Positions 1-64,000 of a stretch of 64,000 nt of DNA are shown piece by piece. Position 1 is the stretch's first letter. The number at the start of each line of letters is the position of its first letter. A program made the translations under genes and the position numbers. Where the stretch lies: assembly GCA_033759635.1 (NCBI GenBank), contig GCA_033759635.1_4528.1. One strand, given 5' to 3'. The DNA comes from a phage. The notes under the pieces were generated by a model. That model did not search any database, had not been told where the DNA came from, and saw nothing but the letters and a program-made list of their open reading frames with translations.

Positions 1-1
1 A

Positions 2-226
2 ATGGCTAAATTGATTATAGAAGGGTCTGAAGATGTTTTAAAATGTTTTGCCGCCTGGTTTAGTTGCTCAGGCGAGCAATCATTCATTGAAGCATTTAGA
101 ATGGGTGATATTACTGGAAACTATCCGACAACTGATATCACTGTACGTGGATATGGTATTAATGAGCCTATCCAATTGGTCGAATATGACCTTGCCACAG
201 ATGAGGAAATTCCTTATGTCGATTGA
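2..226 (+). CDS. hypothetical protein (74 aa; possibly 5'-truncated at window edge)
   Basis: ORF track; ATG at 2 but upstream not visible; stop overlaps next start. Confidence 0.4.
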   Translation: MAKLIIEGSEDVLKCFAAWFSCSGEQSFIEAFRMGDITGNYPTTDITVRGYGINEPIQLVEYDLATDEEIPYVD

Positions 227-482
227 AGATATTAAAGGCTACAAGCCACATACCGACGATAAAATCAGTAAAGTGAACGCTATTAAAGATGCAGAAGTCC
301 GTCTTGGATTGATGTTTGATGCTCTGATTGAAGAAGCATATATCTTAAAAGAAAATGAAACAGAGCAACAAACCAAAGAAGATATGGATGCAGTGCAGGC
401 TCTTAAGTATGCTAAGCAACATCTAAAAGAAGCTAGTATGTGGGCTTGTCGTGCGGTATTTCAACCAGAGGAAAAATACTAA
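216..482 (+). CDS. hypothetical protein (88 aa)
   Basis: Frame of track ORF 48..482; start refined to ATG 216 overlapping upstream stop (ATGTCGATTGA). Confidence 0.5.
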
Positions 483-781
483 TGGCTCAAATCCTATCAG
501 GCTTTGGAACTCATTATGAAGCATCTCGACGCATAACTGAAAGCAATCCTTTTGGCCTTGTTCCGAAGCACAAGAAAATTCAAAGCCTTGATGACTTTGA
601 GAATCGCCTATGGGCCCTCTTTAATGAGTACAAGGCATATCTGAAAGAAGACGCTGACGATTGTCTTGAAGAAGATGAGATTGCGTATTACGAACAACGC
701 CTTGAACAGCTCAAGAACTTCCACCAGGTTCGTGACGAAGTATCTAAAGCAGTTAAAAAGTTAATTCCTTTCAAAGAGTAG
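482..781 (+). CDS. hypothetical protein (99 aa)
   Basis: Frame of track ORF 440..781; start refined to ATG 482 (TAATG overlap with upstream stop). Confidence 0.5.
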
Positions 782-837
782 TTTACTTCTCCTCTAGTTG
801 TGTTACTATAGACCTGTCAACTAGAGGAGAAATCAAA
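781..837 (+). promoter_or_regulatory. early promoter / stem-loop cassette upstream of regB
   Basis: GTTTAC 781-786, 17-nt spacer, TACTAT; 10-bp IR cctctagttg (791-800) / caactagagg (818-827), right arm overlaps SD. Confidence 0.6.
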
Positions 838-1296
838 ATGACTATCAATTCAGACGTTTTTATCCGCCGTAATAAACTCCGTCGAATCTTTGAAACGGAG
901 TTCCGCAAAATAAATGCCGGTATAAAAGATGCTGCAAAGTCTCTTGGACTACCAGGCTTTCATATCAAGTATTCTCAACATCTCTTAGATCGTGCCATCC
1001 AGAGAGAAATAGATGAGAATTACGTTTTTGAATTATTTCGTAAAGTAAAAAATCATGTTAAAGAAGTTGCAGAATTTTTATCAATGCCGGCACGTCCAGA
1101 TGTTGATGAAGATTTTGTCGAAGGTGTCGAATATCGCCCAGGCCGTTTAGAAATAACTGATGGAAATCTTTGGTTAGGACTTACAGTCTGTCGCGAAAAT
1201 CCAGCATTCAAAATGAAGACTCTTCAATGTAGAATGGCTATTATTAACAGTAAACGACTACCAGGAAAAGCTTCTAAAGCAGTGATTAAAATCTAG
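838..1296 (+). CDS. regB: RegB-like sequence-specific endoribonuclease
   Basis: 152 aa; N-terminus MTIN..VFIRRNKLRR and C-terminus QCRMAIINS.RLPGKASKAVIK match recalled T4 RegB; SD GAGGAGAAA upstream. Confidence 0.75.
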   Translation: MTINSDVFIRRNKLRRIFETEFRKINAGIKDAAKSLGLPGFHIKYSQHLLDRAIQREIDENYVFELFRKVKNHVKEVAEFLSMPARPDVDEDFVEGVEYRPGRLEITDGNLWLGLTVCRENPAFKMKTLQCRMAIINSKRLPGKASKAVIKI

Positions 1297-1304
1297 AGGT
1301 AAAC

Positions 1305-1847
1305 ATGAGAAAAGCACTACTCGCTGGTCTATTTGCTCTTTCGTTATCAGCACATAGCTCCGAGCATACTTTTAGTAATGTCCAACTCGATAACTTGAAT
1401 TATGCTTATCAGTTTGGGGAACAGTTTTCTAAGGACGGAAAATTTAAAACGCATGAAAATATGCATAAGAAAGGACTTGGATACATAATGGCCGCAATAC
1501 TATGGCAAGAATCATCTGCCGGTATTAATCTTAAAGATAAGAAAGGTCACCATGCGTATGGAATGTTCCAAAATTATCTACCGACAATGAGGGCAAGAAT
1601 TAACCAGCTTGGTTATAATATGTCTGATGCCCAAATTAAGAAAATGCTATCTAAGCGGTCTAATTCGGCCAGATGGGCTTATATCGAATTTTCTTATTGG
1701 TTAAATATACATAACGGGGATATAAGAAAAGCTATATCCTCATATAATGCGGGGTGGAAGACAAGTGCTGGAAGTAAATATGCTTCTGAAGTCCTAGAAA
1801 AGGCTAATTACCTTAAATCAAATAAACTACTGGAAATAAAAGAATGA
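1305..1847 (+). CDS. secreted lytic transglycosylase-like protein
   Basis: N-terminal signal peptide (MRKALLAGLFALSLSA); SLT-like motifs (WQESS, YNAG); 180 aa. Confidence 0.5.
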   Translation: MRKALLAGLFALSLSAHSSEHTFSNVQLDNLNYAYQFGEQFSKDGKFKTHENMHKKGLGYIMAAILWQESSAGINLKDKKGHHAYGMFQNYLPTMRARINQLGYNMSDAQIKKMLSKRSNSARWAYIEFSYWLNIHNGDIRKAISSYNAGWKTSAGSKYASEVLEKANYLKSNKLLEIKE

Positions 1848-2191
1848 CCAAAATGTTAGCTTTAATAGTTGGCTTGGTTTCATTTAACGCTCTTGCTAAT
1901 ACTACATATACTGATGTAACGGAGTATACAAACAGAACGGCGTCTGATTATTGTGGTAAAAGTCAAGAGTGTAAAGTAGATTTTTCACAAAAATTGTTAT
2001 ATGCGTATAAAGACGGAGAAAAAGATGGGGCGTCTAGTAGGTTCAAGGCGTCTACCTTAATTAAAAGATACTATAAAAAATGGCAAATATTAGAATGCTC
2101 GGTGGCGGAACCTAAAGATAAGGCAGCATGCAATTCTATGGTGGACCGTCTAGTTGACTCTTATACTAGAGGACTTGCAGCAAGTGATTAA
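1844..2191 (+). CDS. secreted small Cys-containing protein
   Basis: Signal peptide MTKMLALIVGLVSFNALA; 115 aa; ATGA overlap with upstream gene. Confidence 0.5.
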   Translation: MTKMLALIVGLVSFNALANTTYTDVTEYTNRTASDYCGKSQECKVDFSQKLLYAYKDGEKDGASSRFKASTLIKRYYKKWQILECSVAEPKDKAACNSMVDRLVDSYTRGLAASD

Positions 2192-2651
2192 AAACTATAT
2201 CAAGGGCGATATTGTCGCCCTGTTTTCTAAAGGTAATAATATTGCTCATGGGTGCAATTGTTTTCATACAATGGGTGCCGGTGTAGCAGGTCAATTGGCA
2301 AAGGCTTATCCAAAAATTTTAGAAGCCGATAAACTTCAAACCGAATTCGGAGACGAGTCTAAACTCGGGACTTATTCGGTTTATGAAAAATATTTTAAGA
2401 CCCATAAAGCTTATTGCTTTAATCTTTATACACAGTTTGAGCCGGGACCTAATTTTGAGTACTCTGCTTTAATGAATTGTATAATAGAATTAAATGAATT
2501 CGGAAAAAATAAGATAACAAAGCCTGTAATTTATATGCCAAGAATTGGTGCAGGTATTGGTGGTGGAAACTGGGATGTCATCGAAGAGATTTTAGATACG
2601 TATTCCACTAAACTAGAAATTGTGATTGTTGATTGGGAACCATTGTTATGA
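2154..2651 (+). CDS. macro-domain-like protein (putative ADP-ribose binding/hydrolase)
   Basis: Glycine-rich motifs NNIAHGCNCFHTMGAGVAGQL and IYMPRIGAGIGGGNW resemble macro domain; start uncertain (TTG 2154 or GTG 2184). Confidence 0.5.
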   Translation: MTLILEDLQQVIKNYIKGDIVALFSKGNNIAHGCNCFHTMGAGVAGQLAKAYPKILEADKLQTEFGDESKLGTYSVYEKYFKTHKAYCFNLYTQFEPGPNFEYSALMNCIIELNEFGKNKITKPVIYMPRIGAGIGGGNWDVIEEILDTYSTKLEIVIVDWEPLL

Positions 2652-2860
2652 ATGTGCATTATCCTCACCCGTATGACCCAAAGAATAAAGCAGTTATTAT
2701 TCGTGAATGGGAAGAAATTCGTCAGACTAAGTGTCCTATTAATAGTCCACATGATGTCGATAAAGACTACATTGGAACATTCGTTGAATATACCTTTATT
2801 GATAAGAAAGGTCGTAAACAGCATGTAGAAGAATACTGCTTAAAGGTGACATGGTTATGA
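2648..2860 (+). CDS. hypothetical protein (70 aa)
   Basis: Start refined to ATG 2648 (ATGA overlap with upstream stop). Confidence 0.5.
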   Translation: MNVHYPHPYDPKNKAVIIREWEEIRQTKCPINSPHDVDKDYIGTFVEYTFIDKKGRKQHVEEYCLKVTWL

Positions 2861-3042
2861 GTTTAAGTAAAGAACAAAAAGACAAACTCTTTTCTCTTAT
2901 CCATGAAGTTATGGATAAAAATAGCGAATTGGAAAAAGTTTGTAATGAATGTGGTCCTTTTAATACTGACGAATACGAAGAACTGTGTAAAGATTTTGAC
3001 GATAAAGAGCAAGAACTTATTGATTATATAAATTCATTATGA
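2851..3042 (+). CDS. hypothetical acidic protein (63 aa)
   Basis: ORF track; SD-like AAAGGTGA before ATG. Confidence 0.5.
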   Translation: MVMSLSKEQKDKLFSLIHEVMDKNSELEKVCNECGPFNTDEYEELCKDFDDKEQELIDYINSL

Positions 3043-3236
3043 TTACTCGCGAACAAAAGAACGAAATATTATTTTTAGTTGGTGAAATTATTAGTTTAGA
3101 AAAGGATTTGTCTTTTGAAATATCTTCTGAATATGGAGATGCCGAAACATATTACGAATTAGTAAAATCTATCAATAAAGCTGAAAATGATTTAGAAACA
3201 TATTTAGAAAATTTAACTAAGGACTCTTATGGCTAG
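3039..3236 (+). CDS. hypothetical protein (65 aa)
   Basis: ORF track; ATGA overlap with upstream gene. Confidence 0.5.
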   Translation: MITREQKNEILFLVGEIISLEKDLSFEISSEYGDAETYYELVKSINKAENDLETYLENLTKDSYG

Positions 3237-3810
3237 TTTAATTTTTACCTATGCCGCTATGAACGCTGGTAAGTCTGCTTCATTACTTACTGCCGCACAT
3301 AACTATAAAGAACGTGGCATGGGTGTATTAGTTCTTAAACCTGCTATTGATACTCGAGATTCAAAAGGTGAAATAGTCTCTCGTATTGGTATTCGTCAGG
3401 ATGCCAATATAATTACAAAAGACATGGACATCTTTGAATTCTATAAATGGGCTGCAGCACAAAAGGATATTCATTGTGTATTTGTTGACGAAGCTCAGTT
3501 CTTAACTACTGAAAAGGTGTATCAACTTAGTCGTATTGTTGACGTATACAATGTGCCAGTAATGGCATATGGACTACGAACAGATTTTAAAGGTAATCTA
3601 TTTGAAGGTTCTCAAGCATTAATGGCTATTGCCGATAAGCTTGTTGAACTTAAAGGTGTCTGTCATTGCGGTAAAAAGGCCACAATGGTAGCTAGAGTCA
3701 CGGAAGATGGACTTCCAATTACAGATGGTGGACAAATTGAAATTGGTGATACCGATAGATACGTGTCATTATGCCGGAAGCATTGGAATGATTTGACAGG
3801 GATGTTATAA
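3229..3810 (+). CDS. tk: thymidine kinase
   Basis: 193 aa; P-loop AAMNAGKS; near-complete match to recalled T4 Tk (MASLIFTYAAMNAGKSASLL...CRKHW). Confidence 0.9.
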   Translation: MASLIFTYAAMNAGKSASLLTAAHNYKERGMGVLVLKPAIDTRDSKGEIVSRIGIRQDANIITKDMDIFEFYKWAAAQKDIHCVFVDEAQFLTTEKVYQLSRIVDVYNVPVMAYGLRTDFKGNLFEGSQALMAIADKLVELKGVCHCGKKATMVARVTEDGLPITDGGQIEIGDTDRYVSLCRKHWNDLTGML

Positions 3811-3837
3811 ATACTAATATCTAACCAAGAGGTATAT

Positions 3838-4050
3838 ATGCAGCAATTAAACGAAAGACAACTTCGTAATCTTACTGTAACCCAATTGGATGAAATCCGA
3901 AGAGAATTAGGACATTCTATTTCTCATTTAAATGAGGATATCCGTCAAACTGGTTCTAAAGCTGATTATACACGCAAGCGCAAGCTGGAAAAATACCTCA
4001 CAGATGTTAAGGCCGTCCAAAGGCGAAAAATAAATACTGGCCAAAATTAA
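3838..4050 (+). CDS. hypothetical protein (70 aa; positional equivalent of T4 rI.-1)
   Basis: ORF track; position between tk and rI. Confidence 0.5.
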
Positions 4051-4062
4051 CAGGAGGCCTAT

Positions 4063-4365
4063 ATGGCCTTAAGAGCGATAGCTGTCATAGCGATGCTGGG
4101 GTTTTTTGCAGCAACAACTCCTATCGTTGGTACTGCACATATTGACCCATATTTTGATAACTTTATGGAATCAGGGATTAAAAACGTATATACTTTGTTT
4201 GAAATTCAAAATGTCGAGAATTCTGAAAAATTCTATAAGTATATGGCAAAGCATTACAAAAATAGCCCCTGTGATGATGCATTTGAATGTCATGAACAAG
4301 GCATAAAAACTGCCAGACAATTTGCTGAGTTCATGAAAATAAAATTAGAGCCTACATCTATCTAA
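4063..4365 (+). CDS. rI: lysis-inhibition regulator RI (antiholin)
   Basis: 100 aa; N-terminal signal anchor MALRAIAVIAMLGF; matches recalled T4 RI (..DPYFD.FMESGI..VY.LFE..); two ORFs downstream of tk as in T4. Confidence 0.7.
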   Translation: MALRAIAVIAMLGFFAATTPIVGTAHIDPYFDNFMESGIKNVYTLFEIQNVENSEKFYKYMAKHYKNSPCDDAFECHEQGIKTARQFAEFMKIKLEPTSI

Positions 4366-4371
4366 TTTACT

Positions 4372-4400
4372 AGCCCCTTCCTTATGGTTGGGGCTTTTTG
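4372..4400 (+). terminator. intrinsic terminator after rI
   Basis: Stem agcccc / ggggct with 12-nt loop followed by TTTTT. Confidence 0.55.
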
Positions 4401-4410
4401 GCATCTATCA

Positions 4411-4466
4411 GTTTACTTCTCCTCAGGTTGTGTTATAGTAGTCCTTACTTACTAGAGGAGAACGTT
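4411..4466 (+). promoter_or_regulatory. early promoter / stem-loop cassette
   Basis: GTTTAC 4411-4416; IR ttctcctc (4417-4424) / gaggagaa (4455-4462) pairs the SD. Confidence 0.55.
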
Positions 4467-4646
4467 ATGACACGTAAAGAAAAGATTTCTAAGTTGATGT
4501 TTTTGATTGAAGAGTACGCTAATGCGGTATCTGATTGGGAAAATGCTCATGGTTGCGAAGATGGAGACATCGACATTAACAGAGCTATGAAAAAGATGGC
4601 CGACGCCCACACTGAATTGCAAATGTATGTTAACGAGATTATGTGA
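4467..4646 (+). CDS. hypothetical protein (59 aa)
   Basis: Start refined to ATG 4467 directly after SD GAGGAGAA of promoter cassette. Confidence 0.5.
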   Translation: MTRKEKISKLMFLIEEYANAVSDWENAHGCEDGDIDINRAMKKMADAHTELQMYVNEIM

Positions 4647-4653
4647 GGATATT

Positions 4654-4860
4654 ATGCTTTACGATTATACTGGAAAATCTGAAGACGGTGTGCTTGAACT
4701 TTTACCTGAAAGCGCTGAAGATGATGATATGGTGGCAATGTTTTGTAAAAATGGTCCTGGGGATAAGGGATGGATTTATCTTCGCCAAGAAAATGACCTA
4801 ATTGTTTTAGACCCAAAACAAGTTGAAGAACTTTATCAACATTTAAAACACAATCGGTAG
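4654..4860 (+). CDS. hypothetical protein (68 aa)
   Basis: Start refined to ATG 4654 with SD GAGGA. Confidence 0.5.
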   Translation: MLYDYTGKSEDGVLELLPESAEDDDMVAMFCKNGPGDKGWIYLRQENDLIVLDPKQVEELYQHLKHNR

Positions 4861-4917
4861 TTTACATCTTGGTAGGACTATGTTATAGTAGTCCTACCAA
4901 AACAAACGGAGAACAAA
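4860..4917 (+). promoter_or_regulatory. early promoter / stem-loop cassette
   Basis: GTTTAC 4860-4865; 10-bp IR ggtaggacta / tagtcctacc bracketing TGTTATAGTA. Confidence 0.55.
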
Positions 4918-5028
4918 ATGAAACTTTTGCTTATCGCTTATGTTGTAGTACAATACAATTATCCGATGTTTACTTATAACATGGTAAACGGCATAGTGAA
5001 TCTTATTGAAACGAGTATGGTAAAATGA
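4918..5028 (+). CDS. small hydrophobic ORF (36 aa)
   Basis: Not in track (below size cut-off); ATG 4918 preceded by ACGGAGAACAAA; read codon by codon to TGA 5026-5028. Confidence 0.35.
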   Translation: MKLLLIAYVVVQYNYPMFTYNMVNGIVNLIETSMVK

Positions 5029-5204
5029 CCCGTGAACAAGCTAATAAATTGATGGACCTTATCCGTGACCTACGTGAAGCCGATTCAGATTTGAATGATG
5101 TAGCTTATCACGCGGTAAATGATAACGGAGACTTTTATGAAAATCAGGTTGATGCGTGCCAGAATGCTTTGGTGAATTTTGTTGAAACTTTAATTGGTGA
5201 ATAA
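5025..5204 (+). CDS. small ORF (59 aa)
   Basis: Not in track; ATGA overlap with upstream ORF; read codon by codon to TAA 5202-5204. Confidence 0.4.
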   Translation: MTREQANKLMDLIRDLREADSDLNDVAYHAVNDNGDFYENQVDACQNALVNFVETLIGE

Positions 5205-5205
5205 T

Positions 5206-5736
5206 ATGAAAATTGTAATTGAAACAACCGAGTTGTTTGGTGATTTATGTATCGAAAAACGTGGTTATGTGTATGTTCTGACACAAGAAGATGATTCTGT
5301 TACTATTCTTCCTATGGAACTGGACAAGATTTTGAAACTCAATCCGCCAGGCCATGCATCTGTAATTAACATCGATGAAGACCTTCAAGTTCGTTTTTAT
5401 CACGGTCTTTATAGTGGGGTTAATATCGAAACAGAAGATGAATGCCTTTCTATTAATAATTGGAAAACATTCGTCACTAAGGTGAAAGAATTAATGGAAT
5501 CTGAAACAGCCAAAAAGGCCAAACTTCAATGGGCTAAATGCCGTAATGCTTTTATTACAAATCAGGACCGCCCTGACTATACAACGGTCCTAGGCGTTAA
5601 TCCTTCTTATGAAGATGGCGATGTTGTAGTTATTCGCCAAATTGATGACCTTCGTCAACATATCGTTACATTAGACAAAGATGAAGCAGTTGCTCTTAAA
5701 GCTTATCTCGATTCTATTATCCCAACTTTGAAATAA
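5206..5736 (+). CDS. hypothetical protein (176 aa)
   Basis: Start refined to ATG 5206 just after upstream stop. Confidence 0.6.
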   Translation: MKIVIETTELFGDLCIEKRGYVYVLTQEDDSVTILPMELDKILKLNPPGHASVINIDEDLQVRFYHGLYSGVNIETEDECLSINNWKTFVTKVKELMESETAKKAKLQWAKCRNAFITNQDRPDYTTVLGVNPSYEDGDVVVIRQIDDLRQHIVTLDKDEAVALKAYLDSIIPTLK

Positions 5737-5745
5737 GGAATTATT

Positions 5746-6219
5746 ATGATTATCAATGAAAACTCTTGGCACTTTAAAATTTATGCCGCGTTTAATAGTA
5801 CATGGAATCGTCCGAAAACGTTGTGTGCTTATTTTTGGAAAACGTTTCTCCCGGTATTGTTTGTTTCGATTATTGGATTTGCGATTTTAGCAGCGGCCAC
5901 AATCGTTGGCCATGAAATTTTAACTAAATTCTTTGTCTTTAGTAGTTTATGGTCATTGGTTCCGGCCTCAATTGGTGTAGGTGTTTTATTCATTGCATTA
6001 TGTGTTGGTATTTCTATAGTTTTAGTATTAGGCATACCGTGGCTAATCGACTTATATAGAGAGCGGAAGTATTATAAAGAAATTGAGCTCATTGCGCAAA
6101 ACCAAGAACGAATTAAAAATGGACTTGAGCCTATTGAACGTAAGAAATCATTAATAGGTGAATACCTTAAAGCTCGTAAAGAAAAAGTCTGTCCTACTCT
6201 TGAATATAAGGCTAAATAA
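5746..6219 (+). CDS. hypothetical membrane protein (157 aa)
   Basis: Three predicted hydrophobic helices (LPVLFVSIIGFAILAAATIV; VFSSLWSLVPASIGVGVLFIALCVGISIVLVLGI). Confidence 0.6.
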   Translation: MIINENSWHFKIYAAFNSTWNRPKTLCAYFWKTFLPVLFVSIIGFAILAAATIVGHEILTKFFVFSSLWSLVPASIGVGVLFIALCVGISIVLVLGIPWLIDLYRERKYYKEIELIAQNQERIKNGLEPIERKKSLIGEYLKARKEKVCPTLEYKAK

Positions 6220-7205
6220 TGAAAACGATTGTTAAGGCTTACTTTGGTAGCCACCTTTATGGAACGTCTACTCCTGAATCTGACGTTGATTTTAAAGAAA
6301 TTTATGTCCCTCATGCTCGTGATATTTTGACCGGTAACGTTAAAGAACATATGAGCAAGAACACGAATAACACATCTTCTAAGAACACAAAAGACGACGT
6401 AGACCATGAGTTGTATAGTCTCAAATATTTCTTTAAACTAGCTGCAGATGGTGAAACCGTCGCATTAGATATGCTTCACACTCCACCGAGTCTAGTAGTT
6501 AAATCTGATTTGCCTGATGTATGGAAGTATATTCAAGATAACAGATCTCGTTTCTATACCACTAACATGAAATCTTATTTAGGGTATGTCCGTAAGCAAG
6601 CTTCTAAATATGGCGTCAAGGGTTCTCGTCTGGCTGTTCTCCGCCAAGCCCTTAAACGTTCTAATGAATGGGGACAATACTTTGACAACGGTGCAGTAAT
6701 TCGTTTATCACATATGAAGAATGTTCTGCCTATAGGTGAATTTGCTTCGTGGATTGAAACCGAAAACGAGAAAACAGGTAAGCAAACATTCTATAATCTG
6801 TTAGACCGTAAATTCCAAGACACGTTAACCAATAAAGAGTTCAATGCCATCCTGGTTAAACTGGAAGAGAACTATGGTGAACGTGCTCGTAAGGCAGAAG
6901 CTAACGAAGGTATTGATTGGAAAGCATTGAGTCATGCATGCCGTGGTGGACTTCAGCTCTTAGAAATTTACAAAACCGGCGACCTGGTTTACCCGCTTCA
7001 GGATGCTCCATTTATTCTCGATGTTAAGCTTGGTAAACATACGTTTAAAACCGTACAGGAATTCTTAGAAGATATCGTTGACCAAGTTGAACATGCCGCA
7101 GAACAAGCCGCTAAGAACGGTATGCAGCAAAAAGTAGATATGAGTTTCTGGGATGACTTCCTTGAGCAAGTCTACTTAGAAAACCACAATTCATACTATA
7201 AATGA
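6219..7205 (+). CDS. Pol-beta-like nucleotidyltransferase-fold protein
   Basis: N-terminal GS-x9-SDVD motif (YFGSHLYGTSTPESDVDF) typical of minimal nucleotidyltransferases; 328 aa. Confidence 0.55.
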   Translation: MKTIVKAYFGSHLYGTSTPESDVDFKEIYVPHARDILTGNVKEHMSKNTNNTSSKNTKDDVDHELYSLKYFFKLAADGETVALDMLHTPPSLVVKSDLPDVWKYIQDNRSRFYTTNMKSYLGYVRKQASKYGVKGSRLAVLRQALKRSNEWGQYFDNGAVIRLSHMKNVLPIGEFASWIETENEKTGKQTFYNLLDRKFQDTLTNKEFNAILVKLEENYGERARKAEANEGIDWKALSHACRGGLQLLEIYKTGDLVYPLQDAPFILDVKLGKHTFKTVQEFLEDIVDQVEHAAEQAAKNGMQQKVDMSFWDDFLEQVYLENHNSYYK

Positions 7206-7208
7206 TAA

Positions 7209-7225
7209 GGGCCTTCGGGCCCTTT
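7209..7225 (+). terminator. intrinsic terminator
   Basis: GGGCC-TTCG-GGCCC then TTT, directly after stop at 7205. Confidence 0.55.
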
Positions 7226-7252
7226 AGGGGGTCAAAATATTTTTAAAAAGTA

Positions 7253-7312
7253 GTGTACATGCTTTTAGGATATGTTATTATAGGACCTATCAAAACAAGA
7301 GGAGAAAACAAA
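7253..7312 (+). promoter_or_regulatory. early promoter-like element
   Basis: GTGTAC 7253-7258, 17-nt spacer, TATTAT 7276-7281, then SD AGAGGAG. Confidence 0.5.
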
Positions 7313-7531
7313 ATGAAAACCAAAATGTTAGAAATGATTCGTGAAGCTGGTGATAAAGGTCTTATGGTTAACACTCGTAATGCAGACCAACGTCAAGCAT
7401 TCGGTGAACTGAAATCTAAAGGTCTGGTTAAAGCATCCTTGGGAATCGGTAATGCATTACGAGTCACTTTGACTCCTGCCGGTAAAGCAGTGTTCTTTCA
7501 ACCTCTTACCAAAAAATCTCGTCGCAAATAA
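7313..7531 (+). CDS. hypothetical basic protein (72 aa)
   Basis: Start refined to ATG 7313 after SD AGAGGAG. Confidence 0.5.
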   Translation: MKTKMLEMIREAGDKGLMVNTRNADQRQAFGELKSKGLVKASLGIGNALRVTLTPAGKAVFFQPLTKKSRRK

Positions 7532-7533
7532 TT

Positions 7534-7601
7534 GTTTACTTTTGCTTTAAACATGTTATTATAGACCTATCGAAACGAAATGAGTAAATTTGGAGAATAA
7601 A
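7534..7601 (+). promoter_or_regulatory. early promoter-like element
   Basis: GTTTAC 7534-7539, 17-nt spacer, TATTAT; shares the TGTTATTATAGACCTATC core. Confidence 0.5.
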
Positions 7602-8582
7602 ATGTTCAACGTTCAGATCAAAAAAGGTATCTATCGTAATAACGAAATCTCTGGTTCTTATGTTGCCACAAAGACATGGTTCCCGGCAAAGCTTAATCCT
7701 GAATGTTCCCACTTAGGTGACGGTAAAATTTTCGTTATGATTGATGGTTCTGAACGTGGAGTATGGGTCTTCAAATCAGACATCGTAATGGAAGGAGTTG
7801 AGACATCACCAGTTGCAGTTGTTGAAAGCACTGAAGATATGAAAACTCGTATCAACAAACGCTTTAAAGTAATGAACATGATGACGAATGGCATTATTGA
7901 TGGCAAAATTCGTTCACTCATTATTTCAGGTGCAGCTGGTATTGGTAAGACGTATTCTCTGGATAAAGCACTTAATAATGCTAATGATAACGGTTTCATC
8001 AAATACAAAAGCATTAATGGTAAAATCTCTGGTATTGGCCTTTACGAACAACTTTGGCTCAACCGTGATGAAGACAGCGTTCTCTTAATCGATGACGTTG
8101 ACGTATTCTCAGATATGGACATCCTGAACCTTCTTAAAGCAGCATTAGATACCGGAGATAAACGCAAAGTTTGTTGGAGCACTGCGTCATCTTATCTCGA
8201 GGATAAGGGTATTGATAAAGAATTTGAGTTTGAAGGTACTATCGTTTTCATTACAAACGTTGATATCGATAAAGAGTTAGAACGGGGTTCGAAACTTGCT
8301 CCACACCTTCAAGCTTTAGTATCTCGTTCAGTGTATCTCGACCTTGGAGTACACTCTAATGAAGAGATTATGGTTCGAGTTGAAGATGTAATATTATCTA
8401 CTGACATGATGCAGAAACGTGGTCTGACGGATGCAGAAACGTATAAAGCATTGTCCTGGATGAAGGCTAACGTATCTCGTCTTCGCAATGTATCATTACG
8501 TACGGCTCTTTATGTAGCAGATTTTATTTCAACTGATAAAGATGGTTGGGAAGAAATCTCGGAAGTTACTTTACTGAAATAA
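7602..8582 (+). CDS. P-loop ATPase (AAA-like)
   Basis: Walker A ISGAAGIGKT, Walker B LLIDDVD; start refined to ATG 7602 after SD GGAGAA. Confidence 0.6.
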   Translation: MFNVQIKKGIYRNNEISGSYVATKTWFPAKLNPECSHLGDGKIFVMIDGSERGVWVFKSDIVMEGVETSPVAVVESTEDMKTRINKRFKVMNMMTNGIIDGKIRSLIISGAAGIGKTYSLDKALNNANDNGFIKYKSINGKISGIGLYEQLWLNRDEDSVLLIDDVDVFSDMDILNLLKAALDTGDKRKVCWSTASSYLEDKGIDKEFEFEGTIVFITNVDIDKELERGSKLAPHLQALVSRSVYLDLGVHSNEEIMVRVEDVILSTDMMQKRGLTDAETYKALSWMKANVSRLRNVSLRTALYVADFISTDKDGWEEISEVTLLK

Positions 8583-8720
8583 GCTTATAGGAAGTTCTGA
8601 GGTAACAAAAGCCATAAAGATGAATAATCATATGGCTTACCTCAAAGAAGGACACCAGGAACCTACTGAGGGCATAGAAATATTTAAAAATAATGATGTA
8701 CAAATCAAAGAGGATATGTT

Positions 8721-9008
8721 ATGGATTTTATGCAAAAAATTAAAGCCGCAGTCGAACTCTATGCACATCGTATGGTTAGTTCTACGATGAAATATAGCGA
8801 GGAAGTTCGCCAGGACTCTTCCTTGAAAGGAAAAACTAAAGCCTTAATTACCTTAGATCGTTTGCAAAAGAATGCCATAGAGATGCTCCAGTACGACAAG
8901 AGTGTATATAAGAAAGAACAGGAAGAGAAACTTAAATCTGAAAAATTACAAAAAATCCCGAAGTCTGTTTGGTTCAGTGGAAAAAATACTGAAAAAAGTT
9001 TCTTTTAG
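8721..9008 (+). CDS. hypothetical protein (95 aa)
   Basis: ORF track; SD AAAGAGGA upstream. Confidence 0.5.
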   Translation: MDFMQKIKAAVELYAHRMVSSTMKYSEEVRQDSSLKGKTKALITLDRLQKNAIEMLQYDKSVYKKEQEEKLKSEKLQKIPKSVWFSGKNTEKSFF

Positions 9009-9010
9009 TT

Positions 9011-9066
9011 GTTTACAAGGTCTATGGTTATGTTATTATAGACCTATCAACTACTGGAGGTAAAAC
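9011..9066 (+). promoter_or_regulatory. early promoter / stem-loop cassette
   Basis: GTTTAC 9011-9016, 17-nt spacer, TATTAT 9034-9039; IR aggtcta / tagacct. Confidence 0.55.
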
Positions 9067-9594
9067 ATGAACGCTAAAGATATTTTCAACCTGGTAAATT
9101 ATAACGACGGTAAATTTAAATCTGAAGCACAAAGCAAGTTCTTTAATGACGTTGCTTATGATAACGAGATTACCGTGGACGGAGGTCAGATTTTCAAATC
9201 TCGCTGGAATTGGATTGTTATCATCGATTCAGTTGGAATTGTGGAAGTCTACAAAAACACTAACAAAAAACGTACATTATTCTGGTCTCGTGAAACTAAC
9301 GAGCAGTACAAAAAGGATAAAGCGTCTCGTTTATCCAAAGTAACCCAGGAAGATATCGAGTTTATCAAGAAAGATATCGAGATGTACGAAAATTTAATCG
9401 CTGAAGACCAGGCAGTACTCGACAAGTTTGATGAAATTAAAGCTTCTCGTGAAATCCCTGACTTCATGAAAGAAACAGTAAACGAACGATACGCTCTCAC
9501 TTCAGAACGTATTGCAAACTATACAAAACAGAAAGCAGAACGTATTAGTACTCTTCGGAAATTTGAAGAACGTTTAAAGACGGTTCACGCATAA
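9067..9594 (+). CDS. hypothetical protein (175 aa)
   Basis: ORF track; downstream of promoter cassette with SD GGAGG. Confidence 0.6.
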   Translation: MNAKDIFNLVNYNDGKFKSEAQSKFFNDVAYDNEITVDGGQIFKSRWNWIVIIDSVGIVEVYKNTNKKRTLFWSRETNEQYKKDKASRLSKVTQEDIEFIKKDIEMYENLIAEDQAVLDKFDEIKASREIPDFMKETVNERYALTSERIANYTKQKAERISTLRKFEERLKTVHA

Positions 9595-9595
9595 A

Positions 9596-9656
9596 CGCTT
9601 TACCCAAGGACGGGTTATAATGGTTTTGAGTTCCAATTCAATCTGAGGAAATAGTT
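9596..9656 (+). promoter_or_regulatory. candidate middle (MotA-type) promoter
   Basis: MotA-box-like cGCTTTA 9596-9602, 13 nt, TATAAT 9616-9621. Confidence 0.4.
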
Positions 9657-10652
9657 ATGAGCATTACATCTGATGCGGTAAAACATGAAATTAACGGTTT
9701 ATGTGCTTCACAGATTAAAGTGTGGTTTAAAGACCATAACGATCGCAGAGCACTTAATTATGAGCAAATTGCTATCCAAGTTCATCAATTACTGACTAGT
9801 AAATTTGATTTTCATATGCCGCCTGAAATCTATACTAATCTGCCGCGAGCACTTATTAAAGCGTGTAAAGGTTATGGAAAATCAATGGCTGATGGAATCT
9901 TCAGCGCGCTGAATAAACTTAACGTTCTGTCGATGATTAACTCTAACAATATCCTGCGTAATCTAGGACGTACTGATTTGTTCGGTCGTGAACAGTGTAA
10001 AATGCCTTTGAAATGGATTGTTGCTCATCTTAACGAGAACCAAACACGTTTTATGGCCGTAACAGCACGTTTACAAATGGGCCTAGATCGTCAGATGAAC
10101 TTTAAAACTCATCCACGTTATTCAGGTTCAACAGACTTTTATAAATGCGAGCTTCAAAAGGTCGCTGGCAAAACTGTCTTAGTAGTTCGTGTAACGTTTG
10201 AAGGACGACGTCAAGGATATTTTGACCTAATCGGCTCTGGTCTTAAACATTGTGGATTTATCGACGAAGTTGATATCAAGCGAGACGGCATTGGATACCG
10301 TATTGGGTATGTTTGTACTCTTAAAGAAGAGATTTCAGGACCAGCTCCAGGACTAAAAGACGTTAGATATAAAGACGAGCTCGTTGAAGAAATAAAAGAA
10401 GTTGAATATGATATCAACCAAGAAGATGCTCTTAAAGACCTTATTGATGAACTGAACCAAGATGTTATTCCTGTTCAGAAATTTGAATCAAAACATGCTG
10501 AGCAAATCAAATACTTTGAAGCTTTGATTAACGAACTTAATGTAACTATTCAACAGACTGACGATGAAATCTCACGATTAGCAGGCTTAAATGGTAAAAA
10601 TAAAACAGAACGAGCTAATCTTATTCAAGTAGTAAAACTTCTTAAGGAATGA
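9657..10652 (+). CDS. hypothetical protein with C-terminal coiled coil (331 aa)
   Basis: ORF track; heptad-like C-terminus; SD GAGGAAA. Confidence 0.6.
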   Translation: MSITSDAVKHEINGLCASQIKVWFKDHNDRRALNYEQIAIQVHQLLTSKFDFHMPPEIYTNLPRALIKACKGYGKSMADGIFSALNKLNVLSMINSNNILRNLGRTDLFGREQCKMPLKWIVAHLNENQTRFMAVTARLQMGLDRQMNFKTHPRYSGSTDFYKCELQKVAGKTVLVVRVTFEGRRQGYFDLIGSGLKHCGFIDEVDIKRDGIGYRIGYVCTLKEEISGPAPGLKDVRYKDELVEEIKEVEYDINQEDALKDLIDELNQDVIPVQKFESKHAEQIKYFEALINELNVTIQQTDDEISRLAGLNGKNKTERANLIQVVKLLKE

Positions 10653-10707
10653 TGTACAACCAAGGATGGTTGGAGTATAATAAATTTTTCAACATGAGGA
10701 ATATAAA
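10652..10707 (+). promoter_or_regulatory. promoter cassette, family B
   Basis: ATGTACAACCAAGGATGGTTGGAGTATAAT; -10 TATAAT 10675-10680. Confidence 0.5.
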
Positions 10708-11667
10708 ATGGCTTTTATTACACGTAGAGAACTTATCAAAGAATTTACCTCGAACGCATATACTCCAGGACCTAATCCTATCCGTATGCCTGTAAAAACT
10801 CCTGAAGAGATTGAGGAAGTCTGTTCGTATTATGGGATTACTTCTCGTATGTTTACTCAATTTGAATGTGTTACTAACACGCCCGTTAAAGAGTTCATTA
10901 AAAATGGTGAGTTCAGCCGTTTACTAGCCAAACAGAAACTTCGTAATTTTTGTATTGGCGGTGAAGGACAATATTTCGCTAAGCAGTTCCGGAATAACCT
11001 TAACAATCTGATGGCCATTGCTTCTCGTATTCGTCCTCAAGCAATTAACATGAAACATTTGAAATATACTTACGATAAGTTGGAAATCATGGTTATCAGT
11101 GAGAACGAGTTCACTCTCACGTATAAACCTAAGAACGATAACGTTGCTCGTGTATTCCACCAAGCGTTAGAAGTTTTAGGTGATAATATCCACCAGATTA
11201 AAGCAATTTATTCTCGTGAGCTTAATATTATCGACCCTATCAAGAATAAGGGCCATATCGCTATCCAGGCTCGTGTATCTATTGGTAAAAAGGTTCCTGC
11301 GCCATGGTGGCACAAAGACTCTGAATACTATCAAAATCTTAAAAAGGAAAATGCAACGTTCGAAGGCAATATCACAGCAACACCAGTCGGTAATGCAGAG
11401 GTTCTAAGCGCATATTCTCCGACACAACCCGGTATGTTTAAAGGTTTGCCAAATGTGTGCAAACTGTCGGCAGTAAAACTAAATGTTTCTAATGACCTTC
11501 TTCCGGCCGAAGATTATCATTACAACCAAATCAAGGCTACTGTAGACCAACTGTCCGTTGAACTTGACAAAGCACAAGCTAAGCTTCGTGATGCTCAAAG
11601 TGTTGTAACGAATCTCCAGTTGCAGTACTCTAAACTTTTTAACGCAATGAATGCGTTAAAATCATAA
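10708..11667 (+). CDS. hypothetical protein with C-terminal coiled coil (319 aa)
   Basis: ORF track; preceded by GTaCAACCAAGGATGGTTGGAGTATAAT cassette. Confidence 0.6.
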   Translation: MAFITRRELIKEFTSNAYTPGPNPIRMPVKTPEEIEEVCSYYGITSRMFTQFECVTNTPVKEFIKNGEFSRLLAKQKLRNFCIGGEGQYFAKQFRNNLNNLMAIASRIRPQAINMKHLKYTYDKLEIMVISENEFTLTYKPKNDNVARVFHQALEVLGDNIHQIKAIYSRELNIIDPIKNKGHIAIQARVSIGKKVPAPWWHKDSEYYQNLKKENATFEGNITATPVGNAEVLSAYSPTQPGMFKGLPNVCKLSAVKLNVSNDLLPAEDYHYNQIKATVDQLSVELDKAQAKLRDAQSVVTNLQLQYSKLFNAMNALKS

Positions 11668-11671
11668 AACG

Positions 11672-11729
11672 GTTTACAACCAAGGATGGTTGGAGTATAA
11701 TGAATCTATCTTAACGAGAGGAAAATATT
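11672..11729 (+). promoter_or_regulatory. promoter cassette, family B
   Basis: GTTTACAACCAAGGATGGTTGGAGTATAAT; -10 at 11695-11700. Confidence 0.55.
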
Positions 11730-12680
11730 ATGACACGTTCACATTACATTGAATACTTTGCCGGTCTTATCGCTAACGTTCATGCCCAGCGTGCTGTTGG
11801 TGCACTAGGATTTGATGTTCCACACCGAGATGTAGTAAGTGGTATTCTTCGCGATTTTGGTACATACACAGGTCAAGAAAATCATATCTGTAAAGATACT
11901 CAGAATGCGTATTCTCATTCATTAGGGACACTGCTTCAATGGTTCAAACGTTCTCGTTTATTATCTTCTACTGTAGCTCGCGATAACATTAAAAACTTTA
12001 TGAAACCGAGCTTTATTAAATCTGTGACATCTAAAACTGATTTGGTTGAATTCACTATTATTAATGATGTTAAAAAGACTCATTTGGCTGATTGGTTATC
12101 TACCATTCCTGAAACTAAATTCGCTGATAAATTTGCTTGTGAATTCAATAACCAAGTGAATATGCTTTTTAAACATTCTCGTAAATTATTCACGGGCGGT
12201 GATGGTCGTACAAATAAAGTTCATGTTAAAGATTGGGTTACTGCAGTATTCAAACCGACCGGTAATGGTAACGCATCATTATCAATTGATATCCAGGTTC
12301 CTTATTACTACTCACGTAATCTCGGTACCATGAAAGCTGAAGAAATTAATAAGCATAACAAAACCGTTCGTTCATTGTCTTATAAACTTATTACATTGTT
12401 AGAGACTATGGATGTTGTTGAAACGTTCGACGAATCCGAAGATAACGGTTCAATGTTATACAGTTCTCGCACCCGAATTAAGCTGAAGAACCCTAACGAG
12501 TATAAACTTAAGACTATTAAAGAACCTAAAGTAGAAAAAGTTGACAACTTGAGCGAAGAACGTGAATATCTCAAATCTCGTCTGAAAGAAGTCGAAGCCC
12601 AGATTAAAGAACAGACTAAATCGTTAAAAGCTCTGAATGCGAAAGCGGACGGTTTACGAAATGCCATTGAGGTGTTATAA
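11730..12680 (+). CDS. hypothetical protein with C-terminal coiled coil (316 aa)
   Basis: ORF track; preceded by GTTTACAACCAAGGATGGTTGGAGTATAAT cassette. Confidence 0.6.
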   Translation: MTRSHYIEYFAGLIANVHAQRAVGALGFDVPHRDVVSGILRDFGTYTGQENHICKDTQNAYSHSLGTLLQWFKRSRLLSSTVARDNIKNFMKPSFIKSVTSKTDLVEFTIINDVKKTHLADWLSTIPETKFADKFACEFNNQVNMLFKHSRKLFTGGDGRTNKVHVKDWVTAVFKPTGNGNASLSIDIQVPYYYSRNLGTMKAEEINKHNKTVRSLSYKLITLLETMDVVETFDESEDNGSMLYSSRTRIKLKNPNEYKLKTIKEPKVEKVDNLSEEREYLKSRLKEVEAQIKEQTKSLKALNAKADGLRNAIEVL

Positions 12681-12985
12681 TGAAACTACGTCTTTTAGAG
12701 GATATTGATATGAGCACTAATCATGGCTTGGTTAAGTTTATTGACGATAGTTCAAAGATTGAATTTGTTCAGCGAGATAAAATCCACGGTGAAGAAGAGT
12801 TCGTTCCTCCAGCATGGAACGAAATAATGAAAATGGTTGAACGACGTGAAAATGCTGCCAAATCAGCAGCAAAACATCCATGCCCGAAATGTGGAACTAT
12901 CCAAGTCCAACTGGTTAACTGGACCACTGATAACTTGAAATTGAAATGCCGTAAATGCTTCCACAAATTTGAGAGAATATTATAA
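12680..12985 (+). CDS. zinc-ribbon protein (101 aa)
   Basis: C-terminal CPKCG..x17..CRKC four-Cys ribbon; TAATG overlap. Confidence 0.5.
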   Translation: MKLRLLEDIDMSTNHGLVKFIDDSSKIEFVQRDKIHGEEEFVPPAWNEIMKMVERRENAAKSAAKHPCPKCGTIQVQLVNWTTDNLKLKCRKCFHKFERIL

Positions 12986-13398
12986 TGAGATATAGCCTTC
13001 GTTGTTTTATCGCAGCTTTAGTTTTTGCCATTATTCCATTCATTTGGAACAGTCAGAATACTTACATGGAAACTAAAGTAATTCCTGTGGAGGTAGTGGA
13101 ATTAATCTCAGGCCAATCTACAGGAAAATATTCTAAATTAGAATTTATTGCAGTCTATAAAGATGAGCAAGGACGAGTTTTTGACAGGCGTGTATCACCG
13201 TCGTTTTATACGCTTCTGAATAAAGGTGATACGATAGCTATAGAAATTCGTGAGATGGATATCAAACAAACTACTAAAGATAACTTGATTTGGTTCTTTG
13301 GTACAGTGTTGTTGGTTTCTATCTGTATCACAGGTTTTATTACATGTATTGTATTTGGCATTGCATATTTAATCGATGAAAGGAAAAATAATGTTTAA
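12985..13398 (+). CDS. hypothetical membrane protein (137 aa)
   Basis: Hydrophobic N- and C-terminal helices. Confidence 0.55.
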   Translation: MRYSLRCFIAALVFAIIPFIWNSQNTYMETKVIPVEVVELISGQSTGKYSKLEFIAVYKDEQGRVFDRRVSPSFYTLLNKGDTIAIEIREMDIKQTTKDNLIWFFGTVLLVSICITGFITCIVFGIAYLIDERKNNV

Positions 13399-13654
13399 AG
13401 TGTACGGGTATGACTCTACTATTCATAAATGCATTTATTGTGATAATGCGAAACGATTGCTGACTGTTAAGAAACAGCCATTCGAATTCATTAATGTTAT
13501 GCCAGAAAAAGGTGTTTTTGATGATGAGAAAATTGCTGAGCTTCTGGTTAAGCTTGGACGTGAATCACAAGTTGGATTGACTATGCCTCAAGTATTTGCT
13601 CCTGATGGAAGTCATATTGGTGGATTTGACCAACTACGAGAATATTTTAAATGA
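13391..13654 (+). CDS. nrdC: thioredoxin (NrdC)
   Basis: 87 aa from ATG 13391; CIYC redox motif; near-identical to recalled T4 NrdC (MFKVYGYDS.IHKC.YCDNAKRLL...). Confidence 0.85.
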   Translation: MFKVYGYDSTIHKCIYCDNAKRLLTVKKQPFEFINVMPEKGVFDDEKIAELLVKLGRESQVGLTMPQVFAPDGSHIGGFDQLREYFK

Positions 13655-13969
13655 GTATTGATTTAACTTTCCCGGGCCCTTATGATCAGGGCGAATTAGA
13701 AGCTTTGTTATATCAAGAAATGCGTTCTCGTGCTAAGAACGATATCCAATATGCTATCGATAATCCATGGGGTGAATTTCATATATTAATGGGTAATCGA
13801 ATCATCGGTGTCCAATGGCGATTCGTTGGCCTTGAGGCTGAGGACTATGAAGAAAACGAGCACGGTGTCTGGATTCCTGTTGGTGAATACCACTGGGAAT
13901 ACGGTGGTCCTGACTTCGAAGTTTCCTGTGCATGGGTAGAACAATAAACTGCGAGAATATTTTAAATGA
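13637..13969 (+). repeat. 18-bp direct repeat pair bracketing ORF 13651..13947
   Basis: CGAGAATATTTTAAATGA at 13637-13654 (end of nrdC plus next start) and again at 13952-13969 (start of next gene). Confidence 0.6.
13651..13947 (+). CDS. hypothetical protein (98 aa)
   Basis: ORF track; bracketed by an 18-bp direct repeat. Confidence 0.55.
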   Translation: MSIDLTFPGPYDQGELEALLYQEMRSRAKNDIQYAIDNPWGEFHILMGNRIIGVQWRFVGLEAEDYEENEHGVWIPVGEYHWEYGGPDFEVSCAWVEQ

Positions 13970-14301
13970 ACGATATTGATTTCGCCAAAGCATATAAATT
14001 TGTAGCAACTCTTCTCGGACCTGACGCTCCTACTAAGCTTGAAGTTTTAAATTCTATTCCGACTTCATTGGTTCGAGATGCTGAAATATGGACATGGGAC
14101 GACTCGGCTGTTTGTGAAGATCTGTACATTCTGATGAATGACATGATGGTTAAAAAGCCTGAAACAATGGTTACTATTACTGTTGAAGAATATAATCGCC
14201 TGCAAGCCATTGAAGAGCTTCTGTGGAACATTGAATGTGACCTGCCGTCAGGGCTAGAATCCTGGATTGATTATGAAGAGCTCAATAAACTCCGGGGTTA
14301 A
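13966..14301 (+). CDS. hypothetical acidic protein (111 aa)
   Basis: ORF track. Confidence 0.55.
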   Translation: MNDIDFAKAYKFVATLLGPDAPTKLEVLNSIPTSLVRDAEIWTWDDSAVCEDLYILMNDMMVKKPETMVTITVEEYNRLQAIEELLWNIECDLPSGLESWIDYEELNKLRG

Positions 14302-14352
14302 ACCGTGGTATTCTGCTCGATGGGAGACTGTCGAGCCAGACGTCGAAACGGT

Positions 14353-14381
14353 TTACAACGACGAAGAACCATGTTATGATG
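14353..14381 (+). promoter_or_regulatory. early promoter-like element
   Basis: GTTTAC 14353-14358, 17-nt spacer, TATGAT 14376-14381. Confidence 0.4.
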
Positions 14382-14429
14382 AACCTTCAATAAATGAATT
14401 AATTGATATGGAAATGGGAAGAGATTATT

Positions 14430-14600
14430 ATGCAAGTTAAATTATTGTACCGTTTATTAAAAAATGGCAAGCATGATTGGTATTTGCTTATTAAAACCGA
14501 TCCGAATTTTTTCTCTGGACAACCATTTACAGTTCGTCCTACTAAACGTCAGCTTCGCAAAGCTAAACGTTCTCATCGTAACTTTTATAGAGAATATTGA
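14430..14600 (+). CDS. hypothetical basic protein (56 aa)
   Basis: Start refined to ATG 14430; promoter-like GTTTAC..TATGAT upstream. Confidence 0.4.
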   Translation: MQVKLLYRLLKNGKHDWYLLIKTDPNFFSGQPFTVRPTKRQLRKAKRSHRNFYREY

Positions 14601-14601
14601 T

Positions 14602-15015
14602 ATGAATATTTCTGAAACTCGCGGTAAATGGTTCAAGATTGTTAAAGAAGACGAAGAACTACAAGACAAGTTTCCTGAATTAAAGAAAGGAACAATCATC
14701 AAGGTAATTGGTACTACTACCGAAGATGGTTATGGCGACCATGGCATTATCGAAGTGATGTTGAACACAGGTGAGAAACTTTGCATCTATGACCGTGATA
14801 CTTCTCTTTGGTGCTTCTGGGAATCCCATTCAATAGATGAACTCGAAGAAATTGACCAAGTAGTTTGTGATGGTGGACTTGTTGAATTCGAAGGTGAACG
14901 TATTTCTTATGCTTTAGCTAAATTAGCTGGTCAAGAAAATAATGACGGTTATGAAGGTAATCTGATGCAAGCCGCAGCGGAATACATTGAATATTTAGAA
15001 AGACGTTTAAGTTAA
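14602..15015 (+). CDS. hypothetical protein (137 aa)
   Basis: Start refined to ATG 14602 adjacent to upstream stop. Confidence 0.55.
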   Translation: MNISETRGKWFKIVKEDEELQDKFPELKKGTIIKVIGTTTEDGYGDHGIIEVMLNTGEKLCIYDRDTSLWCFWESHSIDELEEIDQVVCDGGLVEFEGERISYALAKLAGQENNDGYEGNLMQAAAEYIEYLERRLS

Positions 15016-15050
15016 TAAATACCCTTATCTATTTAAGGTAAGGGTTTATT
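15012..15050 (+). promoter_or_regulatory. gene 49 leader: late-promoter-like AATAAATA plus SD-sequestering hairpin
   Basis: AATAAATA at 15014-15021 (one mismatch to TATAAATA); IR ACCCTTA (15021-15027) / TAAGGGT (15039-15045); right arm covers the SD-like AAGGG 6 nt before ATG 15051. Confidence 0.5.
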
Positions 15051-15524
15051 ATGTTATTATCTGGCAAATTATACAAAGAAGAAAAACAAAAATTTTATGA
15101 TGCACAGAACGGTAAGTGTCCTATTTGCCACCGTGAATTAGACCCTGATGTTCAAGGTAACCATCTTGACCACGACCACGAGTTAAACGGGCCAAAAGCC
15201 GGTAGAGTTCGTGGATTACTCTGTAATCTGTGCAACGCAGCAGAAGGCCAAATGAAGCATAAGTTCAACCGTTCTGGTCTTAAAGGTCAAAACGTTGATT
15301 ACCTCGAATGGCTTGAAGCTCTTCTTGCTTATTTGAAACAAGATTATTCTGATAATAATATCCATCCTAATTTTGTTCCAGACAAAACTAAAGAGTTCTC
15401 AAGACTAGGTAAAGAGGAAATGATGGCTGAGATGCTTCAAAGAGGATTTGAATATAATGAATCTGATACTAAAACACAATTAATAGCTTCATTCAAAAAG
15501 CAGCTTAGAAAGAGTTTAAAATGA
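15051..15524 (+). CDS. 49: endonuclease VII (Holliday junction resolvase)
   Basis: 157 aa; Zn-binding CPICH..x..CNLCN; near-identical to recalled T4 gp49. Confidence 0.9.
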   Translation: MLLSGKLYKEEKQKFYDAQNGKCPICHRELDPDVQGNHLDHDHELNGPKAGRVRGLLCNLCNAAEGQMKHKFNRSGLKGQNVDYLEWLEALLAYLKQDYSDNNIHPNFVPDKTKEFSRLGKEEMMAEMLQRGFEYNESDTKTQLIASFKKQLRKSLK

Positions 15525-17338
15525 AAATTGAAAAAGAAATTGAAGGATTAATTCATAAAACTAATAAAGATCTTTTAAACGAGAATGCTAATAAAGATTC
15601 TCGTGTTTTTCCAACTCAACGGGACCTTATGGCTGGTATTGTGTCTAAGCACATTGCCAAAAATATGGTCCCGTCTTTTATTATGAATGCGCATGAAAGC
15701 GGAATCATTCACATGCATGATATTGATTATTCTCCTGCTCTTCCGTTTACTAATTGTTGTTTAGTCGATTTAAAGGGGATGCTTGAGAATGGATTTAAAT
15801 TAGGCAATGCTCAAATTGAAACGCCTAAATCGATTGGTGTTGCTACTGCAATTATGGCACAAATTACTGCACAAGTTGCTTCCCATCAGTATGGCGGAAC
15901 TACATTTGCGAATGTCGATAAAGTTCTTTCTCCTTATGTTAAACGTACATACGCTAAACATGTTGAAGATGCAGAAAAATGGCAAATACCAGACATTCTG
16001 AATTATGCTCAATCTAAAACAGAAAAAGACGTATACGATGCATTCCAAGCTTATGAATATGAGGTAAATACTCTTTTTAGTTCAAACGGTCAAACTCCTT
16101 TTGTTACCATAACATTTGGAACAGGAACTGATTGGACTGAACGAATGATTCAGAAGGCAATTCTTAAAAACCGCATTAAAGGTCTTGGTCGTGATGGAAT
16201 AACTCCTATTTTTCCTAAACTTGTTATGTTTGTTGAAGAAGGTGTTAATCTTTATAAAGATGATCCGAACTATGATATTAAACAACTTGCGTTAGAATGT
16301 GCAAGCAAAAGAATGTATCCTGACATTATTTCGGTTAAGAATAATAAAGCTATTACTGGTTCTTCAGTTCCGGTTTCTCCAATGGGCTGCCGTAGTTTCT
16401 TGAGTGTATGGAAAGATTCGACTGGTAATGAAATTCTTGATGGACGCAATAATCTTGGTGTTGTAACATTGAATCTTCCTCGCATCGCGTTAGATTCTTA
16501 TATTGGAACACAGTTCAATGAACAGAAATTTGTTGAGCTATTTAATGAACGAATGGATCTGTGCTTTGAAGCCTTGATGTGTAGAATTAGTTCCTTAAAA
16601 GGAGTTAAAGCGACTGTTGCTCCTATTCTTTACCAAGAAGGTGCATTCGGGGTTCGTCTTAAACCTGATGACGACATAATTGAGTTATTTAAAAACGGTA
16701 GAAGTTCAGTGTCTTTAGGATACATTGGTATTCACGAATTGAATATTCTTGTCGGACGTGATATTGGACAAGAAATTTTAACTAAAATGAATGCTCATCT
16801 TAAACAGTGGACCGAAAGAACTGGATTTGCTTTTAGTTTGTATTCTACTCCTGCTGAAAACTTGTGTTATCGTTTCTGTAAACTCGACACAGAAAAATAT
16901 GGAAGTGTAAAGGATGTTACTGATAAAGGCTGGTATACTAATAGTTTCCATGTTTCAGTAGAAGAAAATATTACTCCGTTTGAAAAGATTTCTCGTGAAG
17001 CGCCATATCATTTCATTGCGACAGGTGGTCACATTTCTTATGTTGAACTTCCTGATATGAAAAATAACCTAAAAGGTCTTGAGGCTGTATGGGATTATGC
17101 TGCACAACATTTAGATTATTTTGGTGTTAATATGCCAGTAGATAAGTGTTTTACATGTGGAAGTACCCATGAAATGACTCCTACTGAAAACGGATTTGTT
17201 TGTTCAGTTTGTGGAGAAACTGATCCTAAAAAGATGAACACAATAAGAAGAACATGCGGCTATCTGGGAAATCCGAACGAACGCGGATTTAATCTCGGTA
17301 AAAATAAAGAAATAATGCATAGGGTTAAACACCAATGA
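15521..17338 (+). CDS. nrdD: anaerobic ribonucleoside-triphosphate reductase
   Basis: 605 aa; glycyl-radical region RTCGYLGNP near C-terminus; ATGA overlap with gene 49; continuous ORF. Confidence 0.9.
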   Translation: MKIEKEIEGLIHKTNKDLLNENANKDSRVFPTQRDLMAGIVSKHIAKNMVPSFIMNAHESGIIHMHDIDYSPALPFTNCCLVDLKGMLENGFKLGNAQIETPKSIGVATAIMAQITAQVASHQYGGTTFANVDKVLSPYVKRTYAKHVEDAEKWQIPDILNYAQSKTEKDVYDAFQAYEYEVNTLFSSNGQTPFVTITFGTGTDWTERMIQKAILKNRIKGLGRDGITPIFPKLVMFVEEGVNLYKDDPNYDIKQLALECASKRMYPDIISVKNNKAITGSSVPVSPMGCRSFLSVWKDSTGNEILDGRNNLGVVTLNLPRIALDSYIGTQFNEQKFVELFNERMDLCFEALMCRISSLKGVKATVAPILYQEGAFGVRLKPDDDIIELFKNGRSSVSLGYIGIHELNILVGRDIGQEILTKMNAHLKQWTERTGFAFSLYSTPAENLCYRFCKLDTEKYGSVKDVTDKGWYTNSFHVSVEENITPFEKISREAPYHFIATGGHISYVELPDMKNNLKGLEAVWDYAAQHLDYFGVNMPVDKCFTCGSTHEMTPTENGFVCSVCGETDPKKMNTIRRTCGYLGNPNERGFNLGKNKEIMHRVKHQ

Positions 17339-17805
17339 ATTATGATAGATTTTATCCTTGCGATTTTGTGAATGGCCCTGGTTGCAGGGTCGTTCTTTTC
17401 GTTACAGGTTGTTTGCATAAATGCGAAGGGTGTTATAATAAATCAACATGGAATGCTAGAAATGGTATTCCATTCACTGGTGAAACACTAGAACAATTAA
17501 TTGAATGTTTGAATAATGATTATATAGAAGGATTAACTATAACCGGAGGAGACCCTCTCTATCCTGATAACCGAGATGTTATTCACTCTGTAGTTCAAAC
17601 TATTAAAAATCTTTATCCCAATAAAAGCATTTGGTTGTGGACAGGATATACGTTTGAAGATATTAAACAACTAGAAATGCTTAAATATGTTGATGTTATT
17701 ATTGATGGGAAGTATGAGAAAAATCTTCCGACCAAAAAACTGTGGCGAGGATCAGATAATCAGCGACTTTGGTCAAATACCGATGGGGTGTGGAAACATG
17801 ATTAA
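17335..17805 (+). CDS. nrdG: anaerobic RNR activating enzyme (radical SAM)
   Basis: 156 aa; Cys-rich N-terminal region (FVTGCLHKCEGCYNK) consistent with the activase Fe-S site; ATGA overlap with nrdD. Confidence 0.85.
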   Translation: MNYDRFYPCDFVNGPGCRVVLFVTGCLHKCEGCYNKSTWNARNGIPFTGETLEQLIECLNNDYIEGLTITGGDPLYPDNRDVIHSVVQTIKNLYPNKSIWLWTGYTFEDIKQLEMLKYVDVIIDGKYEKNLPTKKLWRGSDNQRLWSNTDGVWKHD

Positions 17806-17911
17806 ATTGAATTACATTATGGACACTATAAATGATATGATTTTTCATTTTGGCCCAGAATTTTATTCGCAATATAGTTTAGTGCTTATCAATGCTTGGT
17901 TAATTAATTAA
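17798..17911 (+). CDS. small ORF (37 aa)
   Basis: ATG 17798 overlapping nrdG stop; same frame as track ORF 17687..17911. Confidence 0.3.
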   Translation: MIKLNYIMDTINDMIFHFGPEFYSQYSLVLINAWLIN

Positions 17912-17919
17912 GGGTAAAT

Positions 17920-18135
17920 ATGTATAAATTTCGTAAAGGTTTAGCTGATTTTCTTACAACTGTAACGTTCTTTTTGTTTATGGCAGTTGGAGCTATTTTT
18001 CTTATTCCTTTTACTGGTGTATTTTTCGTGATTAGTTTAATTTCTCCAGAAAAGGGCTTATCTTCTAATGAGTTCAATGAGCGTCTGGATAAAATTACTA
18101 ACAAACTGAATTCTGTTCTTGATAAAAAGGCTTAA
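17920..18135 (+). CDS. small membrane protein (71 aa)
   Basis: Hydrophobic core FLTTVTFFLFMAVGAIFLIPFTGVFFVISLI. Confidence 0.5.
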   Translation: MYKFRKGLADFLTTVTFFLFMAVGAIFLIPFTGVFFVISLISPEKGLSSNEFNERLDKITNKLNSVLDKKA

Positions 18136-18137
18136 TT

Positions 18138-18455
18138 ATGATTAGTTTTGAGCGGTATGTAGTAGAGAGTTGGAATGGGTTTGATATGTTCGGTAATGAC
18201 TATTATTTTTACGAATGTAATCTAAATCCTAGTTTTTGGGCTGGACGTGAACGAGATCTCGAAGAAATTAATGCTCGCGCCGAATTGTTAGGTGAACTGC
18301 CTACAGTTTATTTTACATTTGATGAATCCGGCTTCGTTATCCAGGTTTATTTTCCTGAAGAAAACTCTGGTGAGGATTCGGTTAATCCTCCTTATTGGGC
18401 TTACCAAGGAATTATTTCTCGTGGAACAAAACTCGAACTTAAAGAACAAGATTGA
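18138..18455 (+). CDS. hypothetical protein (105 aa)
   Basis: ORF track. Confidence 0.55.
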   Translation: MISFERYVVESWNGFDMFGNDYYFYECNLNPSFWAGRERDLEEINARAELLGELPTVYFTFDESGFVIQVYFPEENSGEDSVNPPYWAYQGIISRGTKLELKEQD

Positions 18456-18744
18456 AATTTATGGCATCCCTGAAGAAGTTGGACGTTGTCCAGGATGTTA
18501 TACTGTTACAAAACTTTTAAAGGAGCTCAATGCTCCTTATACATTTTATAAAGTCCTCACTAATAATGGTAAGATTGAATATGACCGTCCTTTAATCGTA
18601 TCTCTTGCTAAACGTGCAGGATTCACTTCACTTAATATTCGTTATCCTGTCATATTTTTAAATGATAAGAAACAAAAGAATATTGCAGAGTTTAAAAAGT
18701 CCTTGATTTCATTAGGATATGACTCTGATATCATAGAAGATTGA
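18421..18744 (+). CDS. glutaredoxin/NrdH-like redoxin
   Basis: IEIYGIPEEVGRCPGCY (CPGC) thioredoxin-fold motif; start uncertain (GTG 18421 assumed; no in-frame ATG before the motif). Confidence 0.45.
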   Translation: MEQNSNLKNKIEIYGIPEEVGRCPGCYTVTKLLKELNAPYTFYKVLTNNGKIEYDRPLIVSLAKRAGFTSLNIRYPVIFLNDKKQKNIAEFKKSLISLGYDSDIIED

Positions 18745-18767
18745 CCAGGTGCCGCCTGGTCTTCTTT
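18744..18767 (+). terminator. terminator-like hairpin
   Basis: accagg-tgccg-cctggt followed by a weak T-rich tract (cttcttt). Confidence 0.4.
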
Positions 18768-18852
18768 ATCTCATTTCTAATATAATCCATTGGAATCTTC
18801 ACTTCACTATCTCCTTGTGCCCCTCTCAAATCAAAAATATTTTCATAAAACA

Positions 18853-18909
18853 GTTTACATCCTCGATAGATATGTTAAGATTAAACCATCTGCTATAGAG
18901 GAAAACAAA
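18853..18909 (+). promoter_or_regulatory. early promoter-like element
   Basis: GTTTAC 18853-18858, 17-nt spacer, TAAGAT. Confidence 0.45.
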
Positions 18910-19092
18910 ATGACAATTGAAGATAAAGAAATTAAGGTTGACCAGTACTATTCTGTCAACGGTAATGCAGTACAGATAACCAGAGTTTCAAGCCTGGATG
19001 TTTGGTACCGTTCAATCAAATATCCGGAAATTGGTGAAATGCTTTGTGACCGTAGTATCTTCTGTTCAATTGCGAAGGAAATTAAGCCATGA
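18910..19092 (+). CDS. hypothetical protein (60 aa)
   Basis: Start refined to ATG 18910 after SD GAGGAAAA. Confidence 0.45.
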   Translation: MTIEDKEIKVDQYYSVNGNAVQITRVSSLDVWYRSIKYPEIGEMLCDRSIFCSIAKEIKP

Positions 19093-19337
19093 TTAGTTTA
19101 GATTCAAAGAAGGTTGTTCTAACCCTTAAAGTTAATGATGAGCATCCGGTATTCATTACCATTTCTGATTTGCATGTTGAAATTGCTAATGACGTTCGTA
19201 CTTATCAAGCAAATAAAACTCAATGGGACTATATCCCAATGTTGACGCTTACTCAGCGTTTAGAATCAATCGGACTTAAAGACCTTTCAGTAAGTGAAGT
19301 GAATTTTATCAAACGCATTGTATCAATCAACCTCTGA
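19089..19337 (+). CDS. hypothetical protein (82 aa)
   Basis: ORF track; ATGA overlap. Confidence 0.5.
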   Translation: MISLDSKKVVLTLKVNDEHPVFITISDLHVEIANDVRTYQANKTQWDYIPMLTLTQRLESIGLKDLSVSEVNFIKRIVSINL

Positions 19338-19344
19338 GGTACTT

Positions 19345-19638
19345 ATGGGTAAAACATATCGTCGTAAAGATTTGAAAGTTCGCGATTACGACTATTTTGG
19401 TAAGCGTAAAGCTCCTGATGGTGTTAGCCACAAAGACATGGTTGAAAACATCTTCCGCTCAGATAAATGGAAACGTATGAAAGGCGTTGATTCTGAAGTC
19501 AAGAATGAAATGAATCGACAACTCCGCAAAGAAGTTCGTAAGTTGAAAAAAGATGTTTACAGTAAAGAAGATTATGATTATAATACTTCTCATACTGAAG
19601 CCAAACGTAAAGCTAACGAATGTTATCGTTACAGTTGA
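19345..19638 (+). CDS. hypothetical basic protein (97 aa)
   Basis: Start refined to ATG 19345 after SD GAGGT. Confidence 0.5.
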   Translation: MGKTYRRKDLKVRDYDYFGKRKAPDGVSHKDMVENIFRSDKWKRMKGVDSEVKNEMNRQLRKEVRKLKKDVYSKEDYDYNTSHTEAKRKANECYRYS

Positions 19639-19645
19639 GGAAATT

Positions 19646-19780
19646 ATGAATATCAAACGAATGCTTTTTAAGCAGGGATTATATACTTTAAATGTTAATC
19701 CAAAGGGTGATACAACTAAATGGTCTGTAAATGACTGGATTAAGTTCATCGATGAAAATGGGGCATGGAACACAAAATGA
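19646..19780 (+). CDS. small ORF (44 aa)
   Basis: ATG 19646 after SD GAGGAAA. Confidence 0.35.
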   Translation: MNIKRMLFKQGLYTLNVNPKGDTTKWSVNDWIKFIDENGAWNTK

Positions 19781-19977
19781 ATCCTGAAAATATTGTGTCA
19801 TGGCAACTTCGTGAAGAACGTGCAGAATTCTTTGCCAATATGAAACTCAACGGTGTTGAGGATGAAGACTTTTTACGCTGGTTCTGGATTTACAAATACA
19901 AAGAATGCCAACATGCTGTGCTATTGACTTGCGCAATTATGTACGAAGGCTGGAAAGGCGCTAAAAAGTTCGGTTAA
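19777..19977 (+). CDS. hypothetical protein (66 aa)
   Basis: ATG 19777 overlapping upstream stop. Confidence 0.45.
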   Translation: MNPENIVSWQLREERAEFFANMKLNGVEDEDFLRWFWIYKYKECQHAVLLTCAIMYEGWKGAKKFG

Positions 19978-19979
19978 TA

Positions 19980-20032
19980 GTTTATGATGGTAGGAAGATA
20001 ACACTTCTTCCTACCAATTTGAGGAGAATATC
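19980..20032 (+). promoter_or_regulatory. stem-loop cassette upstream of 20033 gene
   Basis: GTTTAT 19980-19985; 10-bp IR ggtaggaaga (19989-19998) / tcttcctacc (20006-20015); SD GAGGAGAA. Confidence 0.45.
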
Positions 20033-20272
20033 ATGGAACAAGAATTAGACATTATTACATCGAAAAAACGTCTTGAAGTTGTAGTGAATGGCTCAACTAT
20101 TAAGTTTGTATATGACACTTTAACTGATGCTATTACCGTTAGTTGTGGTGGAAAGGCTTTTAGTCTAGATTCTACTGAAAACAAATACCCGTTCTATAAA
20201 GGTATCTTTGATATGGGTGTTGATATCAGTGTTCGTCAAGCAAACTATTTACATTATCTTATCACTAAATAA
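20033..20272 (+). CDS. hypothetical protein (79 aa)
   Basis: ORF track; SD GAGGAGAA. Confidence 0.5.
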   Translation: MEQELDIITSKKRLEVVVNGSTIKFVYDTLTDAITVSCGGKAFSLDSTENKYPFYKGIFDMGVDISVRQANYLHYLITK

Positions 20273-20338
20273 CGCACAAACTCTTGAGAGCAGAGTATAA
20301 TGTTCTCATTGGATAATAAAATAACCGAGGAAAATAAT

Positions 20339-20671
20339 ATGTCTACTAAAATCAAAAACGTAGTGAACTCTTTCGCTTTCGATAAAGTTGTTAGTCTTCT
20401 AGAAAAAGGTGGTATTGTTACTCCTCAAGTTCTTGACGCGTGGGAATTCCGTCTTTATGAAATCATGCAAAAACACGACCAGAAAATTGGACGTAATTCT
20501 ATTCGTGAAATTCTAGTACAATATATTCTTTCTGAATTTGACGTTGCTGCATTTGGTGTTGAATCTAAAGCTTATCAGAAACATGAAATCTCTGAAAAGA
20601 CTATCCGTCGTATGAAAAATCAACGTAAGAAAAAATTCGTTGACCTGAAAATTGTTAAGGCGGTAAAATGA
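20339..20671 (+). CDS. hypothetical protein (110 aa)
   Basis: Start refined to ATG 20339 after SD GAGGAAAA. Confidence 0.5.
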   Translation: MSTKIKNVVNSFAFDKVVSLLEKGGIVTPQVLDAWEFRLYEIMQKHDQKIGRNSIREILVQYILSEFDVAAFGVESKAYQKHEISEKTIRRMKNQRKKKFVDLKIVKAVK

Positions 20672-20895
20672 GCGTATTAACAGAAACTTTGATTAATGAC
20701 CTGCGTCTAGCTGGTTACGAAGTTGGTACAAATAGCCTAGGTCTTCCTCAGATTGAAGGGTCTGGATTTATCCTAGAATATGAATTCAAACAATGGTGGT
20801 TATATGCTACGGTTGACGATGCGTTGAATATCGATTTCGTTGACCAATTTGATTCGCTGGATGCTGCCTTATTTGCAGCAAAGGAAATAGAATGA
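20668..20895 (+). CDS. hypothetical acidic protein (75 aa)
   Basis: ORF track; ATGA overlap. Confidence 0.5.
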   Translation: MSVLTETLINDLRLAGYEVGTNSLGLPQIEGSGFILEYEFKQWWLYATVDDALNIDFVDQFDSLDAALFAAKEIE

Positions 20896-20985
20896 AACTA
20901 TCTCGAATCGCTATAACCGAAGAAAAGTTTGGTGAATTTTAAGTCGACAACTTTATAAAAGTTATGTATCTTTGATAGTATCTCG

Positions 20986-21050
20986 TGCTTTAAGATAGGT
21001 CTCTAAATATTATGATATAATAGACCTATGAATTGAGCCAAGAGGTACTT
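20986..21050 (+). promoter_or_regulatory. promoter region of gene 55 (MotA-box-like plus TATAAT)
   Basis: TGCTTTA 20986-20992; TATAAT 21016-21021; IR aggtct (20997-21002) / agacct (21022-21027); SD AAGAGGT. Confidence 0.5.
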
Positions 21051-21608
21051 ATGACTGAACAAAAACCTAAAAATAACTATGTGAATAATAAAGAGCTTCT
21101 CGCCGCTATAATCGAGTGGAAAAAGGAGCTCTTAAATAATAAAGACCCAAACAAAATTATTCGTCAGAATGATACCATCGGTTTAGCAATTATGCTTATC
21201 GCCGAAGGCCTGTCTAAACGTTTCAACTTTTCAGGATATACCCAGTCTTGGAAGCAGGAGATGATTGCAGATGGGATTGAAGCCTCTATTAAGGGACTTC
21301 ATAATTTCGACGAAACTAAGTACAATAACCCACATGCATACATAACTCGAGCTTGTTTTAATGCTTTTGTCCAACGTATCAAAAAAGAACGTAAGGAAGT
21401 TGCAAAGAAATATAGTTACTTCGTTCATAATGTCTACGACAGTCATGACGATGATATGGTAGCGTTGGTAGATGAAACGTTTATTCAAGACATCTACGAT
21501 AAAATGACGCATTATGAAGAATCCGCTTATAAAGCTCCTGGGGCTGAAAAGAAGGAAGTTGTTAGCGATTCGCCTAGTTTGGATTTTTTATATGAGGATG
21601 ACAATTGA
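21051..21608 (+). CDS. 55: late-transcription sigma factor gp55
   Basis: 185 aa from ATG 21051; long identical blocks to recalled T4 gp55 ([52 protein letters not shown]). Confidence 0.9.
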
Positions 21609-21807
21609 TATCTCTAACTACTTAGAAGAACCTTTTGACGAAGCAATCCCTTATTTGGTAAAACTGTTGGGTCGAGAATTTAAAATTAATTTTGACATCG
21701 ACCCTTTGAACCCACATGACGTGTCATTTTCGATAAATGGGACTCCAGTTGAGTACGAGTTCTGTATTGAAGAGGATGGACGTTTTTATTTTAATTTAAT
21801 GAGATAA
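21592..21807 (+). CDS. hypothetical protein (about 70 aa; start uncertain)
   Basis: Frame of track ORF 21514..21807; first ATGs at 21592 and 21598 overlap the end of gene 55. Confidence 0.4.
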
Positions 21808-21808
21808 T

Positions 21809-22132
21809 ATGACTACCGAGATTATTGAAAATAAAGAAGCAGAAGATGCAGTAGCTAAAATGCTACAAGAAATCCAAAAGAAAAATGAAGCTGAAGCACG
21901 TAAAAAATCCGAAAAGATTCTTAAAAAGAATCGTTTTGAACTAAACCGTCTTTATGCACATGCTCAAGAAGCAGCAATTCAAAACAACTTCGAAGCTTAC
22001 GAATATGCTATTAAGAAATCTCGGGATATTCTACGACAACCATACAATGACAAGTTAATTAAAATCCAGTGGGTTACTACTCGTCAGGCTATTGAGGACA
22101 TCATTAATGGCGCTAGTTCAAACAAAGTTTAA
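21809..22132 (+). CDS. hypothetical protein (107 aa)
   Basis: ORF track. Confidence 0.5.
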   Translation: MTTEIIENKEAEDAVAKMLQEIQKKNEAEARKKSEKILKKNRFELNRLYAHAQEAAIQNNFEAYEYAIKKSRDILRQPYNDKLIKIQWVTTRQAIEDIINGASSNKV

Positions 22133-22313
22133 ACGTCTGAAGCTGAACGCAGGGTTCTCCCTTAAATTGGGAGGTCCTCTTTGTGTTAAAATTTCTGAAA
22201 AGGAATATCACGACGGTTCTATTACAGAAATTTGTCCGCCTATTGTAAAGGCAGACCCAAAACAACTCGTGTGGGTCGATTCATTTCAAGTTAAGAAATG
22301 GTGGAAACGATGA
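22107..22313 (+). CDS. hypothetical protein (68 aa)
   Basis: Start refined to ATG 22107. Confidence 0.45.
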   Translation: MALVQTKFKRLKLNAGFSLKLGGPLCVKISEKEYHDGSITEICPPIVKADPKQLVWVDSFQVKKWWKR

Positions 22314-22352
22314 TAGAAATTGATTTAGGCATTTTCTGAGAGGTGCTTATGC

Positions 22353-22526
22353 ATGACGAACATCCCGACTTCTGAAAATTTCGATAAAATCCGTAAAGGC
22401 AAAGCAGAAAGAATGAGACGTTTTAAAGAGACTTATGATAAAGCTAAAGCCGAAGGAACTATTACGTACAAGCCAATTCGATTTAAAAGTTCAAATGAGC
22501 CTCTGTACGGTGTACTATGTGGATAG
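22353..22526 (+). CDS. small basic ORF (57 aa)
   Basis: Not in track; SD GAGAGGTG then ATG 22353; read codon by codon to TAG 22524-22526; followed by strong terminator. Confidence 0.45.
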   Translation: MTNIPTSENFDKIRKGKAERMRRFKETYDKAKAEGTITYKPIRFKSSNEPLYGVLCG

Positions 22527-22550
22527 GAACTCTTCGGAGTTCCTTTTTTG
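22527..22550 (+). terminator. intrinsic terminator
   Basis: GGAACTC-TTCG-GAGTTCC followed by TTTTTT. Confidence 0.75.
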
Positions 22551-22572
22551 CTTTATAAACGGATGATAGAAT
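22549..22572 (+). promoter_or_regulatory. candidate middle promoter upstream of gene 47
   Basis: MotA box TGCTTTA 22549-22555, 11-nt spacer, TAGAAT 22567-22572. Confidence 0.55.
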
Positions 22573-22595
22573 GAATTAACTAATGAGGAAATAAT

Positions 22596-23615
22596 ATGAA
22601 AATTTTGCACTTAGGCGACTTCCATATCGGAGTCAAACAAGACGACCCATGGGTTCAAGATATTCAACGTGATGGTATTCGACAAGCAATTGAATACTCT
22701 AAGAAACACGGGATTAAAACTTGGATTCAGTACGGTGATTGGTTTGATGTCCGTAAAGCAATAACACATCGTACAATGGAATTCAATCGTGAAATCGTTG
22801 ATATGATTTCTAAAGCAGGCATTCACGTTCATGTCACGATAGGAAACCATGACATGGCGTTTAAGAATACAATAACACCTAACACTGTTTCTGAATTGTT
22901 AACTCAATTTGAAAACTTTACTATTTACGAACATCCAACTACTGTAGATTTTGACGGATGTCTGATTGATATCGTTCCATGGATGTGTGAAGAAAATACA
23001 GGTGAAATCTTAGAGCACATCAAGACTTCTTCTGCTGCGTATTGTGTTGGTCACTGGGAACTGAACGGCTTTTATTTCTATAAAGGAATGAAGTCTCATG
23101 GGCTTGAACCCGATTTCTTAAAGACATATAAACAAGTCTGGTCTGGCCACTTCCACACAATCTCTGAAGCTGCTAACGTCAAATATATTGGGACACCATG
23201 GACCCTTACTGCAGGTGACGAGAACGACCCACGTGGATTCTGGGTATTTGACACTGATGTTGAACGTATGGAATTTATTCCTAATGAAACAACATGGCAT
23301 CGACGAATCACTTATCCATTTAAAGGCAAAATCAATTATTCTGATTATACTAATCTAGCCGTACGTGTTATAGTATCAGAAATTGATTCAGAGTTGACTA
23401 AGTTTGAATCTGAACTTGAAAAAGTAGTTCACTCTCTTCGTATGGTTTCTAAAGTTGATAACAGTGTTGAATCTGATGACGACCAGGAAATCGAGATTAA
23501 ATCACTTCAAGATATCATTAAAGAATATATTGACGCGATTCCAGATATCTCAGACGAAGACAGAGAAGCGCTGGTCAAATATTCCAACGAACTTTATATT
23601 GAGGCAACACAATGA
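22596..23615 (+). CDS. 47: recombination endonuclease subunit gp47 (Mre11/SbcD-like)
   Basis: 339 aa; phosphoesterase motifs (LGD.H, GNHD, GHFH); strong match to recalled T4 gp47. Confidence 0.9.
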   Translation: MKILHLGDFHIGVKQDDPWVQDIQRDGIRQAIEYSKKHGIKTWIQYGDWFDVRKAITHRTMEFNREIVDMISKAGIHVHVTIGNHDMAFKNTITPNTVSELLTQFENFTIYEHPTTVDFDGCLIDIVPWMCEENTGEILEHIKTSSAAYCVGHWELNGFYFYKGMKSHGLEPDFLKTYKQVWSGHFHTISEAANVKYIGTPWTLTAGDENDPRGFWVFDTDVERMEFIPNETTWHRRITYPFKGKINYSDYTNLAVRVIVSEIDSELTKFESELEKVVHSLRMVSKVDNSVESDDDQEIEIKSLQDIIKEYIDAIPDISDEDREALVKYSNELYIEATQ

Positions 23616-23869
23616 CTTTAGATGAATTTAATAATGCTGGGCTCGGGCTTGAAGTTGAAATAGACGTTAAAGATGATGATGGATTCGAGAACACTATCAA
23701 GTATTGGATTGAGCCATTACGCGTTGAAGGCAATGAAGTTAAAGCCGTTCATGTCTGTACCGACTGGGCTATTGAATTTAGCTTTAATATAATGGACAAC
23801 GATACTCCTGGCTCTATTCTTAAAATGGCTGAAGCATGTATCAAGGATGCGTATAATGACGAAGACTGA
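23612..23869 (+). CDS. hypothetical protein (85 aa)
   Basis: ORF track; ATGA overlap with gene 47. Confidence 0.5.
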   Translation: MTLDEFNNAGLGLEVEIDVKDDDGFENTIKYWIEPLRVEGNEVKAVHVCTDWAIEFSFNIMDNDTPGSILKMAEACIKDAYNDED

Positions 23870-24095
23870 TTATGAAATCCATCGTCATGAATTTAGTATT
23901 GGTGACGGTTATATTGGTATCGTTGAATGGACTGAGAATTACGAGGAGACAACTCCTCGTTTCTTTGGAACAATGTATGTTACCTGTGAGTACGCACCGG
24001 GTGTTGTTATGTATGCAGAACTAGATGAATATTTTGCTGATAGAGATGACATGTTAAAATATGTAGAGGACTTCATTCGAAGAGAATACATATGA
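23856..24095 (+). CDS. hypothetical protein (79 aa)
   Basis: Start refined to ATG 23856. Confidence 0.5.
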   Translation: MTKTDYEIHRHEFSIGDGYIGIVEWTENYEETTPRFFGTMYVTCEYAPGVVMYAELDEYFADRDDMLKYVEDFIRREYI

Positions 24096-25780
24096 AATCA
24101 TTTAAATTAAATCGTGTTCGTTATCAAAACATCATGTCGGTAGGTGGGAATCCTATTGATATCCAATTAGATAAAGTCCAAAAGACATTAATCACCGGTA
24201 AAAATGGCGGTGGTAAATCTACGATGTTAGAAGCCATCACTTTCGGACTTTTCGGTAAACCATTTCGTGATGTTAAGAAAGGACAAATCATTAATAGCAC
24301 GAACAAGAAAGAGCTCTTAGTTGAGCTTTGGATGGAATTCGATGATAAAAAATACTTCATTAAACGTGGCCAAAAGCCCAATATTTTCGAAATCTCCGTT
24401 GACGGTGTTCGTCTTGATGAATCTGCCAGCAGTCGTGACTTCCAAGAAGAATTTGAACGTAGCATCGGAATGTCATACGCGTCTTTTAAACAGATCGTTG
24501 TGCTTGGGACGGCAGGGTATACCCCTTTCATGGCTCTTAGCACCCCTGCTCGCAGAAAACTTGTCGAAGACCTTTTAGAAGTTGGCACACTCGCTGAAAT
24601 GGATAAAATCAATAAGTCTCAAGTTCGAGAACTTAATTCCCAGGGACAAGTTCTCGATGCCAAGAAAGATGGTGTTATCCAACAAATTAAGATTTATAAT
24701 GAGAATATCGAACGTCAAAAGAAATTATCTGGTGATAATGTAGCGCGTCTACAGAATATGTATGACGACCTAGCCAAAGAAGCTCGTTCATTAAAATCAG
24801 AAATTGAAGAAGCTAACGAGCGTCTACTTAATATCGTTCTTGACGAAGACCCTACTGAGGCATTCAACAAGATAGGACAAGAAGCATTCTTGATTAAATC
24901 TAAAATTGACTCATATAACAAAGTTATTAAGATGTATCATGATGGCGGTACATGTCCTACTTGTGCATCACAGTTGCACCAGGGTGATCCTATTGTCTCT
25001 AAGATTACCGATAAGCTTCATGAATGTAATCACTCATTCGAGCAACTTACCTGTCACAGAGATAATCTGAGTGTCCTAGTGGACGAATATAGAGCTAATG
25101 TTAAGACTAAGCAGGACCTTGCATCTGATATTCGTACCAAGAAACAAGCAATGATTGCCACTATTGATAAAGCTAAGAAAGTTAAAGCTGCAATAGAGCA
25201 AGCCTCGGCAGAATTTATCGACCATGCCGATGAGATAGCTTTGCTTCAAAAAGAACTTGATAAAATCATTAAAACAAAATCAGATATCGTTCTTGAAAAA
25301 TACCATCGTGGTATTATCACAGATATGTTAAAAGATTCTGGTATTAAAGGTGCTATCATTAAAAAATATGTGCCTCTGTTCAACAAGCAGATTAACCATT
25401 ATCTTAAAATCATGGAAGCTGATTACGTGTTTTCTATTGATGAAGAATTCAATGAATCTATAAAATCACGTGGCCGTGAAGAGTTCAGTTATGCTTCATT
25501 TAGTCAAGGTGAAAAGGCACGTATCGATATCGCATTGTTGTTTACATGGCGAGATATTGCTGAAAAAGTCTCTGGTGTTAGAATCAATACATTAATTATG
25601 GACGAAGTCATGGATTCCGCGACTGATTCTGAAGGTATTAAAGCTATTTCAACAATTCTTAACTCTCTAACCGATGCAAACGTGTTTATAATTAGTCACA
25701 GAGACCATGACCCACAAGCTTATGGACAACATCTTCAAATGAGCAAAGTTGGACGATTTACTGTGATGACTGTTTCATAA
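24092..25780 (+). CDS. 46: recombination endonuclease subunit gp46 (Rad50/SbcC-like ATPase)
   Basis: 562 aa; Walker A GKNGGGKST, central coiled coil with CPTC zinc hook, C-terminal LIMDEV Walker B. Confidence 0.9.
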   Translation: MKSFKLNRVRYQNIMSVGGNPIDIQLDKVQKTLITGKNGGGKSTMLEAITFGLFGKPFRDVKKGQIINSTNKKELLVELWMEFDDKKYFIKRGQKPNIFEISVDGVRLDESASSRDFQEEFERSIGMSYASFKQIVVLGTAGYTPFMALSTPARRKLVEDLLEVGTLAEMDKINKSQVRELNSQGQVLDAKKDGVIQQIKIYNENIERQKKLSGDNVARLQNMYDDLAKEARSLKSEIEEANERLLNIVLDEDPTEAFNKIGQEAFLIKSKIDSYNKVIKMYHDGGTCPTCASQLHQGDPIVSKITDKLHECNHSFEQLTCHRDNLSVLVDEYRANVKTKQDLASDIRTKKQAMIATIDKAKKVKAAIEQASAEFIDHADEIALLQKELDKIIKTKSDIVLEKYHRGIITDMLKDSGIKGAIIKKYVPLFNKQINHYLKIMEADYVFSIDEEFNESIKSRGREEFSYASFSQGEKARIDIALLFTWRDIAEKVSGVRINTLIMDEVMDSATDSEGIKAISTILNSLTDANVFIISHRDHDPQAYGQHLQMSKVGRFTVMTVS

Positions 25781-25782
25781 AC

Positions 25783-25834
25783 GCTTTAACACGATGTGGT
25801 TATAATGACCACATCAAATTAAATGGAGAACAAC
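25783..25834 (+). promoter_or_regulatory. candidate middle promoter with IR around -10
   Basis: cGCTTTA then TATAAT 25801-25806; IR gatgtggt (25793-25800) / accacatc (25808-25815). Confidence 0.4.
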
Positions 25835-26023
25835 ATGGAGTATTCAACCGGACAACATCTTCTCGTTGTCCCTGAAATTAAAAAATATGTTTTGACCAAT
25901 ACGTTTTCAGGTGAAGAACATATTGTTACTGAACAAATGCTCAAATCTGCTTTTAAAGATGAGTATAATAAAATAATGTCTAATCGCAATTCCGCATGGA
26001 CAGTTACTGACTTCTACGAATAA
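25835..26023 (+). CDS. hypothetical protein (62 aa)
   Basis: Start refined to ATG 25835 after SD GGAGAA. Confidence 0.5.
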   Translation: MEYSTGQHLLVVPEIKKYVLTNTFSGEEHIVTEQMLKSAFKDEYNKIMSNRNSAWTVTDFYE

Positions 26024-26035
26024 GAGAGAAATAAT

Positions 26036-26452
26036 ATGTTTACTACTGCTAAAGGTTTCACTGCTGCTGATCTGAAAGTTACTTCTATCCGTACTGACGC
26101 TAACCCGCATAACCATAATCGTGTTCGTAAAGCATGGGTCCTGCATTGTGATGACGCAAGTGCTAAAAAGCTTCAATCTTTGCCACAAGAAACTCGTTTT
26201 ATGATTTATGGTTTTATTGATAACGATGTATCTGATATGTGGATTCATCTGATGCGTAAGCACTATAAAGATTCTATTGAAGCCGGCGGGAAAATCGTTC
26301 TTGATAAAGACGGTTCTGAGCGTCTAGAAGATTTCTATTGTGTTGATGCCGACGAACAACTAATCGCAGCCGGCGAAATTGTTGCTTCTAAAATTCCAGA
26401 ATATATTGAATCACTGCCTGAAGCTATTAAAAAGCAGATGGTTGCTGCTTGA
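26036..26452 (+). CDS. hypothetical protein (138 aa; positional candidate for RpbA)
   Basis: ORF track; located between gene 46 and gene 45 as T4 rpbA; sequence identity not verified. Confidence 0.5.
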   Translation: MFTTAKGFTAADLKVTSIRTDANPHNHNRVRKAWVLHCDDASAKKLQSLPQETRFMIYGFIDNDVSDMWIHLMRKHYKDSIEAGGKIVLDKDGSERLEDFYCVDADEQLIAAGEIVASKIPEYIESLPEAIKKQMVAA

Positions 26453-26457
26453 TAATT

Positions 26458-27347
26458 ATGAATTTAATATATCTTATAACCTTTTATAATCGTGAGATTA
26501 AAAATGAATACCCTTGTTATTATATAGGTTCTAAAGTTTCGTGTCATTTTAATGGAAAGGATATTATTGAAGATTCTACCGGTAAAATATATACCGGTAG
26601 TGTTAATTCCTCGTATTCTCCTTTATATAACAGATTAATAGACCAAGGCGAATATTCTGTAAAATTTTAGGCGAAACCACATTAGACCCTAGAAGAATAG
26701 AAAGACTATTCCAACTCAATGTTAAAGCCGTTTCAAATGAAAAATATTTTAATAAGGCTTATGCTAACGAGAAGTCTAGAATATCAGCTAAAGGATATGC
26801 ACCGTATAAAAATTTAAAAACAGGCAAAATAGTAAAACTTTCTAAAAACGAAATAAACGAAGATTACGTCGGTGTTAGAAAAAATTGCAAATTGTCGGAG
26901 AATCATTTAAACGCAATTAGAGAATTTCAAAAAACATATTGGACCAAAGAACGAAGAGAGAAAGTTTCTATTCGTTCTAAAAAAATGTTTAGCGATAGAG
27001 ATTTTGCTTTAAAATTTAAAGATATAATGAATTCTCCTAATGTTAAAGATAAAATAAAAATATCTAAAACATTGTATTGGTCTAAACCTGAAAATAGAGC
27101 AAAGGCCTCTATCGCAGCTTCGAAAAGAAATGCAACCAAAGAATTTAAGGATAAATTCAGAAAATCTAAAGCTAGAGGTACATGGATATTTCATGAACAA
27201 AAATTAAAGGAATTGTGGATTGCTTTAGGAAAACCAAGTTATATTACATTTAGAAAACATGCAATTCAGCATGGTTTTAATGATGAATCATACCAAGGTG
27301 CTATCCGGTCTTGGACAAATTATTATGCTAATAGGAAACCTAAATGA
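26458..27347 (+). pseudogene. GIY-YIG homing endonuclease-like gene (seg-like), reading frame disrupted
   Basis: N-terminal fragment (26458..26670) has IYLITF..YYIGS..YTGS motifs; a different frame is open from 26631 to 27347 and encodes a basic Lys-rich C-terminal region; the frames overlap without a single continuous ORF. Confidence 0.45.
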
Positions 27348-28030
27348 AACTTAGTCGTGAAACCGTAAATATTCTGAAAAACTTCGCTTCTATTAACTCT
27401 GGCATTCTGCTGAGTCAAGGTAAATTTATTATGACTCGTGCAGTTAATGGCACCACTTATGCGGAAGCAAATATCTCTGATGAAATTGATTTTGACGTAG
27501 CACTTTATGATTTGAATAGCTTCTTAAGCATTTTGAGTCTAGTGTCTGACGATGCTGAAATTTCAATGCACACTGATGGTAATATTAAAATTGCAGATAC
27601 ACGTTCCACAGTTTATTGGCCTGCCGCTGACAAGAGCACCATTGTTTTTCCTAATAAGCCAATTCAATTCCCAGTGGCTTCTGTGATTACTGAAATTAAA
27701 GCCGAAGACCTTCAACAATTGCTTCGAGTTTCACGTGGTCTCCAAATTGATACAATTGCTATTACAAATAAAGATGGTAAAATTGTTATCAATGGTTACA
27801 ATAAAGTTGAAGATTCTGGCTTGACTCGTCCTAAGTATTCTTTGACTCTTACCGATTATGATGGTTCTAACAACTTTAACTTCGTAATCAATATGGCTAA
27901 TATGAAAATCCAGCCAGGTAACTATAAAGTAATGCTGTGGGGAGCTGGTGATAAAGTTGCAGCCAAGTTTGAAAGCTCTCAAGTAAGTTATGTTATTGCA
28001 ATGGAAGCCGATTCTACTCACGACTTCTAA
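27344..28030 (+). CDS. 45: sliding clamp gp45
   Basis: 228 aa; near-identical blocks to recalled T4 gp45 (FIMTRAVNGTTYAEANISD..., LRVSRGLQIDTIAIT). Confidence 0.9.
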   Translation: MKLSRETVNILKNFASINSGILLSQGKFIMTRAVNGTTYAEANISDEIDFDVALYDLNSFLSILSLVSDDAEISMHTDGNIKIADTRSTVYWPAADKSTIVFPNKPIQFPVASVITEIKAEDLQQLLRVSRGLQIDTIAITNKDGKIVINGYNKVEDSGLTRPKYSLTLTDYDGSNNFNFVINMANMKIQPGNYKVMLWGAGDKVAAKFESSQVSYVIAMEADSTHDF

Positions 28031-28062
28031 GTCAAAGCTTTACGTTTAATGTAGTACGATTA

Positions 28063-28080
28063 TGGAGGAGAAATCCTCCA
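28063..28080 (+). other. GNRA-tetraloop hairpin between genes 45 and 44
   Basis: TGGAGGA-GAAA-TCCTCCA (7-bp stem, GAAA loop), no following T-tract. Confidence 0.5.
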
Positions 28081-28105
28081 GATTAATGATAATGAGGAAA
28101 ATTAC

Positions 28106-29068
28106 ATGATTACTATCAATTCCAAAGAACACATTCTAGAACAGAAATATCGTCCTTCTTCCATTGACGAATGTATTCTGCCTGCGTATGACCATGAAAC
28201 ATTCAAGTCTTTAGTATCTAAAGGAAAACTTCCTCATATTATTTTACACTCTCCATCTCCTGGTACAGGTAAAACAACCGTAGCAAAAGCATTATGTAAT
28301 GATATCAATGCCGAAATGATGTTCGTCAACGGTTCTGATTGTAAGATTGATTTTGTGCGTGGTCCGTTAACTGCATTCGCTCGTTCAGTCTCAATGGAAG
28401 GCAAGCCTAAAGTTATTGTTATTGATGAATTTGACCGTAGTGGCCTCGCCGAATCACAACGTCACCTTCGTACATTCATGGAAGAATTCTCTAGTAACTG
28501 CTCTATTATTATCACTGCTAACAATATTGATGGAATTATTGAACCATTACGTAGCCGTTGTCGAGTTATCGAATTCGGACGTCCGACTGAAGAAGATAAA
28601 ATCTCGATGATGAAGAAAATGATTCATCGTATGGTTGAAATCTGTAAGAACGAAAATATCGAAATCGCTGATATGAAAGTTGTTGCAGCTCTGGTTAAAA
28701 AGAATTTCCCGGACTTTCGTCGTACAATTGGCCAATTAGACCAGTACTCGTCTAAAGGTGTTCTTGATGCAGGTATTCTGTCTATCGTAACTAATGACCG
28801 TGGCACAGTCTCTGATGTTATCGAAGCAATGAAGAACAAAAATATCAAACAGCTTCGTGCATTAGCTCCAAAATATGCTGCAGATTATTCATGGTTCATC
28901 GATAAATTAGTTTCAGAATGTTACGACCAAGTTGCACCTGGTAAAAGTATTATTTCGCTTTACGAAATTGCAGGCGAAAATAATAAGTTTCATGGACTAG
29001 CAAGTAATATTGAATTACATGTTATGTATATGCTTCTTCAACTGACCTGTGAACTGACTTGGAAATAA
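28106..29068 (+). CDS. 44: clamp loader large subunit gp44 (AAA+)
   Basis: 320 aa; Walker [11 protein letters not shown], Walker [12 protein letters not shown] motif. Confidence 0.9.
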
Positions 29069-29069
29069 T

Positions 29070-29633
29070 ATGAACTTATTCGATGATGACGTCCAGCTTA
29101 ACGAGCACCAAATTGCATGGAAGTCTAATGACGCTGATGCGATTCAAAAATGTGCTGATATGTTTAAAGAAAAACCTGAGAATGAATTCTTTAAAATCAT
29201 TAATGCTATTAATGAAAAGAAATCTATGTCAATTGCTCAGGTCGACTACTCAAAATTTATGGTTGAGAACTCATTATCCCAGTTCCCAGAATGTATGCCA
29301 GCCGTTTACATGATGAACTTAGTCGGTTCTGAATTAAGTGATGAAGCGCACTTCAACTATATGATGGCGGCAATTCCACGTGGTCGTCGATTCTCTAAAT
29401 GGGCTAAACTAGTCGAAGACACTTCAGAGTTACTAGTTATCAAACTGTTGATGAAACATTACACAATCAACATGAACGATGCTACCGAGTATAAGCGGCT
29501 CCTTGAAAAAAATAACAAGTTGCCAATAGTCCTTAAAGAACTGAAGGCCATGGTCACTGATGAATTTCTCAAAGAAGTTACTAAAAACGTAAAAGAACAA
29601 AAACAATTTAAAAAATTAGCATTGGAATGGTAA
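29070..29633 (+). CDS. 62: clamp loader small subunit gp62
   Basis: 187 aa; immediately after gene 44 as in T4. Confidence 0.8.
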
Positions 29634-29635
29634 AA

Positions 29636-30004
29636 ATGATTGAAATTAAATTGAAGAACCCTGAAGATTTTCTTAAAGTCAAAGAGACTTTGACCCGTAT
29701 GGGCATCGCTAATAACAAAGATAAAGTCCTTTACCAGTCTTGTCATATCCTCCAAAAGCAAGGTAAATATTACATCGTCCACTTTAAAGAAATGCTGCGT
29801 ATGGACGGGCGTCAGGTTGATATTGATGGTGAAGACTATCAGCGACGTGATTCGATTGCTCAGTTGCTTGAAGACTGGGGATTAATTGTTATTGAAGACT
29901 CTGCTCGTGAAGATCTGTTTGGCCTGACTAATAACTTCCGTGTTATCTCTTTTAAACAGAAAGATGACTGGACTTTGAAAGCAAAATATACAATTGGTAA
30001 TTAA
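29636..30004 (+). CDS. regA: translational repressor RegA
   Basis: 122 aa from ATG 29636; near-identical to recalled T4 RegA (KVKETLTRMGIANNKDKVLYQSCHILQK..YYIVHFKEMLRMDGRQV). Confidence 0.85.
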   Translation: MIEIKLKNPEDFLKVKETLTRMGIANNKDKVLYQSCHILQKQGKYYIVHFKEMLRMDGRQVDIDGEDYQRRDSIAQLLEDWGLIVIEDSAREDLFGLTNNFRVISFKQKDDWTLKAKYTIGN

Positions 30005-30008
30005 AGCA

Positions 30009-30030
30009 ATGGGACTTCGGTCCCATTTGG
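30009..30030 (+). terminator. hairpin after regA (weak terminator or processing structure)
   Basis: aatgggac-ttcg-gtcccatt followed by only TT(T)G. Confidence 0.4.
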
Positions 30031-30085
30031 AGTATAATAATTTCATCAACAAACAAAAGACAATAACTCGTCTAAAGGAAATTAA

Positions 30086-32797
30086 ATGAAAGAATTTTAC
30101 TTAACGGTTGAACAGATTGGTGATTCAATTTTTGAACGTTACATCGATTCTAATGGCCGTGAACGTACTCGTGAAGTAGAATATAAACCATCACTGTTTG
30201 CTCATTGTCCAGAAAGTCAGGCTACGAAATATTTCGATATCTACGGTAAGCCGTGTACTCGTAAGTTGTTCGCTAATATGCGTGATGCCTCCCAATGGAT
30301 TAAACGCATGGAAGATATAGGACTTGAAGCACTTGGCATGGACGATTTCAAATTGGCGTATTTGTCTGACACTTATAACTATGAAATCAAATACGACCAT
30401 ACAAAAATTCGTGTGGCTAACTTCGACATCGAAGTAACATCTCCGGATGGGTTCCCTGAGCCGTCACAAGCAAAACATCCGATTGATGCTATCACCCATT
30501 ATGACTCAATTGACGACAGGTTCTACGTATTTGATCTATTGAATTCTCCGTATGGTAATGTAGAAGAATGGTCTATCGAAATTGCGGCTAAGCTTCAAGA
30601 ACAAGGTGGTGATGAAGTTCCATCCGAAATTATCGATAAAATCATTTATATGCCGTTCGATAACGAAAAAGAATTGTTGATGGAATATCTCAACTTCTGG
30701 CAACAGAAAACTCCTGTCATTTTGACTGGATGGAACGTTGAGTCATTTGATATTCCATATGTGTATAACCGAATCAAGAATATTTTTGGCGAATCTACTG
30801 CGAAACGTTTATCACCACATCGTAAAACTCGTGTTAAAGTTATCGAAAACATGTATGGTTCTCGTGAAATCATTACATTGTTCGGTATCTCTGTTCTTGA
30901 TTACATTGACCTTTACAAAAAATTCTCTTTTACCAATCAACCGTCGTATTCTCTGGATTACATTTCAGAATTTGAATTGAACGTTGGTAAACTGAAATAT
31001 GACGGCCCTATTTCTAAGCTTCGTGAAAGCAATCACCAACGATATATTTCTTATAACATTATCGACGTGTATCGTGTATTGCAAATTGATGCTAAGCGTC
31101 AGTTCATCAACTTGAGTTTGGACATGGGTTATTATGCTAAGATACAGATTCAATCTGTGTTTAGCCCAATTAAAACATGGGATGCTATTATTTTTAATAG
31201 CCTTAAAGAGCAGAACAAGGTGATTCCACAAGGTCGTTCTCACCCGGTTCAACCTTATCCTGGCGCTTTTGTTAAGGAACCTATTCCAAATCGATACAAA
31301 TATGTAATGAGTTTCGACCTTACATCTCTGTATCCAAGTATTATTCGCCAAGTGAATATTAGCCCGGAAACAATAGCAGGAACGTTTAAAGTAGCTCCAT
31401 TGCATGATTATATTAACGCAATCGCTGAACGTCCTTCAGATGTGTACAGCTGCTCTCCTAATGGCATGATGTATTATAAAGACCGTGATGGTGTAGTTCC
31501 AACTGAAATCACTAAGGTCTTTAATCAACGTAAAGAACATAAAGGTTATATGCTTGCGGCTCAACGTAATGGTGAAATAATTAAAGAGGCATTGCATAAT
31601 CCTAATCTTTCTGTTGACGAACCATTAGATGTTGATTATCGTTTCGACTTCAGTGATGAGATTAAAGAAAAGATTAAAAAGTTGTCTGCTAAATCTCTTA
31701 ATGAAATGTTGTTTAGAGCTCAACGTACTGAAGTTGCAGGTATGACTGCACAGATTAACCGTAAATTGCTCATCAACTCGCTTTATGGTGCACTTGGAAA
31801 CGTTTGGTTCCGTTATTATGATTTGCGTAATGCTACTGCAATCACAACATTCGGGCAAATGGCTTTACAGTGGATTGAACGTAAAGTTAATGAATATCTG
31901 AATGAAGTTTGTGGTACAGAAGGTGAAGCTTTCGTTCTTTATGGTGATACAGACTCTATTTACGTATCTGCTGATAAAATTATCGATAAGGTTGGTGAAT
32001 CTAAATTCCGTGATACCAACCATTGGGTAGACTTCTTAGATAAGTTCGCACGTGAACGTATGGAACCGGCTATTGATAGAGGTTTCCGTGAAATGTGTGA
32101 ATACATGAATAATAAGCAACATTTGATGTTCATGGACCGAGAAGCTATCGCTGGTCCTCCGCTCGGTTCTAAAGGTATTGGTGGATTCTGGACTGGTAAG
32201 AAACGTTATGCATTAAACGTGTGGGATATGGAAGGAACCAGATACGCTGAGCCTAAACTTAAAATCATGGGTCTAGAGACTCAGAAATCTTCGACCCCTA
32301 AAGCAGTACAGAAAGCTCTTAAAGAATGTATTCGTCGTATGCTTCAAGAAGGTGAAGAATCATTACAAGAATATTTTAAAGAGTTTGAAAAAGAATTCCG
32401 TCAATTGAATTATATTAGCATCGCGTCGGTATCTTCTGCGAATAACATTGCTAAATATGATGTAGGTGGATTCCCTGGTCCCAAATGCCCGTTCCATATT
32501 CGTGGAATTCTGACATATAACCGAGCTATCAAAGGTAATATTGATGCTCCACAAGTTGTAGAAGGTGAAAAAGTATACGTTCTGCCTTTACGTGATGGAA
32601 ACCCGTTCGGTGATAAATGTATCGCATGGCCTTCTGGTACGGAAATCACCGATTTAATCAAAGATGATGTACTTCATTGGATGGACTATACTGTTCTCCT
32701 TGAGAAGACATTTATTAAACCACTTGAAGGATTCACAACAGCAGCTAAACTCGATTACGAGAAGAAAGCATCTCTGTTCGATATGTTTGATTTTTGA
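30086..32797 (+). CDS. 43: DNA polymerase gp43 (family B, RB69-type)
   Basis: 903 aa; exonuclease motifs (FDIEV, YNIIDV), polymerase motifs (DLTSLYPS, KLLINSLYGALG, YGDTDS); N-terminus MKEFYLTVEQIGDSIFERYIDSNGRERTREVEYKPSLFAH matches recalled RB69 gp43. Confidence 0.95.
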   Translation: MKEFYLTVEQIGDSIFERYIDSNGRERTREVEYKPSLFAHCPESQATKYFDIYGKPCTRKLFANMRDASQWIKRMEDIGLEALGMDDFKLAYLSDTYNYEIKYDHTKIRVANFDIEVTSPDGFPEPSQAKHPIDAITHYDSIDDRFYVFDLLNSPYGNVEEWSIEIAAKLQEQGGDEVPSEIIDKIIYMPFDNEKELLMEYLNFWQQKTPVILTGWNVESFDIPYVYNRIKNIFGESTAKRLSPHRKTRVKVIENMYGSREIITLFGISVLDYIDLYKKFSFTNQPSYSLDYISEFELNVGKLKYDGPISKLRESNHQRYISYNIIDVYRVLQIDAKRQFINLSLDMGYYAKIQIQSVFSPIKTWDAIIFNSLKEQNKVIPQGRSHPVQPYPGAFVKEPIPNRYKYVMSFDLTSLYPSIIRQVNISPETIAGTFKVAPLHDYINAIAERPSDVYSCSPNGMMYYKDRDGVVPTEITKVFNQRKEHKGYMLAAQRNGEIIKEALHNPNLSVDEPLDVDYRFDFSDEIKEKIKKLSAKSLNEMLFRAQRTEVAGMTAQINRKLLINSLYGALGNVWFRYYDLRNATAITTFGQMALQWIERKVNEYLNEVCGTEGEAFVLYGDTDSIYVSADKIIDKVGESKFRDTNHWVDFLDKFARERMEPAIDRGFREMCEYMNNKQHLMFMDREAIAGPPLGSKGIGGFWTGKKRYALNVWDMEGTRYAEPKLKIMGLETQKSSTPKAVQKALKECIRRMLQEGEESLQEYFKEFEKEFRQLNYISIASVSSANNIAKYDVGGFPGPKCPFHIRGILTYNRAIKGNIDAPQVVEGEKVYVLPLRDGNPFGDKCIAWPSGTEITDLIKDDVLHWMDYTVLLEKTFIKPLEGFTTAAKLDYEKKASLFDMFDF

Positions 32798-32837
32798 TAT
32801 AATGCCAAGGACGGCCAACTAATTAAATGAGAGAAAT

Positions 32838-33473
32838 ATGAAAACTACTCCTATTACTATCGCTATTGACGCAATCATAAAACAAGCTTCTTCTTTGGCC
32901 GCTATGGCCAAAGTAATTAGTCAAAACCCTGCTCGTTATAATGCTATTCTAGAAACTCTTCGACGCCCAGGACTGAGTAATTATGAAAGTCGTGTAATTA
33001 TTACAGGTGTCGGTAAGAATGCTAATATCGCAACTAAAGCTTCCGAGACTTTTGCTTCATTGGGTATTCCTAGCATGTATTTGAACACCGGGCATTATTC
33101 TCATGGTGACGCAGGATTTATTGCACCTAATGATGTATTAGTTCACATCAGTCGTTCTGGTAAGACTGAAGAAATGATAGGTGTTGCTAAACATCTTCGT
33201 ATGATTCGTCCTCAGGTTAAACAGATTCTGTTACATTGTAACCCTGACATTCCACAAGAATACGAAGCTCTTTTTGATTATACGTTCTGTACCGGTATCG
33301 CGGTAGAAGTTGACGAGAACTCTTTAGCTCCGACAATGTCCACTACATTGTTGTTAGCGCTTATCGATACGTTCGCTATCAACCTTTCGTCTGAACGTGG
33401 ATTTACCTCTAATGATTTCCTTAAGTTCCATCCAGGCGGTGCACTAGGTGCCATGTTACGAGGCGAGCAATGA
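32838..33473 (+). CDS. SIS-domain sugar-phosphate isomerase, arabinose-5-phosphate isomerase-like (no CBS domains)
   Basis: 211 aa; VIITGVGKNANIA...FASLGIPSMYLNTGHYSHGDAGFIAPNDVLVHISRSGKTEE...SLAPTMSTT...HPGGALG closely parallels the KdsD/KpsF SIS domain. Confidence 0.7.
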   Translation: MKTTPITIAIDAIIKQASSLAAMAKVISQNPARYNAILETLRRPGLSNYESRVIITGVGKNANIATKASETFASLGIPSMYLNTGHYSHGDAGFIAPNDVLVHISRSGKTEEMIGVAKHLRMIRPQVKQILLHCNPDIPQEYEALFDYTFCTGIAVEVDENSLAPTMSTTLLLALIDTFAINLSSERGFTSNDFLKFHPGGALGAMLRGEQ

Positions 33474-33613
33474 AAGCAATAACAATAGGACTTTTACTAT
33501 TGATGCTTGTCATGACTATCTACTGGAGCTTAACGGCTCCAGTAATGATTCCGACTCTTATAATCGGATGGATTATGATTGGACTACAAGCAAAGTATGA
33601 ATGCTTTAACTAG
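33470..33613 (+). CDS. small membrane protein (47 aa, two hydrophobic helices)
   Basis: Not in track; ATGA overlap with upstream gene; read codon by codon to TAG 33611-33613. Confidence 0.35.
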   Translation: MKAITIGLLLLMLVMTIYWSLTAPVMIPTLIIGWIMIGLQAKYECFN

Positions 33614-33654
33614 AATAGTGTACAATACTCCTACTTACCAATGAGGACCACAAC

Positions 33655-35343
33655 ATGAAAAAAGCTGTTATTCTTGGTGCTGGATTAGCAACTCGTTTAT
33701 ATCCAATTACTCACCATATTCCTAAGGTGCTTGTTAACTATAAACAAGACACTATTCTGAGCAATTTGTATACAATTTATTCTGACCTTGGCGCAGATGA
33801 AATTATTGTAGTAGTTCATTCAAAATTTGCTGAAACTGTTCGAGCTTATTGTGAGCAAGAAGGGTTCAATGTGACTATTCGTACAGTTGATGAAGCGTAT
33901 GGTTCTGCTTATGCTCTTGCTAAATTACACAAAGATTTAGACGGCCATAACGTAATTGTTAACTGGTGTGATATTATTCCTGATTTTGGTTCATGGTCTT
34001 GGAATGTTAACGCAATCTATGTTAAGGGTGATGAATGTCGATATAATTTCGATGGTGAAAATATCACTAACGTAGGTTCAACTGGTGGTAATGTTGTAGG
34101 AATTTATCAGTTCAAAGACTGGGAATTCTATATGGGTTCTACTGATGAGGAAATTCATGAATACTGCAAAGGACGTGATTTCGTAGAATTCCTTTACAGC
34201 GGCGCATTCAATAAATCAGAGCTTATGAATATCATCGACCTTGGTGATATGCCTAAACTTGAAAAAGCTCATGAAGTTCGTGAACTTAATCGTAGTTTTA
34301 ATGCAGTTGAAATTGGTGAAGAAACGGTAACAAAGATTGCTTTAACAGAACAGGGCGTTGCACTTCAAAAAGATGAAGTCAATTGGTATAAGAAAGTTAA
34401 ATCAGATTCAGTTCCACGGATTGTAAGTTATCATCCTGGCGGCCACTTTATTATGGAACGCATTAAAGGTAAGCCGGCATTTGAATATATTAAATCCAAA
34501 TCAAGTCTTGCTCGTCCACAAATTGTTGATGCAATTTTAGATGCACTGAAATTCAGCACAGACATGTATTTTGTAAGTCCTGAAACTGTTCGTCGTGATT
34601 TCACTAAAGAATTCTATACGAAAGTTATTGATCGTTGTGAAAGTATTCAACCATTGATTGATTCATTTGGTAAAATCACACATGTGAACTACACTAAGAT
34701 TGGACGTCTGAAGCCAATGCTGAAGCAAGCTTTAGAACATCTTATTCGTTATCATACCCGTTCTCAGGGACAGTACTCTGTTATTCATGGTGACCCGAAC
34801 TTCAGTAATACTATGATTACTGATAACGGCGAAGTCAAGTTTATCGACCCTCGTGGATATTTTGGCGAAACCAAGATTTACGGGCCAAAATTGTACGATG
34901 AAGCTAAAGTGCTTTATGCTGTTTCAGGTTATGATGAATTCAATGCTAATCCGACCTGGGGACAGTTTACTATTGATGAAACAACTTGTAATGTGACTAT
35001 TAACATCAATCCATTAATTTACAAATATGGAAAGATGAGTTCGTTTAACGAGTATCATCATTTGGCGGTGGCAATTATCTGGATTGCATTAGGTGGTTAT
35101 TTCAAGAATAATCCACTTAAAGCGGTAGCCGCATATTATAAAGGTATGGAACTTCTGACTAAGCAATTACGCAACATGGGCCGTGTACTTCAAGACGGCT
35201 CTATTAGTTATGACGTAGCAGGACCTGTAACGGCTACTCTGATTACAAAAAATCCTGGTAAATGGGTACTAACTGATAAAGAAACTGGTGTTTCCTATCG
35301 TCCAATCGGTGGCGATATCACTCATCAATGGGAACGAATCTAA
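33655..35343 (+). CDS. bifunctional sugar-1-phosphate nucleotidyltransferase / APH-fold anomeric sugar kinase
   Basis: 562 aa; N-terminal ILGAGLATRLYPIT..PKVL NTP-transferase motif; C-terminal Brenner motif VIHGDPNFSNTMI and IDPRGYFG kinase motif. Confidence 0.7.
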   Translation: MKKAVILGAGLATRLYPITHHIPKVLVNYKQDTILSNLYTIYSDLGADEIIVVVHSKFAETVRAYCEQEGFNVTIRTVDEAYGSAYALAKLHKDLDGHNVIVNWCDIIPDFGSWSWNVNAIYVKGDECRYNFDGENITNVGSTGGNVVGIYQFKDWEFYMGSTDEEIHEYCKGRDFVEFLYSGAFNKSELMNIIDLGDMPKLEKAHEVRELNRSFNAVEIGEETVTKIALTEQGVALQKDEVNWYKKVKSDSVPRIVSYHPGGHFIMERIKGKPAFEYIKSKSSLARPQIVDAILDALKFSTDMYFVSPETVRRDFTKEFYTKVIDRCESIQPLIDSFGKITHVNYTKIGRLKPMLKQALEHLIRYHTRSQGQYSVIHGDPNFSNTMITDNGEVKFIDPRGYFGETKIYGPKLYDEAKVLYAVSGYDEFNANPTWGQFTIDETTCNVTININPLIYKYGKMSSFNEYHHLAVAIIWIALGGYFKNNPLKAVAAYYKGMELLTKQLRNMGRVLQDGSISYDVAGPVTATLITKNPGKWVLTDKETGVSYRPIGGDITHQWERI

Positions 35344-35729
35344 TGCACCGTGTAGAAAACATGCTTAATCTTTGTTTTGATGTCGATGATTGTATAACAG
35401 AGTGGAATAACAATCGTGATTACGTGAACTTCAAACCAGACGTCGAAATGGTGTCTGCCATTAATGCCCTGTATGATGCAGGGCATACCATAACGCTTTA
35501 CACTGCTCGTGGTATGAAGTCAGTAGGTCCTGGTCGTATAGCAATTGACATTCTCCCAAGTCTGATTCAGAACTTGGCAAACATTGGCTTGAAGTACCAT
35601 AATTTGCTAACACATAAACCAGTATATGATTGGATTATCGACGACAAAGCTATGCGTCCTGACGAATTCAAAGCTCTTATGAATAAAGGCGAATTCGAAA
35701 CATTTAAATCATATAAACCGAATCTATAA
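35343..35729 (+). CDS. HAD-superfamily phosphatase-like protein
   Basis: 128 aa from ATG 35343; motif I-like FDVDDCIT, TLYTAR, WIIDDKA. Confidence 0.45.
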   Translation: MHRVENMLNLCFDVDDCITEWNNNRDYVNFKPDVEMVSAINALYDAGHTITLYTARGMKSVGPGRIAIDILPSLIQNLANIGLKYHNLLTHKPVYDWIIDDKAMRPDEFKALMNKGEFETFKSYKPNL

Positions 35730-35783
35730 TAATTTAAGTAAGACCTGCAAAAACCATCGCATCAATTAACGCGAGATGCAAAA

Positions 35784-36944
35784 ATGAATACTTTTAAAAT
35801 CGGAACGAATTTTGATTTAGCTCTTCTTGATAAAATCGTAGAGCTCAATAAAACTTATCCTAATAGCTTGATAAACGAAGTATACGGCTCTACAAGAGAA
35901 ATGGCTTTTGTAGCAGCCAGACCTGATTTTAGGCTTCCTGACGTTGACAAAAAGATGTTAGAAGATTACGTTAAACGTTGTAACGAATTAGGTATTTGCT
36001 TTAACTATACACTCAACACGATAAATCCTGGTTCAAAAAGAGAACTAGTCGAGTGGAAGAAGAAAGCTATTCAGGATTATGTTCAGTATCTTTGGTCAAT
36101 AGGCGTATGGCGTATTACTATCGCTAACCCTGTTGTTATGGAAATTGTTCGTGAAGTCAATAAAGACATTGAGATTGAAGTTTCAACAATTCTACATGTC
36201 GATGCTGTAACTCAAATAAAATACTTACATGACCAATACAATATCAAAAAGGTCTGCTGTGGAATTCATAAGAACCGTTCAGTTTCTTTCCTGAAGCGTG
36301 CAGCAGAGTTTTGCAATAAGAACAATATAATATTTGAAGTTCTTGTAAATGAGTTCTGTTCTAATGCTGGTAAAGGGTATACAACACATTGTAGTTATCG
36401 TGACTCTTGCTATATTTTCCATAGTACTGATGTTACAGCTGATGATGCTAAATCCTTAAATGGATATCCAATGCAACACTGCATTAAAGCTCGTGATACA
36501 GACCCATTTAACTGGTTGAGAACTCGTTTTGTTCGTCCTCAAGATTTGAAACTTTATAATGATATTGGTATCACTCAATTCAAAGTTTCAGGACGTACAG
36601 GTAGCACAGACTACATTTTGAAAGTTCTTGAAGCATACGCTTCTGAAAAGTTTGAAGGTAATTTGTTAGAACTGTGGAAGCCTTTAGAGACTATTTTCAC
36701 TCTTGAAAATGAAACTGAGTTTTCACATACAGTAAATATTGAAACCTCTTTGTTAGATGGCTTTTTAGAAAAAAGGTGGTTCAGACATCCAGATTTTGAT
36801 TGTGCTAATGAAATCTGTGGATCAACGTGTACATATTGTGAAAGATATTATAAACGTCAATTATCTAAAAACGGGTTAGCAGAAAACTCTATATCTATTA
36901 TTGATATAACTAACTCTGATGACGCTCTGAGGTACCCGGAATGA
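35784..36944 (+). CDS. U32-family (peptidase U32 / RlhA-TrhP-UbiU-like) protein, putative Fe-S enzyme
   Basis: 386 aa; FNYTLNT and ITIANPVVMEIVREV..DIEIEVST resemble the U32 barrel; C..SYRDSCY resembles the U32 Cys signature; extra C-x4-C-x3-C-x2-C cluster near C-terminus; recalled motifs only. Confidence 0.5.
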   Translation: MNTFKIGTNFDLALLDKIVELNKTYPNSLINEVYGSTREMAFVAARPDFRLPDVDKKMLEDYVKRCNELGICFNYTLNTINPGSKRELVEWKKKAIQDYVQYLWSIGVWRITIANPVVMEIVREVNKDIEIEVSTILHVDAVTQIKYLHDQYNIKKVCCGIHKNRSVSFLKRAAEFCNKNNIIFEVLVNEFCSNAGKGYTTHCSYRDSCYIFHSTDVTADDAKSLNGYPMQHCIKARDTDPFNWLRTRFVRPQDLKLYNDIGITQFKVSGRTGSTDYILKVLEAYASEKFEGNLLELWKPLETIFTLENETEFSHTVNIETSLLDGFLEKRWFRHPDFDCANEICGSTCTYCERYYKRQLSKNGLAENSISIIDITNSDDALRYPE

Positions 36945-37180
36945 TTTCTAGAAAAACTTTTAATCACCAACTTAATGAAGAGATTTTGACTATTAAACTG
37001 AACACTAACGAACAAATTCTTAAAAAGGCCCTTATGGGCCTGTTTGAAACTAAAGCGGCTAAAGCGATTAAAGAACCTGTTCAACTAGAATACTATGCCG
37101 ACGCATTCCTTCATAGTGTCCTTGGAAGTATTGATGCCGAAGCTCTACGTTATATCAACATCGCTAAGAAATTCAAATAA
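36941..37180 (+). CDS. hypothetical protein (79 aa)
   Basis: ORF track; ATGA overlap. Confidence 0.5.
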   Translation: MISRKTFNHQLNEEILTIKLNTNEQILKKALMGLFETKAAKAIKEPVQLEYYADAFLHSVLGSIDAEALRYINIAKKFK

Positions 37181-37203
37181 GCTTTATGAATTGAGTATAT
37201 AAT
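37179..37203 (+). promoter_or_regulatory. candidate middle promoter upstream of gene 42
   Basis: MotA-box-like AAGCTTTA 37179-37186, about 11 nt, TATAAT 37198-37203. Confidence 0.4.
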
Positions 37204-37221
37204 AACTGTATTGAGGTAAAC

Positions 37222-37938
37222 ATGGGAAAACATAACACAATGAAATATATTAAAGCCGCAGATTTTCAATCCGCATTTAAAGCTGTCAATCGTGAAATTT
37301 TAGAAAACCCGGAATTCGTAACTGATTCTCGTATTGGACGTTGTAATGAAATTGGGTCTATGACAGTAGTTGTTGACACTCCATCATCATTCAAAATGAC
37401 CGACCCACGTATTAATCGCATCTCTTATGAATATGCTGAAGATTTCTGGAAGTTTATGATTTCTGGTGGTACTGATGCAGAAGAAGCATTTAAGGCATAT
37501 CCTAATGTCGCTAAATTTATTTCTAAACCAAAATCAGATGTTTTGCCTGCAAACTTCAACACTTTCTACGGTCCTCGCATTGCGGCCCAATTACCAGCTC
37601 TTCTAAAAGAACTTAAAGAGAAACCTAACTCTCGAAGAGTTGTGTTCCAAATTCTAGAAAGTTCTGATCAGGCTTTGCTTGATTCGGACGAAACACTTGA
37701 ATATCCATGTACTGACTCGGTAACTTATTATATTCGTGATGGTAAGCTTTATACTCACTGTCATATGCGTTCCCAGAACTGTGCTGTTGTTATGCAGTTG
37801 GATTTTTATCTCCAAGGAAAATTACTTCATTATATCGCTAACGAATGTGGTGTAGAAGTTGGTGATTATACTCATACCATGGTAAGTGCCCATGTGTTTG
37901 AACGTGATTTTGATTATGTTAAAGGATTCCTTGACTAA
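37222..37938 (+). CDS. 42: dCMP hydroxymethylase (thymidylate synthase fold)
   Basis: 238 aa; active-site region YPCTDSVTYYIRDGKLYTHCHMRSQN parallels recalled T4 gp42 (MCTNTVQYLIRD..NMRSND); position between 43 and uvsX. Confidence 0.75.
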   Translation: MGKHNTMKYIKAADFQSAFKAVNREILENPEFVTDSRIGRCNEIGSMTVVVDTPSSFKMTDPRINRISYEYAEDFWKFMISGGTDAEEAFKAYPNVAKFISKPKSDVLPANFNTFYGPRIAAQLPALLKELKEKPNSRRVVFQILESSDQALLDSDETLEYPCTDSVTYYIRDGKLYTHCHMRSQNCAVVMQLDFYLQGKLLHYIANECGVEVGDYTHTMVSAHVFERDFDYVKGFLD

Positions 37939-38837
37939 TGGCTATTTTCCGCGTACCAATCTTGAGTATGCGGTCTTATGAAACTGGACAGTATGCTATC
38001 CTTAAGGATGGCAACTTCCAACTTCATTTGCACCGTGCTAATCCAGGCGATGTGATTACATATCCACGTAATGCATCTGATATTAAAGAATGTGAACGTC
38101 TTTTCCCAGAATTTAAGTTTGTTCCATTATGGTATAAAGATAACGCGTATAACACTCGTAAATATTTCTGGTCTGAAAATGAATTTGTGGTTGATTCATT
38201 AATTGCTTATTATGATTGTGATTTTCTAATCACAGATATCACTGGATATGATGGCGCTTTTGACGTAGAATTCAATTTCAATATCACTGCAGACCCTAAT
38301 AAACCACGTTTTTATATTGATGAATTCTTAAAAACCGACATGTTGTCTGTTAATCGTTCACTTCAAACTACTGTGTTGAATGAACGTCAAAAAGAAGTGC
38401 TGGTTAACGCAGGTGCAGATGGTAATAAGATTATCGTAACGCAGAAAGTTATACGTCCTTCCGTCATGCAGCGTCTTGTAGGTGATTTGGCTCCTATTCA
38501 TCTAGATGGTATTTTTCATCCATTTCGAATTAGTGACCCATGCTATCGTTTTGAACAAGTTGTTGAATGCGCAATTCAATTAGGTCAACCGCTTTATATA
38601 ACTGATCCAAATAATAGCTTCGACAGAAATAAGTATCCTGAAGAAGCGCTGATTCGAATTTTTAATCCAACTAAAACTGAGTACTATCAAATTCTTAAAG
38701 GACGTCCGAAGATTCAATATTTCGAAAATCCTGAAGAAGTATTCCATCCAGGTCTTGGTGAGTTCATCTACTTTAATGCTTTAATTTCTTCGCCGTATAA
38801 TATACCTAAATACGAAGATGTCGTAATCGAGGAATAA
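37938..38837 (+). CDS. hypothetical protein (299 aa) at the position of T4 beta-gt
   Basis: ORF track; no resemblance to recalled T4 beta-glucosyltransferase. Confidence 0.6.
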   Translation: MAIFRVPILSMRSYETGQYAILKDGNFQLHLHRANPGDVITYPRNASDIKECERLFPEFKFVPLWYKDNAYNTRKYFWSENEFVVDSLIAYYDCDFLITDITGYDGAFDVEFNFNITADPNKPRFYIDEFLKTDMLSVNRSLQTTVLNERQKEVLVNAGADGNKIIVTQKVIRPSVMQRLVGDLAPIHLDGIFHPFRISDPCYRFEQVVECAIQLGQPLYITDPNNSFDRNKYPEEALIRIFNPTKTEYYQILKGRPKIQYFENPEEVFHPGLGEFIYFNALISSPYNIPKYEDVVIEE

Positions 38838-38838
38838 A

Positions 38839-39387
38839 ATGGCTAAAATTATTTTAGTAGATGGCCCGGATAATGCCGGTAAAACAACTTTCATTAATGA
38901 CATAATGGAAATTAGTGAAAGATATGTAAAGATTGATTTCCCTAAACGAACAGTTGATGGACGTTTCGATGTTAAGTCTCGAAATGAAGTTGGTTGTTTC
39001 GAAACGATGTTGAATTATTTAGACCCTACTAAGATTTATCTGTTAGACCGTGGATATATTAGTAACTGGGTTTATGGACGTATTCGACAAGATGCGGACT
39101 CGGTTCTTGACGTTTATGAACAGGACTATGTTCGTCTTTGCCAAAACCATGATGTGTTCACAATTATTTTAACACGTAACGAAATGACTGAAAGTTTTGA
39201 AGACGACCTTATTACTTTGTCTTCATTCGGTTTTAATACAGTCATTTCACATTTTGAAGAGTTTGCAATTCATAACAAAATCCAAACATATCAATTACTT
39301 AATCATGATGGTGCTAACAAAGTTATAGGATTTAATGCAAGCGAACGTAATGGTTTGATTACAGAAATCATCAAATGGGCTCGTTAA
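38839..39387 (+). CDS. P-loop nucleoside/nucleotide kinase-like protein
   Basis: 182 aa; Walker A LVDGPDNAGKTT; LDRGYIS resembles the DRY/DRS motif of dNK/TMPK kinases. Confidence 0.5.
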   Translation: MAKIILVDGPDNAGKTTFINDIMEISERYVKIDFPKRTVDGRFDVKSRNEVGCFETMLNYLDPTKIYLLDRGYISNWVYGRIRQDADSVLDVYEQDYVRLCQNHDVFTIILTRNEMTESFEDDLITLSSFGFNTVISHFEEFAIHNKIQTYQLLNHDGANKVIGFNASERNGLITEIIKWAR

Positions 39388-39400
39388 GAGCCATTTAAAG
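39373..39400 (+). terminator. terminator-like imperfect hairpin before uvsX
   Basis: atgggctc-gtta-agagccat with a one-base bulge, followed by an A/T-rich tract. Confidence 0.3.
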
Positions 39401-39485
39401 TTTTAAATGCTGTATAACCCTTAGTATATAATCATCTTATCTTTTAAACATGAGTAAAATATAATGATGCCTATGGAAAAATACA

Positions 39486-40658
39486 ATGTCTGATTTAAAA
39501 TCTCGTCTGATTAAAGCTTCTACTTCTAAAATGACTGCAGACTTGACTAAGTCTAAGCTGTTTAATAATCGTGATGAAGTCCCTACTCGTATTCCGATGT
39601 TGAATATTGCACTAGGTGGTGCTCTGAATGCAGGATTGCAATCAGGCTTGACTATTTTTGCTGCACCTTCTAAACATTTTAAAACATTGTTTGGACTAAC
39701 TATGGTTGCAGCTTATATGAAGAAATATAAAGATGCAATCTGTTTGTTCTATGACTCAGAATTCGGTGCTTCAGAATCTTATTTTCGTTCAATGGGTGTC
39801 GATTTAGACCGTGTAGTTCATACTCCTATTCAATCTGTCGAACAACTTAAAGTTGATATGACTAATCAGCTTGACGCTATTGAACGCGGTGATAAAGTTA
39901 TTATCTTTATCGATTCAATCGGTAATACTGCATCTAAGAAAGAAACCGAAGATGCATTGAACGAGAAAGTCGTAGGTGATATGTCTCGTGCTAAGGCACT
40001 TAAATCTCTTTTCCGTATTGTAACTCCTTATCTGACTATTAAAGATATTCCATGTGTTGCAATCAACCATACAGCAATGGAAATCGGCGGATTGTATCCT
40101 AAAGAGATTATGGGCGGTGGTACAGGTATTCTTTATTCTGCCAACACGGTATTTTTTATCTCTAAACGTCAGGTTAAAGAAGGTACAGAATTGACCGGTT
40201 ATGACTTCACGTTGAAAGCGGAAAAATCTCGTACAGTTAAAGAGAAATCTACTTTCCCGATCACGGTTAATTTTGATGGCGGTATTGACCCATTCAGTGG
40301 CTTGTTAGAAATGGCAACTGAAATTGGTTTTGTAGTTAAGCCTAAAGCCGGGTGGTATGCTCGTGAATTCCTTGACGAAGAAACAGGCGAAATGATTCGT
40401 GAAGAGAAATCATGGCGTGCTAAAGCTACTGATTGTGTAGAATTCTGGGGACCTTTGTTTAAACATAAGCCTTTCCGAGATGCAATTGAAACTAAATATA
40501 AACTAGGTGCTATCTCTTCTATTAAAGAAGTTGATGACGCTGTTAACGACCTTATTAATTGCAAAGCAACAACTAAAGTTCCTGTTAAAGCTTCTGATGC
40601 TCCGTCTGCAGCAGATATTGAAAACGACCTTGACGAAATGGAAGATTTCGATGAATAA
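39486..40658 (+). CDS. uvsX: RecA-like recombinase UvsX
   Basis: 390 aa; N-terminus MSDLKSRLIKASTSKMTADLT matches recalled T4 UvsX. Confidence 0.9.
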   Translation: MSDLKSRLIKASTSKMTADLTKSKLFNNRDEVPTRIPMLNIALGGALNAGLQSGLTIFAAPSKHFKTLFGLTMVAAYMKKYKDAICLFYDSEFGASESYFRSMGVDLDRVVHTPIQSVEQLKVDMTNQLDAIERGDKVIIFIDSIGNTASKKETEDALNEKVVGDMSRAKALKSLFRIVTPYLTIKDIPCVAINHTAMEIGGLYPKEIMGGGTGILYSANTVFFISKRQVKEGTELTGYDFTLKAEKSRTVKEKSTFPITVNFDGGIDPFSGLLEMATEIGFVVKPKAGWYAREFLDEETGEMIREEKSWRAKATDCVEFWGPLFKHKPFRDAIETKYKLGAISSIKEVDDAVNDLINCKATTKVPVKASDAPSAADIENDLDEMEDFDE

Positions 40659-40992
40659 TCTCGATGATTTAAATCTAGAAATCGTTGATGAATCCCCTTC
40701 TTCGGAAGGGGAAGACATTCGCAAAGAACGAGTGTTTAATGAATCTCTTAAAATTATCCGTTCAGCAATGGAAAATGTCATTCAAGAGATTCTGATTACA
40801 CTTGAAGACGGTTCTCATCATATAGTCTATATTACAAAACTAGACTGGGTTGATGGTAAAATCGTAATGGACTTTGCAGTTCTTGACCAGGACAGAAAAG
40901 CAGAACTTGCACCACATGTTGAAAAATGTGTTACAATGCAGGTACAACAAGCTTTTAATGAACGAACCAAGAAAAAATTTAAATTCTTTTAA
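40651..40992 (+). CDS. 40: gp40-like head vertex assembly protein
   Basis: 113 aa from ATG 40651 overlapping uvsX end; position between uvsX and 41. Confidence 0.55.
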   Translation: MNNLDDLNLEIVDESPSSEGEDIRKERVFNESLKIIRSAMENVIQEILITLEDGSHHIVYITKLDWVDGKIVMDFAVLDQDRKAELAPHVEKCVTMQVQQAFNERTKKKFKFF

Positions 40993-41001
40993 GGAGTTAT
41001 C

Positions 41002-42444
41002 GTGGTAGAAATTATTTTGTCTCATCTCGTATATGACCAGGCTTATTTTTCTAAGGTCTGGCCTTATATGGATTCTGATTACTTTGAGCGTGGACCGGCA
41101 AAAAATGTCTTTAAAATTATAAAGAACCACGTTAACGAATATAACGCAATGCCATCCATTAATGCATTAAAGGTGGCTTTAGATAACAGTTCTTTAACTG
41201 AAGCCGAATATAAAGGAACTTCAGACTTAATTGAAAAATTGGCTGATACTCCTGAAGACCACGAATGGTTGGTTAAAGAAACTGAGAAATATGTCCAGCA
41301 AAAAGCGATGTATAATGCTACATCCAAAATCATTGAGATTCAGTCTAATGCTGAACTACCTCCAGAACAACGTAACAAGAAAATGCCTGATGTAGGAGCT
41401 ATTCCTGATATTATGCGTCAAGCACTTTCAATTTCGTTCGATAGTTATGTTGGACATGACTGGATGGAAGACTACGAAGCACGCTGGCTTTCTTATCTAA
41501 ATAAAGCACGTAAGGTCCCGTTCAAATTAAACATTTTGAATAAAATAACCAAAGGTGGTGCAGAAACAGGTACACTAAACGTTTTAATGGCCGGTGTTAA
41601 CGTCGGTAAATCTTTAGGCCTTTGTTCACTTGCTGCAGATTATCTTCAAACAGGTCATAATGTTCTTTATATTTCCATGGAAATGGCTGAAGAAGTTTGT
41701 GCTAAGCGTATAGATGCAAACATGCTTGACGTATCACTCGATGATATCGATGATGGTAACGTATCTTATGCTGAATATAAAGCCAAGATGGAAAAATGGC
41801 GTTCAAAAACAACATTAGGACGTTTAGTAGTTAAACAGTATCCTACTGGTGGAGCTAATGCTAATACATTCCGTGCGTTGCTTAATGAGTTAAAACTTAA
41901 GAAGAACTTTGTGCCATCTGTAATCATGGTTGATTACTTAGGTATTTGTGGGTCTTGTCGTATCAGAGTTTACACTGAAAATAGCTACACATTAGTTAAA
42001 GCTATCGCAGAAGAACTTCGTGCATTAGCAGTAGAATCTGAAACAGTTCTATGGACTGCAGCTCAAGTAGGACGTGCAGCATGGGATGCTTCAGACATGA
42101 ACATGAGTGATATCGCAGAATCAGCAGGTTTACCAGCAACGGCAGATTTCATGTTGGCCGTAATTGAAACCGAAGAACTTGCACAAGCTGAACAACAACT
42201 TATCAAACAAATCAAATCACGATACGGTGATAAGAATAAGTGGAACAAGTTCTTGATGGGTGTACGTAAAGGCAATCAGAAATGGGTTGAGATTGAGCAA
42301 GAAGGCATGAATACACCTAACACAGTAAATGAAAACGCAGGTGCTCAGATGCGTCAGGCAGAGGTGAATCGTACGGAACGCGTAGGTAAAGCCAAAGCAA
42401 CACGTGCTGACCTAGATAGCTTAGCCAATGAGTTAAAATTTTAA
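41002..42444 (+). CDS. 41: replicative DNA helicase gp41 (DnaB-like)
   Basis: 480 aa; GTG start after SD AAGGAG; Walker A GVNVGKS; strong match to recalled T4 gp41. Confidence 0.9.
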   Translation: MVEIILSHLVYDQAYFSKVWPYMDSDYFERGPAKNVFKIIKNHVNEYNAMPSINALKVALDNSSLTEAEYKGTSDLIEKLADTPEDHEWLVKETEKYVQQKAMYNATSKIIEIQSNAELPPEQRNKKMPDVGAIPDIMRQALSISFDSYVGHDWMEDYEARWLSYLNKARKVPFKLNILNKITKGGAETGTLNVLMAGVNVGKSLGLCSLAADYLQTGHNVLYISMEMAEEVCAKRIDANMLDVSLDDIDDGNVSYAEYKAKMEKWRSKTTLGRLVVKQYPTGGANANTFRALLNELKLKKNFVPSVIMVDYLGICGSCRIRVYTENSYTLVKAIAEELRALAVESETVLWTAAQVGRAAWDASDMNMSDIAESAGLPATADFMLAVIETEELAQAEQQLIKQIKSRYGDKNKWNKFLMGVRKGNQKWVEIEQEGMNTPNTVNENAGAQMRQAEVNRTERVGKAKATRADLDSLANELKF

Positions 42445-42450
42445 TAAAAA

Positions 42451-42469
42451 GGAGACTTCGGTCTCCTTT
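42451..42469 (+). terminator. intrinsic terminator after gene 41
   Basis: GGAGAC-TTCG-GTCTCC then TTT. Confidence 0.6.
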
Positions 42470-42473
42470 CGGG

Positions 42474-42532
42474 GTTTACATCTTCCTCTAGGCATGATAT
42501 GATGTACTTACACTAACCAAGAGGAAAACATT
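42474..42532 (+). promoter_or_regulatory. early promoter-like element
   Basis: GTTTAC 42474-42479, 18-nt spacer, TATGAT 42498-42503; SD AGAGGAAAA. Confidence 0.5.
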
Positions 42533-42907
42533 ATGAATATGTCTCAAGCAATTTTTACTGCAATCACCGAAAACACAACTGTTGAAGTAGTTTCTCCGCT
42601 GGCAACCTACGTTATTCTTGCTCCTAAATCTATTGTATCTCGTATGGAAAACATGGGCAAACGTATCGTACAAATCGTTGGATCCGGAAATCAAAAACTT
42701 GATTATCTGCGAACCATCAAAGCTTATGAACATTTCCAACTCGAAAAAGGTTCTCCTATCCAGGTAGAACTCGTAAATGGTGATATCGTTCGAGCAATGT
42801 TCCATCATTTCTATGCATTGAATGACCCATCTAAAGCGGTTCGTTTAATTGCATATGACGCAAACCAAAGTGAAATCAACGCAGATGTATCTAAATTACA
42901 TTTTTAA
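42533..42907 (+). CDS. hypothetical protein (124 aa)
   Basis: ORF track; SD AGAGGAAAA. Confidence 0.55.
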   Translation: MNMSQAIFTAITENTTVEVVSPLATYVILAPKSIVSRMENMGKRIVQIVGSGNQKLDYLRTIKAYEHFQLEKGSPIQVELVNGDIVRAMFHHFYALNDPSKAVRLIAYDANQSEINADVSKLHF

Positions 42908-42962
42908 GTTTACTTCTCCAGTAGTTGTGTTATTATAGACCTATCAACTACTGGAGAACAAA
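42908..42962 (+). promoter_or_regulatory. early promoter / stem-loop cassette
   Basis: GTTTAC 42908-42913, TATTAT 42931-42936; perfect 12-bp IR ctccagtagttg (42916-42927) / caactactggag (42946-42957), right arm overlaps SD. Confidence 0.6.
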
Positions 42963-43280
42963 ATGAAAACCATCGATTGTAAAGCAAAATTTAAGATTTT
43001 TTATCACGGTTCAAGTAGTTCAGCTAACATCGAAAACATGCTTTGTCCTCCTGAAGAAACAGGAGTTCTGTCTGAAACTGGACGTAAGAAAAACTTGGAT
43101 CGTGTATTCTTTACTGAAGATATCGGTTTAGCAAAGATTTATGCAGGACGAGCAGCACGCTCTTATGGAGGTGAACCACGTCTCTATCGAGTAATTTCTC
43201 CGGTAGATGTAGTTCAAATGAATGATACTAAAGGTGCTACAGTTTATCACGCTGAATGGGCATTTTGCGAGGAAATATGA
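42963..43280 (+). CDS. hypothetical protein (105 aa) with H-G-S motif
   Basis: ORF track; FYHGSSS near N-terminus. Confidence 0.5.
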   Translation: MKTIDCKAKFKIFYHGSSSSANIENMLCPPEETGVLSETGRKKNLDRVFFTEDIGLAKIYAGRAARSYGGEPRLYRVISPVDVVQMNDTKGATVYHAEWAFCEEI

Positions 43281-43465
43281 GCAAATTAACTAAAATTACT
43301 TTTATTGGCTGGTTTAAAAGCGGTGAGATGTTCACTAAAGATATCATGTTATCAGGTGATCGTGAAGAAATCGAGTGGGTTGCGGTGCAACTCGCCGAAG
43401 TGAACAGTGCACTTGTTAAAGCATTTGTTAATGATGAGAAAGTTTTTGAAGCTGATTTTCGATAA
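43277..43465 (+). CDS. hypothetical protein (62 aa)
   Basis: Start refined to ATG 43277 after SD GAGGAAAT. Confidence 0.45.
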   Translation: MSKLTKITFIGWFKSGEMFTKDIMLSGDREEIEWVAVQLAEVNSALVKAFVNDEKVFEADFR

Positions 43466-43478
43466 TTTTAAAATAACT

Positions 43479-43536
43479 GTTTACAAGCACCACATACTGT
43501 GTTACTATCTTTTTATCAACTACAGAGGAAATTGAA
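43479..43536 (+). promoter_or_regulatory. early promoter-like element
   Basis: GTTTAC 43479-43484, TACTAT 43504-43509; SD AGAGGAAA. Confidence 0.5.
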
Positions 43537-43905
43537 ATGAAAAAATTAATCGCTTTAGCAATGGTATTTGGATTAACCGGATGTGGTGCTCATGGCTTTA
43601 TCCCTAATAACGTTGGCCAACTGATTTACAATCCGAATGTTAAACAGTACAACCAACCTAAAGTTGAAGTGGAAGACCCGGTTACTGTAGGTAATCGAAT
43701 GATTCAAGCTGATGCTCATGCTCAACGTTATCGTGACTCTGATACTGTAGCTATGTCAAAAGAACAACGCGTTAAAGAACATTGTCTACAGGCTACTGAA
43801 ATCGCATTTATTCGCTATGTTGAAACAACTGGTAAAGAGCCTACCCAGAAACAAATCGCGAATAACTACGTCCAGTGTATTGAACGTTTAAACAAATTTA
43901 ATTAA
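43537..43905 (+). CDS. putative lipoprotein (122 aa)
   Basis: Signal peptide with lipobox LTGC (MKKLIALAMVFGLTGC). Confidence 0.6.
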   Translation: MKKLIALAMVFGLTGCGAHGFIPNNVGQLIYNPNVKQYNQPKVEVEDPVTVGNRMIQADAHAQRYRDSDTVAMSKEQRVKEHCLQATEIAFIRYVETTGKEPTQKQIANNYVQCIERLNKFN

Positions 43906-43908
43906 TTG

Positions 43909-43966
43909 GTTTACACCAAAGTTAAACCAAGATACTATAAACATAACAAATCAAGAGGAAATTAAC
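43909..43966 (+). promoter_or_regulatory. early promoter-like element
   Basis: GTTTAC 43909-43914, TACTAT 43933-43938; SD AAGAGGAAA. Confidence 0.5.
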
Positions 43967-44215
43967 ATGGAATTATTCGTGGCTAGTTCAGTAGCAGTTT
44001 TAATCGCAGGTATTGGTTCAATCATCATTTACATGTTGCCTTGGGTAATCGCACTTATTCGTGGCACAAAAAGCACAACAGCAATCTTCTTTGTATCTTT
44101 ACTCTTTAACTGGACGATGGTTGGTTGGATTGGAACTTTAATTTGGTCTATCGTTGCCGAAAAGAAATCGGCTCAGCAGCCTCAACAAGTAATTATTATT
44201 CGCGAAAAAGAATAA
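43967..44215 (+). CDS. small two-helix membrane protein (82 aa; possibly Imm-like)
   Basis: Two hydrophobic segments; adjacent to sp. Confidence 0.5.
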   Translation: MELFVASSVAVLIAGIGSIIIYMLPWVIALIRGTKSTTAIFFVSLLFNWTMVGWIGTLIWSIVAEKKSAQQPQQVIIIREKE

Positions 44216-44219
44216 ACTT

Positions 44220-44278
44220 GTTTACATTATAGATGGACTATAGTATAGTAGTCCTATCAAATCAACTAAGGAGTTAAA
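44220..44278 (+). promoter_or_regulatory. early promoter / stem-loop cassette upstream of sp
   Basis: GTTTAC 44220-44225; IR ggacta / tagtcc bracketing TAGTATAGTA; SD AAGGAG. Confidence 0.5.
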
Positions 44279-44572
44279 ATGAAAAAGTTATCATTGGCAG
44301 CAATCCTACTTGCAGTATCATGTGCACCGGCTCCAGTTACGGCAGGTTATGATAAAGACCTCTGTGAGTGGTCAATGACTGCAAATCAAGAAGATGTTGA
44401 ACAACAAATCTTCTCTGATATCATGAACATCACTAAACGAGACCGTCCTAATATGGTTAATAAAGTTGTTGAACAACTTAAGTCTGGCGGTATCATGCAG
44501 TACAACTATGTTTTGTATTGTGACCCTAATTTCGATAACAAAGATATCGTAACCGAAATCACAGGTGAATAA
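44279..44572 (+). CDS. sp: spackle periplasmic protein (superinfection exclusion / lysozyme inhibitor)
   Basis: 97 aa with signal peptide; AGYDKDLCEWSMTA...KRDRP...LKSGG.MQYNYVLYCD matches recalled T4 Sp. Confidence 0.7.
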   Translation: MKKLSLAAILLAVSCAPAPVTAGYDKDLCEWSMTANQEDVEQQIFSDIMNITKRDRPNMVNKVVEQLKSGGIMQYNYVLYCDPNFDNKDIVTEITGE

Positions 44573-44573
44573 T

Positions 44574-45224
44574 ATGATTTATTATATGCACAAAAACGCG
44601 CCATTTAAATATGGTAAATTTCCTAATGCACAATGTTATAATATAACGCCGAATGAAAATAATAACGGATACCATATTGGTGTAATTTTTGTAATTGTTA
44701 AAGATAACGAAATCGTTGCCTGGGCAGATTTTAAAGGTACAACATATGATGTTAATCCTGTGCCTTTCACATATTACAATATAATGGATTTGGCATATGA
44801 TTATAATTGGTTTACTCATGACACGTTGGCTCATATTGAAGGTGTAGGATTTGACATCTCTTATTCTAGCTATTCGTTATGTCCTATGAGCCGAGCTCAC
44901 GGTAAAGATGTATCATATCTTTCAATTCGGAAACGTGTAAACTTCAAACGTAGTACAGAGTATGTTGGTGGACTCTTTGTTAAAGATAATAAAATAACCC
45001 GTATTAGTTATCCTTTAAGTGTAGATCAAAAAGATGTTGATGTTGATTTAGACTTAACTGAAAGTAACATTAATCGTATTGCTTCTGTATATTTTGATAT
45101 CGATGAAAAAATTGTAGTGTGTGGATACGAATTACCACTTGAAGAAAAGGCTGAAGCAATTGAAGTCGAATTAGAAATTTCTGTTGATGACCAAATATTT
45201 AATGCATTTATGAATCGAGGTTAA
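44574..45224 (+). CDS. hypothetical protein (216 aa)
   Basis: Start refined to ATG 44574. Confidence 0.55.
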   Translation: MIYYMHKNAPFKYGKFPNAQCYNITPNENNNGYHIGVIFVIVKDNEIVAWADFKGTTYDVNPVPFTYYNIMDLAYDYNWFTHDTLAHIEGVGFDISYSSYSLCPMSRAHGKDVSYLSIRKRVNFKRSTEYVGGLFVKDNKITRISYPLSVDQKDVDVDLDLTESNINRIASVYFDIDEKIVVCGYELPLEEKAEAIEVELEISVDDQIFNAFMNRG

Positions 45225-45225
45225 A

Positions 45226-45423
45226 ATGACTACTGCAATTTGCACTGGTTCTAAAATTAGTGTTTTTACAAGTTTTGAAGATTATGAAGTTGTTTCAAAA
45301 CACCAATGTCATATTAGCGTAAAAGCTAATGACGGTGTAATTTGGAATATTCCGCACTATGAAGACACTACATATGAAGTCACAGATGCGAACGGTGATA
45401 AAGCGATCTTTGTGATTGATTAA
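45226..45423 (+). CDS. hypothetical protein (65 aa)
   Basis: ORF track. Confidence 0.45.
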   Translation: MTTAICTGSKISVFTSFEDYEVVSKHQCHISVKANDGVIWNIPHYEDTTYEVTDANGDKAIFVID

Positions 45424-45442
45424 ATATACTCAGGAGGTACCT

Positions 45443-45910
45443 ATGGGTATTATTAACACTGCAATAGATTCAGTTTATGCATATAAGTTTATTCGACTAA
45501 TGCAAAAACCTTTTACAGAATGGAAAGCGTACGAAGCCAAAATCATCGATGAACGTGGAAGTGTTCTTAAACGTCCTTCTACTCCCGAAGAGAAAGCGGC
45601 TTATACACCTTTTCATGCTTCAGTTCGTTCAATGAAGCGAATGATGAGTACTGTTCCAGGTCTTAATGGAATGGCCTCAATGATGTCTGCCTGGAGTGCC
45701 GTAGCATCCCGCTATAACATTACAGAAGAACAGCAGAAAGAAATATTTAAAGAACTCCCTTTATTTGAGGATATGGTGGCCGGTGATTCAGGTGGCAGCC
45801 CTCAAGCTATTGCATCAGGAACAACTACAGGTGCAGTCGTAAATAAAGGTCCAGAACAAATTCCTTCCAAGAAAAGAAAGCGAATTAAAGTAAATATCAA
45901 TAAGTTGTGA
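45443..45910 (+). CDS. hypothetical protein (155 aa)
   Basis: Start refined to ATG 45443 after SD AGGAGGT. Confidence 0.5.
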   Translation: MGIINTAIDSVYAYKFIRLMQKPFTEWKAYEAKIIDERGSVLKRPSTPEEKAAYTPFHASVRSMKRMMSTVPGLNGMASMMSAWSAVASRYNITEEQQKEIFKELPLFEDMVAGDSGGSPQAIASGTTTGAVVNKGPEQIPSKKRKRIKVNINKL

Positions 45911-45949
45911 TATGATGGCCTTATTAATTTAAGGCCTCTGGAGAATACT

Positions 45950-46972
45950 ATGGCTGAATGGATAGATAATGAATTTGCTTATCGTGCGTTTTCTCACCTC
46001 CCTCGTTTTAGACAAATCAATAATTCAAGCACATTTAAATTAACATTTCGTTGTCCAGTTTGTGGCGACTCTCAGACAGATGCAATGAAAGCCCGCGGAT
46101 GGTATTACGGTGGTACTCCAGGTAATGTGCATTGCTATAACTGCCAATATCATAATACGATTTCCGGATACTTAAAAGAGTATGACGAAGAGCTTTATCG
46201 TGAATATCTAATGGAAGTTCGTAAAGAAAAAGCTAGAATGGAACCAAAGATTGAAAAGGTTCCTGAACATAAACCAGAACCGGAGAAAAAGACTATAAAT
46301 TCTTTGCCGTCTTGTTCTCGTCTGGACAAGCTGCCTGAAGAGCATCCTATTGTGAAATATGTTAAGTCTCGGTGTATTCCTAAAGAATCATGGAACAGAT
46401 TATGGTTCACATTAGAATGGCCTAAATTGGTCAACAAGATTCAACCAGGCACGTATAAGAAAGAGATTCCAGAACCGCGTTTAGTGATTCCTATTTTTAA
46501 TAAAGACGGGAAGGCTGAGTCATTTCAAGGACGTGCACTTCGCAAAGATGCTCCTCAGAAATATATCACTATTAAAGCGTTTGAGTCTGCAACAAAAATT
46601 TATGGTGTTGAACGTGTTAAGGAAGGAGACGTCTGGGTAATGGAAGGCCCTATTGATAGTTTATTCATACCCAATGCAATCGCTATTACAGGCGGCTCAA
46701 TAGATTTAGATGTGGTACCATTTAAAGAACGTCGGGTATGGGTAATGGATAATGAACCTAGGCATCCGGATACTATAGCTCGCATGAAGCGATTAGTTGA
46801 TGCAGGCGAACGTGTCATGTTCTGGGATCGAGCTCCATGGAGATCAAAGGATGTGAATGATATGGTAATGAAAGAAAATGCAACACCACAAGAAATTTTA
46901 GAATATATGAAACAGAATATTTCAAGTGGGTTGCATGCTAAAATGAGATTGTCTCGTTATTCGAAGATTTAA
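45950..46972 (+). CDS. 61: DNA primase gp61
   Basis: 340 aa; N-terminal zinc ribbon CPVCGDS..CYNC; strong match to recalled T4 gp61. Confidence 0.9.
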   Translation: MAEWIDNEFAYRAFSHLPRFRQINNSSTFKLTFRCPVCGDSQTDAMKARGWYYGGTPGNVHCYNCQYHNTISGYLKEYDEELYREYLMEVRKEKARMEPKIEKVPEHKPEPEKKTINSLPSCSRLDKLPEEHPIVKYVKSRCIPKESWNRLWFTLEWPKLVNKIQPGTYKKEIPEPRLVIPIFNKDGKAESFQGRALRKDAPQKYITIKAFESATKIYGVERVKEGDVWVMEGPIDSLFIPNAIAITGGSIDLDVVPFKERRVWVMDNEPRHPDTIARMKRLVDAGERVMFWDRAPWRSKDVNDMVMKENATPQEILEYMKQNISSGLHAKMRLSRYSKI

Positions 46973-47166
46973 ACAAGCCCTATAATAGCAAAGGCCAAAT
47001 CAACTACAGTATCCAATGGAACAGAAGGAACTATAATACCATGGGCAACTAACAATGGTGCGATCCCGAAGTTCCATGAAATAATGCCACCTACAACTAT
47101 TGCAGCGATAGCAGTTTTCTTTTTATTGCCTTTAATAGCGTTGATTAACGATGGAAGTTTAAACAT
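46969..47166 (-). CDS. small membrane protein on opposite strand (65 aa)
   Basis: Only plausible minus-strand gene: SD AAGGAGA 5 nt upstream of ATG on minus strand; hydrophobic helices; sits in the 61-56 intergenic gap. Confidence 0.4.
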   Translation of the reverse strand: MFKLPSLINAIKGNKKKTAIAAIVVGGIISWNFGIAPLLVAHGIIVPSVPLDTVVDLAFAIIGLV

Positions 47167-47254
47167 AATATCTCCTTAGTTACCTATTATTTATTACGCT
47201 TTATAAAATTAATGTTAGAATTAACTTTCTTATACTGAATTGAAAGGAAAAATA

Positions 47255-47776
47255 ATGGCACACTTTAACGAATGTTCACAACTTATTTCTGGTGTTGATA
47301 AAGCAGAAGAAGCTTATTTTAATGCTCTGATTCACGAAGATAAAGACCCACTGCAGGTAATGCTTGATATGCAGAAATCTTTACAGGTTCGTCTGGCTAA
47401 TGACAAACCTGAACATAACAAACATCCTGATGAATTGGCCACTGCTGGTGATGTTGTTGATTGGCTGCGTAATCAGAAAGATTATATTGATGATGAATTC
47501 CGTGAACTGTTGACTTCACTTGGTGGTATGAGCAATGGTGAAAAAGCCGCCAGCAGTGTATGGAAGCCTTGGAAAGCACAACATGCTGAATATCGAAATC
47601 GTCGTATCGATGAACTGTCTCCTGAAGACCAGCTTGAAATTAAATTTGAAATGATTGATATTCTGCATTTCGTTCTAAATATGTTCCAGGGTCTAGGTCT
47701 TTCGGCTGAAGAAATCTTTAAACTTTACTACTTGAAAAACCAACACAACTTTGAACGTCAGGATAATGGGTACTAA
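47255..47776 (+). CDS. 56: dCTPase / dCTP-dCDP pyrophosphatase gp56 (MazG-like)
   Basis: 173 aa from ATG 47255; MAHFNEC...DPLQVMLDMQ...ETAGDVV.W.R.QKD.IDDEFRELLTSLG matches recalled T4 gp56. Confidence 0.85.
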   Translation: MAHFNECSQLISGVDKAEEAYFNALIHEDKDPLQVMLDMQKSLQVRLANDKPEHNKHPDELATAGDVVDWLRNQKDYIDDEFRELLTSLGGMSNGEKAASSVWKPWKAQHAEYRNRRIDELSPEDQLEIKFEMIDILHFVLNMFQGLGLSAEEIFKLYYLKNQHNFERQDNGY

Positions 47777-47782
47777 TTAAGT

Positions 47783-47790
47783 TATAAATA
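47783..47790 (+). promoter_or_regulatory. late promoter for soc
   Basis: Exact TATAAATA 32 nt upstream of soc ATG, followed by SD AAGGAG. Confidence 0.6.
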
Positions 47791-47821
47791 CACCTGTAAT
47801 TAAACAACAAAGGAGTTAATT

Positions 47822-48058
47822 ATGGGTGGTTATGTAAACATCAAAACCTTTACGCATCCTGCTGGTGAAGGTAAAGAAGTTAAAGGTATGGAAGTTTCTG
47901 TACCGTTTGAGATTTATTCAAACGAACATCGGATTGCTGATGCTCATTATCAGACTTTCCCATCTGAAAAAGCTGCTTACACTACTGTGGTGACTGACGC
48001 AGCAGATTGGCGTACTAAGAACGCTGCAATGTTTACCCCTACACCAGTAAGTGGTTAA
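47822..48058 (+). CDS. soc: small outer capsid protein Soc
   Basis: 78 aa; GYVNIKTF...AHYQTFPSEKAAY.TV matches recalled T4 Soc; exact late promoter TATAAATA upstream. Confidence 0.8.
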   Translation: MGGYVNIKTFTHPAGEGKEVKGMEVSVPFEIYSNEHRIADAHYQTFPSEKAAYTTVVTDAADWRTKNAAMFTPTPVSG

Positions 48059-48067
48059 ATAATTTAA

Positions 48068-48091
48068 GGAATCCTTCGGGATTCCTTTTTT
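48068..48091 (+). terminator. intrinsic terminator after soc
   Basis: GGAATCC-TTCG-GGATTCC followed by TTTTTT. Confidence 0.8.
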
Positions 48092-48101
48092 CGTTTCTAG
48101 A

Positions 48102-48159
48102 GTTTACATCCACTAAAAACTATGTTAAGATATTCTTACTTACTCAAGAGGAGAACATT
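48102..48159 (+). promoter_or_regulatory. early promoter-like element
   Basis: GTTTAC 48102-48107, TAAGAT 48126-48131; SD AAGAGGAGAA. Confidence 0.5.
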
Positions 48160-48387
48160 ATGTTAAATCGTTGGATTAAACCTAATAACACATTAGGCGC
48201 TTTGATTGCACAAGAAGTTTCGCTGAAATACGGTCTTGGATATTATGATGACGTAGTCGTACACTCATTCATGATGGATGGCGAAGACGTCAAATTTAAT
48301 GCCGAAATCCGTTGGGATGATGGTGGTGTTCGTTTTGTTCGAGGAACAATTAATGCTTACGATACTGAAGAAGTTATTTGCTGTTAA
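48160..48387 (+). CDS. hypothetical protein (75 aa)
   Basis: ORF track; SD AAGAGGAGAA. Confidence 0.5.
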   Translation: MLNRWIKPNNTLGALIAQEVSLKYGLGYYDDVVVHSFMMDGEDVKFNAEIRWDDGGVRFVRGTINAYDTEEVICC

Positions 48388-48400
48388 ACCAGGCGAAGGT

Positions 48401-48589
48401 ATGATGCCTATTCCTGATACACACGAAAAAAGTTGGGAATACATTGGTGACGGCATGATGGAAGAAGTTATTCGTCCTAAGTCTGCTTCAAACTCTTCAA
48501 GTTATAATCATTCTTACGTATCATCCTGGTCTGGAGATTCTGGTTCAAGTTATTCCGATTGTAGTTCGGACTCTGGGAGTTGTGATTAG
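48401..48589 (+). CDS. hypothetical Ser-rich protein (62 aa)
   Basis: Start refined to ATG 48401. Confidence 0.4.
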   Translation: MMPIPDTHEKSWEYIGDGMMEEVIRPKSASNSSSYNHSYVSSWSGDSGSSYSDCSSDSGSCD

Positions 48590-48767
48590 TGAACAGAATA
48601 GTAAAATGGTTTAAAAGCTGGAATGATGGAGTCGGACCAGAAGATTGGTTAGATGTTCTTGAAGAGAATATGGCTAAAGAATTCCAGAAACATGAAGAAA
48701 AGCTCGTCGAAGATGAAGGCGAACGTATTGTAAAACTTTATATGGGTGAACCATCGAGGAAATTATA

Positions 48768-49232
48768 ATGGATGCTATGTTATTTAAAATGTATTTGCTT
48801 GAAGCCAAGTCGTTTAAACATATACCAGTAGAAGATAAGACTCCACTAGAAATAGCTATTCTCATTAACAAAAGTCTAAATAATCCGCAATATATCGTAG
48901 AAGAATTCTGTAAATTGCAGATTCCTAAAGGTTACAAAATTCGTGTAGAGCGAGTTGGAGCTATTACTCGTTCTAAAAATTCTCCGTTTAGTCTTGAAGA
49001 AGGCATAAAGGACTTAGGGTATGAATCCACAGAAAATGCGGTTTATGTGAATCCTGAAAAGCGTTTAGACCTGTTTGAAAAGCGAGACCATACGTATTTT
49101 GCCAAAAAATACTTTATTACATCATTAGCAGATTTAATCCATTTGCAACGAGCTATTTGGAAATTTTTTAAGACAAAAGGTGTAGCACTAGAAACATTCT
49201 CTGAACCTGCTAGTTTTTATTTAGGTGAATAA
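48768..49232 (+). CDS. hypothetical protein (154 aa; positional candidate for Mrh)
   Basis: ORF track; position between soc and the ART genes. Confidence 0.5.
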   Translation: MDAMLFKMYLLEAKSFKHIPVEDKTPLEIAILINKSLNNPQYIVEEFCKLQIPKGYKIRVERVGAITRSKNSPFSLEEGIKDLGYESTENAVYVNPEKRLDLFEKRDHTYFAKKYFITSLADLIHLQRAIWKFFKTKGVALETFSEPASFYLGE

Positions 49233-49233
49233 T

Positions 49234-49413
49234 ATGGACCTTATGAGTATGTTTGATGAGCCTGAAGTCAAGGCTCCTAAAGTGCATCGTAGTGAACTTG
49301 TTGATGAACTAGATAGTATTATACAACGACACGGCTTTAGTTTACCTGTTGAAGCCCTGAAAGACCTTGCATCTTATTATGACGACCCTCCACCATGGAG
49401 TCCTTGGAAATGA
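49234..49413 (+). CDS. hypothetical protein (59 aa)
   Basis: Start refined to ATG 49234 after SD AGGTGA. Confidence 0.45.
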   Translation: MDLMSMFDEPEVKAPKVHRSELVDELDSIIQRHGFSLPVEALKDLASYYDDPPPWSPWK

Positions 49414-49574
49414 AAGAGAAATTTAAAGAGAAATTCTTACTAGAAATCAAGGAAAAAGACTTTGAGACATGGTACCGAATGGTGAAAGGGTTGACATTGC
49501 TTTTTAAAGCATCCTTATTCATGTTAGAACAACCCGGTCCTGATGGACCTTTAGTAGGAAAGCTTAAAAAGTAG
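49410..49574 (+). CDS. small ORF (54 aa)
   Basis: Not in track; ATGA overlap; read codon by codon to TAG 49572-49574. Confidence 0.35.
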   Translation: MKEKFKEKFLLEIKEKDFETWYRMVKGLTLLFKASLFMLEQPGPDGPLVGKLKK

Positions 49575-49629
49575 TTTACATTCCCTCCTCTCGTGTTATG
49601 ATAGGCTTATCTTTAAATGGAGGTCTATC
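49574..49629 (+). promoter_or_regulatory. early promoter-like element upstream of ModB-like gene
   Basis: GTTTAC 49574-49579, 17-nt spacer, TATGAT 49597-49602; SD AATGGAGGT. Confidence 0.5.
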
Positions 49630-50211
49630 ATGACATGTCAATCTGAACTTCAAGAACGTGAATATCTCGCAGCACTAATTGATGATAAATTCACTAAACA
49701 AGAACAAAACATTCTCTGGGCTTGCACTGATTATAAGGAAGACCCAGATTTCCACTATGAATTAGACCATCTTGTTCGTAAGCATATGACTTCTACAGTA
49801 CCAGTAGAACTCTATCGTGGTGTAACTCCAGAAGAAGTAGAACGTCTTTCCCTTCTTTCTGTTGGATGCCATTGGTCTCCTGGACGAGTAACATCGTTCA
49901 CAACTGATTTCAGTACAGCTCGTCAATTCTCTGGGAGATGGGAATATCAGACGTACACTATTCTTAGTCTCAGGAATGCTCCATTCATTTTTGATTACTA
50001 CCAAAACATGGTTAACATTGTACTCGCCGGAAAGAACCCTAAGCATGTTATGGAAGAAAAACGTGTTGACGTCCTAGATATGATTGAATCTGAACAAGAA
50101 TACATGGTCTCAGGTATCTCTAGATTTGAGATTGTAGAAATTGAAGACTTAGAATATGACCCTTTATCTCGACTATACAAAATCATTCATTTAAAAATGT
50201 TGAATTTTTAG
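49630..50211 (+). CDS. ADP-ribosyltransferase (R-S-E type), ModB-like by position
   Basis: 193 aa; LYRG (Arg), SFTTDFSTA (STS-like), EQEYMV (catalytic Glu) motifs; paralogue of next gene. Confidence 0.6.
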   Translation: MTCQSELQEREYLAALIDDKFTKQEQNILWACTDYKEDPDFHYELDHLVRKHMTSTVPVELYRGVTPEEVERLSLLSVGCHWSPGRVTSFTTDFSTARQFSGRWEYQTYTILSLRNAPFIFDYYQNMVNIVLAGKNPKHVMEEKRVDVLDMIESEQEYMVSGISRFEIVEIEDLEYDPLSRLYKIIHLKMLNF

Positions 50212-50268
50212 TGTACAAACTCTACCGACGATGATACTATACCTTTATCAACCACAGGAGAAACCTAA
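50211..50268 (+). promoter_or_regulatory. early promoter-like element upstream of ModA-like gene
   Basis: GTGTAC 50211-50216, TACTAT 50235-50240; SD ACAGGAGAAA. Confidence 0.45.
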
Positions 50269-50877
50269 ATGTTTATGCCGTATAATGAATGTGAAATTGA
50301 GGAAATGGTTCGACGTGCTCAATGTCCAGACTATCAGGACGAACTTCAGTACAAAATAGATGAGCAATTCAGCGACATTGAACAAAGTGTACTATGGCAA
50401 TGTATGGAAAACAAGCCTGGTAGCATTCAACAAGATTTAAGTGCAATTGTTCGTAGAAATTGGACTTCTTCTGTTCCTGAGACAATGTATCGTGGAATCT
50501 CTAAGAAAACTATGGCCACACTCGATGATAAAGGCATTGGTAGTATTATTAAATTTGATAGAGTAATGAGCTTCAGCCCGGTGTTTGGTGTAGCACGTAA
50601 CTTTGCTTCATATAATTTTTATGGAACATTTAATATGTTCTGCATCAAAGATGCACCATTTGCTTTCAACTTCCGTGAACATATGCTTAACATGATTCTG
50701 GCTGCGCCATCTTGTGAGTTCAATGGAGCTTTCCCTGAAGCGACAAGACGGTCTAATGCTAGACTTATATCTGACGAATGCGAATTTATGCTCCCTATAG
50801 GGACTACACTGCGTGTAGATTCTATTATTCAAGATGGGCGTTATACAATCTGGAATCTGTCTATTGTCGGTTACTGA
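50269..50877 (+). CDS. ADP-ribosyltransferase (R-S-E type), ModA-like by position
   Basis: 202 aa; MYRG, SFSPVFGVA, ECEFML motifs. Confidence 0.6.
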   Translation: MFMPYNECEIEEMVRRAQCPDYQDELQYKIDEQFSDIEQSVLWQCMENKPGSIQQDLSAIVRRNWTSSVPETMYRGISKKTMATLDDKGIGSIIKFDRVMSFSPVFGVARNFASYNFYGTFNMFCIKDAPFAFNFREHMLNMILAAPSCEFNGAFPEATRRSNARLISDECEFMLPIGTTLRVDSIIQDGRYTIWNLSIVGY

Positions 50878-50951
50878 CTGAATTGGAATAACCGGATGGA
50901 ACTCAGAACCATTATAACACATAAAAAATTAAAGCATTTTACGAAAAAAGA

Positions 50952-51029
50952 GTGTACACTACCTGAGGGCATGATATTATAAGCTTATCAGCTAAATGAC
51001 CTAACGTCCGTAAGACAGAGGAAAATATT
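50952..51029 (+). promoter_or_regulatory. early promoter-like element
   Basis: GTGTAC 50952-50957, 17-nt spacer, TATTAT 50975-50980. Confidence 0.45.
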
Positions 51030-51776
51030 ATGTTATCAAATAATAAAATTAACAAAATCAATCGTCGTCTTGACCACACCAGAGCTTCTGCGAAGAGACG
51101 CTCTAAGGATTTTAACTTAGACTTTAATTACCTTAAAAACATTCTTGATCAAAAGGTCTGCGCTTATTCAGGTGAATCTTTTAATAACTCTGTTGAAGGT
51201 GAGAAATTATCCTTAGAACGTTTTAATAACGATATCGGCTACATTAAAGGTAATGTTATCCCAGTTAAGAAAAAATATAACACGGCTCGTTCTGATTTAA
51301 CATTAGAAGAACTTATTGAGAAACGTGATGCCATTGCAAGACGTATCGCTAATCCTTCTGCCCGTAAAGTAGAGAAACTTAATCTCGACGAGAAGAAATG
51401 GGCCCAAATCAAAAAGGTTTATGGTACTATTTTAAAAATCCGAGCAAAACGTGAAAATCGTGTTAAGCATATGGCGAACATGATGAAAAATCAACCTTTA
51501 TCTAATGAATCTAAACTTAGAATTGTTGCTTTGAAAGCACGCATTAACGGCTCACATCAAGCAGAAGGCCATGAACTTACTAAACTCAACGTTCTTCTTA
51601 AAGGCTCTGACTGGAAAACTAAAACTAAATTAACTGACGCTGAATCGCTTTTCGATACATATGATAAAGTTATCCAAGGTCTGCAACGTTTTGAAAAGAT
51701 TGGTTTCATTGGTAAATTAAAATTGAAACGTGGCTTACCACTTAGCGCATCATTATTCCAACTGATTAAAGGTTAA
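51030..51776 (+). CDS. hypothetical basic protein (248 aa; positional equivalent of T4 srd)
   Basis: ORF track; position upstream of dda.1/dda; sequence identity not verified. Confidence 0.5.
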   Translation: MLSNNKINKINRRLDHTRASAKRRSKDFNLDFNYLKNILDQKVCAYSGESFNNSVEGEKLSLERFNNDIGYIKGNVIPVKKKYNTARSDLTLEELIEKRDAIARRIANPSARKVEKLNLDEKKWAQIKKVYGTILKIRAKRENRVKHMANMMKNQPLSNESKLRIVALKARINGSHQAEGHELTKLNVLLKGSDWKTKTKLTDAESLFDTYDKVIQGLQRFEKIGFIGKLKLKRGLPLSASLFQLIKG

Positions 51777-51778
51777 TT

Positions 51779-52090
51779 ATGGTTTATGTATATGCAATAG
51801 TTTATCGAGATATGGAAGGATTTACTGTCCCGGTTCCACTTGATGAGCATCGTCCTGCAGTATTTTTTAGAAAGGATATTGCAGATAAAGTTTTCGATAC
51901 TTTGAAAACACAGTATAAAACAGATTTAAAAATGGGAGTTCTAAGAATGGTCGAAACTCCGCGTAAGTTCTGGTTTAATAAGCTTGAAATGAAACACATT
52001 AAACTAGATGCGGAGACGCAAAGATTGTATCAACGAATTCTAGATACTGGCCGTATTATTAGTATTCCAATTGCAGGGACTTTACGATGA
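51779..52090 (+). CDS. hypothetical protein (103 aa; dda.1 position)
   Basis: ORF track. Confidence 0.5.
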   Translation: MVYVYAIVYRDMEGFTVPVPLDEHRPAVFFRKDIADKVFDTLKTQYKTDLKMGVLRMVETPRKFWFNKLEMKHIKLDAETQRLYQRILDTGRIISIPIAGTLR

Positions 52091-53400
52091 CATTTGATGA
52101 TTTGACCGAAGGCCAGAAAAACGCCTTCAACGTTGTTATGAAAGCTATTAAAGAAAAGAAACATCACGTAACTATTAATGGGCCTGCCGGTACAGGTAAA
52201 ACAACCCTTACTAGATTCATCGTTGAAGCCCTTATTTCTTCTGGAGAATCAGGTATTATTTTAGCAGCCCCTACACACGCTGCTAAAAAGGTTCTAAGCA
52301 AACTTGCAGGTCAAGAAGCATCGACTATTCATAGCATTCTTAAAATCAACCCAACTACATACGAAGAAAACGTGTTATTTGAACAGAAAAAGGTTCCCGA
52401 CTTAGCCTTGTGTCGTGTACTGTTATTTGATGAAGCATCAATGTGTGACCGTTCTCTGTTTAAAATAATGTTAGCTAGTATCCCTAAATGGTGCACAGTA
52501 ATTGGAATTGGCGACCGATGTCAGATTAGACCTGTAGACCCAGGCGAATCAACTGCGTATCTAAGTCCTTTCTTCACTCACAAAGACTTCGTGCAATGCA
52601 ACCTTACAGAAGTTAAACGTAGCAATGCGCCAATTATTGATGTTGCGACCGATATTCGTAATGGCAAATGGATTTACGATAAAGTAGTTGATGGGCACGG
52701 TGTTCATGGATATACAGACCTTAAATCGTATATGATGAACTATTTTAACGTCGTTAAAACTCCTGAAGACCTTTTCGAAAATCGAATGATGGCATTCACA
52801 AATAAGTCGGTGGATAAGTTGAATTCAATTATTCGCCGAAAACTTCTCGAAACAGAAAAGCCATTTATTAAAGATGAAGTCATTGTTCTACAAGAGCCGT
52901 TTACCAAGACGTATAAGCTAGATGGCAAAAATATGACCGAAATGCTTTTCAATAACGGGCAATTCGTTCGTATTCGGGATGCTGTAGAAACGTCTACATT
53001 CGTTAAAGCACGTGGTGTTTCAGGCGAATATATGATACGATACTGGAATCTTACAGTAGAAACATATGGCGACGATGATGAATACGTCCGCGAGGATATA
53101 AAGGTTATTTCTTCTGAAGAAGAGCTTTATAAATTCAATTTGTTTTTGGCTAAGACTGCAGAAACATACAAATTCTGGAATAAAGGTGGTAAAGCTCCAT
53201 GGAGTGAATTCTGGGATGCTAAACGTATGTTCACTAAGGTGAAGGCACTACCAGTATCAACCTTCCATAAGGCCCAGGGTATGTCTGTTGGCACGGCCTT
53301 TGTTTATACACCGTGTATCCATTATGCCGATTCAGAATTAGCTAAACAGTTATTGTATGTCGGCACAACTCGTGGTCGTTTTGACGTCCATTTTATTTGA
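52087..53400 (+). CDS. dda: DNA helicase Dda (SF1)
   Basis: 437 aa; Walker A GPAGTGKTT; extensive match to recalled T4 Dda. Confidence 0.9.
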   Translation: MTFDDLTEGQKNAFNVVMKAIKEKKHHVTINGPAGTGKTTLTRFIVEALISSGESGIILAAPTHAAKKVLSKLAGQEASTIHSILKINPTTYEENVLFEQKKVPDLALCRVLLFDEASMCDRSLFKIMLASIPKWCTVIGIGDRCQIRPVDPGESTAYLSPFFTHKDFVQCNLTEVKRSNAPIIDVATDIRNGKWIYDKVVDGHGVHGYTDLKSYMMNYFNVVKTPEDLFENRMMAFTNKSVDKLNSIIRRKLLETEKPFIKDEVIVLQEPFTKTYKLDGKNMTEMLFNNGQFVRIRDAVETSTFVKARGVSGEYMIRYWNLTVETYGDDDEYVREDIKVISSEEELYKFNLFLAKTAETYKFWNKGGKAPWSEFWDAKRMFTKVKALPVSTFHKAQGMSVGTAFVYTPCIHYADSELAKQLLYVGTTRGRFDVHFI

Positions 53401-53409
53401 GAGAAAATT

Positions 53410-54087
53410 ATGAGCACTGATGTTATTATAGATTTTGAAACATTCGGCAATACGTCAAAAGCTGCTGTTATTGACCTTGCGGTTATTGCATATAATTCGG
53501 ACCCTGAAGTTGTTGAAACATTTGAAGAACTTGTTCAACGAGGTAAGCGAATTAAATTTAATTTAGCTTCTCAAAAAGGGAAGCGAGTTTTCGCTAAATC
53601 CACTATGAAATGGTGGAAAGAACAATCAGCAGAAGCACGTAAAAACCTGGCCCCGTCTGAAGACGATGTCACTACGCTTGAAGGCATTAAAATCTTTTTA
53701 GATTATTGTCGAGCTAATAAAGTTGACCAATGGAAATCACAGATGTGGTGCCGTGGTATGAGCTTTGACTTCCCGATCTTGGTCGATTTGATTCGTGACC
53801 TCTATCGTGATGAAGGTGTTCTTGAACCAGATATTGATACCGATAAATTAGAACCTGTTAAATTCTGGGCTCAACGTGATATTCGTACGGCAATCGAAGC
53901 TTACTCGTTGACACGAGGATTAAGTATGTGTCCATTACCGATGGGTACGCTAAAAGGATTCGTTGCCCATGATAGTATTCACGATTGTGCTAAAGATATT
54001 TTGATGTTAAAATATGCTCAGCGTTATGCGCTTGGCCTTGAAGATGTCCCTGAGAATCCTGACCCGTTAAGTGTAAAACAGCGATAA
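53410..54087 (+). CDS. dexA: exonuclease A (DEDD family)
   Basis: 225 aa; N-terminal IIDFETFG exonuclease motif; position after dda. Confidence 0.8.
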   Translation: MSTDVIIDFETFGNTSKAAVIDLAVIAYNSDPEVVETFEELVQRGKRIKFNLASQKGKRVFAKSTMKWWKEQSAEARKNLAPSEDDVTTLEGIKIFLDYCRANKVDQWKSQMWCRGMSFDFPILVDLIRDLYRDEGVLEPDIDTDKLEPVKFWAQRDIRTAIEAYSLTRGLSMCPLPMGTLKGFVAHDSIHDCAKDILMLKYAQRYALGLEDVPENPDPLSVKQR

Positions 54088-54092
54088 AAACA

Positions 54093-54152
54093 GTTTACAA
54101 CCAAGGATGGTTGGAGTATAATGAATCTATCTTAACCAAACAGGAAAACATT
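54093..54152 (+). promoter_or_regulatory. promoter cassette, family B
   Basis: GTTTACAACCAAGGATGGTTGGAGTATAAT (TATAAT 54117-54122). Confidence 0.55.
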
Positions 54153-54647
54153 ATGAATATCAATACCACGGCTACTTACATCCTGAAAGATGAAAAACAA
54201 ATCAACTGGTACGGTGCTTCAGTGCGAGCTTATGAAAAGTTTTGTGAAATTTTAGGTGCCACTCAAGGTAATAGTTTCACTATTGTTAACTTCATCAAAC
54301 AAGTTGAAGGCCCTTGGTTATTCTTAGAAATTAAAAATTCATATGGTACAATTTCTACTACCGCCATTCCAAGCACCGACTTTGAACTGTTGATTGAAGA
54401 AGTAGAACCCGTTAAAGATATCTGTATTGATATGGATATCACTTGTATGTACGGTACTCTGATTAAGCCTATTGAGCCTACTGATTTGTTGTGTAAATAT
54501 GTTTCAATTCGACGCCCATTCGCTGGTCCAGTAAATGGATGGGTAACTGACCAATGGATTGAAGACGGTGTTGAACTTCTGAACGTTGTTCATGCAGGTG
54601 ATTTTAGTGTAGTTCCACGTAGTGCTGTGGTTAATATCCTTAATTAA
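54153..54647 (+). CDS. hypothetical protein, member 1 of tandem paralogue family (164 aa)
   Basis: C-terminal GWVTDQWIEDGVELLNVVHAGDFSVVP shared with the next two genes. Confidence 0.55.
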   Translation: MNINTTATYILKDEKQINWYGASVRAYEKFCEILGATQGNSFTIVNFIKQVEGPWLFLEIKNSYGTISTTAIPSTDFELLIEEVEPVKDICIDMDITCMYGTLIKPIEPTDLLCKYVSIRRPFAGPVNGWVTDQWIEDGVELLNVVHAGDFSVVPRSAVVNILN

Positions 54648-54650
54648 TGT

Positions 54651-54709
54651 TGTACATCCAAGGACGGATGGAGTATAATGAATTCAACTTAAACAAAGAG
54701 AGAGAAATT
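54651..54709 (+). promoter_or_regulatory. promoter cassette, family B variant
   Basis: TGTACATCCAAGGACGGATGGAGTATAAT (TATAAT 54674-54679). Confidence 0.5.
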
Positions 54710-55165
54710 ATGATTACTATTGGTGAAATTAAGCGTGTATCATCTGCATCTCGTTCTAAAGCTGCAGGTCGTCTGGTTGAAGTTGTCGGACTTCGTACTA
54801 ATGGTACTGGACGTGTTAAAGAAGTTAAAGTTCGAATCATTCCTAGTTCCGGAAAAACTGAAACTCAGTACGCTTACGTAAGTCCTAAATTCTTGGAAAC
54901 TCATGTGAGCGCTCATTTTGCTTCTACTGAACCTAATGTACAGTTCAAATGGGCCTTGTGTAAAGGTGTTGAATTCCAGACTGATAAAGAATTTGACTTC
55001 ATCGATGAATACGGTTATCCAAGCAAAACTGATACTATGTGCGGCTTCATTAGTGACCAATGGGTTGAAGATGGTGAAAAGTTATACAATATCGTATTCT
55101 TAGGTGACTTCCGAGTTGTTAAAGAATCTGAAATCACTCGCTATGTGTCTCCTCGTAAAGCTTAA
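54710..55165 (+). CDS. hypothetical protein, member 2 of tandem paralogue family (151 aa)
   Basis: SASRSKAAGRLVEV and FISDQWVEDGEKLYNIVFLGDFRVV shared with member 3. Confidence 0.55.
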   Translation: MITIGEIKRVSSASRSKAAGRLVEVVGLRTNGTGRVKEVKVRIIPSSGKTETQYAYVSPKFLETHVSAHFASTEPNVQFKWALCKGVEFQTDKEFDFIDEYGYPSKTDTMCGFISDQWVEDGEKLYNIVFLGDFRVVKESEITRYVSPRKA

Positions 55166-55174
55166 GGAATTATT

Positions 55175-55594
55175 ATGAATATTGTAAATCTCTCTACAGG
55201 TGATTACGTATATGTATCTGTTGCTTCTCGCTCTAAAGTTGCCGGGAAGTTGGTTGAAGTTCTTTCTGTGAGTGATCCGGTTTTTGGTCGTAACCAAGTT
55301 AAAGTTCGTGATGCTAATGGTAATATTGGCTACGTCTCAAGTCAGTTCATTGAACCAGAAGAAAAAGCGTTCAAATGGAAACTGTGCAGGTCTGTTTTAG
55401 TTGTAAAAGACCATGAATTCACTATTGCTGCGGCAACTGATGGAACGCCATGGAAAACTAAGCAAATCGCCGGATTTATTAGCGACCGTTGGGTAGAAGA
55501 TGGTGTTAAGCTTTATAACATCGTTTTCGCTGGTCAGTTCATGGTAGTTCCTGAATTCCAAATTAAAAAATATTGTCCAGCATCTTTTGCATAA
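55175..55594 (+). CDS. hypothetical protein, member 3 of tandem paralogue family (139 aa)
   Basis: VASRSKVAGKLVEV and FISDRWVEDGVKLYNIVFAGQFMVV. Confidence 0.55.
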   Translation: MNIVNLSTGDYVYVSVASRSKVAGKLVEVLSVSDPVFGRNQVKVRDANGNIGYVSSQFIEPEEKAFKWKLCRSVLVVKDHEFTIAAATDGTPWKTKQIAGFISDRWVEDGVKLYNIVFAGQFMVVPEFQIKKYCPASFA

Positions 55595-55598
55595 AGTT

Positions 55599-55655
55599 GT
55601 TTACTTCTCCTCTGGTTTTGATATTATAACCCCATATCAACCAGAGGAGAATAAT
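55599..55655 (+). promoter_or_regulatory. early promoter / stem-loop cassette
   Basis: GTTTAC 55599-55604; perfect 13-bp IR ttctcctctggtt (55605-55617) / aaccagaggagaa (55639-55651) that includes the SD. Confidence 0.6.
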
Positions 55656-56180
55656 ATGTTAGTTTACCGCGTAGAACGTAGTTTTTGCACTCAACGTGAA
55701 TCTTTACCGGGAGTTGCTATCGAAGATGGTAAAGCCGTCAGAATTTGGGAAACCTCCTGGAATAAAGAACCTCGTTCGCCATACGGTTGGTCGGGCACCG
55801 ACAACTCTGAAGAAACATGGGAGTTCCTTGATAAGCATGGAATACTCTCAGGTAACTTCTACCATCACGGCGACAACTATAATGTCCCTAATCGTCCTAC
55901 AGTAAATGAAGACAAACTCCTTGAACAAAATATCTTAAGATACTATAGAATTGAGCACACATTTGAATTGAACGAAGATTGGGCTCAAGGGTTCTATTTT
56001 GGATTTGAAAGTGTTGACGCGGTTTATGCATGGTTTGATGACCAGGTGGATGTTGAACTCTTGAAAGCTAAAGGATACTACATCGCGGTCTATGAAGCAC
56101 CTGATTTCATCCTCGGAAGTTGTCAATTAATGTTTAGACGTTCATTGGCAGAACAAGTTGATTTTATTTTGCTAAAATGA
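55656..56180 (+). CDS. hypothetical protein (174 aa)
   Basis: Start refined to ATG 55656 after SD AGAGGAGAA. Confidence 0.55.
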   Translation: MLVYRVERSFCTQRESLPGVAIEDGKAVRIWETSWNKEPRSPYGWSGTDNSEETWEFLDKHGILSGNFYHHGDNYNVPNRPTVNEDKLLEQNILRYYRIEHTFELNEDWAQGFYFGFESVDAVYAWFDDQVDVELLKAKGYYIAVYEAPDFILGSCQLMFRRSLAEQVDFILLK

Positions 56181-56237
56181 TGTACAACAACTATGGTCTA
56201 TGATACTATAGACCTATCAAAACAAGAGGAGAATATT
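56181..56237 (+). promoter_or_regulatory. early promoter / stem-loop cassette
   Basis: TGTACA 56181-56186; IR ggtcta / tagacc around TGATACTA; SD AGAGGAGAA. Confidence 0.45.
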
Positions 56238-56465
56238 ATGAAACGTCAAATCATTAAAAACGTAACTACTGATTCAAATATCGATGAGTTTGAAGATGTT
56301 CTGTTTAATCCTGATTTAGTTGTTGTACAGAAAAACTGGACCGAATTTTTATGCTACACCGAAGTGGTTTACGTTTACGAAAAACTCGGCGATGAAATGC
56401 CTATCTATGGTATCTTCCGTGAAATCACTGAAAACGGTACAACTTATTGGAAGGAAACTTACTAA
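56238..56465 (+). CDS. hypothetical protein (75 aa)
   Basis: Start refined to ATG 56238 after SD AGAGGAGAA. Confidence 0.45.
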
Positions 56466-56875
56466 TGGCTAATAAATTCCGCGTTAATTCATGGTACCAA
56501 TTTAAAGATAAACGTATCCAAGAAGAGTTTATTAAAAACCACACTGATAATGGGATTTATGCACGACGTCTTGGCCTGGAACCATTTAAAGTATTAGATG
56601 TTGACCATCTTGGCCGTCCTACTAAAATTGTGACATCTACTGGCATGGTTGGATACGCAACAGGCGGTGATATTCTTGATGAAAACTTTATCTGGCTCTC
56701 TACTAGTGAAGCAGAGTTTTTTGATGAAGTGGGAAATCCGTATCAAGCGTCCGAAGAGCAAGATTCTGGTGAACTTGACGAATTGTCTGAATTTCCGGTG
56801 ATGACAATTACTATCGAAAATAACGACCAGGCATGGTCTTTGTATCAAATGTTGAAAGCACATTTTAAGGAATAA
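56465..56875 (+). CDS. hypothetical acidic protein (136 aa)
   Basis: Start refined to ATG 56465 (TAATG overlap). Confidence 0.5.
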
Positions 56876-56877
56876 TA

Positions 56878-57057
56878 ATGCCGTTATACGACTATAAATG
56901 CCAATCTGAAGATTGCGGACATGAATATGAAAAAATTAAAAGAATTTCTGAACGAGAAAACGATGTTTGCCCTGAATGTCATCGTCTGTCTACTCGTCGG
57001 GTTTCTGCTCCTAAACATGTGAACGGTGGTTTTTACGACTTACTTAAGAAGGGTTAA
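56878..57057 (+). CDS. FmdB-like zinc-ribbon protein (59 aa)
   Basis: Not in track; MPLYDYKCQSEDCGHEYE...CPECH pattern typical of FmdB-family Zn ribbons; SD AAGGAATAA. Confidence 0.5.
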   Translation: MPLYDYKCQSEDCGHEYEKIKRISERENDVCPECHRLSTRRVSAPKHVNGGFYDLLKKG

Positions 57058-57059
57058 TT

Positions 57060-57485
57060 ATGGCTTTTAAAGGTTTTGAAGTTGGTAAGAAATATCGTAT
57101 TATCAAAGGTCAAGAAGATAATTTCTTGAGAATTCTTAATACGACTGGTAAACGTCTTAATACTAATCTGCATACTACTTTATTGTCCAAAGATTTTATT
57201 GTGGAAGAGATGATTGGTTACGGTGTTTCAATGATTGCTGTAGAAGCCGTAGGCGATTATGGCCGAACTATTCATAGTATGCAAGGTGATATTCTGCTTT
57301 ATGGTGCAGAATTTAAATTCTTTGAAGAAGTTCAGGAACCAGATACAGCTGTCGATTTCAAAAAAGGCTCTATAGAATTTGTTGATGGTTCGGTGATCGT
57401 ATCAGGCGATGTGGTCATTACAGTTAAAAGTGAACAAGGGCGTTTGGCTGCAATTGATGCACTTCAGAAAATTAAATTTAAATAA
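57060..57485 (+). CDS. hypothetical protein (141 aa)
   Basis: ORF track; followed by intrinsic terminator. Confidence 0.55.
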   Translation: MAFKGFEVGKKYRIIKGQEDNFLRILNTTGKRLNTNLHTTLLSKDFIVEEMIGYGVSMIAVEAVGDYGRTIHSMQGDILLYGAEFKFFEEVQEPDTAVDFKKGSIEFVDGSVIVSGDVVITVKSEQGRLAAIDALQKIKFK

Positions 57486-57502
57486 GGGCTTCGGCCCTTT
57501 TT
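57484..57502 (+). terminator. intrinsic terminator upstream of gene 39
   Basis: AAGGGC-TTCG-GCCCTT followed by TTTTT. Confidence 0.75.
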
Positions 57503-57548
57503 GCTTTAGATTTCGGATGATAGAATACCTTCATAACGAGGAGACAAC

Positions 57549-59369
57549 ATGATTAAAAATGAAATTAAGGTATTGTCAGATGTAGAACATATTAAGAAAC
57601 GTAGTGGTATGTATATTGGTTCTTCTGCTAAAGAAGCCCACGAGCGTTTTTTGTTTGGTAAATATCAACAAGTTGAATATGTTCCAGGTCTGGTTAAATT
57701 AATCGATGAGATTATTGACAACTCGGTTGATGAAGCTATTCGTACATCATTTAAGTTTGCAAATAAAATTGATGTGCAAATTAAAAATAATCAAGTTTCG
57801 GTGGAAGATAATGGACGTGGTATTCCTCAAGGTTTAGTTACCGACCAAACAGGTGAACAAATTCCTGGGCCTGTAGCAGCCTGGACTATTCCAAAGGCCG
57901 GTGGTAACTTTGGCGATGACTCTGAACGCAAGACTGGTGGTATGAACGGCGTCGGGAGTAGTTTAACTAATATCTTCTCTACGTTGTTTACAGGCATTAC
58001 GTCAGATGGCGAAAATGAAATCACTGTTAACTGTTCAAACGGAATGGAAAACAAATCATGGTCTTCTAAGAAATCTAAAGGTAAAGGCACTAAAGTAATC
58101 TTCACTCCTGATTTCACTTCATTTGAAGAGCATAATTTATCTCAAATTTATTTAGATATTACTTTAGACCGACTTCAAACATTGGCGGTCGTTTATCCTG
58201 ATATCAAGTTCACATTTAATGGTAAAAAGGTTGATGGTAATTTTAAACGATTTGCTAAACAATTTGGTGAAGATAACATCATTCAAGAAAATGATAAAGT
58301 CTCTATAGCATTCACAACATCACCAGATGGCTTCCGTCATTTAACTTATGTGAATAACATCCATACTAAAAACGGCGGTCATCATGTTGAATGTGTAATG
58401 GATGATATCTGTGAACATCTTTTGCCTGGTATTAAAAAGAAATATAAGGGTATTGAAGTCACTAAAGCTCGTGTTAAAGAATGTCTCACAATGTTGATGT
58501 TTATTAGAGACATGAGCAACATGCGTTTTGATTCTCAGACTAAAGAACGTTTAACGTCAACGTATGGTGATATTCGTAATCATATCCAATTAGATGCTAA
58601 GAAAATTGCTCAGGCACTTCTTAAAAATGAAGCCTTGATTATGCCTATTGTTGAAGCAGCATTAGCTCGTAAATTGGCGGCAGAAAAGGCTGCAGAAACT
58701 AAAGCGGCTAAAAAGGCAACTAAAGCTAAGGTTCATAAGCATATTAAAGCTAACCAATGTGGTAAAGATGCAGATACGACATTGTTCTTAACAGAAGGTG
58801 ATTCGGCAATTGGTTATCTCATTGATGTTCGTGACCGTGAACTACATGGTGGATTCCCATTACGTGGTAAGGTGATGAATAGCTGGGGTATGTCATATGC
58901 TGATATGATGAAGAACAAAGAGCTCTTTGATATCTGTGCTATCACAGGTCTTATTCTTGGTGAAAAGGCAGAGAATACGAACTATCGTAATATTGCAATT
59001 ATGACTGATGCCGATCATGACGGCCTTGGAAGTATTTATCCGGCTTTGCTTGCTTTCTTTAGTAATTGGCCTGAATTGTTTGAACAAGGACGTATTCGCT
59101 TTGTTAAAACGCCTGTAATTATTGCACAAATTGGCAAAACTCAAAAATGGTTTTATACTGTAGCTGAGTATGAAGAAGTTAAAGATACACTGCCTAAGCA
59201 TAGTATTCGATACATCAAGGGATTGGGCTCACTTCAGCGGGATGAATATAAAGAAATGATTCAAAACCCTGTGTACGACGTAGTTAAACTTCCTGAAAAT
59301 TGGAAAGAACTATTTGAAATGCTCATGGGTAACGACCCTGAACTCCGTAAAGATTGGATGCTTGGTTAA
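57549..59369 (+). CDS. 39: DNA topoisomerase II large subunit (GyrB-like ATPase plus Toprim; gp39 with gp60-equivalent region fused)
   Basis: 606 aa continuous ORF; GHKL ATPase motifs (IDNSVDEA, GGNFGD), Toprim (LFLTEGDSA, IMTDADHDG); T4 splits this into 39 and 60. Confidence 0.9.
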   Translation: MIKNEIKVLSDVEHIKKRSGMYIGSSAKEAHERFLFGKYQQVEYVPGLVKLIDEIIDNSVDEAIRTSFKFANKIDVQIKNNQVSVEDNGRGIPQGLVTDQTGEQIPGPVAAWTIPKAGGNFGDDSERKTGGMNGVGSSLTNIFSTLFTGITSDGENEITVNCSNGMENKSWSSKKSKGKGTKVIFTPDFTSFEEHNLSQIYLDITLDRLQTLAVVYPDIKFTFNGKKVDGNFKRFAKQFGEDNIIQENDKVSIAFTTSPDGFRHLTYVNNIHTKNGGHHVECVMDDICEHLLPGIKKKYKGIEVTKARVKECLTMLMFIRDMSNMRFDSQTKERLTSTYGDIRNHIQLDAKKIAQALLKNEALIMPIVEAALARKLAAEKAAETKAAKKATKAKVHKHIKANQCGKDADTTLFLTEGDSAIGYLIDVRDRELHGGFPLRGKVMNSWGMSYADMMKNKELFDICAITGLILGEKAENTNYRNIAIMTDADHDGLGSIYPALLAFFSNWPELFEQGRIRFVKTPVIIAQIGKTQKWFYTVAEYEEVKDTLPKHSIRYIKGLGSLQRDEYKEMIQNPVYDVVKLPENWKELFEMLMGNDPELRKDWMLG

Positions 59370-59383
59370 TTGATAGATGTCCT

Positions 59384-59412
59384 AAGCTCCTTCGGGAGCT
59401 TCATTTTAATTT
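59384..59412 (+). terminator. intrinsic terminator after gene 39
   Basis: AAGCTCC-TTCG-GGAGCTT followed by a T-rich tract (cattttaatttt). Confidence 0.6.
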
Positions 59413-59427
59413 TAATAAGGCTTAATT

Positions 59428-60528
59428 ATGAAAGTTATGTTTATCCCATCTCGCGCAGTCCCATTTAACCCAGAACGTGTACAAGGTGGTCTTGAAGCAG
59501 TACATTTAAATGTGTTGAAATATCTTGTGTCCATCGGTGCTGATATTGATTATATCGGCTTTGATAATGACACATTTGGTGATTGGAAGGTTAATCATCA
59601 TCCTGTTGGTCATCTGACTAAATTCAGTCTAGGTATGAGTTATACTATGGCTCGTAAGATTGTTGAACTAGCCGGCATCCATGAATACGATTTCGTTGTT
59701 ACTATGGAACCGACTAAACTAACCGTTCAGGCAATTAAAGACGCAGGTCTCTCTAAAGTTCATAAGAATTTTATGGCAACACCATTTGAACCGGTATCTC
59801 GTGGCATTGTTCAAATTTGGGACCAGACTATTCAAATTCATAAGAACGGTGGTAAGAGTTATGCTCCTACTAAAGCCTTCCGTGAATTTGAACGTAAATA
59901 TTGTTATATGACTTCAGGTCTGACTGACAAAATTGATTATGATTATTGGCGAGCAAATCCGTTGTTTGAAGCCGAAGATTATCCGGTTATTTGTTTGAAT
60001 GAGAAACATGAAGTTCTTCCGGCGACTGATCTGATTATTAGTGCACAACGTTATGACACTAAAATGCGTCGTACTGATGTTGCTCTTGAAGCGATTAAAG
60101 CACTAGGCGAAAATGGTATTGGTTATTGTCCTAGTAAATGGGCACCACCGGCTAAGTATCCTGTTATTATTGATGCTCCACACAGTGAAATCATGGAACG
60201 TCTTAAAACAGCTAAAGCACTTATCAATACGTGTCCTGACACGGGTACGGTAGAGAATAGTTCTATTGAAGCCATCTCTAAAGGTGTCCCTGTGATTCAG
60301 TTAGTTTTTAAGGATTATCCGCACGCGACATTCGAATATGACCCAGATACTGTGCGTGTAGAAATTGATTCCTCTACTCCTAAGAAAGAAGTAGTTGCGC
60401 TTTACACAAAAGCTGTATTAGAATTCACTGACACATACGAAGCTCGAGTTAAACGTGCTGAAGCAGTATGGAAGAAGTATAACCGAGATGCGGTTGTTGC
60501 GATGTGGGATAAAATCTTCACAGCGTAA
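59428..60528 (+). CDS. GT-B fold glycosyltransferase (GT4-like), candidate DNA hydroxymethylcytosine glycosyltransferase
   Basis: 366 aa; N-terminal MKVMFIPSRAVPFNPERVQGGLEAV resembles the GT4/GT5 GGL(E/A) motif; lies between gene 39 and rIIA.1/rIIA. Confidence 0.65.
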   Translation: MKVMFIPSRAVPFNPERVQGGLEAVHLNVLKYLVSIGADIDYIGFDNDTFGDWKVNHHPVGHLTKFSLGMSYTMARKIVELAGIHEYDFVVTMEPTKLTVQAIKDAGLSKVHKNFMATPFEPVSRGIVQIWDQTIQIHKNGGKSYAPTKAFREFERKYCYMTSGLTDKIDYDYWRANPLFEAEDYPVICLNEKHEVLPATDLIISAQRYDTKMRRTDVALEAIKALGENGIGYCPSKWAPPAKYPVIIDAPHSEIMERLKTAKALINTCPDTGTVENSSIEAISKGVPVIQLVFKDYPHATFEYDPDTVRVEIDSSTPKKEVVALYTKAVLEFTDTYEARVKRAEAVWKKYNRDAVVAMWDKIFTA

Positions 60529-60544
60529 ATCCTGAATCGCCTGA

Positions 60545-60595
60545 GGCACTATTACACATAAGATGATAGATTATATGGTCTTTAGTAATAGTGCC
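60545..60595 (+). other. 11-bp perfect inverted repeat between the glycosyltransferase gene and the rIIA.1-position ORF
   Basis: GGCACTATTAC (60545-60555) / GTAATAGTGCC (60585-60595) with 29-nt spacer. Confidence 0.5.
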
Positions 60596-60620
60596 CTAGG
60601 AATCTACTGAAGAGAATATT

Positions 60621-60821
60621 ATGAGAACATATAACGTGGACTTGGAACTTTTTGATAAAGCAGTGCTCCGGGAATTCCGGCTTATCCAAAGATTTTTTGA
60701 TATCGAGTCAGCAGAGTCCTTTAAAGAACGCTTTAAAGAAATTCGATATAAAATACAAACCGATACAGCTACTAAAGAAGAACTTCTTGAAGTAGCAGAA
60801 ATTTTTAAACGTAACTTGTGA
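60621..60821 (+). CDS. hypothetical protein (66 aa; rIIA.1 position)
   Basis: ORF track; SD GAAGAGAA. Confidence 0.5.
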   Translation: MRTYNVDLELFDKAVLREFRLIQRFFDIESAESFKERFKEIRYKIQTDTATKEELLEVAEIFKRNL

Positions 60822-60833
60822 TGAGAGAAAAAT

Positions 60834-63047
60834 ATGATTATTGAAACGGCTAAAGAAACGATTATTGGTTCTGGTGGTAAGAGCACAGCATTCACTATTC
60901 AAGGCAATAGCAAAGTTTATAAGATTTTGTCTAATGACCTTTATACAAACAAAGAATTGGCTTGTGTACGTGAATTAATTACAAACTGTATCGATGGGCA
61001 AATTCTTAATGGTTGCACTGATAAGTTTATTGTTCAGGCTCCAGGTCGTTTAGACCCACGTTTTGTAGTTCGAGACTTTGGACCTGGTATGAGTGATTTC
61101 ACCATTCGAGGTAATGACGAAGAGCCAGGAATCTATAACTCATATTTTGCTTCAACTAAAACATCGAGTAACGATTTCATTGGTGGATTCGGACTCGGCT
61201 CTAAAGCTCCACTAGCATATACCGATACGTTTAACCTTACGTCTTATCACAACGGTGAAGTTCGTGGTTACGTAATCTACCAAGATGACACAGGTCCACA
61301 AATTAAGCCAACCTTTGTAGATAAGATGGGCCCTGATGACCGTACGGGTGTAGAAGTAGTTGTACCGGTTAACCCAGAAGATTTTGAAAAGTTCGCATCT
61401 GAAATTGCATATGTTATGCGTCCTCTAGGTGATATTGCAGAAGTTCGTGGTGTTAAAGATATTAAATACTTTCCTGAATTTGACGATGTATATTTGGCCA
61501 AGGAAGCTCCATGGGGTGAACGTGGTAATATCATGGCTGTTTATGGTGGTATTGTATATCCAATCGGAAGTGTTATTAAAGAACAAACATGGATGATGAC
61601 ACGATGCACTACAGCTTATATTAAATTCCCTATGGGTGAACTAGACGTAGCTCCGTCTCGTGAAGCATTGTCATTTGATAAACGTACAGTAGCAAATATC
61701 CATAAACGCGTTGCAGAAATCGATGCTAAATTGTTCGCTGAAGATTCTAAGAAATGGATTGATTGTAAATACCCGCGTCATGTGTTCCGTGAAATTGATT
61801 CTCTTGGCTATACCGCTCGTAAATACATGGAAAAGGCCGGGTCTAATATTGAATCACTGAAATACTCTAAAGAACAACTAACTTATTCTGAGTTGTACAA
61901 ACGTTTTAAAATGGGGCCTGAGTGGTGTAATCTTGGCGTCGTATACGATATCGTTGAATCCCCTCGTCTTCGTCGTATTCGTGAAAGTGGTAGCTCAACG
62001 GCAACCATTTCAATTAACAGTCTGATTGGCATTAACATTAAAAATGTTGAAATTGTTATTGACGACGTTAAGGGACGCGTTCCATTAATGCGAGCTCTTA
62101 ATTCAATTGAAATGTCTAAAGACGAGGTTAAATTAACTGGTAAAGTTCCACGCGGTTTTGGTAAAAGCGTACTATTCGTTGACCCTACAGACGAAGATGC
62201 AATGAAACTTCTGGAACGCCTTAAAGTTATCTTTGATGGCGACAACATTAACATGTACAAGACTTCAGAGCTTTTACAAATCGTTAAGCCATGGATTGAA
62301 GTCAGGAAACGGACTAATGAGCCTCGTCCTAAATCACCAAGTGCTCATCGGTTCTTTAAGAATGAAAACGATGTTTGGGTATCAGAAGACCTCTTTATTC
62401 CGGCAAGTGAAGCAGATGAAATCCAAGGATATGCTATAGTTCGTAATCGTTCTAATGCTGAATGTCTTGACGCAGATAAAGGTTGGTTGAACTATGACTC
62501 CAATTTCTTGACCCGTATTGCTGATTTGTCAGGTATTAAAGAGTTCACTGTAGTTCGTCCACAGATTGCTAAGAAAGTTCGTAAACTTGGTGAAGTAGAA
62601 TGCTTGTTCGAAAAATCAATTAATGACTATATTACGCTAATCGATAAAGTGGATTATGATGAGTATGTATCACCAAGTCGTAGAGCACAGCCTTATTTGA
62701 ATCATATTACTCGTAATGAAGAGCTTAACTTCCTTAGTAAGTATTTTAGCTCTAAGAACAAAGAAATCAGTAAAGACTTTGCAAAACTCTCAACAGTAAA
62801 TAATCGTTGGGGATGGAATCGATTCGCAGGTGCTACTAATACAGACCTGAATAAGAAGTTAGAATTGTGTGCTAAAATTTTCGATAAGCTTAAAGATAAT
62901 GCTTACGATAATGATGATAAAATGGTTATTGAATTCGAAACCAATTATCATATTGTGTCAGACTACATGGGACGACGTGGTACTCTTTCTAAAGAACAAG
63001 TCGCTCAAATCGTTAAATTCATGAAGGCTGTGGAAGCAGCCAAATAA
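60834..63047 (+). CDS. rIIA: rIIA protein (GHKL ATPase-like N-terminus)
   Basis: 737 aa; VRELITNCIDG and GGFGLGSKAP ATPase motifs; matches recalled T4 rIIA blocks (PGRLDPRFV.RDFGPGMSDF). Confidence 0.85.
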   Translation: MIIETAKETIIGSGGKSTAFTIQGNSKVYKILSNDLYTNKELACVRELITNCIDGQILNGCTDKFIVQAPGRLDPRFVVRDFGPGMSDFTIRGNDEEPGIYNSYFASTKTSSNDFIGGFGLGSKAPLAYTDTFNLTSYHNGEVRGYVIYQDDTGPQIKPTFVDKMGPDDRTGVEVVVPVNPEDFEKFASEIAYVMRPLGDIAEVRGVKDIKYFPEFDDVYLAKEAPWGERGNIMAVYGGIVYPIGSVIKEQTWMMTRCTTAYIKFPMGELDVAPSREALSFDKRTVANIHKRVAEIDAKLFAEDSKKWIDCKYPRHVFREIDSLGYTARKYMEKAGSNIESLKYSKEQLTYSELYKRFKMGPEWCNLGVVYDIVESPRLRRIRESGSSTATISINSLIGINIKNVEIVIDDVKGRVPLMRALNSIEMSKDEVKLTGKVPRGFGKSVLFVDPTDEDAMKLLERLKVIFDGDNINMYKTSELLQIVKPWIEVRKRTNEPRPKSPSAHRFFKNENDVWVSEDLFIPASEADEIQGYAIVRNRSNAECLDADKGWLNYDSNFLTRIADLSGIKEFTVVRPQIAKKVRKLGEVECLFEKSINDYITLIDKVDYDEYVSPSRRAQPYLNHITRNEELNFLSKYFSSKNKEISKDFAKLSTVNNRWGWNRFAGATNTDLNKKLELCAKIFDKLKDNAYDNDDKMVIEFETNYHIVSDYMGRRGTLSKEQVAQIVKFMKAVEAAK

Positions 63048-63056
63048 GGAAACATT

Positions 63057-63992
63057 ATGTACAATATTAAATGCTTGTCTCAAGAAGAACAGTTAGAAGC
63101 TTACGGTCTGGTTAAATCAGGCCAATGGACCCGTCGGGAAATTGCTGATTACTTCAATATTTCCACTGACACTCTTCGTAAGATTGTTAAGAACTTTAAA
63201 GCTGAAGAGAAAGCAGCTGAATTTGAAGACGAAGAACAGGTCCAAGAAAATAATGAACCTATTATCGGCGGACATCGTCCTGAAATCGTATGGAACGCGT
63301 CATCTAAATTTATTTCAATTATTGAAGGACGCGTAGCATACAATGCGACTCCATCAAGTCATGCAAATTTTGAAGAAATTAAAGCTAATCTGGTCGCAGG
63401 AAACCTTAGTAAAGCTGTCGAACTTATTAACATCAAGAAAGCTATTACTAAGTTTGTTGACGGTAATGTTACTATTGAAGGTGGTAGTTTATTTTATCAA
63501 GGTATAGAAATTCGTTCAGGACTGGTTAATCGTATTATTGATTCCATGGAAAAAGGCGAAGACTTTAAATTCTATCTGCCGTTCCTTGAAAACCTGTTAG
63601 AAAACCCAAGCGAAAAAGCTGTACAACGTTTATTCGACTTCTTGGTTGCAAACGATATTGAAATCACTGAAGATGGGTATTTCTATGCGTGGAAAGTAGT
63701 TCGTAAGGACTATTTAGACTGCTATAGTGGTACATTTGATAACTCCCCAGGTAAAGTTGTTTCAATGCCTCGTACTCGAGTTAACGACGATGATACTCAA
63801 ACCTGTTCTCGCGGTCTCCACGTTTGTGCTAAATCTTATATTCGCCACTTTGGTTCAAGCTCAGATAAAGTTGTGAAGGTTAAAGTTCATCCACGTGATG
63901 TTGTATCCATCCCAGTTGACTATGGTGATGCTAAGATGCGTACTTGTCGTTATGAAGTAATTTCAGACGTTACTGAATTATTTGCAGAATAA
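63057..63992 (+). CDS. rIIB: rIIB protein
   Basis: 311 aa; MYNIKCL... and C-terminal TRVNDDDTQTCSRGLHVC.KSYIRHFGSS match recalled T4 rIIB. Confidence 0.85.
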   Translation: MYNIKCLSQEEQLEAYGLVKSGQWTRREIADYFNISTDTLRKIVKNFKAEEKAAEFEDEEQVQENNEPIIGGHRPEIVWNASSKFISIIEGRVAYNATPSSHANFEEIKANLVAGNLSKAVELINIKKAITKFVDGNVTIEGGSLFYQGIEIRSGLVNRIIDSMEKGEDFKFYLPFLENLLENPSEKAVQRLFDFLVANDIEITEDGYFYAWKVVRKDYLDCYSGTFDNSPGKVVSMPRTRVNDDDTQTCSRGLHVCAKSYIRHFGSSSDKVVKVKVHPRDVVSIPVDYGDAKMRTCRYEVISDVTELFAE

Positions 63993-64000
63993 TAATTGGG

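Follow-up and report, generated by a model that had tools for sequence, protein, structure and literature searches.

Introduction

The DarG antitoxin, human TARG1 and SCO6735 of Streptomyces coelicolor are macrodomain proteins that all cut thymidine-linked ADP-ribose (PMC9411070; PMC5179494). More specifically, SCO6735 acts in this way on DNA and can save cells from DarT (PMC9411070), and TARG1 removes both thymidine- and uracil-linked ADP-ribose (PMC9411070; PMC13036486). Phages carry such proteins as well: phiKZ gp104, the chimallivirus AdfM, is a single macrodomain that strips T-ADP-ribose in vitro and gives protection from DarTG2, being expressed late and imported into the phage nucleus (PMC13309987). 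In phage T4, loss of adfA and adfN leaves full DarTG2 resistance (PMC11825919), and the T4 requirement for tk.4 fills the gap left by this residual resistance. When a T4 transposon library was grown on a DarTG2 host, tk.4 was the single significantly depleted gene, and a clean tk.4 knockout was DarTG2-sensitive, so that the gene was renamed adfM, for "anti-DarT factor macrodomain" (2025 preprint, bioRxiv 10.1101/2025.11.20.689424). This genetic evidence comes from a preprint and applies to the T4 protein and one DarTG2 system.

The present analysis concerns an open reading frame (ORF) in a 64,000-nucleotide stretch of phage DNA (GenBank assembly GCA_033759635.1, contig GCA_033759635.1_4528.1), hereafter the window, which is 97.6% identical to Mosigvirus SHSML-52-1 and belongs to a T4-like phage. 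A first-pass annotation, made from the sequence alone, had read the ORF at 2154..2651 (+) as a macrodomain-like protein because of two glycine-rich motifs, HGCNCFHTMGAGVAGQL and IGAGIGGGNW; the ORF is present and holds both motifs as quoted.

Results

The window gene and its orthology with T4 tk.4

The first-pass annotation missed that this ORF is a named and annotated T4 gene, which appears in GenBank and RefSeq under the labels "Tk.4", "phosphatase" or "macro domain protein". The product is identical to T4 Tk.4 at 131 of 155 residues (85%) over the full length and with zero gaps. The two proteins share their length, neighbourhood and invariant residues, N25 and Q84 included, and differ by 24 substitutions, for example in glycine loop 2, where T4 has K127 and the window copy G127. 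The order vs-tk.4-tk.3-tk.2-tk.1-tk (the regB-vs-tk cluster) is common to the window, T4, JS98 and a RefSeq relative; as judged from sequence and this shared gene order, the window gene is therefore the ortholog of T4 tk.4 (adfM). The macrodomain finding is correct, yet it was already known, since the T4 ortholog has been published under the name adfM as protective against DarTG2. "Tk.4" is not mentioned in the Aravind-group survey of viral NAD/ADP-ribose systems (PMC9503650), and in the literature searched it occurred together with "macrodomain" only in the HIDEN-SEQ preprint.

The end of the ORF at 2651 stands as first given, whereas the start at 2154 does not, being only the first possible TTG. 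The most likely start of tk.4 is the GTG at 2184, because it is homologous to the T4 ATG, follows a conserved GAGGA by about 10 nt and overlaps the vs stop codon; the same coding sequence is annotated, as "phosphatase", in the RefSeq relative NC_031090 (97.6% identical). The TTG was rejected on homolog alignments, which match the long 165-aa ORF from residue 11 onward only, on the correspondence of the T4 ATG with the GTG, and on the RefSeq annotation of the relative; the extension itself is the 3' end of vs, read in another frame. The T4 gene thus starts with ATG and the window copy with GTG, its phage being a Mosigvirus-like relative and not T4. Since the vs stop overlaps the tk.4 start, vs and tk.4 belong to one transcription and translation unit. 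A sigma-70 promoter scan of positions 1..4200 returned 15 sites against 14.6 expected in shuffled sequence, that is, no excess, and bears neither way on a dedicated tk.4 promoter. A hairpin at 2203..2221 is a candidate site of transcript termination or pausing. The features are collected in Table 1.

Table 1. Position of tk.4, its neighbours and its conserved motifs in the window
Feature	Position	Strand	Basis or remark
vs (valyl-tRNA synthetase modifier), upstream gene	1844..2191	+	ORF list; annotation of T4 and of the relative
In-frame 5' extension (TTG at 2154), probably untranslated within Tk.4	2154..2183	+	Homologs begin at residue 11
GAGGA, Shine-Dalgarno-like, 10 nt 5' of the GTG start, kept in T4	2169..2173	+	T4 DNA alignment
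tk.4/adfM coding sequence, single-domain macrodomain, 155 aa plus stop; GTG start most likely	2184..2651	+	85% identity to T4 Tk.4; Pfam Macro; AlphaFold2; RefSeq
Asn25 codon, HGCNC motif	2256..2258	+	Nearly invariant in the family
Glycine loop 1, M30-G31-A32-G33, predicted to bind diphosphate/ADP-ribose; first motif of the first-pass annotation	2271..2282	+	MAFFT alignment
N80-L-Y-T83-Q84 motif	2421..2435	+	Column alignments, 88 family members
Glycine loop 2, P119-R-I-G-A-G-I-G-G-G-N-W130; second motif of the first-pass annotation	2538..2573	+	Alignment of macrodomains
tk.3, tk.2, tk.1 and tk, 3' of tk.4, the start of each overlapping the preceding stop	2648..3810	+	ORF list; annotations

Fold and class

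Similarity to macrodomains was seen by HMM and by structure prediction alike. In the profile search that the first-pass annotation had proposed, Pfam Macro (PF01661) scored above its gathering threshold (E=2.2e-6, 28.1 bits against 22, profile positions 2-117 of 118), and PHROG 335, a family labelled "phosphatase", matched with E=7e-67. The sequence matches in the PDB were macrodomains only, the best being BT1257 (6e-11, and 5.9e-18 with the family profile). The AlphaFold2 model (pLDDT 96.0, pTM 0.91) is predicted to form an alpha/beta/alpha sandwich of six strands and five helices around a central mixed beta-sheet, and it can be superposed on macrodomain structures already solved. Foldseek gave a probability of 1.0 for TARG1, Poa1p, DarG, BT1257 and SCO6735, with E-values of 3.7e-10 for TARG1, 1.4e-7 for BT1257, 2.8e-6 for SCO6735 and 1.1e-7 and 2.3e-7 for the DarG proteins of Thermus aquaticus (TaqDarG) and Mycobacterium tuberculosis (MtbDarG); 138 PDB chains matched at E<=0.001, and the 50 listed among them were either macrodomains or designs based on one. 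Tk.4 falls in the TARG1/ALC1-like class, as a stand-alone macrodomain.

Comparison with DarG, TARG1, phiKZ AdfM and SCO6735

Human TARG1/OARD1 (PDB 4J5R/4J5S) is the best structural match, of similar size and with 22-25% identity. The DarG macrodomain (T. aquaticus 5M31/5M3E; M. tuberculosis 5M3I) shares fold and class with Tk.4 (Foldseek 1e-7, TM about 0.75) at about 20% identity, and the DarG models match the macrodomain part (PADLOC, E=9e-9; NCBIfam, E=8e-8). However, with 31.9 bits the match to the DarG equivalog NF048014 stayed below the cutoff of 250 and covered model positions 4-146 of 338 only, and the C-terminal DarT-binding domain and adjacent darT of DarG are absent for tk.4, whose neighbours are vs and tk.3. 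The phiKZ AdfM (gp104; PMC13309987) bears the same name and also counters DarTG2 as a single phage macrodomain, but it is DarG-like, and its PDB sequence matches are to DarG only (9e-25). Between phiKZ gp104 and Tk.4, BLASTP aligned 23 residues (E=6e-4) and hhalign against the family profile gave 96% probability; over the catalytic strand, the hhalign alignment of the Tk.4 family with gp104 was set aside, as it was misaligned with a gap opposite T-Q.

Catalytic columns were taken from MAFFT alignments that included fragments of DarG, TARG1, BT1257 and SCO6735 recovered from the PDB search output; as a check on SCO6735 numbering, V25, K34, Q85, K89 and K93 all agreed with the recovered fragment at an offset of +3. 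Asn25 shares its column with the Asn of the DarG TVN motif (N22) and with N23 of phiKZ AdfM, and DarG N22A (PMC5179494) and phiKZ AdfM N23A (PMC13309987) impair activity. In loop 1, G31 and G33 are invariant among Tk.4, SCO6735, BT1257, TARG1, DarG and phiKZ AdfM; in loop 2, P119 and G122 do not vary among any of the macrodomains compared, and G124 and W130 hardly do. DarG and Tk.4 have in common the distal-ribose-pocket Asn and both glycine loops, and presumably the same substrate, DarT2-modified thymidine.

DarG and Tk.4 differ in the N-L-Y-T-Q motif, in which all 88 family members have the same N80, Y82 and Q84. The Gln84 column holds Lys in TARG1 (K84), in phiKZ AdfM (K78) and in DarG (TaqDarG K80), where K80A is inactive (PMC5179494). 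The H82/W83 of DarG are likewise replaced, by Glu/Pro, and at the columns of the TARG1 dyad Lys84/Asp125 the profile alignment places Gln84/Gly126. NLYTQ aligns instead with ANMIGQ of SCO6735 and BT1257, whose N-x-x-x-Q places a Gln opposite TARG1 Lys84; in SCO6735 this is Gln85, an essential residue whose Q85A and Q85E substitutions are inactive (PMC9411070). SCO6735 (PDB 5E3B) and BT1257 (Bacteroides, PDB 2FG1/2AFC) are stand-alone, Gln-type, ALC1-like and cellular proteins. Tk.4 differs from the former: identity is only 23%, and SCO6735 has a long mobile loop with K89/K93 and the important Lys34; Tk.4 has a short loop, FEPGPN, and at the column of SCO6735 K34 and DarG K29, a Lys of importance in both, it has Ala32 (Ser32 in T4). 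As read from the alignments, the invariant Gln84 at the Lys position of DarG, TARG1 and phiKZ AdfM across the Tk.4 family is a new refinement.

A further column comparison bears on the historical annotation, by which Tk.4 would be an ADP-ribose-1''-phosphate phosphatase resembling Poa1p or an O-acetyl-ADP-ribose deacetylase. The T4 annotation of tk.4 reads "phosphatase; contains A1pp phosphatase motif", in line with the PHROG 335 label, and Poa1p is among the top sequence and structure matches. Moreover, the Poa1p residues mutated in PDB 6LFS and 6LFT, His23 and Ser30, correspond to the near-invariant His22 and to Thr29 of Tk.4. The phosphatase annotations, however, are homology transfers. ADP-ribose-1''-phosphate stems from Tpt1-type tRNA splicing chemistry, which is not used by T4 PNK/Rnl repair, and phosphatase or deacetylase side activities in vitro are common among macrodomains without being their role. 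The sole recorded phenotype is DarTG2-specific (bioRxiv 10.1101/2025.11.20.689424). A metabolite-directed role is therefore very unlikely, although phosphatase activity may exist as an extra, since His22/Thr29 stand at the positions of the Poa1p residues.

Discussion

We propose that Tk.4/AdfM is a hydrolase of thymidine-ADP-ribose that serves as a phage-borne stand-in for DarG with Gln-type chemistry, a reading to which we assign a probability of roughly 0.78. The gene would be expressed from the vs-tk.4-tk string with its overlapping stop and start codons. In a host with DarTG2, infection frees DarT2, which ADP-ribosylates thymidines of phage single-stranded DNA and so blocks replication. 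The two glycine loops of Tk.4 would then hold the ADP-ribose and the enzyme would cut the thymidine-ribose bond, restoring the phage DNA and acting in effect as a replacement for the DarG antitoxin. Removal of DarT2-added ADP-ribose by Tk.4 is the most likely mechanism, and it is the inferred step of this scheme. The lysine mechanism proposed for TARG1 and DarG, by way of a lysyl-ADP-ribose adduct, is impossible in Tk.4 because the invariant Gln84 replaces the Lys; the chemistry is likely that proposed for SCO6735, in which the Gln would position the substrate and an activated water would attack. Activity on single-stranded DNA is not directly transferable from DarG or SCO6735, as Tk.4 has neither their Lys residues nor the lysine-rich mobile loop of SCO6735. 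In the literature searched, a biochemical assay of any Tk.4-type protein was not found. An AdfA homolog (T4 gp61.2; 64% identical) lies in the same window at 44574..45221, and its presence along with tk.4 in one phage fits a layered anti-DarT armament.

Protection without catalysis is conceivable, because SCO6735 Q85A still inhibits DarT by binding (PMC9411070). Tk.4 might then act chiefly as a stoichiometric inhibitor, bound to DarT2 or to the DNA that DarT2 modifies, rather than through hydrolysis of ADP-ribose on DNA; full-length DarG K80A (PMC5179494), like the dead SCO6735 Q85A, inhibits DarT in vitro, and the catalytic Lys of DarG is absent from Tk.4. On the other hand, the isolated DarG macrodomain with K80A fails to inhibit DarT (PMC5179494), and Tk.4, at 155 aa, is without a DarT-binding C-terminal domain. 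The strictest conservation falls on the ADP-ribose pocket (N25, G31, G33, Q84, G122 and G124), as expected of an enzyme, and a binder is disfavoured because DarT2 proteins are very divergent, with about 20-26% identity between systems (PMC13309987). We consider such an inhibitor improbable and retain the hydrolase as the preferred reading.

The first-pass annotation had also suggested that the protein, as an eraser in a phage with two R-S-E ADP-ribosyltransferases of its own, could tune host protein ADP-ribosylation or counter NAD/ADP-ribose-based defences; the second suggestion agrees with the T4 ortholog and DarTG2, while the first, read as a pairing of the eraser with those transferases, is not supported. 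The two transferase ORFs (49630..50211 and 50269..50877) are real and share the window with tk.4. A Pfam search of both returned no match; they were identified as ModB/ModA-type through PHROGs (both match PHROG 832, "RNA polymerase ADP-ribosylase", E about 1e-37) and by aligning them with ModA and ModB of T4, with 36% and 32% identity to ModB and ModA, aligned R, S-x-[ST] and E-x-E motifs, and a position directly upstream of srd as in T4. If Tk.4 undid the marks of Alt, ModA and ModB, it could tune host-protein ADP-ribosylation during infection. However, T4 Alt, ModA and ModB modify arginine specifically. Enzymes of the ARH/DraG type remove ADP-ribose from arginine; macrodomains are not known to do so. 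The removal of ADP-ribose from acidic protein residues by SCO6735 and TARG1 (PMC9411070) shows that macrodomains of this kind can act on proteins, but the T4 screen found tk.4 conditionally required specifically with DarTG2 (bioRxiv 10.1101/2025.11.20.689424), and tk.4 lies about 47 kb away from the mod genes in a separate cluster. The phage distributions are mismatched as well. A Tk.4-like macrodomain is found in 2,801 phage records and a Mod-like transferase in only about 990-1,080, and the latter were detected solely in T4-like phages of enterobacteria; carriers of the former include Pseudomonas, Vibrio, Acinetobacter and Aeromonas phages and genomes of 85-87 kb, such as Felixounavirus, and many phage groups with the macrodomain show no detectable Mod homolog. 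Because the Mod enzymes modify arginine and the phage counts differ, a link between writer and eraser is extremely unlikely.

It has also to be considered whether Tk.4 would reverse other base-linked ADP-ribosylation, for example uracil-ADP-ribose placed on RNA by other transferase-based defences. Uracil-ADP-ribose on ssRNA is hydrolysed by TARG1, by DarG and above all by SCO6735, a Gln-type enzyme (PMC13036486). The Tk.4 family is moreover scattered across many unrelated phage groups. CmdTAC, an mRNA ADP-ribosyltransferase system, reportedly restricts T-even phages, so these phages evidently fail to neutralise it. This broader function seems scarcely probable, and hydrolysis of thymidine-ADP-ribose remains the reading that we favour. 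A sponge or degrader of signalling nucleotides (Thoeris, CBASS or other) was rejected as unsupported by fold class or literature; the T4 anti-CBASS gene is 57B/acb1 and not tk.4 (bioRxiv 10.1101/2025.11.20.689424).

As a discovery the present finding is minor, since public records already say macrodomain or phosphatase and the anti-defence role of the T4 ortholog is published. It adds a data point, in that an anti-DarTG2 gene is kept in Mosigvirus-like T-even phages together with an AdfA homolog. Beyond this, Gln84 stands at the Lys position and Gln is also found in SCO6735, so that T4-type AdfM was probably recruited separately and is not a stripped-down DarG. The fuller picture is more tentative, and we put it slightly below even odds: T4-type AdfM would be a separately recruited Gln-type macrodomain (N-x-Y-T-Q, short loop) and chimallivirus AdfM a Lys-type DarG derivative, giving at least two phage routes to DarT2 reversal with unlike chemistry, and the Gln-type substrate range might be wider. 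The "DarG-like" wording of the preprint hides this probable mechanistic and evolutionary difference of the Tk.4 family. If confirmed, one name, AdfM, would span two unrelated lineages, and DarG-lysine-based inhibitors or escape routes would not carry over to these phage enzymes. If the Gln-type range, as in SCO6735, is indeed wider, it may take in ADP-ribose on thymidine in DNA, on uracil in RNA and on Glu/Asp in proteins, which would explain why the family is found in about 2,800 genomes spread over many unrelated phage groups.

Results

Over its first 8 kb, the window shares 97.6% identity with Shigella phage SHSML-52-1 (Mosigvirus, Tevenvirinae), and the source is a T4-like phage. The longest ORF at the locus under study (165 aa from a TTG) is a mechanical maximum only. 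The true start is most likely the in-frame GTG at 2184, giving 155 aa, because this codon lies exactly opposite the T4 tk.4 ATG in a DNA alignment, follows by about 10 nt a GAGGA that is also present in T4, and overlaps the stop of vs, the preceding gene. The RefSeq CDS of SHSML-52-1 spans the same 2184..2651, and alignments with homologs in other phages begin no earlier than residue 11 of the 165-aa ORF. The ORF and both glycine-rich motifs quoted in the first-pass annotation were recovered, while its start at 2154 was replaced. Gene order (regB, vs.1, vs, the ORF, tk.3, tk.2, tk.1, tk) is the same in T4 and JS98, and an alignment with T4 Tk.4 shows 85% identity across the full 155 residues with zero gaps; on these grounds, the ORF is assigned as the tk.4 ortholog. 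Public records label such proteins "Tk.4", "phosphatase (A1pp motif)", "macro domain protein", or "O-acetyl-ADP-ribose deacetylase".

Coordinates of the features discussed
Feature	Coordinates	Strand	Remark
Longest ORF	2154..2651	+	TTG start
tk.4 (predicted CDS)	2184..2651	+	GTG start
Chain vs, tk.4, tk.3, tk.2, tk.1, tk	1844..3810	+
Start/stop overlaps, vs to tk chain	1844/1847, 2184/2191, 2648/2651, 2857/2860, 3039/3042, 3229/3236	+	ORF list, relative's annotation
Hairpin in tk.4	2203..2221	+
AdfA (T4 gp61.2) homolog	44574..45221	+	candidate
Mod-type ORF, ModB-like	49630..50211	+	predicted
Mod-type ORF, ModA-like	50269..50877	+	predicted
Anaerobic ribonucleotide reductase large subunit, two CDS	15132..15677, 16663..17994		NC_031090 annotation
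Homing endonuclease gene	15918..16688		NC_031090 annotation; window coordinates probably the same
phiKZ gp104	12518..13006		phiKZ record

The genes from vs to tk follow one another without a break, each start overlapping the preceding stop by 4–8 nt, an arrangement consistent with translational coupling. Within the 5' end of tk.4 lies a strong hairpin of terminator-like appearance, AGGGCGAU-AUU-GUCGCCCU followed by GUUUUCU, with a folding energy of -13 kcal/mol (z=-3.2 vs shuffles). The same 8-bp stem occurs in T4, JS98 (57% protein identity), and phage Brandy (44%), where the U·G top pair becomes A-U and the loop differs; Enterobacter phage RZH no longer has the stem. The stem hinges on the choice of GGC (Gly) and GCC (Ala) codons in the motif KGD[IL][VI]AL. 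The hairpin could serve in attenuation or mRNA stability between vs and tk.4, or simply result from conservation of the peptide. Elsewhere, the annotation of SHSML-52-1 (NC_031090) divides the anaerobic ribonucleotide reductase large subunit into two CDS that flank a homing endonuclease gene; the whole region, 15132..17994, probably has the same coordinates in the window.

Every available test identifies the protein as a macrodomain. Pfam Macro (PF01661) gave 28.1 bits (gathering score, 22), with nearly the whole profile covered, and PHROG 335 matched at E=7e-67. PDB sequence searches returned macrodomains only (BT1257, TARG1/OARD1, SCO6735, Poa1p, and DarG; best E-value 5.9e-18 with the family profile as query). 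The AlphaFold2 model, built with 88 homologs, reached a mean pLDDT of 96.0 and a pTM of 0.91, and its top Foldseek matches in the PDB were TARG1 (3.7e-10), Poa1p, T. aquaticus and M. tuberculosis DarG, BT1257, and SCO6735. Viral nsP3/Mac1 and MacroD/Af1521-type macrodomains ranked below all of these, which places the protein in the TARG1/ALC1-like class.

Twelve residues (C26, G33, A35, D49, G62, N80, Y82, Q84, P119, I121, G122, and G124) do not vary among 88 aligned family members, whose identity to the window protein is 36–97%; the nearly invariant residues include H22, G23, N25, T83, and W130. The family was aligned with fragments of TARG1, BT1257, SCO6735, both DarG macrodomains, and phiKZ gp104 taken from the PDB-search output and the phiKZ record; the numbering of the SCO6735 fragment agrees with five positions that its paper cites (V25, K34, Q85, K89, and K93). 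The catalytic column holds glutamine in the Tk.4 family (Gln84), SCO6735 (Gln85), and BT1257, and lysine in TARG1 (Lys84), T. aquaticus DarG (Lys80), and phiKZ AdfM (Lys78). In a profile alignment, Gly126 of Tk.4 occupies the position of TARG1 Asp125, and N25, the counterpart of DarG N22 and phiKZ N23, is retained. Taken together, these residues make Tk.4 a Gln-type enzyme whose active site is not DarG-like.

Discussion

TARG1 catalysis uses a Lys84/Asp125 dyad (PMC9411070), and DarG K80A is inactive (PMC5179494). SCO6735, lacking both TARG1 dyad residues, is still efficient on T-ADP-ribose; Q85A and Q85E each abolish its activity, and its authors put forward a water-mediated mechanism (PMC9411070). 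Nevertheless, Tk.4 is not simply SCO6735-like, because the long loop with lysines found in that protein is missing and Ala32 stands in the column of SCO6735 K34 and DarG K29. Nor does Tk.4 qualify as a DarG on other tests: the NCBIfam DarG equivalog gives it 31.9 bits (cutoff 250), and both a C-terminal DarT-binding domain and a darT gene adjacent to tk.4 are absent. In contrast, phiKZ gp104 matched only DarG among PDB sequences (9e-25), and its BLASTP comparison with Tk.4 gave a single 23-residue local match (E=6e-4). The name AdfM thus covers two lineages, Tk.4-type (Gln) and phiKZ gp104-type (Lys), which, from these sequence comparisons, look like separate recruitments.

DarT2 modifies ssDNA by adding ADP-ribose to thymidines, which blocks replication; the macrodomain of DarG undoes this modification (PMC5179494). 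In a T4 transposon library on a DarTG2 host (HIDEN-SEQ), only tk.4 was significantly depleted, and a clean knockout was DarTG2-sensitive; the authors saw structural likeness to M. tuberculosis DarG, renamed the gene adfM, and proposed that T4 AdfM takes ADP-ribose off DNA (bioRxiv 10.1101/2025.11.20.689424). In the literature searched, "Tk.4" and "macrodomain" occurred together only in that preprint. The phenotype supplies what was missing from an earlier study, in which T4 lacking both adfA and adfN kept full resistance to DarTG2 (PMC11825919). In separate work, phiKZ gp104, a different phage macrodomain, hydrolysed T-ADP-ribose in vitro and shielded chimalliviruses from DarTG2 (PMC13309987).

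It is conceivable, by analogy, that Tk.4 protects by binding without catalysis, as catalytically dead SCO6735 inhibits DarT (PMC9411070); however, the DarG macrodomain alone with K80A gives no DarT inhibition (PMC5179494), and the conservation pattern of Tk.4 is that of a catalytic pocket. A side activity behind the old phosphatase label is possible, given that His22 and Thr29 stand where Poa1p has His23 and Ser30, but no substrate for it is expected during T4 infection and no phenotype supports it. Analogy with SCO6735 also makes a wider activity on uracil-ADP-ribose RNA plausible (PMC13036486).

The first-pass annotation further paired this eraser with two R-S-E ADP-ribosyltransferases of the same phage. 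Both ORFs match PHROG 832 ("RNA polymerase ADP-ribosylase"), sit just upstream of srd as in T4, have counterparts annotated as ModA/ModB in relatives, and align with T4 ModB and ModA at the R, S, and E-x-E motifs, and are thereby identified as Mod-type transferases. Their identity to T4 is only 36% (ModB) and 32% (ModA), whereas Tk.4 is far closer to its ortholog; they are separated by 57 nt, whereas T4 modB and modA overlap; and Mod identities across phage records fall into discrete bands (>=90%, ~54–63%, and ~30–46%), which suggests fast-evolving or exchanged alleles. The partnership itself is unlikely. Alt/Mod-type enzymes modify arginine, and cleavage of this linkage is not known for any macrodomain. 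In addition, the T4 tk.4 phenotype is DarTG2-specific, and tk.4 and the mod genes lie ~47 kb apart. Distribution differs as well: Tk.4-like macrodomains occur in 2,801 phage records, among them phages of Pseudomonas, Vibrio, Acinetobacter, and Aeromonas and 85–87-kb genomes such as Felixounavirus, compared with Mod-like genes in about 990–1,080, all T4-like phages of enterobacteria (tblastn for Mod-type transferases only, E<=1e-5, which very divergent ones may escape). The earlier interpretation thus holds for the macrodomain and the anti-defence role, but not for the Mod partnership.

The window also carries a homolog of T4 gp61.2 (AdfA, an anti-DarT factor; 64% identical over 208 aa, tblastn), which makes it a second candidate anti-DarTG gene. 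The gene tk.4 is already known and annotated in the T4 family, and its function was published recently; all that this analysis adds is the Gln-for-Lys active site and, by implication, an origin separate from that of DarG-type phage macrodomains. With orthology drawn from this analysis, the phenotype from T4, and the chemistry inferred, the best-supported function of the window gene is anti-DarTG2 counter-defence, in which its product would enzymatically reverse DNA ADP-ribosylation.

Follow-up and report, generated by a model that had tools for sequence, protein, structure and literature searches.

The closest described counterparts of the elements considered here are the PeSLs, the promoter-early stem-loops of T4-type phages (Arbiol et al., 2010, PMC2839356; Comeau et al., 2014, PMC4122927). 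PeSL crossovers fall between the -10 element and the Shine–Dalgarno (SD) sequence or ATG, with excised mini-circles that inverse PCR can reveal in infected cells (PMC2839356). The two papers treat RB49/phi1, T4/PST and KVP40/nt-1 and make no mention of RB69-like phages, nrdC or motB. The early promoters of T4 are characterized by a GTTTAC -35 element, TGn, TATAAT and an UP element (Hinton, 2010, PMC2988021), and 57 early promoters have been predicted in RB69 (Nolan et al., 2006, PMC1524935).

We analysed a 64,000-nt stretch of phage DNA from GenBank assembly GCA_033759635.1 (the window). Its genome belongs to an RB69-like Mosigvirus (99% to phage CCU7) and contains four related intergenic cassettes housed in two hyperplastic regions, nrdC.x and dexA-cef/motB; the gene content of the dexA-cef region is highly variable across 52 T4-like loci. 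Cassettes 1 to 4 lie immediately 5' of nrdC.5, nrdC.3, motB.1 and motB, respectively:

9657-10652, + strand: nrdC.6 orthologue, 331 aa
10652-10707, + strand: cassette 1, between nrdC.6 and nrdC.5 (ATG at 10708); -35 TGTACA at 10653-10658, hairpin CAACCA-AGGA-TGGTTG at 10657-10672, GGAG at 10672-10675, -10 TATAAT at 10676-10681
10708-11667, + strand: nrdC.5 orthologue, 319 aa, DUF7235; module bracketed by cassettes 1 and 2
11668-11729, + strand: cassette 2, between nrdC.5 and nrdC.3 (ATG at 11730); A-rich lead, -35 (G)TTTACA at 11673-11678, hairpin at 11677-11692, GGAG at 11692-11695, -10 at 11696-11701
11730-12680, + strand: nrdC.3 orthologue, 316 aa; distant paralogue of nrdC.4
53410-54087, + strand: dexA, exonuclease A, 225 aa
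54088-54152, + strand: cassette 3, between dexA and the motB.1 homologue (ATG at 54153); -35 TTTACA at 54094-54099, hairpin at 54098-54113, -10 at 54117-54122
54153-54647, + strand: motB.1 homologue, 164 aa, with a C-terminal MotB domain; module bracketed by cassettes 3 and 4
54648-54709, + strand: cassette 4, between motB.1 and motB (ATG at 54710); -35 TGTACA at 54651-54656, hairpin CATCCA-AGGA-CGGATG at 54655-54670, -10 at 54674-54679
54710-55165, + strand: motB homologue, 151 aa, PF17613
55175-55594, + strand: second MotB-like paralogue, 139 aa, with no cassette of its own and a preceding gap of 9 nt

Anatomy of the four cassettes

The original prediction of four near-identical cassettes, at 10652, 11672, 54093 and about 54650, was borne out. 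The 30-mer GTTTACAACCAAGGATGGTTGGAGTATAAT is found exactly at 11672-11701 and 54093-54122 and with two mismatches at 10652-10681 (ATGTACA...), the variant TGTACATCCAAGGACGGATGGAGTATAAT occupies 54651-54679, and none of 100 shuffles of the sequence yielded 30-mer matches of this kind. The similarity extends beyond the 30-mer. The cassettes at 11672 and 54093 share 44 identical nucleotides, through GAATCTATCTTAAC, and the entire intergenic gap of 55-65 nt that separates the preceding stop codon and the ATG can be aligned.

A sigma-70-like promoter is predicted at all four sites (TTTACA or TGTACA, 17 nt, TATAAT; 10-11 of 12 consensus matches). Cassettes 2 and 3 match GTTTAC (-36 to -31) and TATAAT (-12 to -7) exactly, whereas (A/T)TGTAC replaces the former in cassettes 1 and 4. 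Two of the four thus carry the weaker -35 element TGTACA, which in cassette 1 overlaps the stop codon of nrdC.6. Where an UP element would be expected, at about -40 to -44, cassettes 2 and 3 have a short A-rich lead (ATAAAAC) and cassettes 1 and 4 have coding sequence. None of the cassettes has a TGn extended -10, and GAG directly precedes TATAAT. The SD sequences lie 6-9 nt 5' of the ATG and read GAGGA (cassette 1), GAGAGGA (cassette 2, whose 5'UTR begins with GAATCTATCTTAAC), ACAGGA or GAGAGAGA. We read the four elements as copies of one T4-type early-promoter cassette, with promoter activity predicted from sequence. The cassettes resemble T4 early promoters in the GTTTAC(A) -35 element, the 17-bp spacer, TATAAT, the A-rich upstream lead of cassettes 2 and 3 and the position directly 5' of early-region ORFs; they differ in the lack of TGn, with GAG before the -10, in the TGTACA of two copies and in the conservation of spacer and 5'UTR far past what the consensus needs. 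A short mini-ORF (GGAG-TATA-ATG AAT CTA TCT TAA) could be read in the 5'UTR of some copies. This reading was rejected because its ATG is missing from the cttt variants described below and from cassette 1.

Strong T4-type early promoters might also have converged on their consensus, in which case the four copies would share neither descent nor a role in recombination. Other early-type promoters on the + strand of the window do have GTTTAC and TATAAT in common with the cassettes, but their spacers are unrelated, and the identity over 44 nt covers spacer and 5'UTR positions that are free of consensus constraint. Furthermore, the deletion junctions of related phages hold chimeric cassettes (see below) and therefore show physical exchange, which leaves convergence with a next to negligible probability.

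In common with PeSLs, each element is a compact intergenic cassette with an AT-rich lead, a sigma-70-like early promoter (at the sequence level), a short stem-loop and, at its 3' end, an SD sequence and ATG, and it is repeated in hyperplastic regions where it borders genes that vary between close relatives. The difference concerns the stem-loop, which in PeSLs is taken to be a terminator and lies just 5' of the -35. In the window cassettes, the sole conserved stem-loop is placed between -35 and -10, in the 17-bp spacer, lacks a T-run and has a constant AGGA loop.

Gene content at cassette borders in related phages

Locus searches in IMG/VR with NrdC.3 and NrdC.8 returned 4 and 8 loci, respectively, and INPHARED records were used instead. 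Among the relatives, gene content varies precisely at cassette boundaries, affecting nrdC.5, motB.1 and the N-terminal half of motB. In G2285 and AV109, nrdC.5 is missing together with one cassette, which corresponds exactly to the 1020-bp repeat unit, and the remaining junction is chimeric, joining a TGTACA-type upstream part to an nrdC.3-type 5'UTR. Likewise, motB.1 and one cassette are missing in JK45, ST2, G2285, AV116, S143_2 and others; at the motB.1 locus, 19 of the 40 best rows were single-piece. The junctions of JK45, ST2, AV116, S143_2, G2285 and AV109 all retain a chimeric cassette. The motB.1-less genomes have crossovers in at least three places within the cassette, namely before the hairpin (G2285), just past TATAATGAAT (AV116, S143_2, ST2) and past GAATCTAT (JK45). 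The stretch from TATAAT to the SD sequence holds most of the crossovers; one falls in the -35 region. In phiE142, a different sequence takes the place of the N-terminal half of motB, beginning exactly at the start codon that follows the cassette; the same alternative motB start is common to CCU7 and ESh15.

These data support the view that natural Mosigvirus isolates lose or swap whole genes between cassettes that act as short homology patches, and either direction, loss or gain, would fit. The cassette-mediated gene shuffling that the original prediction envisaged is accordingly supported in the form of loss or gain between direct repeats, together with gene conversion. The rearrangements seen were short conversion tracts and deletions or insertions bounded by neighbouring direct repeats; no import of foreign genes at cassettes was seen.

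The exchange leaves chimeric cassettes, with crossovers between the -10 and the SD sequence or ATG, as in PeSLs. The PeSL authors left site-specific recombination open (PMC4122927), and T4-type genomes encode many homing endonucleases. A dedicated integrase-like or homing enzyme that recognizes the cassette and moves genes without general homologous recombination nevertheless appears extremely unlikely: the crossovers occupy at least three positions over about 45 nt of the cassette, which is the signature of homology-driven exchange, and no recombinase gene is adjacent.

Exchange is also evident between distant loci. In most genomes, the 4-nt block after TATAAT reads gaat at nrdC.3 and cttt at motB.1; RB69 has cttt at both loci and the window has gaat at both, and ESh15 has gaat at motB.1 as well. 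This 4-nt block of the 5'UTR has moved between loci 42 kb apart by ectopic conversion. In JS10 and VR7, the cassette core stands 5' of nrdC.4 (in JS10 as the F-type core TTTACATCCAAGGATGGATGGAGTATAAT), whereas in Mosigvirus it stands 5' of nrdC.3 or motB; a T4 nrdC.4-type cassette is found in the dexA-cef region of another lineage. A degenerate scan of viral contigs for TTTAN{1,3}CCAAGGATGG hit at least 120 unrelated loci; 14 specified bases are too few for specificity, and the scan was discarded and excluded from later analyses.

The cassettes could instead be by-products of tandem gene duplication, in which the promoter was carried along and had no further part in rearrangement. The original prediction placed each cassette before a member of a tandem gene family. 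The three genes after dexA (motB.1, motB and the next gene) are indeed MotB-family paralogues (Pfam PF17613 in all three; E=5e-30 for the F and G pair). A common family was not borne out for the 320-aa trio of nrdC.6, nrdC.5 and nrdC.3 orthologues. Pairwise BLASTP comparisons of the trio revealed no similarity, profile comparison (hhalign) gave a weak hint for nrdC.3/4 versus nrdC.5 (P=5e-4), and the trio was set aside as a single protein family. Although nrdC.3 and nrdC.4 are distant paralogues, duplication is at odds with the use of the same cassette at unrelated loci 42 kb apart, the lack of clear similarity between nrdC.5 and nrdC.3, the third MotB paralogue without a cassette, and the cassette-bounded indels and conversion tracts described above. 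Moreover, the proteins have at most 43% identity while the cassettes are nearly identical and must therefore have been homogenized after duplication. Altogether, we consider simple carriage by duplicated genes improbable.

We favour an explanation, to which we assign a probability of roughly 0.78, in which one early-promoter cassette present in four copies recombines by homology and its spacer hairpin acts in RNA. Host sigma-70 RNA polymerase would start about 7 nt after TATAAT, as judged from the promoter sequence, and nrdC.5, nrdC.3, motB.1 and motB would be expressed early from transcripts with a 5'UTR of about 25-30 nt. Comparison with relatives shows that phage homologous recombination uses identities of 26-44 bp as direct repeats. 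A crossover between neighbouring cassettes removes, or in reverse adds, exactly one gene and one cassette, and the promoter that results is chimeric yet intact. Over a distance of 42 kb, cassettes swap short tracts by gene conversion, and this exchange keeps the copies alike. In RNA read through from upstream promoters, the hairpin may serve as a 3'-end, processing or protein-binding element and would in that role correspond to the stem-loop of the published PeSLs. The mechanism is the already published PeSL idea in phages that those papers did not cover, with a different, spacer-borne hairpin.

For a genus outside the PeSL papers, the natural isolates provide clean evidence that T4-type phages lose or gain genes as modules by way of promoter cassettes; this evidence includes many independent genomes, deletions of exact repeat units, crossovers at several points and ectopic conversion across 42 kb. 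Accessory genes such as nrdC.5 and motB.1 would be removable and restorable with the expression of their neighbours unbroken, which is relevant to the annotation and engineering of therapeutic T4-like phages.

The AGGA-loop hairpin

The spacer was originally thought to hold a small AACCA/TGGTT hairpin around AGGA. The hairpin is real and slightly longer, with 6 bp in CAACCA-AGGA-TGGTTG, and cassette 4 (CATCCA-AGGA-CGGATG) contains a compensatory swap of A:T to T:A. It lies inside the promoter spacer, 4-11 nt 3' of the upstream stop codon, and has stems of 5-7 bp. The motif CCAAGGAYGG occurs six times in the window, against 0.05 expected, and all six copies are intergenic and on the + strand. 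Two of them are outside the four cassettes:

9595-9656, + strand: related junction nrdC.8/nrdC.6, with MotA-box-like CGCTTTA, 13 nt and TATAAT, and a spacer hairpin ACCC(A)-AGGA-(C)GGGT
32798-32837, + strand: sixth copy (GCC-AAGGAC-GGC), directly 3' of the gene 43 stop codon, 3' of a TATAAT and 5' of a KpsF/GutQ-like gene

The first gene of the trio, nrdC.6, is preceded by a middle-promoter-like junction with a related hairpin and not by a cassette. This junction is a homologue of the mapped T4 middle promoter PnrdC.7, whose start site, 53325 (PMC2988021, Table 1), lies 7 nt after TATAAT in the T4 sequence. PnrdC.7 has the same CCA-AGGA-TGG hairpin (TATACCA-AGGA-TGGTATA) between its upstream element and TATAAT; it differs from the four cassettes, to which it does not belong, in having a MotA box (CGCTTTA, 12 nt) in place of a -35 with 17 nt, and is therefore MotA/AsiA-dependent. 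In the sense strand, the AGGA hairpin is common to early and middle promoters of Tequatrovirus, Mosigvirus, Dhakavirus and Gaprivervirus.

Over 12 hairpin variants, 87.5% of cells were paired, compared with 62.9% in shuffled sets and 19-41% in slid controls. The covariation score was 0.578 versus 0.127 for shuffled sets, a value reached by none of 500 shuffles but inflated because the instances had been chosen by motif. The AGGA loop is constant while the stems covary, and G.U pairs occur in the sense orientation only. The RNA folding energy of the cassettes was not better than that of shuffles (z from -0.6 to -2.0), so that thermodynamic stability alone is no argument for structure. A covariance model built from the six copies retrieved no others in the window, an Rfam search of the whole window gave no family at the gathering score, and nothing relevant came from a literature search on the motif string and on T4 TSS maps. 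We regard the sense-strand AGGA hairpin as a small candidate RNA motif, open to test and without an Rfam entry. An intrinsic terminator was ruled out because the hairpin lacks a T-run, and a terminator scan of the + strand at the cassettes found none.

The inverted repeat might alternatively be a DNA operator through which a dimeric phage or host regulator co-regulates nrdC.5, nrdC.3, motB.1 and motB, with selection for binding keeping the cassettes alike. The spacer is indeed conserved between genera, and the DNA-binding MotB family accounts for two of the genes 3' of the cassettes. However, the half-sites covary rather than being conserved, the conserved centre AGGA is asymmetric, and all copies are on one strand and include G.U pairs. 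Nor does the element keep its place within promoters: in the T4 nrdC.4 promoter it is shifted by 4 nt relative to the -35 and -10, in PnrdC.7 it runs into the -10, and at 32805 it is found 3' of the -10. We regard an operator as very unlikely and an RNA element in read-through transcripts as the likeliest role of the hairpin.

A more specific and tentative proposal, to which we give a low probability, is that the AGGA-loop hairpin serves the read-through transcripts of early and middle genes in Tevenvirinae as a dedicated element for RNA recognition. It would bind, or act as a decoy for, a factor that reads GGA, such as host CsrA, or RegB together with ribosomal protein S1. The hairpin would overlap promoter spacers because it sits right after stop codons. 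If so, about 60 nt would couple a promoter, RNA processing or regulator titration, and a recombination patch, and selection on the RNA element, besides recombination, would keep the spacers alike between genera.

The CsrA/RsmA SELEX consensus is RUACARGGAUGU, with GGA in a hairpin loop and an ACA that is 100% conserved (PMC4347634). The resemblance lies in the short hairpin with (A)GGA in its loop on covarying stems of 5-7 bp and in AAGGAUG, which is similar to the ligand core; the T4 nrdC.4 version has ACAAGGAUGU exactly. The window copies differ in having CCA (CCA-AGGA) where the SELEX ligands have the invariant ACA, and only T4 nrdC.4 reads ACA-AGGAUGU. A literature search found no link between CsrA and T4-type phages. 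RegB/S1 cleaves at GGAG or GGAU in intergenic parts of early transcripts; candidate sites here are the GGAU in the hairpin loop, with GGA unpaired, and the GGAG that abuts the hairpin (GGAGUAUAAUG/A), about four of whose seven downstream positions fit the context GGAGRAYARAA.

Cassette copies, predicted promoters and neighbouring genes

The gene order of the region is collinear with that of phage RB69 and its sequence shares 99% identity with Escherichia phage CCU7 and Shigella phage Shf125875, which places the window in the genus Mosigvirus of the Tevenvirinae. The genes around the cassettes are as follows; the three nrdC genes were assigned from annotation and BLASTP.

9657–10652, + strand, nrdC.6
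10708–11667, + strand, nrdC.5
11730–12680, + strand, nrdC.3
53410–54087, + strand, dexA
54153–54647, + strand, motB.1 homologue, after dexA (PF17613 match)
54710–55165, + strand, motB (PF17613 match)
55175–55594, + strand, second MotB-like gene (PF17613 match)
55653–56180, motB.2, the fourth gene after dexA

As originally noted, near-identical cassettes lie at 10652, 11672, 54093 and 54651 (upstream of nrdC.5, nrdC.3, motB.1 and motB, respectively). The 30-mer is exact at 11672–11701 and 54093–54122 and has two mismatches at 10652–10681 (ATGTACA...), whereas the copy at 54651–54679 is a variant, TGTACATCCAAGGACGGATGGAGTATAAT; none of 100 dinucleotide-preserving shuffles contained any match. 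Identity between the 11672 and 54093 copies extends over 44 nt, as far as GAATCTATCTTAAC, and all four can be aligned across the full 55–65 nt that separate the upstream stop codon from the ATG. Among the 13 Mosigvirus genomes tabulated, the 29-nt core is near-invariant, with a T/C polymorphism at the base that closes the loop and a small number of changes in the -35 or -10. The proposal that the cassettes precede members of tandem families holds for the motB group, in which all three MotB-like proteins match Pfam PF17613, and is unproven for nrdC.6, nrdC.5 and nrdC.3: BLASTP among the three found no pairwise similarity, and small profile comparisons linked nrdC.3/4 only weakly to nrdC.5 (P=5e-4) and gave no signal for nrdC.6.

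Every cassette comprises (G)TTTACA or TGTACA, 17 nt and TATAAT, with no TGn 5' of the -10 and with a Shine–Dalgarno (SD) sequence and ATG 25–30 nt further on. These sequences read as T4-type early promoters, match 10–11 of 12 consensus positions and are the top-scoring sites of both regions; early sigma-70 transcription is predicted from each. The sole anchor for this predicted promoter use is the T4 middle promoter PnrdC.7, whose start site has been mapped to 53325 (PMC2988021, Table 1). It lies 7 nt downstream of the TATAAT of the T4 nrdC.8/nrdC.7 junction (CGCTTTA-TACCAAGGATGG-TATAAT, with the same CCA-AGGA-TGG hairpin), which is homologous to the nrdC.8/nrdC.6 junction of the window (9595–9656).

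In read-through RNA, UAUAAUG of the -10 can pair with (U/C)AUUAUG over the downstream start codon (7 bp, AU-rich; 11696–11732 and 54117–54155). If real, this pairing would make downstream translation dependent on transcripts started from the promoter of the cassette itself, but it may be due to chance.

Gene loss or gain, and conversion, at the cassettes

Gene content in related phages varies at the cassette boundaries, as cassette-mediated shuffling would have it; this comparison is the test originally proposed. JK45 has a single cassette between dexA and motB. Among the 40 best matches to this JK45 junction, 19 were in a single piece and the other 21 had motB.1. The five motB.1-less junctions that we read are chimeric cassettes with three distinct crossover points: between the -35 and the hairpin in G2285, directly past TATAATGAAT in AV116, S143_2 and ST2, and past GAATCTAT in JK45. 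Likewise, G2285 and AV109 lack nrdC.5 through the absence of exactly 1020 bp, the distance between the cassettes at 10652 and 11672, and their junction fuses a TGTACA-type upstream part to an nrdC.3-type 5'UTR. The start of motB has also been replaced: identity between the window and phiE142 is 97–100% up to the cassette at 54651, drops to 47–70% between the motB start codon (54710) and ~54920 and then recovers, and the alternative motB start is common to CCU7 and ESh15.

In most of the 13 Mosigvirus genomes, the four bases 3' of TATAAT differ between two of the copies, with gaat upstream of nrdC.3 and cttt upstream of motB.1. The two loci agree in RB69 (cttt) and in the window (gaat); ESh15, of which the motB.1 copy alone was read, likewise has gaat there. 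Since such a four-base block cannot arise twice by point mutation, a tract has been copied between loci 42 kb apart.

The chimeric junctions, the exact 1020-bp unit and the conversion tract support cassette-mediated shuffling and show that cassette copies exchange sequence in a homology-driven manner. Where direct repeats are adjacent, exactly one gene together with one cassette is lost or gained and a complete promoter always remains; distant copies swap short tracts. Movement of genes by a site-specific enzyme could also be envisaged, but the spread of the crossover points argues against it.

Between genera, the cassette that follows nrdC.5 precedes nrdC.3 in Mosigvirus but nrdC.4 in JS10 and VR7; in T4 both genes are present, and both have related cassettes. 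The core 5' of nrdC.4 in JS10 is the same as that of motB in Mosigvirus, and a cassette of the T4 nrdC.4 type is found in the dexA–cef region of another T4-like lineage. Across 52 T4-like loci, the dexA–cef interval varies greatly. The motB.2 gene directly follows dexA in T4 and the MotB paralogues in Mosigvirus.

A further module move in the same hyperplastic region is that of nrdC.7 (12985–13398; 43786–44199 of the RB69 locus), whose neighbours are nrdC.2 and nrdC in RB69-like phages but nrdC.8 and nrdC.6 in T4; another is the lack of nrdC.4 and nrdC.1 in the Mosigvirus arrangement. T4 motB.1 (119 aa; 1292–1651 of the T4 locus) resembles a frameshifted form of the full-length 164-aa gene of the window, its conserved C-terminal WVTDQWIEDGVELLNVVHAG...VVPRSAVV running on in another frame, and in RB69 the gene is annotated as two ORFs (RB69p012/p013; 2877–3373 of the RB69 locus). 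Possible explanations are a pseudogene and a frameshift introduced during sequencing or annotation.

The AGGA-loop hairpin

The small AACCA/TGGTT hairpin around AGGA that had been noted in the spacer has a 6-bp stem, CAACCA-AGGA-TGGTTG; in the variant copy it is CATCCA-AGGA-(T/C)GGATG, a compensatory A:T to T:A swap. It could be taken for an intrinsic terminator, a reading ruled out by the lack of a T-run 3' of it. The hairpin is itself a conserved element. CCAAGGAYGG occurs six times in the window (0.05 expected), always on the + strand and in intergenic regions: in the four cassettes, at the middle-type junction (9604) and at 32805, directly 3' of the gene 43 stop codon and downstream of a TATAAT. 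Relatives have other versions: CCACA-AGGA-TGTGG (T4, 5' of nrdC.4), AGCCA-AGGA-TGGCT (T4, 5' of nrdC.3), CATCCA/TGGATG (JS10) and CTTCCA/TGGAGG, with a U.G pair (VR7); additional lineages have further stems. In 12 distinct versions, from instances selected by motif, 87.5% of cells form a pair (62.9% with partners shuffled; 19–41% in slid registers) and the covariation score is 0.578 (0.127 in the control), reached by none of 500 shuffles.

Such a repeat might be a double-stranded operator. However, the stems covary around a constant loop, the hairpin is found solely on the sense strand, it contains G.U pairs that would read as C.A mismatches on the opposite strand, and its position relative to the -35 and -10 varies (shifted by 4 nt in the T4 nrdC.4 promoter, overlapping the -10 in PnrdC.7, after it at 32805). 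These features argue for a single-stranded element, most likely RNA. As the hairpin always starts 4–11 nt past the upstream stop codon, it would be confined to transcripts that read through from upstream promoters, where we infer its role to lie. Folding energies of the cassette RNAs were no better than those of shuffles, the hairpin matched no Rfam family, and its covariance model found no further copies within the window.

The literature suggests two candidate readers of the loop. RegB/S1 cleaves GGAG/U in early intergenic regions, with a preference for an unpaired GGA whose fourth base is constrained and whose 3' side is rich in A, GGAGRAYARAA (PMC3014915); in the cassettes, GGAU occupies the loop and GGAGUAUAAU lies immediately 3' of the stem. 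The top CsrA ligands, RUACARGGAUGU, carry GGA in a hairpin loop (PMC4347634); the T4 nrdC.4 version fits at ACAAGGAUGU, whereas in the window copies CCA stands where the ligands have their invariant ACA.

Two more long-stem hairpins with AAGGA(Y) loops, at 1423–1444 (AGTTTTCT-AAGGAC-GGAAAATT) and 27141–27158 (GAATTT-AAGGAT-AAATTC), are without the CCA/TGG core, score low in the hairpin model and may be due to chance.

Relation to PeSLs and other promoter families

Promoter-early stem-loop cassettes (PeSLs) were proposed and partly demonstrated for RB49/phi1, with mini-circles and crossovers between the -10 and the SD/ATG (PMC2839356), and later extended to T4/PST and KVP40/nt-1 (PMC4122927). 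The window cassettes behave alike, but in PeSLs the stem-loop is immediately 5' of the promoter and is interpreted as a terminator, whereas here it lies within the spacer and its loop is conserved; we therefore regard the cassettes as a variant rather than a strict member. Neither PeSL paper mentions RB69, and nrdC, motB and dexA are absent from the 2014 one (PMC4122927); a genome-wide prediction of 57 RB69 early promoters left the cassettes uncommented (Nolan et al., 2006; PMC1524935). With the concept already in the literature, a specialist would not be surprised. Modestly new are the clear-cut set of natural polymorphisms bounded by cassettes in Mosigvirus and the AGGA-loop hairpin common to early and middle promoters in four genera.

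A different promoter cassette family occurs on the + strand at 782, 4412, 42909 and 55600 (GTTTACTTCTCCTC(T/A)(A/G)GTTGTGTTA(C/T)TAT...CAAC(T/C)AGAGGAGAA). Its spacer holds an anti-SD-like TTCTCCTC, complementary to the downstream SD region (GAGGAGAA), so that read-through RNA could mask the SD and promoter-started RNA could not. These copies probably correspond to the first cassette family implied by the original observation. Early-type promoters with an inverted repeat bracketing the -10 are found at 4861, 9012, 44221 and 56181 (e.g. TAGGACTAtgtTATAGTAGTCCTA, AGGTCTATggttatgtTATTATAGACCT), a design shared by the T4 motB promoter (GGGACCagagTATAATGGTCCC). Downstream of gene 43 (32838–35343), a gene for a KpsF/GutQ-like sugar isomerase and a 562-aa ORF resembling a nucleotidyltransferase/kinase coincide in location with the annotated sugar-related genes RB69p050–p055 of RB69. 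Finally, JK45 (NC_054940) is filed as Tequatrovirus and ST2 (OM982647) as Guernseyvirinae/Kagunavirus; both carry Mosigvirus-type nrdC and dexA–motB regions, with which the filed taxonomy appears to be at odds.

Follow-up and report, generated by a model that had tools for sequence, protein, structure and literature searches.

The analysed stretch of phage DNA (64,000 nucleotides, hereafter the window) comes from an RB69-like T-even phage (Mosigvirus), and the DNA of Shigella phage Shf125875 and Escherichia phage CCU7 is 99.3% identical to the region described here. The region contains three consecutive open reading frames (ORFs) of similar size, as originally predicted (Table 1). Each ORF has an ATG start codon and a GAGG-type Shine-Dalgarno sequence. 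The block is flanked by nrdC.10 and nrdC.11, which encode an ATPase and a nucleotidyltransferase, on one side, and by nrdC, gene 49, and nrdD on the other. The genes are not new: they are already named nrdC.6, nrdC.5, and nrdC.3 in RB69 and T4, and the curated annotation of RB69 lists them under these names as hypothetical. The nrdC.5-like gene occupies the same slot as T4 nrdC.5, between nrdC.6 and nrdC.3/4. Relative to T4, nrdC.4 is missing from the window and nrdC.7 is relocated.

Table 1 Genes, predicted coiled-coil tails, and promoter-like elements of the locus.
Feature	Position	Strand	Description
Degenerate cassette variant	9598..9622	+	TTTACC-CAAGGACGGGT-TATAAT; palindrome ACCC/GGGT, loop AAGGAC; upstream of first ORF
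nrdC.6-like gene	9657..10652	+	331 aa; PHROG 2257; precomputed Pfam PF26899
nrdC.6-like protein parts			Head aa 1-222; disordered hypervariable linker aa ~225-277; tail helices aa 281-308 and 313-330
Predicted coiled-coil tail, nrdC.6-like protein	10497..10649	+	aa 281-331, ends ...ERANLIQVVKLLKE
Predicted early-promoter cassette	10653..10681	+	TGTACA-N17-TATAAT; spacer palindrome CAACC-AAGGAT-GGTTG; followed by Shine-Dalgarno sequence and ATG of nrdC.5-like gene
nrdC.5-like gene	10708..11667	+	319 aa; Pfam DUF7235 full length, E 9e-121; PHROG 2351
Predicted coiled-coil tail, nrdC.5-like protein	11506..11664	+	aa 267-319, ends ...SKLFNAMNALKS
Predicted early-promoter cassette	11673..11701	+	TTTACA-N17-TATAAT, 11/12 consensus positions; same palindrome CAACC-AAGGAT-GGTTG
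nrdC.3 gene	11730..12680	+	316 aa; PHROG 1435; precomputed Pfam PF26897
Predicted coiled-coil tail, NrdC.3	12552..12677	+	aa 275-316, ends ...GLRNAIEVL

The first ORF encodes an RB69-type NrdC.6, which is 98% identical to the RB69 protein and about 33% identical to the T4 type; the BLASTP alignment to T4 NrdC.6 has 38% identity over 127 residues. The third ORF encodes an ortholog of NrdC.3, with 57% identity to the T4 protein (BLASTP) and 92% to that of RB69. The NrdC.5-like protein shares 23–26% identity with T4 NrdC.5 (BLASTP, 26% over 308 residues, E 2e-10) and scores 403 bits against the DUF7235 HMM over profile positions 1–307, compared with 421 bits for T4 NrdC.5 and a gathering score of 30 bits. 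The same HMM did not match the ORFs starting at 9657 and 11730 at E ≤ 1, and T4 NrdC.3 matches it in the tail alone (E 0.18). The NrdC.3, NrdC.4, and NrdC.6 proteins of T4 and RB69 belong to PHROGs 1435 and 2257 and to PF26897 and PF26899, outside the Pfam-defined DUF7235. None of the three proteins has a family in NCBIfam.

The proteins are composed of a head, a linker, and a tail. The α/β head of about 220 residues contains an N-terminal helical lobe, followed by a β-sheet, a helix, and a β-hairpin. AlphaFold2 models of the NrdC.6-like protein and NrdC.3, with pLDDT of 69 and 53.5 (poor), respectively, display an identical order of secondary-structure elements. The NrdC.3 model, built from 29 close homologs, was too poor for a fold search. 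A Foldseek search of BFVD with the model of the NrdC.6-like protein gave 15 matches at E ≤ 1e-3 to proteins of about 210–380 residues, most of them 300–346 residues long. The matched proteins are uncharacterised or carry generic labels, and wherever an organism is listed, it is a T4-like phage. Two matches are from Enterobacter phage IME523 and Pectobacterium phage PM2, and tblastn located relatives of a bridging protein described below at the syntenic position in both genomes. Proteins of Acinetobacter phages also appear among the matches to this model and are candidate members. Comparison of the head with solved structures and known anti-defence proteins found no structural likeness.

The linker of about 40 residues is disordered, and its identity between close alleles of NrdC.6 and NrdC.5 is 0.36–0.57 at residues 221–260, versus 0.84–0.99 in the head and tail. 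The tails are predicted to form the C-terminal coiled coils that had been proposed for all three proteins. The best windows of a heptad a/d scan lie in the last 40–55 residues, at positions 281–309 of the NrdC.6-like protein, 267–319 of the NrdC.5-like protein, and 267–307 of NrdC.3, with P ≤ 0.01 in each case (200 shuffles per sequence). NrdC.3 has an additional window above the threshold on a head helix, at residues 200–233. AlphaFold places C-terminal helices at residues 281–330 of the NrdC.6-like protein and 275–315 of NrdC.3. The tails follow the consensus P-[VA]-E..[HY] ... [KR]L..A[ILM]..LK-COOH over 45–55 residues reaching the C-terminus, and can be aligned collinearly across 12 representatives of all families. 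In the reference NrdC.6 of T4, a frameshift has removed the tail. Two short tail-only matches, P0061 and P0062, were rejected as separate tail modules, being truncated NrdC.6 fragments.

The NrdC.3, NrdC.4, NrdC.5, and NrdC.6 proteins constitute one ancient, strongly diverged superfamily of paralogs. Their similarity is hidden from pairwise BLASTP, which found nothing significant among the three window proteins (best E 0.18), consistent with the little sequence identity noted in the original prediction; NrdC.3 and T4 NrdC.4 form one BLASTP cluster. The comparison of NrdC.3/4 with NrdC.5 by hhalign gave E 2.9e-4 (z = 13 over a column-shuffle null), and that of NrdC.6 with a merged NrdC.3/4/5 profile gave E 0.016 (z = 4.7, with z < 1 for the controls NrdC.10 and NrdC.11). 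The first family profiles were shallow (Neff about 1.6), and the direct link of NrdC.6 is weak when taken alone (E 0.016–0.07). Two bridging proteins connect the families. A 315-residue protein of a Klebsiella phage matches NrdC.5 (probability 95%, E 2e-8, 219 columns) and NrdC.3/4 (probability 96%, E 6e-9, 277 columns), and a 338-residue protein of an Enterobacter phage matches NrdC.6 (probability 92%, E 5e-7, 180 columns) and NrdC.5 (probability 80%, E 1.5e-5). When each side was extended by its bridge, NrdC.6 matched NrdC.3/4/5 with probability 95% and E 6e-8 over 220 columns, versus E 0.06–0.7 for controls. The DUF7235 tail region matches both bridging proteins above the gathering score.

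The profile matches cover the globular core, at positions 118–289 of the NrdC.6 (C6) HMM and 120–198 of the NrdC.3/4 (C34) HMM on the bridging protein, and at columns 74–143 for NrdC.6 against merged NrdC.3/4/5. All pairwise profile alignments are collinear and recover the same two motifs in the N-terminal helical lobe of the head, '..SRLLS..A..L.NF' and 'F.NQ...L...A.RL'. A mixed-family MAFFT alignment was set aside since it misregistered the shared motifs. Beyond its weak direct link, the membership of NrdC.6 draws on one bridging family and on a moderately confident model (pLDDT 69). Profile-profile comparison, bridging proteins, order of secondary-structure elements, and Foldseek agree that the three proteins are related. 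Databases keep NrdC.3/4, NrdC.5, and NrdC.6 as separate families, and the link among them is new here.

The second and third ORFs are each preceded by a repeated cassette, which the original prediction had called family B. The 27-bp sequence TACAACCAAGGATGGTTGGAGTATAAT occurs without mismatch at 10655–10681 and 11675–11701 and also at 54096, with a three-mismatch variant at 54653; no occurrence is expected by chance. The cassette at 11673–11701 and its surroundings share about 47 identical bp with the copy at 54091–54137. Both cassettes of the array fit the published early-promoter consensus of T4 and PST, TTTACW-N17-TAYWAT, and the palindrome in their spacer covaries. From their sequence, they are predicted to be sigma-70 early promoters of the PeSL type. 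The array is cassette-organised, as had been proposed, in that repeated putative promoters stand ahead of its genes. With a −35/−10 spacer of just 11 nucleotides, the degenerate element ahead of the first ORF is unlikely to be a standard promoter. It is homologous to an element upstream of T4 nrdC.7, and T4 has copies upstream of nrdC.3, nrdC.4, and nrdC.7.

The cassettes resemble published PeSL cassettes (Arbiol et al. 2010, PMC2839356; Comeau et al. 2014, PMC4122927) in being short repeated intergenic elements that combine a strong sigma-70-like early promoter, a stem-loop, a Shine-Dalgarno sequence, and an ATG. Like those, they separate non-essential ORFs in a hyperplastic region, recur at other sites of the genome (the window has four copies), and are tied to differences in gene content among relatives. 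However, the published stem-loop precedes the −35 box and functions as a terminator, whereas that of the window lies inside the −35/−10 spacer, has a palindrome of 5–6 bp with a constant AAGGA[TC] loop, and lacks a T-run. A terminator scan of the plus strand between these genes found none.

The superfamily is so far found in T4-like phages alone, with one to four copies per genome. The three families have 134, 654, and 742 records in the phage collection. Searched exhaustively by HMMER with the profile of the NrdC.6-like family, 1.84 billion proteins yielded six clusters, and a search of viral contigs for related loci returned few, all from close relatives. No member was detectable by HMM in the regions downstream of nrdC.11 of Acinetobacter phages (Lazarusvirus) and Slopekvirus. 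The dN to T4 is 0.34–0.89 for these genes versus 0.06–0.17 for the flanking genes, and protein divergence between lineages is 2–9 times higher. Diversifying selection, as the original prediction would have it, is not borne out: whole-gene dN/dS among close relatives is 0.04–0.19, which indicates purifying selection like that on neighbouring genes, and no positive selection was seen by this measure. The variation instead shows in how far the lineages have diverged, in the hypervariable linker, and in changes in copy number.

The T4 nrdC.5 gene restores infection on dsr1+ cells and counteracts the SIR2 defence protein Dsr1 of E. coli ECOR17 (Srikant, Guegler and Laub 2022, PMC9391042). Neighbouring counter-defence genes encode NrdC.1 (anti-Septu) and Gp49.2 (anti-OLD). 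By analogy, the genes of the array probably encode counter-defence proteins that differ in their targets, and we infer an anti-defence role of the three window proteins from that of T4 NrdC.5. The window NrdC.5 is a full-length member of DUF7235 with the same position and architecture as the T4 protein. Nevertheless, the anti-Dsr1 function is not confidently transferable to it, because the two proteins share about 25% identity, and the target of the window protein may differ from that of T4 NrdC.5 or be absent. A functional analogy is offered by DSAD1, a phage inhibitor of DSR2 (PMC10973363, PMC11087589), in which direct binding neutralises a SIR2-family NADase defence. However, DSAD1 belongs to another phage group, the Bacillus phages, and acts on DSR2 rather than Dsr1, and no homology is claimed.

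Taken together, nrdC.6, nrdC.5, and nrdC.3 probably encode divergent paralogous counter-defence proteins with a head-linker-tail architecture, expressed early and dispensable on laboratory hosts. A possible but considerably less probable explanation is that the paralogs are early accessory proteins for host takeover or another non-immune role, acting on host metabolism, the nucleoid, or the envelope, with the anti-Dsr1 effect being special or indirect. Host physiology is the target of many T4 early genes. A single member, T4 NrdC.5, has an anti-defence phenotype, and no phenotype has been reported for NrdC.3, NrdC.4, or NrdC.6, which had no significant effect in one HIDEN-SEQ fitness comparison; purifying selection among close relatives also suits a stable cellular target. 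However, T4 nrdC.3–.6 are non-essential in HIDEN-SEQ, with transposon insertions at 96–100% of sites. The array is accessory, as expected, and phage growth on laboratory E. coli does not require its genes, which speaks against host takeover or another non-immune role. In addition, several neighbours in the block are counter-defence genes, and copy number and alleles differ strongly among related phages of the same host species, a pattern that suits strain-specific targets better than conserved host machinery.

It is improbable that the proteins are components of DNA metabolism or virion assembly, such as coiled-coil scaffolds or recombination mediators, whose position beside the nrd genes and endonuclease VII would have a functional basis. 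The location between nrdC.10/nrdC.11 and nrdC, gene 49, and nrdD is consistent with such a role, and scaffolding and SMC-like proteins often have long coiled coils. It is opposed by the insertion tolerance of the T4 orthologs in HIDEN-SEQ, by promoters predicted to be early sigma-70 rather than late, and by the distribution of the family, which is missing or single-copy in other T4-like genera that retain all core replication and structural genes. Searches of the three proteins for nucleotide-binding or catalytic motifs and for matches to known enzymes also found none. Three unrelated proteins, with a generic coiled-coil tail gained by convergence and similar-sized genes juxtaposed by chance, would fit the negative BLASTP result, the three separate families in Pfam and PHROGs, and the spurious profile matches that coiled coils can cause, but this very improbable reading is largely refuted by profile matches that include the globular core besides the tail and are collinear on two head motifs, by bridging-protein probabilities of 92–96% against E > 0.05 for control families, by the agreeing order of secondary-structure elements, and by Foldseek, which connects the model of the NrdC.6-like protein with the bridging family.

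For this counter-defence reading of the array, we propose the following mechanism. At least the second and third genes would be transcribed from their own sigma-70 early promoter cassettes, so that the proteins would be made in the first minutes of infection and may act as stoichiometric counter-defence factors. Each variable head would neutralise a host immunity protein of its own, much as T4 NrdC.5 overcomes the SIR2-type NADase Dsr1, and we guess that this happens by direct binding. The common tail, a predicted coiled coil, may oligomerise the proteins and thus provide avidity for oligomeric defence complexes. The repertoire of one to four copies per phage would be tuned by gene duplication, loss, and cassette-mediated exchange. 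More speculatively, and rather doubtfully, the array might be a modular multi-specific system, in which the tails form homo-oligomers or mixed oligomers, interchangeable heads, carried on flexible and hypervariable linkers, are each specific to another host immune sensor (Dsr1 in the case of the NrdC.5 type), and the AAGGAT-palindrome cassettes serve as recombination joints that swap heads or genes between co-infecting T-even phages.

T-even phages are the best-studied virulent phages, and about half of their early genes are without function. With one family that has a proven anti-Dsr1 member, three to four orphan genes per genome become candidates for counter-defence. The grouping into a family predicts different specificities for the divergent heads, and the conserved tail together with the hypervariable linker suggests a reusable inhibitor design. 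Such a repertoire could account for differences in host range between therapeutic T4-like phages.

The three consecutive ORFs of about 320 aa are present as originally predicted, each after a GAGG-type ribosome-binding site. The window is AT-rich (GC ~0.37), and its + strand holds nearly all genes. With Shigella phage Shf125875 and Escherichia phage CCU7 the region shares 99.3% identity, and its proteins are 92-96% identical to those of RB69, which assigns the phage to Mosigvirus, among the T-even phages. The ORFs are part of the nrdC.11-to-nrdC gene block, read along early transcription, and are named nrdC.6, nrdC.5, and nrdC.3 in the curated RB69 record. NrdC.3 shares 57% identity with its T4 namesake. 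For the NrdC.5-type protein the figure is 26% across 308 aa (E 2e-10); for the NrdC.6-type protein it is 38% across the N-terminal 127 aa. PHROGs and Pfam place the three proteins in separate families of unassigned function, and NCBIfam has no family for any of them.

Features of the nrdC gene block and of the cassette-linked region at 54 kb
Feature	Position in window	Strand	Details
nrdC.6-type ORF	9657-10652	+	331 aa; PHROG 2257; Pfam PF26899; best heptad window 281-309
nrdC.5-type ORF	10708-11667	+	319 aa; PHROG 2351; Pfam DUF7235; best heptad window 267-319
nrdC.3 ORF	11730-12680	+	316 aa; PHROG 1435; Pfam PF26897; best heptad window 267-307
nrdC.7-like membrane-protein gene	12985-13398
Cassette, exact 27-bp repeat TACAACCAAGGATGGTTGGAGTATAAT	10655, 11675, 54096; variant at 54653		none expected by chance
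Palindrome in -35/-10 spacer	10660-10675, 11680-11695, 54101-54116, 54658-54673, 9603-9616		constant AAGGA[TC] loop
DexA-like exonuclease gene	53410-54087
Small tandem ORFs	~54150-54647, 54710-55165, 55175-55594

T4 has a fourth gene of similar size, nrdC.4. The gene order at 12680-13654 of the window is unlike that of T4: nrdC.4 and nrdC.1 are missing, and the nrdC.7-like gene, whose T4 counterpart is upstream of nrdC.6, lies between nrdC.2 and nrdC. In many GenBank records, genes of the nrdC.3-nrdC.11 series bear the name 'thioredoxin' or 'putative thioredoxin'. The proteins so labelled lack a thioredoxin domain, and the label evidently spread from the locus name nrdC.x. The T4 reference nrdC.6 (275 aa; NC_000866, 9997-10894, minus strand) looks frameshifted. 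The conserved nrdC.6 tail, ending in KAKSEREKLIKIVDLLKS and a stop, is still encoded in T4 'intergenic' DNA upstream of nrdC.5, and nrdC.6 of relatives and of another sequenced T4 stock encodes 295-296 aa. The same block of Klebsiella/Enterobacter T4-like phages contains a conserved gene of ~256 aa (loci L021, 6387-7160, and L022, 5044-5814; minus strand) with the C-terminus FKMTV.LEN..TVYG.LPK.VP.D.RG.IEF.ATFE.A.DD.TH.FFKRP; its product lacks a coiled-coil tail, and the window contains no equivalent gene.

As had been noted, the three proteins share little obvious sequence identity, and pairwise BLASTP gave no match among them (best E 0.18). Profiles limited to close homologs lacked the depth to settle relatedness, so the gene block was pooled from the window and 20 loci taken from viral contigs and records of T-even phages. 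Some of these loci overlap within the same genome, and they include Tequatrovirus, Mosigvirus, and Dhakavirus phages and a Yersinia phage. BLASTP clustering of all pooled ORFs of 200-400 aa placed NrdC.3 and NrdC.4 together. Pairwise HMM comparison, proposed with the original prediction, connected the families: hhalign matched NrdC.3/4 to NrdC.5 with E 2.9e-4 over 161 columns (z=13, column-shuffle null), and NrdC.6 to either of them with E ~0.07 (z 3.5-4.2) and to the merged NrdC.3/4/5 profile with E 0.016 (z=4.7). The neighboring control families NrdC.10 and NrdC.11 gave z<1. Every family alignment is collinear, with common head motifs '..SRLLS..A..L.NF' and 'F.NQ...L...A.RL' and a common tail.

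More distant T4-like phages were found with one such gene, directly before nrdC.2. In Klebsiella phage PhiKpNIH-6 its product has 315 aa and aligns with NrdC.5 (prob 95%, E 2e-8, 219 columns) as well as with NrdC.3/4 (prob 96%, E 6e-9, 277 columns). In Enterobacter phage Q7622 the product has 338 aa and aligns with NrdC.6 (prob 92%, E 5e-7, 180 columns) and with NrdC.5 (prob 80%, E 1.5e-5, 200 columns). These matches span the globular core and the tail, and the two bridging proteins match each other (24% over 246 aa, E ~1e-7, tblastn). With the bridges included, NrdC.6 aligns with NrdC.3/4/5 at prob 95% and E 6e-8 over 220 columns (controls, E 0.06-0.7). At the level of sequence comparison, the bridging proteins provide the decisive support for the relatedness of the NrdC families. 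T4-type phages have four copies; Mosigvirus, Dhakavirus, and a Yersinia phage have three, and Kanagawavirus and Marfavirus a single one.

Each protein is composed of a globular head, a linker, and a C-terminal tail. The predicted heptad-like tails were recovered by a scan of a/d positions, in which the top windows of all three lie within the last 40-55 residues (P<=0.01 vs shuffles); NrdC.3 has an additional supra-threshold window on head helix 200-233. The tails are collinear across families, starting with P-[VA]-E..[HY], continuing for ~40 heptad residues, and ending with [KR]L..A[ILM]..LK at the C-terminus. The Pfam DUF7235 model matches both bridging proteins above threshold via the tail region. 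Among close alleles, identity is 0.84-0.99 in the head and mostly 0.85-0.98 in the tail, and falls at residues ~221-260 to 0.36-0.57 in NrdC.6 and NrdC.5 and 0.65-0.78 in NrdC.3. This hypervariable, indel-rich segment occupies an equal position in all three proteins, in alleles that are 85-99% identical elsewhere, and coincides with the predicted disordered linker.

The cassette predicted before the last two ORFs was confirmed there as an exact repeat. Its sequence, T[GT]TACA-N17-TATAAT, fits the published T4/PST early-promoter consensus TTTACW-N17-TAYWAT. The cassette belongs to the PeSL class of regulatory cassettes, which combine a strong early promoter with a stem-loop, an SD sequence, and an ATG. 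What sets it apart is a palindrome of 5-6 bp within the spacer, with a constant loop and often a GGAG after it. The same element precedes T4 nrdC.3, nrdC.4, and nrdC.7, with stems that differ yet stay complementary. Of the cells in seven stem variants, 94% are paired; compensatory changes affect four of the five pairs, and none of 500 shuffles matches the observed covariation score. The window holds 69 AAGGA[TC] sites; a stem of 4 bp or more accompanies only six of them, of which five are the cassettes. Possible roles of the palindrome are protein binding, hairpin formation in the RNA of read-through transcripts, and service as a recombination joint. In the element before ORF 9657 the spacer measures just 11 nt, so that a standard promoter is improbable there. 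PeSL cassettes lie between non-essential ORFs of hyperplastic regions, and a part in gene shuffling has been ascribed to them. In T4, a cassette stands before both nrdC.4 and nrdC.7, of which the window lacks the first and has the second elsewhere; this fits cassette-mediated shuffling.

Directly downstream of the DexA-like gene, the region 54091-55594 looks like another cassette-organised paralog array. Two cassette copies, of which the exact one is part of ~47 bp identical to 11670-11716, precede small ORFs sharing the C-terminal motif G[FW][IV][ST]D[QR]W[IV]EDG..L[YL]N[IV]V..G.F.VV.

Supplied in trans, T4 nrdC.5 restores deletion-phage infection of cells with the SIR2-type defence gene dsr1 of E. 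coli ECOR17 (PMC9391042). HIDEN-SEQ data give T4 nrdC.3 to nrdC.6 as non-essential on laboratory E. coli, and the adjoining genes nrdC.1 (anti-Septu) and 49.2 (anti-OLD) serve counter-defence. Protein divergence from T4 is high, with a dN of 0.34-0.89 for the nrdC genes and 0.06-0.17 for flanking genes (2-9x), but dN/dS calculated over whole genes is 0.04-0.19 between close Mosigvirus relatives, indicating ordinary purifying selection. From the anti-Dsr1 activity, non-essentiality, neighbors, and divergence, we infer a counter-defence role for the early proteins of this array; their heads would have diverged toward different targets, and their common tail would oligomerise them. The anti-Dsr1 activity is that of T4 nrdC.5, and NrdC.3 and NrdC.6 may have a non-immune accessory role.

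The three genes are known from a well-studied phage group, where they are annotated as hypothetical, and cassettes of this kind have been described before. New here is the evidence uniting three or four 'orphan' families in one paralog superfamily, with a head-linker-tail design in common and a proven anti-Dsr1 gene among its members.
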